From a virus (lineage: Duplodnaviria > Heunggongvirae > Uroviricota > Caudoviricetes), in IMG/VR virus record IMGVR_UViG_2660237930_000001: 12,927 bases of DNA; one strand, written 5' to 3'. The stretch's first letter is position 1, and each line of letters opens with the position of its first letter. Of this stretch, positions 1 to 12,927 are shown one piece after another. The notes under the pieces are model-generated. The model worked only from the letters and a program-made list of their open reading frames with translations. It did not search any database and had not been told where the DNA came from. A program made the position numbers and the translations under genes.

Positions 1-2665
<2,665 letters not shown>

Positions 2666-2691
<26 letters not shown>

Positions 2692-3211
2692 TCAGCAACC
2701 CCGGTATCAGTTCATCCAGCGCGGCTGCTTTGTTCATGGCTTTGATGATATCCCGTTTCAGGAAATCAACATGTCGGTTTTCCAGTTCCGGAAAACGCCG
2801 CTGCACCGACAGGGGGATCCCGTCGAGAATACTGGCAATTTCACCTGCGATACGCGACAGCACGAAAGTACAGAATGCGGTTTCCACCACTTCAGCGGAG
2901 TCTCTGGCATTTTTCAGCTCCTGTGCATCGGCCTGCGCACGCGTAAGTCGATGGCGTTCGTACTCAATAGTCCCTGGCTGGAGATCTGTCTCGCTGGCCT
3001 GCAGCAGTTCTTCAACCTCCCGGCGCAGCTTTTCGTTCTCAATTTCAGCATCCCTTTCGGCATACCATTTTATGACGGCGGCAGAGTCATAAAGCACCTC
3101 ATTACCCTTGCCACCGCCTCGCAGAACGGGCATTCCCTGTTCCTGCCAGTTCTGAATGGTACGGATACTCGCACCGAAAATGTCAGCCAGCTGCTTTTTG
3201 TTGACTTCCAT
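2666..3211 (-). CDS. Nu1: Terminase small subunit gpNu1
   Basis: 181-aa ORF MEVNKKQLADIFGASIRTIQNWQEQGMPV... matches lambda Nu1 (N-terminal DNA-binding region); lies immediately beside the cos site. Confidence 0.95.
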
Positions 3212-3239
3212 TGCTCATTCCACGGACAAAAACAGAGAA

Positions 3240-3440
3240 AGGAAACGACAGAGGCCAAAAAGCTCGCTTTCAGGACCTGTCGTTTCCTTTCTTTTCAGGG
3301 GGTGTTTTAAATAAAAACATTAGGTTACGGCGAAGAAGAACGGAAACACCTTAAACCGGAAAATTTTCATAAATAGCGAAAACCCGCGAGGTCGCCGCCC
3401 CGTAACCTGTCGGATCGCCGGAAAGGACCCGTTGGCCGTT
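3240..3440. other. cos: cos packaging site: cosB (3240-3388), cosN 12-nt cohesive end AGGTCGCCGCCC (3389-3400, reverse complement of GGGCGGCGACCT), cosQ-side right-end sequence (3401-3432)
   Basis: 3300-3400 is the reverse complement of the lambda left end as I recall it (GGGCGGCGACCTCGCGGGTTTTCGCTATTTATGAAAATTTTCCGG...). 3401-3432 matches the lambda right end (...CGGATCGCCGGAAAGGACCCGT). Inverted GGAAACGACAG / CTGTCGTTTCC elements at about 3240-3290 resemble terminase R sites. Confidence 0.85.
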
Positions 3441-3878
3441 CTGGTCTACTTCGTAATGGGATTTAATAGCTGAACGACAAAAGTCTTGCGACCACAGTCA
3501 CACAGACCTGAATACACGTCCTGTTTCTTCCACCCCCGCACAGGACTGGCGAGCATGAGGGCCCCCCCCCCGCGAACCATAAACGCGGTAAAAACCCGGT
3601 GTGCATCGTTTTTGATTATTCCCGCACACTCACGCAGAAGGAATTCCCCGTCGGGCTACGGTCATGGTTAATGCGGGAATACGGCGACGATACAGCGCAG
3701 CTAAAAGGGTAATGGACAGATAGAGCGGTTTATTTCATTCCACAGGATTCTGAGTGCCTCCCTCCGCCAATAGGCTGAGCATCCACCTATATAGTTTTAA
3801 TTTTCATCAATCCATTTAACTATCGTTTAATTGTTGTCACATAGGATTCTGCCGTTTTTAACAATGCAGGATAATAAG

Positions 3879-4172
3879 ATGAAAAAAATGTTGTTTTCTG
3901 CCGCTCTGGCAATGCTTATTACAGGATGTGCTCAACAGACGTTTACTGTTGGAAACAAACCGACAGCAGTAACACCAAAGGAAACCATCACCCATCATTT
4001 CTTCGTTTCGGGAATTGGACAGGAGAAAACTGTGGATGCAGCCAAAATTTGTGGCGGCGCAGAAAATGTTGTTAAAACAGAAACCCAGCAAACATTCGTA
4101 AATGGATTGCTCGGTTTTATTACTTTAGGCATTTATACTCCGCTGGAAGCGCGTGTCTATTGCTCACAATAA
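3879..4172 (+). CDS. bor: Bor lipoprotein (serum-resistance lipoprotein), lambda-type
   Basis: The 3831-4172 track ORF contains MKKMLFSAALAMLITGCAQQTFTV...EARVYCSQ; the ATG at 3879 gives a 97-aa protein with a lipobox (LITGC) matching lambda Bor as recalled. Opposite strand to the lysis genes, as in lambda. Confidence 0.9.
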   Translation: MKKMLFSAALAMLITGCAQQTFTVGNKPTAVTPKETITHHFFVSGIGQEKTVDAAKICGGAENVVKTETQQTFVNGLLGFITLGIYTPLEARVYCSQ

Positions 4173-4178
4173 TTGCAT

Positions 4179-4204
4179 GAGTTGCCCATCGATATGGGCA
4201 GCTC
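4179..4204. terminator. Hairpin between convergent bor and Rz (bidirectional terminator candidate)
   Basis: GAGTTGCCCAT-CGAT-ATGGGCAGCTC forms a stem of about 11 bp directly between the 3' ends of bor (+) and Rz (-); a similar hairpin is present at this position in lambda as I recall. Confidence 0.5.
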
Positions 4205-4665
4205 TATCTGCACTGCTCATTAATATACTTCTGGGTTCCTTCCAGTTGTTTTTGCATCGTGATCAGCCTCTCTCTGAGGGTGAAATAATCCCGTTCAGCG
4301 GTGTCTGCCAGTCGGGGGGAGGCTGCATTATCCACGCCGGAGGCGGTGGTGGCTTCACGCACTGACTGACAGACTGCTTTGATGTGCAACCGACGACGAC
4401 CAGCGGCAACATCATCACGCAGAGCATCATTTTCAGCTTTCGCATCAGCTAACTCCTTCGTGTATTTTGCATCGAGCGCAGCAACATCACGCTGACGCAT
4501 CTGCATGTCAGTAATTGCCGCATTCGCCAGCTTCAGTTCTCTGGCATTTTTGTCGCGCTGGGCTTTGTAGGTAATGGCGTTATCACGGTAATGATTAACA
4601 GTCCATAACAGGCAGACGATGATGCAGATGAGCAGAGCGGAGATAATCGCGGTTAACCGACTCAT
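4204..4665 (-). CDS. Rz: Spanin inner-membrane subunit Rz (i-spanin)
   Basis: The 4204-4794 track ORF contains [45 protein letters not shown]...KYINEQCR, matching lambda Rz (153 aa) from the ATG at 4665. The N-terminal extension in the track is read-through of the endolysin 3' end. Confidence 0.9.
4263..4445 (-). CDS. Rz1: Spanin outer-membrane lipoprotein subunit Rz1 (o-spanin), embedded in Rz in the +1 frame
   Basis: 60-aa [63 protein letters not shown]: lipobox (VVGC), proline-rich, entirely inside Rz, matching lambda Rz1 as recalled. Confidence 0.85.
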
Positions 4666-4820
4666 GACATCAACACTCCAACAGCCAGAAACCACGGCCA
4701 CGCATCGTTGCCATTGAATGCGAGCAACGCTGCCATGAAAAAGCAAATCATGCTCATTGTTGCCCCCACAAACAGACTTCACGCTCAATCTCACGGCGAG
4801 TCATCAGCCCTTTCCATTGC

Positions 4821-5252
4821 TTACCGCCAGCGTATGTCCAGCGCCGTAGAATGATCACATGCGCCTTTGATATCGCCCTGGTTTATTTTGCGAAGAAGCG
4901 TCGATGTTCTGAAATTGCCAGCGCCCACGTTGTAAACGAATGAGTAAAGAGCGCCGCGCGTTGTTTCCGGTATATCGACTGTGATGTACGGGTTAATTTG
5001 TCTGGCGACAGTGGCAAGGTCTTTATTCAGGAGGGCTTTGCATTCTGCTTCGGTATACGTTTTACCGAGCATGATGTCTTTTCCGGTGTGTCCGTGACAT
5101 ACAGTCCATACGCCAACGATATCTTTGTATGGTATGTAGCTGACACCTTCCAGGCCATCGTCACCACTCGGACCAGTGATGAGCACAGACGCTATGGCAA
5201 CAGCCCCACCACCAATAGCAGCAGCAATAGCCTTGCGTAATGATGGCGACAT
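4821..5252 (-). CDS. R: Phage-21-type SAR endolysin (T4-lysozyme family), apparently truncated by a +1 frameshift; the C-terminal about 30 aa continue in another frame to a stop at 4754-4756
   Basis: 143-aa [62 protein letters not shown]... has an N-terminal signal-anchor-release segment and lysozyme core. The frame shifted by one nucleotide across 4850-4853 reads ...[32 protein letters not shown], ending just upstream of the Rz start. Confidence 0.85.
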
Positions 5253-5467
5253 TATTCACCTCTCGCAGCCTTACGCTTATCTTCTTTAATCTTGAAATAA
5301 AGGTTTGTCAGATACGTCAGCAAGCCAAATACCAGACTACCCAGCACACCTATTGCCGCCCACTGTGAGGGCGTGACTTTATCGAGCAACTGTAAAAACC
5401 AGTACCCGGCACTACCTGCTGAGGTGCCATAGGCGACACCCGTTGTTAACTTATCCATGGATTTCAT
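5252..5467 (-). CDS. S: Class II holin / pinholin (S21-type) with dual-start motif
   Basis: 71-aa [74 protein letters not shown]. Met1/Met4 (MKSM) dual start; two transmembrane segments; GGAGGTGGGG Shine-Dalgarno (reverse complement of 5471-5480) upstream; stop overlaps the R start. Confidence 0.9.
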
Positions 5468-5590
5468 AACCCCACCTCGCAGACAAAGCGGGTGTAAATT
5501 AAGGGGATACTACGTATCGCAATAAAGGCAGAAACGTAACAGATTTGGAGTCAGTGAATAACTCAGGTATTGGGTTATCAGCTAATATCG

Positions 5591-5630
5591 AGACTCAAAA
5601 AATGGAAAAACCCGCTCGACGGCGGGTTTA
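5591..5630 (-). terminator. Rho-independent terminator candidate for minus-strand transcription, about 140 bp upstream of S
   Basis: AAACCCGC-(loop)-GCGGGTTT stem (5608-5629); on the minus strand it is followed by TTCCATTTTTTGAG (U-rich). The plus-strand downstream sequence is not U-rich. Confidence 0.4.
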
Positions 5631-5700
5631 AGCTGTGTGACGAAGTAACCACTCTTAACAGCATAACCAATTTTTTACGTACGTAAACTACTAAATGATA

Positions 5701-5744
5701 TTTGTGAGAATGCAGACGGGGCTACTGATTTTTTGTGAGAATGC
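5701..5744. repeat. Two perfect 13-bp direct repeats TTTGTGAGAATGC (5701-5713 and 5732-5744), 31 bp start-to-start
   Basis: Read directly from the sequence; the flanks are also similar (CTAAATGATA / CTACTGATTT upstream). Lies in the AT-rich intergenic region between S (-) and the porin gene (+). Confidence 0.6.
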
Positions 5745-6004
5745 CACCGAGTGTTCAAAACACCACCACAAATACATAAGAAAACTTCAACAAATAACCA
5801 AATAACCAATGAATAATTTCCGATGTTATTTTTAGTTTGTTTAAATTAAGCTAAAGAATTATAGAGCGCTTATAAATAAGTGCCATTAATATAAATTAGC
5901 TAATAGATTTATTTTCGTTCAAACAAGAGCCATGAATAGGATTAGATAGAAAAGGTTCAGATAAAAATAGAGATCTACTTCACAAATTAAATGAGAAACT
6001 AAAA

Positions 6005-6024
6005 CTTACATCTTGAAATAATCG
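6005..6024 (+). promoter_or_regulatory. OmpR-box-like sequence upstream of the porin gene
   Basis: TTACATCTTGAAATAATC resembles the ompC C1 OmpR site (TTTACATTTTGAAACATCTA) as recalled; about 75-90 bp upstream of the porin start in a strongly AT-rich region. Confidence 0.3.
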
Positions 6025-6095
6025 CATTGATTAGATGAATATTTATCGCGCAGTGACATCATTTTTTAATAATAGTTCAAAAAAAAGGGCGTACA

Positions 6096-7178
6096 ATGAA
6101 AAAATTAACAGTGGCAATTTCTGCTGTAGCTGCATCAGTACTGATGGCGATGTCTGCTCAGGCAGCTGAAATTTATAATAAAGACAGTAACAAGCTGGAT
6201 CTATACGGGAAAGTTAATGCCAAGCACTACTTTTCCTCTAATGATGCAGATGATGGTGATACTACTTATGCCCGTCTTGGCTTCAAAGGTGAAACCCAAA
6301 TCAACGATCAACTGACTGGTTTCGGTCAGTGGGAATATGAATTCAAAGGCAACCGTGCTGAATCTCAAGGTTCTTCCAAAGACAAAACCCGTCTTGCATT
6401 TGCAGGCCTGAAATTTGGTGATTACGGCTCAATCGATTACGGCCGTAACTACGGTGTAGCATACGACATCGGTGCGTGGACTGACGTCCTGCCAGAATTC
6501 GGTGGTGATACCTGGACCCAAACAGATGTGTTCATGACTGGTCGCACTACTGGTGTTGCAACTTATCGTAACAACGACTTCTTTGGTCTGGTCGATGGCC
6601 TGAACTTTGCTGCTCAGTATCAGGGTAAAAATGACCGCACTGACGTAACTGAAGCCAACGGTGATGGTTTCGGTTTCTCCACTACTTATGAGTATGAAGG
6701 ATTCGGCGTGGGTGCAACCTATGCTAAATCAGATCGCACTGACGGTCAGGTCGCCTATGGTAAGAGCAAATTCAATGCCTCCGGCAAAAATGCGGAAGTA
6801 TGGGCTGCAGGCCTGAAATATGATGCGAACAATATCTATCTGGCTACCACATATTCTGAAACTCAGAATATGACCGTTTTTGGTAATAACCATATTGCAA
6901 ACAAAGCACAAAACTTTGAAGCAGTAGCACAATATCAGTTTGACTTCGGTCTGCGACCATCTGTTGCTTACCTTCAGTCAAAAGGTAAAGACCTTGGTGT
7001 TCATGGTGACCGAGACTTAGTCAAGTATGTCGATGTCGGTGCTACTTACTACTTTAATAAAAACATGTCCACTTTTGTTGATTACAAAATCAACTTAATT
7101 GACGATAGTAAGTTTACCAAAACAGCTGGTATTGATACCGACGACATCGTCGCTGTAGGTCTGGTTTATCAGTTCTAA
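6096..7178 (+). CDS. nmpC: Outer-membrane general porin of the OmpC/OmpF family (NmpC / phage Lc-type), prophage moron between Q and the lysis genes
   Basis: 360-aa ORF with signal peptide [30 protein letters not shown]..., porin hallmarks and C-terminal ...VGLVYQF. GGG Shine-Dalgarno 6 nt upstream. Opposite strand to the late genes, as for nmpC in DLP12 and lc in PA-2. Confidence 0.9.
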
Positions 7179-7195
7179 TCTGACTTACGAAAAAG

Positions 7196-7229
7196 ATATG
7201 TTGCGGGAGGCTTTGCCTCCGCAACATAT
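7196..7229 (-). terminator. Strong hairpin with U-run on the minus strand; candidate late-operon terminator (tR'-like) about 140-170 nt downstream of Q
   Basis: ATATGTTGCGG(G)AGGC-TTT-GCCTCCGCAACATAT gives a stem of about 14 bp with one bulge. On the minus strand it is followed by CTTTTTCG; on the plus strand the downstream sequence is not U-rich. Confidence 0.4.
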
Positions 7230-7316
7230 AAGTGGAGCCCTCAAGCCACTTCCTTTAGAAGCACTACCTTGCTTCTTACTATATAAACCTTCTGTTATAT
7301 ATTACCCTTTATTTTG

Positions 7317-7340
7317 GGGGCGTTTCCACGCCCCATTTTT
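7317..7340 (+). terminator. Rho-independent terminator candidate on the plus strand (porin transcript)
   Basis: GGGGCGT-TTCC-ACGCCCC (7-bp GC-rich stem) followed by ATTTTT (7335-7340). Confidence 0.45.
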
Positions 7341-7366
7341 AATAACTTTTAGTAAACAATTGCATA

Positions 7367-7750
7367 TCAATTAGAATTATTAGCAACGATATCCATATCT
7401 AACCGGATATCTAATGCCATTAACATCCCTTCAATTATGCCCTCAGCCTTCTGTAACCTTTTCCCGATATAACCATCCGAGCAGCAATGCTTACTTGCCA
7501 GTGACATGAATGTCATACCACATACATAATAATCTACTAATAAATCGTGTAAATCGCTGTTGTTCTTTTTCAGACGGGCCATGCACCCGCAAATGATCAT
7601 CGCGTCATCGTCACAACATTGCGGGCGAGATTTTACTTTTGAAGGAATTAATCCCTTAAAACCGGCGGCAACGGACGACCAGGTCACATCTTCATGATTA
7701 TTAGCCGCCCACGCTCCCCAACGCTCAAGAACCATCTGAATATCACGCAT
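7367..7750 (-). CDS. quuD: Late-gene antiterminator Q (phage 82 / DLP12 QuuD type)
   Basis: The 132-aa track ORF contains [26 protein letters not shown]...[18 protein letters not shown]...; 127 aa from the ATG at 7750, which has a GGAG Shine-Dalgarno 7 nt upstream. The track start at 7765 is a TTG. Matches DLP12 QuuD as recalled. Confidence 0.85.
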
Positions 7751-7835
7751 CAACTTACTCCACAAAAATCAGACCAGAACGCCAATTACAAGCAAAAATC
7801 AACAAAACAGTATTAGTTGATTGTTATCTCTGACT

Positions 7836-7976
7836 TCATACTCCTGCTCCTGTCAGGGTTTTGGCGTAATTCTTCAGTATTCGGTAATCGGTCAAAACAG
7901 AACCAGGAAAACGATAGAAGCGCAGGCGCACCCAGCGGCGGCGAAGACGCTCTGCCATATAAGACTCAAACATCAT
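7836..7976 (-). CDS. ylcG: Small nin-region protein YlcG-like (46 aa)
   Basis: Manually translated: [46 protein letters not shown]. The start overlaps the rusA stop (ATGATG/TGA); position between rusA and Q matches DLP12 ylcG. Below the ORF-track size cutoff. Confidence 0.55.
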
Positions 7977-8335
7977 TCATCTCCCAGTTCGGTGATGGTC
8001 AGCTCCAGCTTCCCACCTTTGGTAACGGGCATCTTCACAACACGGTAATCAACGACCTGAATATCATCCAGCCAGAAACCTGCTTTGGTGAGTGCGTCAA
8101 AAGCGGCTTTTTGCAGATTATCCAGGTCACGGCGACGGCGATCCGGCATGTGGCACTCAATACGGATTTTCACTGGCATAGCCAAGCCGATATCCAGCAT
8201 TGCGTTTTTAATGATTCGGGCGACGTTATCGCAGTATGCCTGCCCCTCTGCGCTGACGTGCGTGCGCCCACGATTATGGCGGTAATAGCGATTATTGCTC
8301 GGAGGCCAAGGTAATGTGATGCTGTAGGTATTCAC
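7973..8335 (-). CDS. rusA: Holliday-junction resolvase RusA
   Basis: 120-aa [37 protein letters not shown]...[27 protein letters not shown]..., matching E. coli RusA as recalled, with the catalytic Asp-rich region. Confidence 0.9.
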
Positions 8336-8622
8336 GCCTCAATAACCCCCTCTTTCAACCAGATAACCTGTGTTCTCGCCATACCTTCCAGCGCGCATTC
8401 TTTTGCATATCCAGCGTCAACAAAATGCGTGCGACGGTCGATTTCGTCGTGGCAGGCAGAACATGCAATGGTGGCAATCAGGTCTGGCGGTTTGATACCG
8501 GTACCGCACAATCCAGCCAGCCGGATATGTGCCAGTACTGACGTTTCAGGATTGCCATTACATACGCCAGGGATTCTTACCTGGCATTCCCGACCACGCG
8601 CTGCTTTTCTCAAATCAGCCAT
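8332..8622 (-). CDS. ybcO: YbcO-like prophage protein (DUF1364; putative metal-dependent nuclease)
   Basis: The track ORF contains [42 protein letters not shown]...ACHDEIDRR...; ATG at 8622 with a GGAGG Shine-Dalgarno upstream; Cys/His-rich. Matches DLP12 YbcO as recalled. Confidence 0.8.
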
Positions 8623-8785
8623 GATTCCTCCTTGCTGCCAGTCGCAACCATTTTTTATCAACCAGGCTGGCGGTATACCCGAGCAGTGTTGGTATTTCGG
8701 ATGGCTTCAGCTCAGGTTTACGCTTACGACGATTTGGTACTTTGTAGATGTGTCCGTTCATGATACGAATAAGCGGTGTAGCCAT
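8615..8785 (-). CDS. ninE: NinE-like protein (56 aa)
   Basis: Manually translated: [56 protein letters not shown]. The start overlaps the ybcN stop (TAATG) and the stop overlaps the ybcO start; position and basic character fit NinE. Confidence 0.6.
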   Translation of the reverse strand: MATPLIRIMNGHIYKVPNRRKRKPELKPSEIPTLLGYTASLVDKKWLRLAARRNHG

Positions 8786-9240
8786 TACGCCTCCTGCTTG
8801 TCGCGCAGCAGCTGGAACTCGCAGCGCTGCGGAATAGTCAGGTGGCAGCCAATATTCATCGCCCAGGCTTCAACCTTACACAGGAAGACATACATCTCTC
8901 CGGTATCAAGATCGGAGGTATGGCGTAACGACTGGATAGTAGTGATTTCGCCGGTTACGACATCAACCAGGTCCTTGGTTTCATAACCGAGGTATGTGTG
9001 TTTGAGAGCATCTTTTACCCATGCTGCGGTAGCGAACGATTTCCCCCTGCTGATGAGGTATTCACTGATTTCGCTGTACCACATATGGCTGAGTGCATTC
9101 TGGGAAAGACTGCGTTTCTCACGCCACGGTTTAAGCACCATGCGAAAGCATTTTCCGTCCTCCAGATAAGGCTGGATCTGCTGGCCGAAAGCGGTGAAGT
9201 TGCCGCGATGCAATTTGATGCCATCTTGTGGGAGGTTCAC
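8785..9240 (-). CDS. ybcN: YbcN-like nin-region protein (DUF1367; reported DNA base-flipping protein)
   Basis: 151-aa [61 protein letters not shown]... matching DLP12 YbcN as recalled. GTG start at 9240 with a GGAGG Shine-Dalgarno (reverse complement of 9247-9251). Confidence 0.85.
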
Positions 9241-9338
9241 GATTCACCTCCGCAGAGGCCAAACGCTGGATGCAAAAAATCGCAGGTGCATTTCTGCATC
9301 TGTGAATGGAGAAGATAGGTTGGATTGTATGTGCGCAT
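9237..9338 (-). CDS. ylcH: Small ORF (33 aa), possibly YlcH-like, translationally coupled to ybcN
   Basis: Manually translated: [38 protein letters not shown] Shine-Dalgarno 6 nt upstream of the ATG at 9338; its stop overlaps the ybcN GTG (GTGA). Same length and position as DLP12 ylcH, but I cannot verify the sequence identity. Confidence 0.4.
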
Positions 9339-9723
9339 AAACGTCCCCGTTTAGCGCAGAAGTCACAGGAGTTGTTCAGGCTCCGGTGATACAATTATGG
9401 CGAATTGATTATTCATAATCAAACAAGATAAGGTCTCAAACTTCATGCAAGCCAAGATTTATTTCTGACAGAATTATACAAAGAAGCTATTGGTCAGAAT
9501 CTACTCGGACTGTAAAACATACGCATAACCTTAAGCTCTCACTTTAAGCATTGTTGAAATAATAGCCGTCAAGTACAACCTTAACCACGACTGGGATATT
9601 TCCCTAGCTACCACGAGTTGTACTGCTATTAAACTGCCGTTAAATTCAGTAAGAGAATTTCATCCGATAAGTCAAGGCATGTAAAACATAAAAATTAACA
9701 AGATATTATCATCTGCAACACTA

Positions 9724-10731
9724 TTGTATGGTATGTCAATGGCCATGTCGGTCGGGAGTTGTGCAACACCTGTCCAGACTAATTTTCCTGGTTACACCCC
9801 GGGTGCAGATATCATTAGTGTTTCACCCACCAGAAACCAGGTCGATCTCATTGGTGATGTTGTTTATTCCCAGATAAAAGGAACTCGTTCTGTCAGACAG
9901 CTTCACATGTCAGTTCTTGTCCCGCGAACAAATGATTTAAAACCAGCCATTATTTATTATCCCGGCGGCGGATTCATGTCTTCTGAACATGACAAATTTA
10001 TTGAAATGAGAATGGCTCTGGCTGAAGCTGGTTTTGTTGTGGCCGCTGTAGAATACAGAACAATTCCTGATACATTTCCAGCACCAGTTGAGGATGGGAA
10101 AGCTGCAATACGTTACTTGAGAGAACATGCCAGCGATTATGGGATTGATCCTCAAAGAATCGGAGTTCTGGGTGACTCTGCCGGTGGATGGCTTGCCCAG
10201 ATGATGGGAACTACAAATGGTGACAAAACCTTTAATAAAGGTGACTTTCTTCAGCAATCAGCAGATGTTCAGGCAGTTGCCACACTTTATGGGATTTCTG
10301 ACTTGTTGAATATTGGCGAGGGGTTCCCTGAATCAGTGCAGGAGGTTCATCGATCTCCTGCCGTAACCGAAGCCTTAATGATCAATGGCCCTGCATTCAG
10401 AAGTTTTGCGGGAGCCCCCATAACAGCGTCAAAAGAAAAAGCGCTAAACGCCAGTCCAATCGGACATATGAAAGGAGTAAAACCCCCATTTCTTATTATG
10501 CATGGTAGCAAAGACACTCTGGTTTCACCTGAGCAAAGCGCCAAACTATTCAGGATGTTGAAGAAGAACGGCGATAACGCTGAGTACGTTCTGGTAGAAG
10601 GGGCTGAGCATGGCGATAATACATGGTATCAGCCAATTATTATAAACAGAGTTGTTGAGTGGTTTACTAAAAACCTGGGAACCCCCATAAAAACCGCTAC
10701 CCAACAACAAAAAACAAACGCTGACCTGTAA
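9724..10731 (+). CDS. Alpha/beta-hydrolase fold esterase/lipase-like serine hydrolase (cargo gene); probable lipoprotein if translation starts further upstream (in-frame to 9688)
   Basis: 335-aa ORF with oxyanion-hole-like YYPGGGF, nucleophile elbow GDSAGG (G-x-S-x-G), and C-terminal IMHGSKDTLV and EGAEHGD consistent with a catalytic Asp and His. Visibly more AT-rich than the flanking phage genes (by eye, not computed). The 9724 start is a TTG; in-frame ATGs at 9733, 9739 and 9745. Confidence 0.8.
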   Translation: MYGMSMAMSVGSCATPVQTNFPGYTPGADIISVSPTRNQVDLIGDVVYSQIKGTRSVRQLHMSVLVPRTNDLKPAIIYYPGGGFMSSEHDKFIEMRMALAEAGFVVAAVEYRTIPDTFPAPVEDGKAAIRYLREHASDYGIDPQRIGVLGDSAGGWLAQMMGTTNGDKTFNKGDFLQQSADVQAVATLYGISDLLNIGEGFPESVQEVHRSPAVTEALMINGPAFRSFAGAPITASKEKALNASPIGHMKGVKPPFLIMHGSKDTLVSPEQSAKLFRMLKKNGDNAEYVLVEGAEHGDNTWYQPIIINRVVEWFTKNLGTPIKTATQQQKTNADL

Positions 10732-10734
10732 AAA

Positions 10735-10765
10735 GCAGCCCGCACTTATGCGGGCTAACCTATTT
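10735..10765 (+). terminator. Rho-independent terminator candidate after the hydrolase gene
   Basis: AGCCCGCA-CTTA-TGCGGGCT (8-bp stem) beginning about 5 nt after the stop, followed by a moderately T-rich CTATTTC. Confidence 0.5.
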
Positions 10766-10768
10766 CAC

Positions 10769-10795
10769 TCGATTCAAAAGAAATTATTTTTAATG
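10769..10795. repeat. Left copy of an imperfect direct repeat of about 27 bp (perfect 15-bp core AAATTATTTTTAATG at 10781-10795) flanking the recombinase gene
   Basis: TCGATTCAAAAGAAATTATTTTTAATG here versus TCGTTTAAAAACAAATTATTTTTAATG at 12842-12868, same orientation. Confidence 0.6.
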
Positions 10796-11080
10796 GGGGC
10801 GTGACCAGCCTCTCGGTGCTCAGATACTTAATGAAGTGGAGTGGCATTCAGGCAAGAGGTTAACATCACCTGTTCGCCATAACCAAGCACGTGCACAAAG
10901 TTTGTTATCAGTGAATTGTTTTGTGATTGGGTATTGTTGAGCTACTAGAGCAAGAATGCCAACATCCAGTGGCAGTGCCTATAGTAAAACTATAGCTCAG
11001 GGCGCTTCGTTCAAGATAGTTAATATCATATTAGTCACTTTACTTTCATACCATAGCACGGTTGAAAAAGTGATTATTAC

Positions 11081-12607
11081 TCAAAAATAAATCTCACCAT
11101 CAACCATATATTTAAGAGTACTTATCGCCTGCTGGGCGGATATTACTTTCATTAAAGGATAGTGTTTAAAAACAATGCCATTCATAAAATAGATATCACA
11201 GGTTTTATTATCTGTATTAATTATAATTTTTTCGAATATTTTATAGGCAAGTGTACGACATAGCTCTCGCCCATTTTTACTGGTTAAATCAATAGCATGA
11301 AAATCACCAAGTGAACTCACCCCTTTACTCTTCAAAGTTTTTAATGATACCGAAGCCCTTCGTAATTCCTTATCTAATAGTCTTATTTTCTCTGCTATAG
11401 CGGTAACTTCAGGCGCGACAGACAATGCAACGATTAAATTATTAATTTTCATCTGAAGCTCAATAATTTTTAACTCTAAAGTTTCATTAGCATCTTTCTT
11501 GTTTTCAACTGGTTGAATTTTGCTACAATTAAAAAGCAATTCATTAATGATATTATAATCAACCAAATCTCTTTTTATTGATGGTCTGTCACATCGATGT
11601 AATCTTCTCATCGGACAAACATAATAGCCATGCAAACTTCCAGATACCGCATGAACAATCATGGTATTACCACAAGCCTCACACTTCATAACTGTTCGAA
11701 GTAGATTTATTAGCATAGGATTCTTGCTACTATTGCTAATACCAAAAGGTGCCAACCGAATTTCCTGTACAGCGTAAAACAAATCATCTGATATGACTCT
11801 GGGATAATAGCCAGCGATTTCACTTATCCCTTTCCCTCTTGCACGATATGAAGGTACGCATATACCTATCAGAGCTTTATTCGCTAATAATTTTTCAATT
11901 ACAGAAGGTCCCCATGCACTTTCTTTTCCTGAGAAATTCTTTACAGCATGATCATTTAAATACTTGGCTATTGCATTCAATGAGCGCCTTTCCATCCTGA
12001 GTTTAAAAATTAGCTCAATAGTTTTCACCCTGTCGGGGTCTGGAACAAAAGCCGTTCTTTTGTCATCCAATGAGAGCCATCTCGGACAAGAAGCCGTCAT
12101 AATCGTGCCTGACTCCAGTGCATCCTGCCGTTTTTTCTTCCATGATAATTTAACCCGACTTGACTTTATCTCGCTTTCTTCATTTGCCCTTTGTGCTATA
12201 AGTATGGCTTTTATTAATGAATATGGCTCATTCAATGAGTCAATATTATAGACTGTATTATCGCAAAGAGTTATAACATCAATACCGTGATTCAAAATCA
12301 ATTTCAGACGCTCAATCGCTTCACCGACTTTTTCTCTTGAAAGTCTGTCCAGACTTTCAACTAACAATGTAGTCCCTGGCAATATATAACCATGTTCTAT
12401 AGCATCTAAAAATTCCGAAAAAGCTCCTGATTGTGCATGCTTTCCATTGAATGCGCTTAACCCCAAATCTTCATACGTTACGGTATCAAGGTAATAATCA
12501 CTATTTACCTTTAGCCATTCAGTAATAAGCCTTCTCTGGCGGTTTAATGAATCACCAGACATCTGACCTGGTGATGAAAATCGCATATATGCTATGGCTT
12601 TTTTCAT
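11081..12607 (-). CDS. ybcK: Large serine recombinase (resolvase/invertase-type N-terminal catalytic domain, recombinase domain, Cys-rich zinc-ribbon region)
   Basis: 508-aa ORF. N-terminus AIAYMRFSSPGQMSGDSLNRQ is typical of the serine-recombinase catalytic domain (nucleophilic Ser in RFSS); Cys cluster C-x2-C ... C-x5-C in the middle. AGGTG Shine-Dalgarno 5 nt upstream. Very AT-rich. Size and position resemble DLP12 YbcK, but the symbol is assigned from memory. Confidence 0.85.
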   Translation of the reverse strand: MKKAIAYMRFSSPGQMSGDSLNRQRRLITEWLKVNSDYYLDTVTYEDLGLSAFNGKHAQSGAFSEFLDAIEHGYILPGTTLLVESLDRLSREKVGEAIERLKLILNHGIDVITLCDNTVYNIDSLNEPYSLIKAILIAQRANEESEIKSSRVKLSWKKKRQDALESGTIMTASCPRWLSLDDKRTAFVPDPDRVKTIELIFKLRMERRSLNAIAKYLNDHAVKNFSGKESAWGPSVIEKLLANKALIGICVPSYRARGKGISEIAGYYPRVISDDLFYAVQEIRLAPFGISNSSKNPMLINLLRTVMKCEACGNTMIVHAVSGSLHGYYVCPMRRLHRCDRPSIKRDLVDYNIINELLFNCSKIQPVENKKDANETLELKIIELQMKINNLIVALSVAPEVTAIAEKIRLLDKELRRASVSLKTLKSKGVSSLGDFHAIDLTSKNGRELCRTLAYKIFEKIIINTDNKTCDIYFMNGIVFKHYPLMKVISAQQAISTLKYMVDGEIYF

Positions 12608-12841
12608 GGTGACACCTGCTAAAGTATGCTTTTATAAACCTTAGTGGTGAGATATGATTTTTGTTTAATTTTTATTTAAAAAGACAATTAAGGTCACATT
12701 ATCTTGAATATACAACAATAATCGCATTGCAATTTTCTTACACCATAATCTTGAAAGCACAAAAGAATGAATAAAAACTAAAGACATTAACAAAAAGCAT
12801 AAAACGAGGCCCATATAAATATACGAGCCTCCATATTTTAG

Positions 12842-12868
12842 TCGTTTAAAAACAAATTATTTTTAATG
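12842..12868. repeat. Right copy of the direct repeat flanking the recombinase gene (core 12854-12868)
   Basis: See the left copy; the two cores are 2073 bp apart and bracket the recombinase ORF with its upstream region. Confidence 0.6.
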
Positions 12869-12927
12869 TGGTGTGCTTCGTGACAATAAATTAATAACCA
12901 ACACACCGGCACAAATCAACATCATGC

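Follow-up and report, generated by a model that had tools for sequence, protein, structure and literature searches.

The prophage DNA analysed here, a stretch of 12,927 bp (hereafter, the window), carries an endolysin gene, rrrD, whose coding sequence is divided between two reading frames. The locus raises the question of whether the gene is broken in the living genome or was broken when the genome was assembled. The window corresponds to the whole draft contig AOQL01000124.1 (GCA_000397425.1), in reverse orientation, and is 99.9% identical to the same region of the complete chromosomes of E. coli GN02350, UPEC132, N50, MS20658 and KC-Dl-1. In the RefSeq annotation of these relatives, the gene order is portal, head-tail joining protein, large terminase, nohD, iss, rzpD, rrrD and essD, followed by an OmpC-like porin, quuD, ylcG, rusA, ybcO, ninE, ybcN, an alpha/beta hydrolase, ybcK and emrE. 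The lysis cassette of the lambdoid prophage that the window carries is of the phage-21 type, and the element sits at the DLP12 locus, the chromosomal locus occupied by K-12 DLP12 (emrE-ybcK ... quuD-porin-essD-rrrD-rzpD). In the relatives, one side of the prophage comprises int, xis, exo, bet, gam and kil, along with genes for a cI-like S24 repressor and a cro-like regulator and the replication genes O and P. Q and the lysis genes follow, and the other side holds complete lambda-like head and tail genes up to J, lom and the side tail fibres, where the element adjoins sitABCD. The only partial or partly pseudogenised genes in it are those of the side tail fibres (stf). The view that this prophage is as decayed as that of K-12 DLP12 proved wrong, the element of the relatives being close to a complete lambdoid prophage from int to stf. 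As it is nearly complete in the relatives, a lysis defect would matter if the change in rrrD were real.

The lysis genes of the window are encoded on the minus strand. essD (5252-5467) encodes an intact S21-type pinholin of 71 aa (PF04971, P21 holin S, 121 bits); the interval shows zero differences from the relatives, where the product is annotated as WP_000839596.1. The gene is located directly upstream of rrrD, with an ATGA-type overlap, and the endolysin gene hence adjoins that of its cognate pinholin. rzpD (4204-4665) encodes an intact Rz-type i-spanin of 153 aa (PF03245, 183 bits), again with zero differences from the relatives, in which it is annotated as rzpD. Embedded in it is rzoD (4263-4445, minus strand), encoding an intact Rz1-type o-spanin lipoprotein of 60 aa (PF06085, 72 bits). 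rrrD and rzpD are separated by a 31-codon hydrophobic ORF (4662-4757, minus strand), which shares an ATGA overlap with each: its ATG with the rrrD stop codon, and its stop with the rzpD ATG at 4665. The cassette is a standard one of the pinholin/SAR-endolysin/spanin kind: its four genes have the order, the overlaps and the family assignments of those in S21-R21-Rz-Rz1 cassettes, and it differs only by the frameshift and the extra small ORF. Apart from the lesion in rrrD, the whole cassette (4204-5467) is identical to that of the relatives.

By sequence, domain and context, rrrD of the window is a phage-21/RrrD-type SAR endolysin gene, the same gene as RrrD (K-12 DLP12) and R21 (phage 21), with a T4-lysozyme/GH24 fold. 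The intact protein of the relatives (WP_000075095.1, 165 aa) matches 4ZPU (E = 1e-108), 3HDE and 3HDF over its full length; 4ZPU is RrrD of the K-12 DLP12 prophage, and 3HDE and 3HDF are R of phage 21. Both 4ZPU and 3HDE are 165 aa long and end in ...(V/I)CLWGQQ, as the earlier note had stated for phage-21-type SAR endolysins of about 165 aa. Residues 1-133 encoded by the window gene are 96-97% identical to both. The 143-aa ORF matches PF00959 (GH24) with 120 bits (cut-off 22.3) over positions 3-103 of 125, the intact relative with 155 bits over positions 3-125. A complete PF00959 domain in a single frame, including the C-terminal GL.TRRE.E, is absent, and the missing part sits in the +1 frame; this is the only defining feature of the RrrD/R21 family that rrrD of the window lacks. 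The catalytic triad can be read from the translation (GLE35G, YKD44I, VWT50V) and is invariant in the homologue alignment, E35, D44 and T50 being the catalytic Glu-Asp-Thr triad in R21 numbering. Residues 1-30 are Gly/Ala-rich, weakly hydrophobic and near-identical to the SAR domain of 3HDE and 4ZPU. SAR endolysins are exported by Sec, held inactive in the energised inner membrane by this N-terminal domain, and released and refolded once the pinholin depolarises the membrane (PMC6116005). By analogy, intact RrrD would be exported by Sec, tethered by its SAR domain and activated when EssD collapses the membrane potential.

To place the lesion, rrrD was aligned with the intact genes of KC-Dl-1 and DA33135, and the window was compared over its full length with three relatives. 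Where four 99.9%-identical complete genomes read GATCAGCTACGG on the coding strand, the window has GATCATTCTACGG. This corresponds to a G>TT replacement in codon 134 (CAG), with a net gain of one base, and is seen on the plus strand as AA at 4850-4851 instead of the C of the relatives. The lesion is located outside any homopolymer. The 5′ part of rrrD (4821-5252, minus strand) comprises 143 codons, with residues 1-133 native and followed by 10 out-of-frame residues and TAA. The 3′ part (4754-4849, minus strand), that is, codons 135-165 and TGA, is now in the +1 frame and is nucleotide-identical to the intact relatives, with no further change in the comparison with three of them. The +1 frame, which runs from 4754 to 4858 on the minus strand, hence contains the last 31 rrrD codons unmutated, and, judging from the sequence, chance is ruled out as the origin of this exact match. 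With respect to RrrD and R21, the C-terminal 31 codons are present and sequence-identical, the frame is broken at codon 134 and the product is 143 aa long. As in genuine pseudogenes, the gene shows a disrupting change relative to its intact orthologues. The earlier note had proposed that the endolysin gene is split by a net +1 change near 4850-4853, and both frames are as it described, with the lesion at 4850-4851. It had attributed the split to one extra base; the alignment with the closest complete genomes corrects this to the replacement of one base by two. The stop of the shifted frame is found at 4754-4756, as proposed, but not just before the start of the Rz gene: it overlaps the ATG of the 31-codon ORF, and the rzpD start, as annotated in the relatives, is at 4665, 89 nt further on.

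A split gene could still be functional, either by programmed +1 ribosomal frameshifting or if a separate C-terminal piece complemented the N-terminal fragment. The ORF at 4754-4858 (minus strand) starts with GTG at 4858, with AAAGG before it and AAGG 5 nt upstream, and the downstream frame is perfectly preserved. Such preservation is, however, equally expected from an artefact or from a very recent mutation, and the arrangement is not conserved, about 124 other loci and the best-matching complete genomes being in frame. Read from the sequence, CAT-TCT contains no known +1 slippery motif, hungry codon or stop. Without an export signal, the 34-aa peptide would be confined to the cytoplasm, since proteins do not fit through pinholin channels, whose width is about 2 nm (PMC6116005). 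Programmed ribosomal frameshifting was rejected, as neither a conserved site nor a slippery motif was found: 124 of the 125 loci with the flanking motif have in-frame 6-nt variants at the site, the window being the exception, and the extra base is absent from the complete genomes. We regard a functional split, of either kind, as extremely improbable.

The two readings that remain are both routine: either the draft was misassembled at this site, or a prophage lysis gene has freshly acquired a frameshift. If the G>TT change is real, it is a very recent, strain-private pseudogenising mutation; to this reading we give somewhat less than an even chance. The product would keep residues 1-133 and lose residues 134-165. 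These lost 32 residues are nearly invariant in an alignment of enterobacterial homologues (Escherichia, Salmonella, Citrobacter and Klebsiella), with 16 positions conserved at 90% or more (Q134, L135, W138, G143, K147, G148, L149, T151, R152, R153, E154, E156, R157, E158, C160 and W162), and they include the last 22 of the 125 PF00959 positions. All solved relatives, the P22 and P1 lysozymes included, align through query residues 142-165. As an AlphaFold2 model of the intact protein had a mean pLDDT of 52, it was set aside and the lost part was judged by Pfam coverage, PDB alignments and conservation. Because the lost residues are near-invariant and cover the end of the domain, the truncated product is probably inactive and not able to fold into an active enzyme. 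Were the mutation real, a SAR-tethered 143-aa fragment unable to fold into an active muramidase would be made, pinholin triggering would depolarise the cell without degradation of the wall, and the prophage would still carry iss, the porin and the packaging genes but be defective in lysis. With rrrD translation ending about 65 nt short of the ATGA overlaps, the 31-codon ORF and rzpD would probably also be less tightly coupled to it.

The near-invariance of the lost segment from Escherichia to Klebsiella, together with its being part of PF00959, counts in favour of a real mutation. So does the existence of other disrupted rrrD copies, which at the same time weakens the case for an artefact: among the fetched IMG/VR loci, internal disruptions affect about 4 of the roughly 107 copies that do not run off a contig, and there is in addition one IS2 insertion in an E. 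coli allele (P0006/L015, 3399-3466). The IS2 element follows TGTGA, two bases upstream of the lesion site. These other disrupted alleles (IS2 and the internal truncations in IMG/VR loci) carry different lesions, and the TT allele is found in none of them. The type of change points in the same direction, a replacement of one base by two outside a homopolymer being atypical of base-calling and sequencing errors.

The distribution of the TT allele, on the contrary, argues for an artefact and against a real mutation, as it was seen once across all collections. The exact 143-aa protein is found in 1 contig of a 153-billion-gene index, while the intact protein is found in at least 1000 contigs. A 35-mer across the lesion is absent from the genome, metagenome and viral collections. 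In a megablast of 5,426 complete E. coli genomes, the TT allele was not found: the best of the 3,949 genomes with a match reached only 99.6% identity and lacked the extra base. A gapped pattern scan of IMG/VR yielded about 125 loci with the flanking motif, of which 117 read CAGCTA, 5 CAGTTA and 2 CAGATA; CATTCTA occurs in a single one, which is the window itself. A second occurrence of the allele in independent isolates was not found in any collection searched. Private protein variants of the window were used to look for sister isolates, and none was found: terminase A175G is a singleton in the gene index, and YlcG L20F recurs only on an unrelated metagenome contig, 98.8% identical, via a different codon. 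There is therefore no lineage mate with which rrrD could be checked.

Intact homologues ending at the same position as the 143-aa ORF, which the earlier note had named as evidence against a split, are absent among 636 homologues. Homologues of 130-155 aa were considered as natural truncations and rejected, these shorter entries being partial genes at contig ends or the product of the IS2 insertion.

The position of the lesion is a further argument for an assembly error. The base abutting it is the only one in that stretch which differs between prophage copies (C, T or A), and short-read assemblers therefore meet a branch there. GATCAG or GATCAGCT in rrrD is the exact end of at least 15 independent draft contigs, and this variable base accounts for codon 134 being a site where assemblies break repeatedly. 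The coincidence of the lesion with a known contig-break and branch site speaks against a real mutation, but its weight is limited, since a lesion would lie beside a copy-variable site by chance alone in about 25% of cases. Among the contigs that end at rrrD codon 134 (loci L009-L014) there are unrelated E. coli assemblies and a Salmonella entry with a 134-aa partial protein.

The window contains two more private insertions, both located 850-950 bp from the rrrD lesion, in the leader of the late operon upstream of essD. The first one is a 31-bp insertion at 5701-5731 (plus strand) in the porin-essD spacer; the insertion consists of TTTGTGAGAATGC followed by AGACGGGGCTACTGATTT. Its first 13 bp are repeated in the 13 bp that follow, and the end of the first copy coincides with a position that is C or T depending on the prophage copy. 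The second, 60 bp from the former, is an 8-bp tandem duplicate of CAAATAAC at 5791-5798 (plus strand). Neither of them is present in 2,470 complete E. coli genomes with the porin-essD spacer, and the three collections (genome, metagenome and viral) do not contain the junction of the 31-bp one either. An origin of the changes by a template switch or from a local donor was rejected, as the window contains no second copy of GATCATTCTACGG and no other copy of the 18-bp remainder of the 31-bp insertion. Both insertions look like unmerged overlaps at a join, and two such private junction-like events within 950 bp favour an artefact over a real change in rrrD. There are points on the other side: tandem duplications of 8 bp commonly arise by real slippage, and assemblers rarely invent 18 bases of novel sequence. 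Since they normally do not, at least the 31-bp insertion must stem from some read. At the 8-bp duplication, the short repeat also shows indel polymorphism in other prophage alleles.

When compared with the three closest genomes, the window shows 5 private SNPs and 3 private indels, all of the indels within 950 bp, whereas the relatives differ among themselves by 0-4 SNPs and zero indels across 12.9 kb. This 3:5 ratio of indels to SNPs, shown by no relative, again supports an assembly error against a real mutation. The SNPs themselves (positions 2168, 3766, 4034, 6659 and 7917) are terminase A175G, an intergenic change, iss V52V, porin N188N and YlcG L20F; with 2 synonymous, 2 non-synonymous and 1 intergenic, they look natural, a point against an artefact.

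Another contig of the same assembly is also of note. In a preprint that compared 948 E. coli 16S sequences, that of GCA_000397425.1 (AOQL01000076.469.2061, 1,593 nt) is reported as the only outlier (bioRxiv 10.1101/2025.09.04.674223). The multi-copy regions of this draft may thus have local quality problems, which adds to the case for an artefact at the expense of a real mutation. The 3′ part of rrrD does so as well: its 31 codons show no further change, so that secondary decay is absent there.

This evidence is circumstantial and leans towards the alternative that the earlier note had itself named, an assembly error: with a probability of roughly 0.55, we slightly prefer a local mistake in the draft to a recent real pseudogene as the origin of the rrrD break. 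The assembly graph would branch between paralogous prophage copies, and the G>TT change would be the scar of a junction, not a state of the living genome. One difficulty is that the closest complete relatives carry a single rrrD-like copy (one place per record), with no second copy to confuse an assembler; for this reason, a second paralog has to be assumed in the source strain, and the finding counts towards a real mutation.

It might also be that the G>TT change and the 31-bp and 8-bp insertions are all real and represent a mutational cluster silencing the lysis cassette of an otherwise complete prophage. We consider this improbable. Such a cluster would represent early domestication of the prophage: lysis would be disarmed, while iss, the porin and sitABCD would stay with the host.

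Whichever way the break arose, the locus should be labelled as a frameshifted rrrD (or as a corrected one, if the break is an error), and not as a 143-aa lysozyme. In genome scans, an indel that is private to a short draft contig of a multi-copy prophage region is best regarded with suspicion, above all where it adjoins a base that varies between paralogs. If the rrrD break is real, the strain carries a lambdoid prophage that has iss and a porin gene and is naturally impaired in lysis, a case of routine prophage decay. The DLP12 lysis genes have also been linked to the production of outer-membrane vesicles in K-12 (PMC7918800); this trait could therefore change too, if the mutation is real.

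The 31-codon ORF distinguishes the region between rrrD and rzpD of the window from that of RrrD/R21. It is present, though unannotated, in the closest complete genomes, and missing from the DA33135 lineage and, by a rough judgement from the positions at which alignments break, from most other fetched loci. It matches no Pfam family and gives a weak match to phrog_14810 (function not assigned); its product is possibly a small membrane protein belonging to the lysis cassette. The cassette is, in addition, flanked by two opposite-strand morons: iss, encoding a serum-survival lipoprotein of the Bor family (3879-4172, plus strand), and the gene of the OmpC/NmpC-like porin (6096-7178, plus strand).

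Follow-up and report, generated by a model that had tools for sequence, protein, structure and literature searches.

The specificity of BD-FAE-like and CE10-like esterases is notoriously broad. Two feruloyl esterases of Dickeya, FaeD and FaeT, were reportedly described by Hassan and Hugouvieux-Cotte-Pattat in 2011 and placed in CAZy family CE10. Both are listed as feruloyl esterases (PMC10319131; bioRxiv 10.1101/568105), and BD-FAE itself has both feruloyl esterase and acetyl-xylan esterase activity (PMC8165983). A gene of the same broad family is present in the DNA analysed here, a stretch of 12,927 nucleotides from a Caudoviricetes virus (IMG/VR record IMGVR_UViG_2660237930_000001) that is referred to below as the window. 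The gene has been annotated before and belongs to a well-known family; in the phage records that carry it the product is called "alpha/beta hydrolase" or "esterase". It probably encodes an exported esterase of the BD-FAE branch acting on plant hydroxycinnamoyl esters, on a cassette captured by the phage, of which the window holds a hypomorphic or null copy.

The mechanical list of open reading frames contains a 335-amino-acid ORF on the plus strand, from a TTG codon at 9724 to 10731, and the frame reads open upstream as far as 9685, in agreement with the original prediction of an ORF with an in-frame extension. The longer frame at 9688-10731 (plus strand, 1,044 nt, 347 codons plus stop) coincides exactly with an annotated CDS of phage 4A7 and of LF82, and all residue numbers given here refer to this full-length frame of 347 residues. 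For the shortened ORF, the alternative chosen by PGAP is the ATG at 9739. The product matches the Pfam alpha/beta-hydrolase family BD-FAE (PF20434) with an E-value of 2.9e-44; the score is 151.6 bits, where the curated gathering cut-off is 26.8, and the match spans profile positions 7-214 out of 215. Abhydrolase_3 (8e-23) and Peptidase_S9 (4e-18) are also matched, so that strong matches were obtained for three of the families proposed beforehand, and PHROG 3341, 'esterase', is matched at 1.3e-129. Homologues of the product number roughly 2,600. The NCBIfam matches are scattered over many esterase types, every one of them far under its cut-off, and assignments to LipQ, LipP1, chloramphenicol hydrolase, Aes, PaeX, AxeA1 and the tannases were rejected because the equivalog scores are far too low.

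The motifs that had been picked out beforehand are all found in the protein. The GGGF oxyanion-hole motif occupies residues 93-96 (9964-9975, plus strand) and is invariant in 50 homologues, and the GDSAGG nucleophile elbow occupies residues 162-167 (10171-10188, plus strand), with G162, D163, S164, G166 and G167 invariant in the 50 homologues. The C-terminal half contributes HGSKD at residue 272 and AEHGD at residue 306, corresponding to the HG..D and E.HG elements. The putative nucleophile Ser164 (codon 10177-10179) is aligned to the catalytic Ser128 of BD-FAE (PMC8165983), and the invariant acid Asp276 (10513-10515) and His308 (10609-10611), likewise on the plus strand, are aligned to Asp237 and His269 of that enzyme. 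In the AF2 model (pLDDT 80.7, pTM 0.79) Ser164 is placed between strand 153-163 and helix 165-175. The top Foldseek match of the model is 6nkf, with E 1.5e-26 and a TM-score of 0.83 normalised by target length; 6xyc was matched with E 3.4e-19, and the Foldseek probability is 1.00 for 6nkf, 6xyc, 6tkx and 6mly. The protein is thus modelled as an alpha/beta-hydrolase fold, the outcome that the suggested structure search had been expected to give. The invariant triad, the BD-FAE match and the confident predicted fold together support the proposal of a serine esterase that works through a Ser-Asp-His triad. A counterpart for Glu197, the residue proposed to bind ferulate in BD-FAE, was sought in the invariant Glu228 and was not accepted, as the single-sequence alignment pairs Glu197, at low confidence, with another position and this region stays unaligned in the profile comparison.

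A glycine at position -2 of a lipobox is unusual. The ancestral N-terminus, MKINKILSSATLLYGMSMAMSVGSC, nevertheless fits a PROSITE PS51257-type lipobox rule, giving a lipoprotein signal peptide of residues 1-25 (MKINK...SVGSC; 9688-9762, plus strand) with the lipobox V-G-S-C, Cys25 encoded at 9760-9762 and alanine at +2. The lipoprotein call comes from this pattern match, and lipidation and envelope localisation of the protein made from ATG alleles are predicted from it. Cys25 is kept in 49 of 49 sampled E. coli alleles, and tyrosine replaces it in two related sequences (P0001 and P0004). Signal peptides are found on all full-length homologues; the lipobox is shared by the phage clade and the relatives nearest to it, and signal-peptidase-I type signals are found instead in the more distant homologues.

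The signal was described as textbook in the original prediction, and this is correct in that the upstream extension encodes a lipobox signal, but the frame has no canonical start in the window. The initiation codon at 9688-9690 (plus strand) is ATA, a single G-to-A change relative to phage 4A7, and an in-frame TAA lies upstream at 9682-9684. An ATG is present at this position in phage 4A7, in LF82 and in 44 of the 49 alleles examined, and ATA in three of the 49. The exact 61-mer around the ATA codon is found in 4 of 682 E. coli records. Some protein could still be yielded from the ATA, from the ATT at 9694 or from a downstream ATG. Initiation at AUA has been measured at approximately 1-2% of that at AUG, and at 0.02-3% in other constructs (bioRxiv 10.1101/063800). 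The ATA allele should therefore give about 1-2% of the ATG level of initiation, and the exported form from the window's copy should amount to a few percent of normal at most, which would make this copy a hypomorph or a null. Because the ATG start is lost, the window copy probably makes little or no exported enzyme.

It is unlikely that the window allele is still functional, either as a lipoprotein initiated at ATA 9688 or ATT 9694 or as a cytoplasmic esterase with a new role initiated at ATG 9733, 9739 or 9745. Low-level initiation does occur at the near-cognate codons AUA and AUU, and a Shine-Dalgarno-like AAGG is kept 9 nt upstream of codon 9688 (9675-9678, plus strand, read from the sequence). 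The remaining ORF is intact, with five conservative substitutions relative to the LF82 allele, and a 330-amino-acid CDS from ATG 9739 is called by PGAP in a strain that matches the window at 100% identity across the esterase region. However, besides the rarity of the ATA allele and the low efficiency of AUA, no recognisable Shine-Dalgarno sequence precedes the downstream ATGs, and a signal peptide is present on every homologue. A start at TTG 9724 or ATG 9739 removes the n-region and most of the h-region, and since starts at the downstream ATGs would cut away the charged n-region together with most of the hydrophobic core, export would not be expected from them.

In blastn comparison with the DLP12 prophage of K-12, homology stops at window position 9423 and restarts at 11042 (8284 and 6470 in the K-12 locus L003). 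The intervening 1,618 bp (9424-11041) form a cassette, consisting of the esterase gene and non-coding flanks, that replaces ybcL-ybcM of DLP12 and sits between ylcH/ybcN and the ybcK recombinase gene. This exchange confirms the statement of the original prediction that the slot holds ybcL/ybcM in DLP12. The claim that replication genes had been replaced has to be abandoned: the near-identical prophage of UPEC132 retains O and P on the far side of ybcK and emrE, and the cassette displaces ybcL-ybcM only. The constant neighbour on the phage side is a ylcH-like small ORF (9237-9338, minus strand; PGAP annotation of UPEC132, with coordinates converted by the esterase-region offset). The large serine recombinase gene ybcK (11081-12607, minus strand; Pfam Resolvase, Recombinase and Zn_ribbon_recom) is a neighbour but not an obligatory partner, the esterase being found without it in Rb-50 and in 30 of 44 IMG/VR loci. 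ybcK itself occurs in 1,424 genomes; 490 genomes have the ybcK-esterase junction, and 675 have the junction of K-12 type. Mobilisation of the cassette by ybcK was rejected because the esterase also occurs without ybcK, and a search of the cassette ends for att-like repeats, direct or inverted, gave only short matches at chance level. An Rfam scan of 9200-11150 matched nothing at E <= 0.1, and no literature joining ybcK, prophage and esterase was found.

Across prophages, four different gene contents occur between the replication and nin genes: ybcK with ybcL/M, ybcK with the esterase, emrE with the esterase in the absence of ybcK, and an inverse-autotransporter adhesin with the esterase. The suspected hotspot of variable cargo is borne out by this comparison. 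The gene lies, as had been noticed, on the strand opposite to the phage operons (nin, Q, lysis and terminase genes), and it is AT-rich, with a GC content of 44.2% against 51-54% for ybcN, rusA and terminase, though less AT-rich than ybcK (35.9% GC). The terminator assigned to the gene proved to point the other way. An 8-bp GC-rich hairpin does lie 5 nt past the stop codon (10737-10756; dG -14.8 kcal/mol, z -3.4). By a terminator scan and by folding of both strands it makes only a weak terminator on the plus strand, while its minus-strand form, with the tail GCUUUUU, is that of a canonical intrinsic terminator. The plus-strand tail after the hairpin is AACCUAUUUC, with the T-run on the minus strand. 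The promoter scan gave no sigma-70-like plus-strand promoter upstream of the esterase, and the overall number of candidates was no higher than in shuffled sequence.

The esterase gene is carried by 681 of 5,426 complete E. coli genomes (12.6%), always at one nin-side junction, and the sequence of this junction (9343-9503) is common to 682 genomes. With this distribution a core gene of E. coli is ruled out; the possibility of conserved chromosomal sequence outside prophages, raised beforehand as an argument against cargo, was checked in E. coli and only the phage junction was found. The gene is present in eight sequenced phage records, including Perceval, the LF82 prophage, and in 45 IMG/VR loci. 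Perceval yields virions (PMC9928086), which together with the eight records places the esterase in functional phages and beyond decayed prophages, and the cassette is present in some phages and absent from others that are otherwise collinear. These observations support the view that the esterase is an accessory, moron-like cargo gene of DLP12-like E. coli lambdoid prophages. A single related viral contig turned up outside E. coli.

The ATG allele of LF82, a strain other than that of the window, is transcribed in the lysogen, where the gene is PERCE_52 (S1 Table, PMC9928086). The log2(fpkm+5) values for PERCE_52 are 4.1-4.4 in LB, 6.9-7.3 in B1 and MB1 and 6.1-6.3 in MB6, and those for the adjacent NinB 2.3-5.4 (PMC9928086). 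PERCE_52 has 19 normalised counts against the floor of 5.0 of its nin neighbours and rises approximately 6-fold in other conditions, but in LB it falls below the 5x-median cut-off of the authors of that study and was not regarded by them as a moron (PMC9928086).

Null alleles are known among those sampled, namely the ATA allele, one with a nonsense codon at 146 and one truncation. They would be expected of a broad short-chain carboxylesterase or lipase without a dedicated substrate, carried along as a near-neutral passenger by a phage lineage that does well. Such a passenger is also in keeping with the top match in structure and sequence, the rumen-metagenome 'lipase' 6nkf, with the scattered, sub-threshold NCBIfam matches and with the esterase neighbourhoods, which are mostly unconserved over 83 loci. 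On the other hand, 44 of 49 sampled alleles are intact and the median dN/dS is 0.17 at nucleotide divergences of up to 3%, which points to selection on function. The gene has also been kept while its neighbours on the ybcK side were swapped, and linkage to a decarboxylase recurs in distant phyla, making a passenger role somewhat unlikely.

This linkage gives an indication of the substrate. A gene for a phenolic acid decarboxylase (PF05870) lies immediately upstream of the esterase in three of the four nearest non-phage relatives: P0002 (78-80% identity to the esterase, depending on the alignment), P0004 (75%) and P0005 (74%). A divergent LysR gene is also present at P0004 and P0005. The decarboxylase adjoins the esterase in only 12 of the 83 loci; no real neighbour recurs more often, and LysR-type regulators come second with 11 loci. 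The decarboxylase-linked loci include Serratia, Mangrovibacter, Symbiopectobacterium, Azospirillum, Aeromonas, Pedobacter and a Flavobacteriales MAG. No phenolic acid decarboxylase or remnant of one was found in the window by tblastn. Two paralogues in Dickeya aquatica, with approximately 62-66% (P0079) and 46% identity, are named 'Ferulate esterase' in their source. Going by these names, they may be the counterparts of FaeD and FaeT and possible orthologues of the D. dadantii proteins that have reportedly been assayed. Because the nearest relatives are linked to the decarboxylase and the Dickeya homologues are named ferulate esterases, the best guess is that the phage enzyme is a hydroxycinnamoyl (feruloyl-type) or acetyl esterase rather than an envelope modifier. 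E. coli K-12 has, to our knowledge, neither a decarboxylase nor ferulate catabolism, and the benefit of ferulate release is therefore hard to see.

Modification of the host envelope was among the functions suggested, as speculation, in the original prediction. In such a role an envelope esterase would, for example, de-O-acetylate the O-antigen, LPS, peptidoglycan or capsule of the lysogen and so block superinfection or help in immune evasion. Known phage serotype converters are acetyl- or glucosyltransferases, and known phage glycan esterases have other folds (SGNH). PADLOC models gave nothing at E <= 0.01 for the esterase or ybcK, the homologues are overwhelmingly chromosomal and non-phage across phyla, and the nearest relatives, exported esterases themselves, are tied to phenolic acid decarboxylase and not to envelope biosynthesis. 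The prophage location and the predicted envelope anchor are compatible with this function, as is the increase of the LF82 transcript in the B1 condition and inside macrophages. In addition, members of BD-FAE also deacetylate polysaccharides (PMC8165983), and envelope proteins are likewise the products of the neighbouring morons of the window and of UPEC132 (Bor/Iss, an NmpC-like porin and EmrE). On balance an envelope modifier seems very unlikely.

The preferred reading is that of an exported esterase for plant hydroxycinnamoyl esters. The enzyme would be an exported serine carboxylesterase of the BD-FAE branch, using Ser164 in the GDSAGG elbow, Asp276, His308 and the GGGF oxyanion hole. It would descend from chromosomally encoded esterases, periplasmic or secreted, of bacteria associated with plants and the gut, with the nearest relatives in a unit of LysR, phenolic acid decarboxylase and esterase, and the chemistry would be hydrolysis of feruloyl or p-coumaroyl esters, and possibly acetyl esters, on plant-derived sugars or phenolics outside the cytoplasm. 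The 1.6-kb cassette with only the esterase probably entered the nin region in a single capture by DLP12-like (Bievrevirus) lambdoid phages, in which the lipoprotein signal (Cys25, Ala at +2) would anchor the protein in the envelope. The gene is held by purifying selection and would be transcribed in the lysogen independently of the silent nin neighbours, and in the window copy the ATA start would leave a few percent of the exported form at most.

An extension of this reading, improbable as it stands, is that the phage lineage spreads a lipid-anchored feruloyl/acetyl esterase among gut and extra-intestinal E. coli (AIEC LF82, UPEC) as a diet-linked trait or one induced under macrophage conditions. 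Lysogens might then free hydroxycinnamates or sugars from plant fibre and phenolic esters; alternatively, the enzyme might serve a host-interaction trait switched on in the conditions of macrophage infection experiments or inside macrophages. The occasional start-codon and nonsense alleles, including that of the window, would mark lineages that are losing the trait. If the enzyme is a feruloyl/acetyl esterase, a coliphage carries an auxiliary metabolic gene for plant-fibre or phenolic esters, present in about one-eighth of complete E. coli genomes, LF82 and other well-studied pathogens among them. A diet-related function would thereby join the prophage morons, which are otherwise mostly toxins, serum resistance, porins and defence. 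The linkage to phenolic acid decarboxylase gives a testable substrate hypothesis, and the loss of the start codon in the window's allele is demonstrated. The picture of the locus is corrected with respect to the genes replaced and the direction of the terminator, and the variable stretch of cargo that separates the nin genes from the replication genes is mapped.

Comparisons with described systems show where this esterase is ordinary and where it differs. HGGG is the oxyanion motif of the hormone-sensitive-lipase family. The phage enzyme shares with this family (family IV, for example E. coli Aes) the GDSAG-type nucleophile motif, a GGG oxyanion motif and the Abhydrolase_3 match at 8e-23, but it has PGGGF in place of HGGG and a C-terminal half of Peptidase_S9/DLH type (HGxxD...xxHG). 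Membership of the family was rejected, as the NCBIfam models for it score 47-79 bits against cut-offs of 350-430 and the HGGG motif is lacking. The closest solved structure, Lip_vut4 (PDB 6NKF), is an esterase/lipase from a goat rumen metagenome with 32% identity (phmmer E 1e-37, profile E 4e-49). It has the same catalytic motifs, including the SP..E segment after the cap, but was deposited as a 'lipase' and has neither the lipoprotein signal nor the phage context; no literature on its substrates was found.

The classical lambdoid morons (Bor/Iss, NmpC, EmrE, YbcL/YbcM and sitABCD of Perceval) are likewise accessory genes of atypical base composition between phage modules, often on the opposite strand and expressed in the lysogen. 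The esterase differs from them in being, as far as its relatives suggest, an enzyme for carbohydrate or phenolic esters and not an envelope structural or transport protein. It also differs in that its transcript level in LB does not reach the published cut-off for morons and in that neither a promoter nor a good terminator was found for it on the plus strand. The 'Ferulate esterase' pair of D. aquatica has full-length homology, the same motifs and signal peptides, but these genes are chromosomal, their signals are of signal-peptidase-I type and one of them is paired with a LysR regulator. BD-FAE belongs to the same Pfam family (E 2.9e-44), has the same alpha/beta fold with the triad at aligned positions, and is also an exported enzyme from a gut or plant-biomass setting. 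Identity is only approximately 24-25%, and the nucleophile motif is GDSAGG in the phage esterase and GFSSGG in BD-FAE. The phage gene lies outside any polysaccharide utilisation locus, and its product would be a proteobacterial lipoprotein version of this enzyme carried by a temperate phage.

The proposed 335-amino-acid reading frame (TTG 9724 to 10731, plus strand) is real, and the frame remains open upstream to 9685. All predicted motifs were found: GGGF at residues 93-96, GDSAGG at 162-167, HGSKD at 272 and AEHGD at 306, in full-length numbering. The protein matches the Pfam family BD-FAE (2.9e-44, 151.6 bits against a cut-off of 26.8), PHROG 3341 'esterase' (1e-129) and, more weakly, Abhydrolase_3 (8e-23) and Peptidase_S9 (4e-18). 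In an alignment of 50 homologues G93-G-G-F96, G162-D-S164-x-G-G167, D276 and H308 are invariant. An AlphaFold model built on this alignment (pLDDT 80.7, pTM 0.79) places Ser164 between strand 153-163 and helix 165-175, and Asp276 and His308 in loops following strands 268-273 and 298-303, a predicted triad layout that is the canonical alpha/beta-hydrolase arrangement. The top Foldseek match in the PDB is 6nkf, Lip_vut4 from goat rumen (E 1.5e-26, TM 0.83 normalised by target length), and further best matches are 6xyc/6tkx (BD-FAE) and 6mly (a GH43-CE). The published triad of BD-FAE, Ser128, Asp237 and His269, aligns with Ser164, Asp276 and His308 in phmmer (PMC8165983). Both a hydrolase match and a triad are clearly present, and the protein is a bona fide BD-FAE family alpha/beta-hydrolase. 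It differs from the hormone-sensitive-lipase family in its motif PGGGF, and this motif together with NCBIfam scores far under the cut-offs rules out a canonical member of that family.

The lipoprotein signal peptide of the original prediction stands only in part. The extension upstream of the 335-amino-acid frame, (I)KINKILSSATLLYGMSMAMSVGSC-ATP, fits the PROSITE-type lipobox rule if position 1 is Met, but in the window the first codon is ATA and an in-frame TAA lies just before it. Phage 4A7 has ATG at this position as its sole difference from the window in this stretch, and the alleles of LF82 and Rb-50 also start with ATG. An exact 61-mer spanning the ATA codon occurs in 4 of 682 matching E. 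coli records; the sampled records among the matches have 1-2 mismatches to it and an annotated CDS that spans the site. Among 49 fully read alleles, 44 are intact (ATG, Cys25, S-D-H and no stops) and five are defective: three with ATA, one with a nonsense codon at 146 and one truncated. The ATA allele is a recent, rare loss. Initiation at AUA in E. coli is about 1-2% of that at AUG, and 0.02-3% in other constructs (bioRxiv 10.1101/063800). No recognisable Shine-Dalgarno sequence precedes the downstream in-frame starts TTG 9724 and ATG 9733, 9739 and 9745, and a protein begun at them would lack the charged n-region and keep little of the hydrophobic core; the annotation of strain UPEC132 by PGAP has a shortened CDS of 330 amino acids from ATG 9739. 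Because of the ATA start, the poor initiation at AUA and the downstream starts lacking both a Shine-Dalgarno sequence and the full signal, the window copy most likely makes little or none of the exported enzyme, as a hypomorph or null allele. Residual function through near-cognate initiation or a cytoplasmic form is possible but unlikely.

A start-stop mini-ORF, ATG-TAA at 9679-9684, shares the esterase frame and sits 3 nt ahead of the esterase start position, directly after an SD-like AAGG, and is kept in phage 4A7; it could modulate initiation or be due to chance. The lipobox Cys25 is kept in 49 of 49 fully read E. coli alleles. A one-base change from Cys to Tyr is found in P0001, the representative of a 90%-identity E. 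coli cluster, and in the homologue P0004.

The gene was also thought to have its own terminator. A GC-rich hairpin of 8 bp lies at 10737-10756, 5 nt past the stop codon (dG -14.8 kcal/mol, z -3.4), but its U-run (GCUUUUU) falls on the opposite, minus strand, and the plus-strand tail is AACCUAUUUC. Judged by its sequence, the hairpin would be a canonical terminator for transcription leaving ybcK toward the nin genes and, at best, a weak one for the esterase. Phage early transcription would meet it after ybcK and before the nin genes; possibly it is a lambda tR-type terminator of the nin region that arrived with the cassette.

The window is 99.9% identical to UPEC132 and belongs to a DLP12-like lambdoid prophage of E. 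coli. The minus strand carries the annotated large terminase (766-2691), nohD, Rz, lysozyme, holin, rusA, ybcO, ninE, quuD (7367-7765) and ybcN (8785-9240), with a ylcH-like ORF as the nin-side neighbour of the cassette; the large serine recombinase ybcK (11081-12607) lies beyond the esterase gene. The plus-strand genes are an intact Bor/Iss lipoprotein moron (3879-4172), an intact NmpC/OmpC-like porin (6096-7178; Porin_1 1.9e-151) and the esterase. The NmpC porin is disrupted by IS5 in K-12 and whole in the window. Two segments of the AT-rich holin/porin intergenic region, 31 bp (5701-5731) and 8 bp (5791-5798), are present in the window and absent from UPEC132. A 1-bp indel relative to UPEC132 (AA versus C) is found at 4850-4851 within an ORF at 4821-5252 on the minus strand; it shortens the rrrD lysozyme ORF to 143 amino acids, where RrrD has 165 in the UPEC132 and K-12 annotations. 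The prophage endolysin may be frameshifted in the window, or the indel may be a sequencing error.

Homology to K-12 DLP12 breaks at 9423 and restarts at 11042, so that a cassette of 1,618 bp stands in place of 1,813 bp holding ybcL and ybcM. Contrary to the original claim, replication genes are not replaced: O and P are still present farther out, past ybcK/emrE in UPEC132 and 4A7 and past emrE only in Rb-50. The expected AT-richness was found (GC 44.2% in the esterase gene, with nin and terminase genes at 51-54%), and it extends over the whole island, with ybcK at 35.9%. No att-like repeats were found flanking the cassette.

The esterase gene is found in 681 of 5,426 complete E. coli genomes, and the cassette junction with the ylcH/ybcN side is common to 682 genomes, which suggests one insertion site and probably one capture event. 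The opposite side is variable, with the ybcK junction in 490 genomes; ybcK itself is found in 1,424 and the K-12-type ybcK/ybcL junction in 675. Among 44 esterase-bearing prophage loci in IMG/VR, 14 have the window layout, 4 have the esterase adjoining emrE with ybcK deleted as in Rb-50, and 26 are without sequences of the ybcK/emrE side. In the sole locus examined of those 26 (L118), a 1,302-amino-acid inverse-autotransporter (intimin/invasin-like) adhesin is encoded at 7081-10989 on the minus strand, with replication gene P on one side and the esterase on the other (IAT_beta 5e-101, Big_1, Invasin_D3). In Rb-50 (L091, 4089-5523) and the loci L098-L101, deletion of ybcK and most spacer sequence leaves the esterase 58 bp from emrE. 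Because ybcK is deleted in this variant, the recombinase is dispensable for keeping the cassette, and the esterase is not tied to it. The replication-to-nin interval differs among prophages in its ybcK, emrE and adhesin layouts, in agreement with the variable cargo region that had been guessed.

Phage cargo status is borne out by eight phage genome records with the gene: Bievrevirus 4A7 (two records), 4C10, Perceval, D2, 1W, 3W and PhiR47_2. Perceval, a prophage of strain LF82, yields virions, and the S1 table of the Perceval study (PMC9928086) lists the esterase as PERCE_52 (LF82_159, 'alpha/beta hydrolase', 1,044 nt). Its log2(fpkm+5) values, which belong to the ATG allele and not to the ATA allele of the window, are 4.38 and 4.13 in LB, 6.92 and 7.19 in B1, 5.07 and 5.09 in B6, 6.98 and 7.30 in MB1, and 6.12 and 6.27 in MB6, bacteria inside THP-1 macrophages at 6 h (PMC9928086). 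We infer that B1 and B6 are bacteria alone in infection medium. In LB, the adjacent NinB and NinE stay at the 2.32 floor or close to it, and their maximum is about 5.4 (PMC9928086). These values suggest that PERCE_52 is transcribed independently of its lytic neighbours and is condition-responsive; in LB it is below the authors' moron cut-off of 5x median (PMC9928086). The median pairwise dN/dS among 24 distinct E. coli alleles is 0.17 (range 0.05-0.33), and between the window and the LF82/4A7 allele there are 11 synonymous and 5 non-synonymous differences in addition to the start codon. Selection maintains the gene across the lineage as a whole.

Existing annotation, in hundreds of genomes and in phage records, calls the gene 'alpha/beta hydrolase' or 'esterase', and a literature search found no paper on it. 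New here are a substrate hypothesis based on a linked decarboxylase, the finding that the window copy has lost its start codon, a corrected account of the locus and a map of the alternative cargo.

Approximately 2,600 homologues were found at E <= 1e-10, in plant-associated bacteria (Pantoea, Dickeya, Pectobacterium, Kosakonia, Rhizobium, and Sphingomonas and Methylobacterium leaf isolates) and gut bacteria (Sutterella, Bacteroides, Prevotella, Akkermansia, Helicobacter, Campylobacter and Succinivibrionaceae). Identities of 50-73% across phyla indicate extensive horizontal transfer. At L045, L046, L048, L052, L054 and other loci, the copies in Akkermansia, Helicobacter, Campylobacter, Bacteroides, Phocaeicola and Sutterella are 55-63% identical to those of E. 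coli phages, an unusually wide and recent-looking horizontal spread for an esterase. Ordinary signal peptides are present in nearly all homologues whose N-terminus is readable; a lipobox is seen only in the phage clade and the homologues nearest to it.

Four non-phage homologues come closest: P0002 (78-80% identity, varying with the alignment), P0003 (80%), P0004 (75%) and P0005 (74%). A phenolic acid decarboxylase (PF05870) is encoded directly upstream of P0002, P0004 and P0005, with a divergent LysR regulator also at the latter two. The annotated N-terminal extension of P0003 (L140, 5007-5045) has a weak likeness to the C-terminus of this decarboxylase (13 amino acids, 62% identity, E 0.06-0.16) and may be the remnant of a former decarboxylase-esterase unit; next to this locus are genes for a SPATE autotransporter and a PerC-like protein. 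In 12 of 83 loci, from Gamma- and Alphaproteobacteria and Bacteroidota, the decarboxylase is directly next to the esterase. It is the most recurrent real neighbour family, followed by LysR-type regulators (11 loci). Envelope modification or superinfection exclusion, as suggested originally, has no positive support: the esterase matches no defence model, only one related viral contig was found outside this E. coli lineage, and the genes around its relatives suggest phenolic-ester metabolism. A generic short-chain esterase carried as a passenger on the phage is possible.

Two paralogues are encoded 3 kb from each other in Dickeya aquatica (L009, 6001-7032 and 10089-11075; about 62-66% and 46% identity), both named 'Ferulate esterase' by the source and one with a divergent LysR gene. 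Hassan and Hugouvieux-Cotte-Pattat (2011) are said to have identified FaeD and FaeT as feruloyl esterases by experiment, FaeT reportedly being cytoplasmic; both D. aquatica paralogues have signal peptides. FaeD and FaeT are listed as CE10 feruloyl esterases in Dickeya reviews (PMC10319131; bioRxiv 10.1101/568105), and BD-FAE is a feruloyl and acetyl-xylan esterase (PMC8165983). Together, the decarboxylase linkage, the Dickeya 'ferulate esterase' homologues and the activity of BD-FAE make a hydroxycinnamoyl-ester hydrolase, possibly also acting on acetyl esters, the best-supported reading of the phage enzyme.

Follow-up and report, generated by a model that had tools for sequence, protein, structure and literature searches.

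When accessory or prophage genes of bacteria decay into pseudogenes, loss of the start codon is a well-known early step. Unusual start codons can also be retained, as in infC and pcnB, where they are conserved and have a regulatory role. The non-canonical starts confirmed in Escherichia coli are AUU in infC and pcnB only, and no AUA start has been confirmed (bioRxiv 10.1101/063800). On a strong E. coli reporter, Hecht et al. observed AUA initiation at 1–2% of the AUG level, with values of 0.02–3% on other constructs and methionine at the N-terminus (bioRxiv 10.1101/063800). Here, we compare with these systems an E. coli prophage hydrolase gene of which one allele opens with ATA.

The DNA analysed, a stretch of 12,927 nucleotides referred to as the window, was a DLP12-like lambdoid prophage of E. 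coli. Its gene order was portal, head-tail joining, terminase and nohD; iss; rzpD, rrrD and essD; an ompC-like porin; quuD, ylcG, rusA, ybcO, ninE and ybcN; the hydrolase gene on the opposite strand; and the ybcK recombinase and emrE. Given this gene order and its opposite strand, the hydrolase gene counts as cargo of the 'moron' type within the nin region, convergent with ybcK. The GC-rich hairpin between the two convergent genes (Table 1) is likely a terminator. A scan for consensus promoters returned four sites against 4.0 expected, none of them on the plus strand 5' of the hydrolase gene, and no Rfam family reached its gathering score in the whole window. No paper was found in a literature search for the hydrolase gene, and we know of no earlier description of the ATA allele or its lineage distribution.

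Table 1. Position of sequence features around the hydrolase gene in the window.
Feature	Position	Strand	Basis or distribution
Weak Shine-Dalgarno-like AAGG, 10 nt 5' of codon 9688; unchanged across aligned alleles	9674..9677	+	
ATG-TAA two-codon 'start-stop', in frame, 3 nt 5' of the real start; common to ATG and ATA alleles	9679..9684	+	
Full-length hydrolase frame, 347 codons plus stop, opening with ATA	9688..10731	+	translation
Mutated start codon, ATA in the window; derived G>A at 9690	9688..9690	+	sequence comparison
Predicted signal peptide with lipobox-like SVGS-C	9688..9762	+	PS00013 rule, full-length form only
In-frame internal ATGs at 9733, 9739 and 9745; the first two are gene-caller substitute starts (332 aa, 330 aa)	9733..9747	+	
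Second derived change C>T, Leu33>Phe, in a conserved LPGY stretch	9784..9784	+	same 4/682 records as ATA
Far-downstream ATG (Met97), chosen by some gene callers on ATA DNA, giving 251 aa (P0125)	9976..9978	+	
GC-rich hairpin 5 nt past the hydrolase stop, between convergent hydrolase and ybcK; scored T-run on the minus strand	10736..10757		

Within the hydrolase frame, the window reads ATG at 9679, TAA at 9682, AAC at 9685, ATA at 9688, AAA at 9691 and ATT at 9694, and further on TTG at 9724, ATG at 9733, 9739 and 9745, and TGT (Cys) at 9760. The frame was open from 9688 through the TAA at 10729–10731. The peptide encoded from 9688 is (I/M)KINKILSSATLLYGMSMAMSVGSC-ATPVQ, the first 25 residues of which resemble an export or lipoprotein signal. 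A first-pass annotation of this DNA had described the ATA at 9688, the in-frame TAA just 5' of it, the AAGG element and the codons ATT at 9694, TTG at 9724 and ATG at 9733, and all of these were found in the sequence. The end of the signal peptide, which it had placed at 9735, had to be moved: the signal-like span covers 9688–9762, with the Cys codon at 9760–9762. The AAGG was indeed positioned 10 nt 5' of 9688, but it is weak. Its best duplex with the 3' end of the 16S rRNA, at −3.2 kcal/mol, did not stand out from ORF-internal 20-mers (mean −2.8, sd 2.7). The AAGG alone is no evidence for a start at 9688. Even in the ATG allele the Shine-Dalgarno element is weak, and initiation may depend on the AU-rich context or the upstream start-stop.

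An in-frame ATG at 9679–9681, absent from the first-pass annotation, lies directly 5' of the TAA at 9682. The possibility that this ATG was the original start and the TAA a nonsense mutation in codon 2 was considered and rejected, as ATG-TAA was identical in all ATG alleles; RefSeq also starts the intact protein at 9688.

Among 5426 complete E. coli genomes, 681 contained the hydrolase gene. The state of the start codon was determined with exact 61-mers centred on the site in the 682 complete E. coli records containing the gene. The ATG 61-mer was matched exactly in 677 of the 682 records and the ATA 61-mer in four only (UPEC132, YP3, GN02350 and N50), while the one remaining record departed from the ATG 61-mer at some other base. 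The UPEC132 segment was 100% identical to the window over 9400–10800, ATA included. Strains A13, H105 and Rb-50 had ATG in a 140-nt context otherwise identical to the window (including AAGG and ATG-TAA), and RefSeq annotates in these three strains a 347-aa coding sequence that begins at the equivalent of 9688. All four of the aligned ATG alleles had ATG at 9688–9690, and the copies of MS20658 and Z0117EC0117 were otherwise identical there.

Beyond E. coli, a homologue search yielded 2311 homologues at E ≤ 1e-10, of which 33 were aligned. The N-termini in this alignment were signal peptides that lined up with the E. coli extension, those from other genera included. The closest non-E. coli genes had ATG at the aligned position (MKR..., MKI...). 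Of two close outgroups, P0005 starts with ATG and reads MKRYCLYLPTSLLCGMSLIFSTGC, and at the P0002 locus an in-frame ATG AAA ATA ... encodes MKIHHMCLPATLLYGISMMVSAGC. As ATG occupies the aligned position in the outgroups, it is the ancestral, and overwhelmingly common, state at 9688 and ATA is derived. Given the ATG records, the RefSeq start, the aligned signal peptides and the PS00013 match described below, the N-terminal extension from 9688 is more than chance. The first-pass annotation had proposed that either translation initiates at a rare non-ATG codon or the start codon was lost by a change of ATG to ATA. The second option was borne out by the 677 ATG against four ATA records and by the outgroup ATG. 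Aligning the homologous genes, as it had suggested, placed ATG at this position, and homologues starting at the equivalent of 9733 without the extension, which it had named as contrary evidence, were not found among those compared.

A second base was linked to the ATA. The 9784T 61-mer was matched exactly in the same four records as ATA and in no others of the 682. No complete genome had 9784T without ATA; the linkage of 9690A and 9784T was complete, with no intermediate seen. In a multiple alignment of the whole window and five near-identical prophages, the derived bases common to the ATA carriers, taken against the nearest ATG prophages (MS20658 and Z0117EC0117), numbered exactly two: G>A at 9690 and C>T at 9784. 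Over 12.9 kb, the prophages of these two strains had an identity of at least 99.8% and, inside the gene, differed at 9690 and 9784 only. The residue affected by the second change, Leu33, was at least 90% conserved in the 33 homologues and is Phe in the ATA haplotype. A candidate for an intermediate with ATG and F33, the 347-aa F33 protein P0123, was rejected, since its locus (L010) has ATA.

The four complete ATA genomes belonged to independent isolates from China (urine), the USA (blood) and Australia (dog uterus), and a CSF isolate. GN02350 is assigned to phylogroup B2 and ST12, and UPEC132 to B2 with no ST assigned (PMC11203468). The window represents a fifth ATA copy, identical to none of the others (99.9% over 12.9 kb), with private differences that include a frameshifting indel at 4850. 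Further assemblies with the same ATA DNA were L010, L011, L012 and L013. Downstream of the ATA, the frame was free of stops and frameshifts in the window and in all four complete genomes; the sole addition was L33F, and decay had not gone past two substitutions. L013 had lost 1 bp of a C-run at 9797, which is probably noise; neighbouring genes are broken in that assembly too.

Because of the private differences of the window, such as the indel at 4850, its assembly may be imperfect, and the ATA could be taken for a sequencing or assembly error. We consider this vanishingly improbable. The same base occurred in L010, L011, L012 and L013 as well as in four complete genomes of independent origin, sampled on three continents; it was always linked to 9784T, and the change is a substitution and not a homopolymer indel. 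As ATA occurs in independent isolates and in a non-identical window copy, assembly error is excluded. From the genome comparison, the ATA is a derived, clonally inherited start-codon loss, neither a sequencing error nor a conserved non-canonical start. The combination of 9690A and 9784T cleanly marks a B2 sub-lineage (ST12 in GN02350) that occurs in humans and dogs.

The product of the full-length frame matched the Pfam family BD-FAE (PF20434; 3.2e-44, 151.4 bits against a cut-off of 26.8) with residues 80–290, covering profile positions 7–214 of 215. A match to Abhydrolase_3 (PF07859) had a value of 9e-23, and the matches to HSL-type esterases in NCBIfam were all sub-threshold. The nearest solved structure by sequence was Lip_vut4 (6nkf; E = 1e-36, residues 48–330), followed by acetyl-xylan and carbohydrate esterases. 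Invariant in the 33 homologues were PGGG at 92–95, GDSAG with Ser164, Asp276 and His308. By analogy with the family, this pattern fits a Ser164-Asp276-His308 triad with a PGGG glycine oxyanion hole. Judged by profile and motifs, the hydrolase is a BD-FAE-family serine esterase. One homologue, from Dickeya, carries the source name 'ferulate esterase'. At the two closest outgroup loci, the gene was located directly 3' of a phenolic-acid decarboxylase gene (PF05870), with an adjoining LysR regulator at L014. The decarboxylase neighbour of the closest non-E. coli relatives suggests that the enzyme is a hydroxycinnamoyl (feruloyl) esterase. Codon differences among ATG alleles were more often synonymous than non-synonymous (11:4, 14:10 and 4:2), and the gene is therefore constrained where the start codon is kept.

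The PS00013/PS51257 lipoprotein rule was applied in the following form: {DERK}(6)-[LIVMFWSTAG](2)-[LIVMFYSTAGCQ]-[AGS]-C, with the Cys at 15–35 and K/R in the first 7 residues. The full-length N-terminus agreed with PS00013 in its pattern match, in Cys25 and in Lys2 and Lys5. The layout comprised an n-region with Lys2 and Lys5, a moderately hydrophobic core (best 12-residue Kyte-Doolittle mean 1.3), Cys25 (9760–9762) and Ala at +2. The strict lipobox [LVI][ASTVI][GAS]C did not match the V-G-S-C of the hydrolase, which has Gly at −2. The Cys was unevenly conserved: it was fixed in E. coli alleles, with a Cys>Tyr variant in 0 of the 682 records, and of the three closest outgroups two (P0002 and P0005) kept it, whereas the relatives P0001 and P0004 have Tyr. 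The Cys>Tyr of the cluster representative P0001 had been considered as an E. coli variant, which was rejected since it occurred in no complete genome. Homologues at ≤72% identity had signals of the signal-peptidase-I type (AxA-type).

Export of the hydrolase is well supported by these predictions, and a lipoprotein in the E. coli subclade is plausible. Ala at +2 predicts outer-membrane sorting under the +2 rule, if the hydrolase is lipidated. Of the lipoprotein signal that the first-pass annotation had proposed, the charged n-region, the core and the agreement with PS00013 were retained, while the lipobox proved atypical and the distant homologues had signal-peptidase-I type signals. Its statement that starts at 9724 or 9733 would give no usable signal peptide was upheld. 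The forms from 9724, 9733, 9739 and 9745 all failed PS00013, with 5–12 residues before the Cys and no basic residue.

Four competing starts are annotated in public databases for the same DNA. Exact-sequence look-ups returned 104 contig records for the 347-aa call with the ATA at 9688 written as Met, 72 for the 332-aa call from the ATG at 9733, 184 for the 330-aa call from the ATG at 9739, and 36 for the 251-aa call (P0125) from the ATG at 9976. The intact L33 protein was found in at least 1000 contig records. By these counts, the ATA haplotype is not rare in absolute terms and the ATA-carrying lineage is a successful one. RefSeq lists the 330-aa protein WP_001251751.1 from 9739 in all four ATA genomes; the NCBI annotation of L010 has the 347-aa product from ATA. 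The 251-aa P0125 had been a candidate for an independent inactivating allele elsewhere. It was rejected, as L011 and L012 contain the same ATA DNA with another gene call and match the window identically over 9640–9985, ATA included. Four starts for identical DNA inflate protein-family counts and hide the probable non-function of the allele, for which start-codon-loss variant would be a better database label.

Taken at face value, these calls would mean that translation shifts to an internal ATG (9733, 9739, 9745 or 9976), with a truncated cytoplasmic esterase that is relocalised and not silenced. RefSeq selected 9739 in all four ATA genomes, other callers picked 9733 or 9976, and the catalytic domain (residues about 80–330) is kept by the 330-aa and 332-aa forms. 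However, such starts are gene-caller fallbacks and not evidence, and four rival calls on identical DNA amount to no clear signal. The anti-Shine-Dalgarno duplex energies at the internal ATGs (−2.1 to −2.8 kcal/mol) were at background, and the TTG at 9724 likewise had no Shine-Dalgarno-like pairing above background. The 332-aa and 330-aa products are without the n-region and most of the h-region, and it is improbable that selection would have favoured a residual half signal peptide (MSMAMSVGSC...) on a protein in the cytoplasm. The 251-aa product is without the invariant PGGG oxyanion-hole motif. A shift to an internal ATG is therefore considered highly unlikely.

The reading that we favour, with a probability of about 0.84, is the loss of the start codon through one G>A at 9690 in a B2 lineage, leaving a near-null allele or a leaky hypomorph. 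A single transition would have destroyed the ATG of an exported, probably lipid-anchored prophage esterase. The mutation would have arisen once, within phylogroup B2, and would have been passed on clonally together with L33F. The weak ribosome-binding site would still place ribosomes at 9688, where the initiator tRNA would decode AUA at approximately 0.02–3% of the AUG rate, and the normal precursor would be made in trace amounts at most. The ATT at 9694 is 16 nt from the AAGG. The downstream ATGs would be without Shine-Dalgarno support, and their products would not be exportable because nothing of the charged n-region and little of the hydrophobic core is left. We infer from the sequence that the ATA silences or mislocalises the hydrolase. 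The allele would mark the onset of pseudogenisation in a prophage cargo gene that is dispensable. Points against this reading are the intact downstream frame, the many contig records of the haplotype, the NCBI annotation of L010 from ATA and the weak Shine-Dalgarno element that the ATG allele itself has. Since a trickle of AUA initiation is to be expected, a lost start and a rare non-ATG start are not mutually exclusive. L33F, a single event at a conserved residue, would be compatible with relaxed constraint.

Initiation at AUA is measurable and yields an N-terminal Met, the frame was intact in five of five ATA copies compared, the allele occurs on several hundred contig records, and the NCBI pipeline calls a 347-aa product from the ATA. 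These observations could be explained by an ATA that is a working, selected non-canonical start, with the esterase kept low or made IF3-sensitive as with the AUU of infC and the full-length lipoprotein exported. Given the intact frame, the ATA allele may be functional at a low level. However, the intact frame is uninformative on selection, as only two substitutions separate the ATA copies from their intact sisters. The ATA was not conserved (4/682 complete records, missing from every outgroup), and the linked L33F, which alters a residue at least 90% conserved, is explained better by relaxed constraint than by tuning. No confirmed AUA start exists in E. coli (bioRxiv 10.1101/063800). We consider a selected ATA start very unlikely. 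The same low standing applies to its specific form, a low-efficiency start by which the B2 lineage would keep a surface lipoprotein esterase at trace level, for example with less immune or phage recognition. A functioning selected ATA would be the first documented natural AUA-initiated gene in E. coli.

Start-codon loss in the B2 lineage carries little biological weight in itself: one more accessory prophage gene would be switched off in one clone. If the esterase aids colonisation of the gut or urinary tract, for instance through hydroxycinnamates set free from dietary fibre, the ATA lineage would be a natural knock-down.

Compared with described systems, the hydrolase shares with the BD-FAE family (PF20434; bifunctional feruloyl/acetyl-xylan esterases, HSL-like alpha/beta hydrolases) the profile, PGGG, GDSAG, Asp276 and His308. 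Unlike the gene at the closest outgroup loci, the E. coli gene stands alone as prophage cargo without a decarboxylase partner, and its signal is of the lipobox type, not of the signal-peptidase-I type. Like the lambdoid prophage moron lipoproteins Bor and Iss, the predicted precursor has a positive n-region, a hydrophobic core and small residues before the Cys. The iss gene on the same prophage (3879–4172) encodes a textbook LITGC lipobox. In contrast to the Bor/Iss type, the V-G-S-C lipobox of the hydrolase is atypical and its core only moderately hydrophobic, and lipidation is a prediction.

With infC and pcnB, the ATA allele shares an AUN near-cognate codon in the start position and, presumably, low-rate initiation with fMet-tRNA. 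The AUU codons of those genes are confirmed working starts, whereas for the hydrolase 99% of alleles, and the outgroups, have ATG there. The conservation of a non-AUG start that marks the infC/pcnB type was not found for the hydrolase, with ATG in 677 of 682 records, ATA in four and ATG in the outgroups. A sequence-based test for start-codon loss found a derived mutation of a canonical start and no alternative start that would preserve a functional protein. Most likely, the ATA allele shows gene decay at an early and ordinary stage and not an unusual translation start. As in known start-codon-loss alleles, a one-base change has converted ATG to a near-cognate codon in a dispensable, horizontally acquired gene, the allele is clonal with a linked non-conservative change, and the frame is intact; we see no essential difference from such alleles.

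Four different translation starts have been annotated in public collections for one identical stretch of DNA, the hydrolase gene with ATA as its start codon (ATA allele; 9688-10731; protein records P0122, P0123, P0124 and P0125). These starts are listed in the table together with the other features.

Between the AAGG element and the hydrolase start is the two-codon ATG-TAA start-stop, 1 nt 3' of the former and 3 nt 5' of the latter. In the alignment, it was the same in the ATA allele and the ATG allele, the form found in most E. coli records, and it was not kept before the esterase gene at the nearest non-E. coli loci. The true hydrolase start could face competition from this start-stop or be fed by it through termination-reinitiation. 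Within the approximately 290 bp upstream of the hydrolase (9395-9687), a consensus scan detected no plus-strand sigma-70 consensus matches and an Rfam scan detected no Rfam families.

Coordinates of the features (window positions unless a locus is named; L014 and L017 are loci of the closest non-E. coli homologues)
Feature	Position	Strand	Remark
iss lipoprotein gene (bor-like, "increased serum survival")	3879-4172	plus	
rrrD lysozyme gene	4754-5252	minus	
ompC-like porin gene	6096-7178		
ATG-TAA start-stop, two codons	9679-9684	plus	in frame with the hydrolase
Annotated start, ATA given as Met	9688		347 aa; public annotation of ATA-allele DNA
Annotated start, ATG	9733		332 aa; public annotation of ATA-allele DNA
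Annotated start, ATG	9739		330 aa; RefSeq WP_001251751.1, ATA-allele DNA
Annotated start, ATG	9976		251 aa; public annotation of ATA-allele DNA
Decarboxylase-esterase pair, L014	2478-4047		
Decarboxylase-esterase pair, L017	1315-2889		

The lipobox Cys of the predicted signal peptide (residue 25) was replaced by Tyr in the aligned homologues P0001 (a 90%-cluster representative, 4 contigs) and P0004 (75% identical), a replacement detected in none of the complete E. coli genomes. The Tyr in these two homologues suggests that the enzyme does not depend on lipid anchoring. One further assembly with ATA-allele DNA (GCA_949813115.1) had an additional 1-bp deletion in a C-run at the equivalent of position 9797, which frameshifted the hydrolase gene. 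Since the calls of the neighbouring ybcN and ybcO were likewise broken in this assembly, the deletion is probably long-read homopolymer noise and not further decay.

Elsewhere in the prophage, rrrD had AA at 4850-4851 where the five near-identical prophages in the whole-window alignment had C. This 1-bp insertion, private to the window in that comparison, frameshifts RrrD past residue 133, so that it ends at 143 aa versus 165, and may reflect either genuine decay of the gene or a mistake in assembly. The iss gene, on the plus strand amid minus-strand late genes and with a textbook lipobox (LITGC), is a second moron of the prophage carrying the hydrolase. Stretches of 31 bp (5701-5731) and 8 bp (5791-5798) were missing from the same five prophages, both within an AT-rich, likely regulatory region that precedes the ompC-like porin gene. 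The 31-bp piece opens with TTTGTGAGAATGC, which occurs again directly 3' of it, and the 8-bp piece duplicates CAAATAAC in tandem; both resemble indels mediated by repeats.

The esterase gene of the closest non-E. coli homologues was located directly after a gene for a phenolic-acid decarboxylase (PF05870), and at L014 two further carboxylesterase genes and a divergent LysR regulator were located upstream. This gene context is lost from the E. coli prophage copy of the esterase gene.

Follow-up and report, generated by a model that had tools for sequence, protein, structure and literature searches.

The DNA analysed here (the window, 12,927 nucleotides) carries a gene for a large serine recombinase, ybcK, that lies between two copies of a direct repeat. 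This arrangement raises the question of whether the copies are sites at which the recombinase acts, as the original prediction proposed for an excisable unit, or whether they mark the boundary of a cassette, which was offered as the weaker alternative.

The window belongs to a DLP12/lambda-like E. coli prophage that encodes Bet/Exo/Gam, and it is 100% identical to strain UPEC132. The ybcK gene occupies positions 11081-12607 on the minus strand, and the Pfam domains Resolvase, Recombinase and Zn_ribbon_recom together with the catalytic motifs YMRFSSPGQ and DRLSR bear out the assignment of its 508-aa product as a large serine recombinase. Between ybcK and emrE, also on the minus strand, is a small ylcJ-like ORF of 49 aa (12665-12814), which is a CDS in UPEC132 and is annotated ylcJ at the same position in K-12; no family match was obtained for it. 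The 3' end of emrE, encoding an SMR efflux transporter, was identified by translation and from the UPEC132 annotation (12863-12927, minus strand); it ends in MMLICAGVLVINLLSRSTPH followed by a stop codon at 12863-12865, and the gene runs past the end of the window. On the other side of ybcK we found an internal fragment of a Rha/P22AR-type antirepressor gene (Rha', about 170 nt, 10803 to ~10974, minus strand), a pseudogene remnant truncated at both ends. Beyond it lies a cargo gene for an alpha/beta hydrolase (9724-10731, plus strand), classed by Pfam and NCBIfam as a BD-FAE/Abhydrolase_3 esterase and convergent with both ybcK and emrE.

The repeat itself was confirmed. The exact 15-mer AAATTATTTTTAATG is present on the same strand at 10781-10795 and 12854-12868, 2,073 bp apart, with the left copy 285 nt past the ybcK stop (11081) and the right copy 246 nt upstream of the ybcK start (12607), in agreement with the positions, orientation and distances originally described. 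The best 27-nt segment, starting at 10769, is identical at 24/27 positions as had been reported, though the similarity is longer than described and spans 52 nt at 77% identity (10747-10798 versus 12820-12871). The length of about 2.07 kb given for the intervening segment was likewise accurate, but its description as a single recombinase gene was not, because the segment also contains the ylcJ-like ORF, a terminator and the Rha' fragment.

In a region of 31-43% GC, a chance match between AT-rich intergenic sequences has to be considered, and Markov simulations of the 3.5-kb region did yield an exact 15-mer direct repeat in 9 of 500 runs. However, only two sites in the window match AAATTATTTTTAATG with two or fewer mismatches, against 0.13 expected, and the 34 nt to the left of the core match in register at 23/34 positions, a similarity that random 34-nt pairs drawn from this AT-rich region reached with a frequency of 1.6e-5. 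Together with terminators at equal offsets in both copies and a graded series of alleles that links them, both described below, the flank identity leads us to reject chance similarity, which we regard as having a negligible probability. Duplication of a transposon target site was also rejected, because such duplications are expected to be short and identical whereas these copies are long and diverged; the inverted-repeat list contained no terminal inverted repeats at the segment ends.

What the two copies have in common is the 3' end of emrE. The right copy (R-type, 12820-12871, minus strand) comprises the last emrE codons and stop, overlapping the exact core, and then a spacer (about 30 nt) and the beginning of a terminator. 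The left copy (L-type, 10747-10798, minus strand) translates as ...SRPH* on the same strand as emrE and retains, as relics of emrE, a His codon and a stop, followed by a spacer and an allele of the terminator. A terminator scan placed minus-strand intrinsic terminators at the same offset from the stop in both copies, at 10757-10736 (-20.6 kcal/mol) and 12831-12806 (-19.3 kcal/mol, z = -3.4). Each has the hairpin, the U-tract and the position just past a stop on the coding strand that define Rho-independent terminators. The R-type allele has an 11-pair stem followed by GTTTTATGCT; the L-type allele is the GC-rich hairpin GCCCGCA CTTA TGCGGGC, scored on the minus strand as 9 pairs followed by CTTTTT. 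The L-type hairpin folds on both strands and is predicted to double here as the terminator of the convergent hydrolase gene, acting bidirectionally.

Both types of flank are found on intact emrE genes elsewhere. The R-type flank also follows emrE in DLP12 of K-12 and in PCP06021. An identical L-type flank is present in E. coli F467, in Rb-50 and in IMG/VR loci of an "empty" type, in which emrE adjoins the hydrolase gene and ybcK is missing, with close relatives in Escherichia sp. MOD1-EC7003 and E. ruysiae. The chromosomal emrE of E. ruysiae adjoins folD/cysS, has no recombinase nearby and carries an L-type spacer with a hairpin resembling the R-type; here the L-type flank occurs on emrE genes that never had the hydrolase gene or ybcK close by. 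The observed series of alleles on intact emrE genes thereby connects the L-type and R-type copies. Sequence comparison thus indicates that the two copies are homologous by descent, as diverged emrE 3' ends (His codon, stop, spacer of about 30 nt and Rho-independent terminator), and the perfect 15-bp core is the part of the emrE end that is invariant between the alleles. We also considered whether the left copy is the relic of a longer emrE-like pseudogene, and rejected this because emrE homology stops at the His codon; an apparent CGTGAC match that would extend the homology needs a 6-nt gap and is unconvincing.

The left copy ends at a mosaic joint. Homology to the emrE flank stops at 10798, and homology to the Rha' of other ybcK loci starts abruptly at 10803. 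The novel joint at which the truncated emrE tail meets the Rha' fragment, GGGGCGT (10796-10802), consists of 7 nt that can be assigned to neither parent. Its sequence is identical in 14 of 14 occupied IMG/VR contigs, and this identity throughout the occupied loci indicates one event. The Rha' fragment is 83% identical to a P22AR C-terminal-domain CDS that adjoins ybcK in PCP06021 and 77% identical to internal sequence of Rha in phage PhiR26_1, where the gene is intact; PCP06021 and 55989 have a longer fragment that covers all of it. Among the 80 IMG/VR loci and the E. coli genomes, the exact Rha' allele of the window was absent outside window-type (hydrolase + ybcK) loci, and the best matches were about 83-90% identical; thus the immediate right-hand parent is not among the loci sampled.

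Since the copies are alleles of the emrE end and the core is their invariant part, we conclude that the repeat is very probably the scar of a modular exchange, produced by one illegitimate crossover between an emrE-ylcJ-ybcK-Rha' module and an emrE/hydrolase module. The repeat would therefore play no role in YbcK action, and its copies would not be recombinase sites; the weaker alternative of a cassette boundary proved to be right, with the joint at 10796-10802 lying between the hydrolase and ybcK modules. Both parental arrangements are observed. The first parent would have had the common arrangement, ren-emrE(R-type terminator)-ylcJ-ybcK-Rha' fragment, and the second ren-emrE(L-type terminator) convergent with the alpha/beta hydrolase gene. 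We infer the order of events and the crossover mechanism as follows. A single illegitimate crossover would have joined the Rha' fragment (10803) to the emrE end of the second parent at the His codon (10796-10798). The recombinant would retain emrE-ylcJ-ybcK-Rha' from the first parent and, from the second, only the last emrE codon, stop and terminator with the hydrolase and nin genes.

This reading places the locus among the novel joints, or module boundaries, of mosaic lambdoid phage genomes, as treated under the modular genome hypothesis in PMC9836094, PMC2327257 and PMC3945230. As in other lambdoid joints, homology breaks abruptly at or near gene ends and both sides of the joint are found with other neighbours elsewhere. 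A truncated gene fragment lies at the joint, which falls in the stretch of variable cargo that separates ren from the nin genes. The prophage also carries Red genes, whose products are described in PMC2327257 as promoting recombination between short or diverged sequences and as implicated in phage mosaicism. Unlike typical novel joints, the crossover here lies at the last codon of a gene common to both parents, and the window keeps two diverged emrE-end alleles that bracket the recombinase gene and so mimic a pair of att sites.

The original prediction proposed a search for genomes missing precisely the DNA between the repeats, and such genomes do exist. In 2 complete genomes, 4 IMG/VR contigs and 2 metagenome contigs we identified empty loci of the E. 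coli type, eight in all, in which emrE directly adjoins the hydrolase gene without ybcK. The complete genomes are F467, with the locus at argU, and Rb-50, with the locus near dsdC, and their prophages encode Bet/Exo. The empty junction is exactly left flank, core and right flank, as predicted for a deletion junction between the two copies. This junction is also the expected product of deletion or of site-specific excision within the core; thus the direction of change has to be judged from haplotypes and distribution.

A single emrE haplotype, marked by three private SNPs that never occur with ybcK, is common to all eight of the empty E. coli-type loci, and the empty arrangement recurs in Escherichia sp. 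MOD1-EC7003 with 95.7% identity in the hydrolase gene and 94.8% in emrE. Given this private, shared haplotype and the presence of the arrangement in a second species at about 95% identity, the empty loci look parental rather than like excision products. Over 402 nt the emrE haplotype of the window, in contrast, matches exactly that of 8 Rha'-type ybcK loci, which lack the hydrolase gene. A metagenome search for empty junctions with the occupied-type emrE allele (C at CGTGAC/AAAT) found none, and both matches carried the empty-specific allele. Additionally, the window hydrolase gene is 99.3-99.4% identical to that of the empty type as opposed to 97.3-97.7% to an inverse-autotransporter type; the gene was found in three neighbourhoods, with emrE and the inverse autotransporter among its neighbours.

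These haplotypes bear on the possibility that the occupied arrangement is the older one and that empty loci arose by deletion between the copies. The 15-bp core would then have allowed RecA-independent slippage or Red-mediated annealing, and the repeat would be a passive deletion hotspot that removes ybcK. The exact form of the empty junction and the presence of Bet/Exo in the prophages would suit such a process, given the activity of Red on short or diverged homology described in PMC2327257. We nevertheless consider it unlikely. The three SNPs of the single empty haplotype are absent from every occupied locus, and one private haplotype in all of the empty E. coli loci gives no indication of recurrent deletion. 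Furthermore, the empty arrangement is found at about 5% divergence in another Escherichia species. Deletion also leaves the origin of the left copy unexplained; the L-type flank occurs on emrE genes never near the hydrolase gene or ybcK.

The distribution of ybcK points the same way as the haplotypes with respect to integration. About one complete E. coli genome in four carries the gene, which always adjoins emrE. A second repeat copy accompanies it in 172 of about 1,398 ybcK-positive E. coli genomes and in 10-11 of 80 IMG/VR loci, and only the hydrolase sublineage brackets ybcK. Besides UPEC132, strain LF82 and the phages 4A7, Perceval and PhiR47_2 have the arrangement of the window. The emrE-side copy alone is present in 59 of the 80 IMG/VR loci, in K-12, in PCP06021 and in the common Rha'-type loci. 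About 88% of ybcK loci have one copy only. By downstream type, the IMG/VR loci comprise 22 of the K-12 type, about 46 of the Rha' type and 11 of the window type; elsewhere the neighbours of ybcK are ybcL/ybcM or longer Rha' fragments. In DLP12 of K-12 (emrE-ylcJ-ybcK-ybcL-ybcM), emrE, ylcJ and ybcK are 97-99% identical to those of the window and lie in the same order between ren and ylcH/ybcN. DLP12 differs in having only one emrE terminator and in carrying ybcL-ybcM downstream of ybcK; the window instead has the Rha' fragment, a relic second emrE end and the alpha/beta hydrolase gene.

The elements integrated by large serine recombinases, such as phiC31, Bxb1, A118 and SPbeta SprA, provide the closest test of the excisable unit. 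CcrAB/SCCmec is a further large-serine-recombinase element for comparison. The recombination sites of these enzymes are about 40-50 bp long and consist of imperfectly inverted half-sites around a central dinucleotide. As in such elements, direct repeats enclose the recombinase gene in the window, one of the two extends over the end of a host-like gene (its 3' end), and loci without exactly the intervening DNA exist. Under this reading the repeats would be attL and attR of a 2.07-kb mini-element (ylcJ-ybcK-Rha') integrated by YbcK into an attB at the 3' end of emrE, with the element arm restoring the emrE stop region as in other elements that target 3' ends, and empty loci would be unoccupied attB sites. 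The three recombinase domains, the intact catalytic motifs and the purifying selection on YbcK are in keeping with it, as are the empty loci with exactly the predicted junction. A second presence/absence polymorphism of ybcK, between the K-12 and Nissle types, also has its right end about 9 nt past the emrE stop.

However, the locus departs from such elements in most other respects. The hypothetical attB, attP, attL and attR have no dyad symmetry (best 9-12/22 positions; null mean 9.8 and 95th percentile 12 for the same region) and hence lack half-site structure. Instead, the flanks are homologous over about 70 nt as alleles of one terminator, and the supposed arm beside ylcJ is itself a homologue of the emrE terminator with intermediate alleles on recombinase-free emrE genes. 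The repeats do not accompany ybcK everywhere, most copies lacking the second one, and the ends are neither defined nor conserved: the supposed end in the window is a piece from the interior of a gene that extends further in other loci, and the left end of the K-12/Nissle indel is unrelated to that of the window indel. Unoccupied sites exist, but their emrE haplotype is private while the occupied haplotype is that of single-copy ybcK loci, which speaks against integration into the empty site. The empty arrangement in another Escherichia species likewise counts against the excisable unit. Moreover, serine integrases require a recombination directionality factor for attL x attR recombination, according to PMC3783163 and PMC12286644, and we identified no candidate for one. 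Based on these results, the excisable unit with the repeats as its recombinase sites is not supported, and we regard integration by YbcK as highly improbable. We give equally little credence to a broader version, in which YbcK is or recently was an integrase targeting the emrE stop region, the ylcJ-ybcK cassette entered emrE modules more than once (window/empty and K-12/Nissle types) and the far ends were eroded by later recombination; if true, it would supply a substrate for the orphan recombinase that is conserved in DLP12.

The modular exchange that we favour would leave an ordinary recombination scar, and for DLP12-like prophages the locus documents a mosaic joint to the nucleotide within the ren-nin cargo region. 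It is important to realize that genomes lacking exactly the intervening DNA, combined with direct repeats on either side of a recombinase gene, resemble textbook evidence for a mobile cassette. The allele series and haplotype linkage observed at this locus indicate that a single illegitimate crossover between two phage modules sharing a gene can leave the same pattern. Our results remove one candidate substrate of YbcK and supply no replacement.

With respect to YbcK itself, a search of the PDB by sequence returned nothing at E <= 0.001, and NCBIfam gave only a far sub-threshold match to XisF. A PADLOC scan of YbcK and the hydrolase for defence systems gave no matches, leaving a defence-system reading unsupported, and no functional study of YbcK as a recombinase was found among the titles and abstracts returned by a literature search. 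The gene was nonetheless intact in 93 of 93 copies, with a median dN/dS of 0.07, a value that indicates strong purifying selection on YbcK.

The window comes from an E. coli prophage of the DLP12/lambda-like kind and carries its direct repeat in a stretch (9400-12927) that is 100% identical to strain UPEC132, where the prophage adjoins icd and encodes its own tyrosine integrase and excisionase. On the minus strand, replication P and a ren-like gene are followed by emrE, a 49-aa ylcJ-like ORF and ybcK. Past ybcK lies an alpha/beta hydrolase on the plus strand, followed on the minus strand by ylcH, ybcN, ninE, ybcO, rusA, ylcG and quuD. The emrE-ylcJ-ybcK block is shared with K-12 DLP12, where ybcL-ybcM come next.

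The 15-mer of the original prediction, AAATTATTTTTAATG, is present at 10781-10795 and 12854-12868, and no third site occurs in the window at up to 2 mismatches (0.13 expected). The predicted extended match of about 24 of 27 positions was also confirmed, with 24 identities in the best 27-nt stretch. The similarity is in fact longer, covering 52 nt at 77% identity (10747-10798 versus 12820-12871). Left of the core, 23 of 34 nt are identical; pairs drawn at random from this AT-rich region reach that value at a frequency of only 1.6e-5, which makes a chance match hardly conceivable. We conclude that the repeat is real.

The right copy overlaps the 3' end of emrE on the minus strand (...LLSRSTPH, stop at 12863-12865), and the stop is followed by a spacer of ~30 nt and an intrinsic terminator (12831-12806). 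The left copy is organized likewise on this strand: a His codon and stop (...SRPH*) precede a spacer, and then comes a GC-rich terminator (10757-10736) that also ends the convergent hydrolase gene. This shared stop-spacer-terminator layout indicates that each copy is an emrE 3' end plus the emrE terminator. Three collections, among them GTDB species representatives and IMG/VR, were queried with a 30-nt pattern taken from the left copy. Among the GTDB representatives, the left-type flank was found on intact emrE in Escherichia ruysiae and Escherichia sp. MOD1-EC7003, with ybcK absent within the emrE locus of both. In IMG/VR the pattern matched 18 contigs, 14 with the window's joint and 4 with emrE directly attached. 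Judged from these matches, the left-type sequence is one of the naturally occurring allelic forms of the emrE flank. The E. ruysiae emrE (NZ_CABVLQ010000001.1, 2699-3109) is chromosomal rather than prophage-borne, with folD, a YdjM-family gene and cysS as neighbors, and this setting may be nearer to where emrE came from originally. Its flank, with a right-type-like terminator stem and a left-type spacer, is intermediate between the two window copies, and thus the emrE flank alleles form a graded series.

Counting ybcK as present at a length coverage of at least 80%, we found it in 1,398 of 5,426 complete E. coli genomes, 172 of which have the window arrangement. Of 80 ybcK loci in IMG/VR, 59 carry the emrE-side copy alone and 10-11 carry both; by downstream DNA, 22 are of the K-12 type, about 46 are followed by a fragment of a Rha/P22AR antirepressor gene (Rha'), and 11 are of the window type. 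Since two copies occur in only a minority of ybcK loci, the bracket belongs to one sublineage and not to ybcK. In all annotated loci inspected, ybcK sits directly downstream of emrE.

The copies had been proposed as recombination sites of an excisable ybcK module, a reading that is not supported. The hypothetical attB, attP, attL and attR sites lack dyad symmetry above background (best 9-12 of 22; null mean 9.8, 95th percentile 12). Serine integrases are described as using short sites of about 40-50 bp and requiring a directionality factor for attL x attR (PMC12286644, PMC3783163), and no such factor is evident here. It is very improbable that the two copies are an att pair of YbcK. A second ybcK presence/absence polymorphism was found in about 2,284 complete E. 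coli genomes, including Nissle 1917, which carry the four-gene prophage remnant fliE-emrE-ybcL-ybcM-ompC-yedK, with emrE at about 92% identity. Compared with K-12 DLP12 (locus L004, 4656-6738), the Nissle locus (NZ_CM189243.1, 832105-842521) lacks 2,083 bp, with ylcJ-ybcK missing. The emrE-side (right) end of this indel is located about 9 nt beyond the emrE stop, at the same place as the edge of the core in the window, as expected if emrE is a homologous anchor for exchanges. Immediately inside their left ends the K-12 and window indels have unrelated sequences, and hence they do not represent a single defined element inserted twice.

Genomes lacking the segment between the repeats do exist. 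The junction predicted after its loss, used as query, aligned unbroken and at 99.3-99.5% identity to two complete E. coli genomes, F467 (prophage at argU) and Rb-50 (prophage near dsdC/torI). Both have a ren-like gene, emrE and the convergent hydrolase, with ylcJ and ybcK absent. A metagenome scan added 2 further empty contigs, and Escherichia sp. MOD1-EC7003 is organized in this way too, at about 95% identity. Repeat-mediated deletion could have generated such loci, but all eight E. coli-type empty loci share a single emrE haplotype (402 nt right of the core) with 3 private SNPs never found beside ybcK, which renders deletion unlikely. The window emrE haplotype is instead shared, without differences, by 8 loci that have a longer Rha' fragment after ybcK and no hydrolase, and E. 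coli 55989, of this arrangement, has the same EmrE protein. For the window hydrolase, identity is 99.3-99.4% to the empty-type form and 97.3-97.7% to the form found beside an inverse autotransporter. Together these sequences indicate that the empty loci are parental and not excision products. Haplotypes and identities point to a Rha'-type parent for the emrE/ybcK side and an empty-type parent for the hydrolase side, including the emrE-terminator relic.

Homology to the Rha/P22AR sequence that adjoins ybcK at other loci sets in abruptly at 10803, and emrE-flank homology stops at 10798, with 7 nt (GGGGCGT) of ambiguous parentage between them. The window's Rha' (10803 to about 10974) is 83% identical to that of PCP06021 and 77% identical to an internal part of the intact phage PhiR26_1 Rha gene. 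As a subset of the longer PCP06021/55989 fragment, it reflects a second truncation. The joint is identical in all occupied contigs, which points to one event. Very probably, and as the most likely history, the window would carry the scar of one illegitimate crossover that involved two co-resident lambdoid genomes. The exchange would have joined the Rha' fragment of an emrE-ylcJ-ybcK-Rha' module to the last emrE codon of an emrE/hydrolase module, and the recombinant would retain two diverged alleles of the emrE end as a direct repeat. These phages encode Bet/Exo/Gam, and Red-type recombination of diverged sequences has been documented as a route to phage mosaicism (PMC2327257, PMC3945230). Convincing homology was not found at the left joint, and the window's exact Rha' allele was absent from every sampled hydrolase-free Rha'-type locus.

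All 93 fetched copies of ybcK (11081-12607, minus strand) are intact, and their 48 distinct alleles have a median pairwise dN/dS of 0.07, indicating strong purifying selection on this large serine recombinase. YbcK had no relative in the PDB by phmmer sequence search and no match in PADLOC, and a title/abstract-level literature search found no functional study. The BD-FAE-type hydrolase gene (9724-10731, plus strand) has three alternative neighbors within a single ren-nin cargo slot: ybcK in 172 genomes, emrE in 2 and, in about 500, a convergent 1,302-aa intimin/invasin-like inverse autotransporter. Its haplotypes show within-gene recombination between neighborhood types. In PhiR26_1 (locus L002, 17742-19244), the slot between ren and ybcN holds a defense gene annotated PD-lambda-1 and the intact Rha gene, suggesting that the ren-nin interval acts as a cargo/defense hotspot in these phages. 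Elsewhere in the window, an iss/bor lipoprotein gene lies near 3919-4212, and a very AT-rich segment (5600-6200, about 30% GC) precedes an ompC/nmpC-like porin gene (6096-7178, UPEC132 annotation) on the plus strand, opposite to the surrounding late genes.
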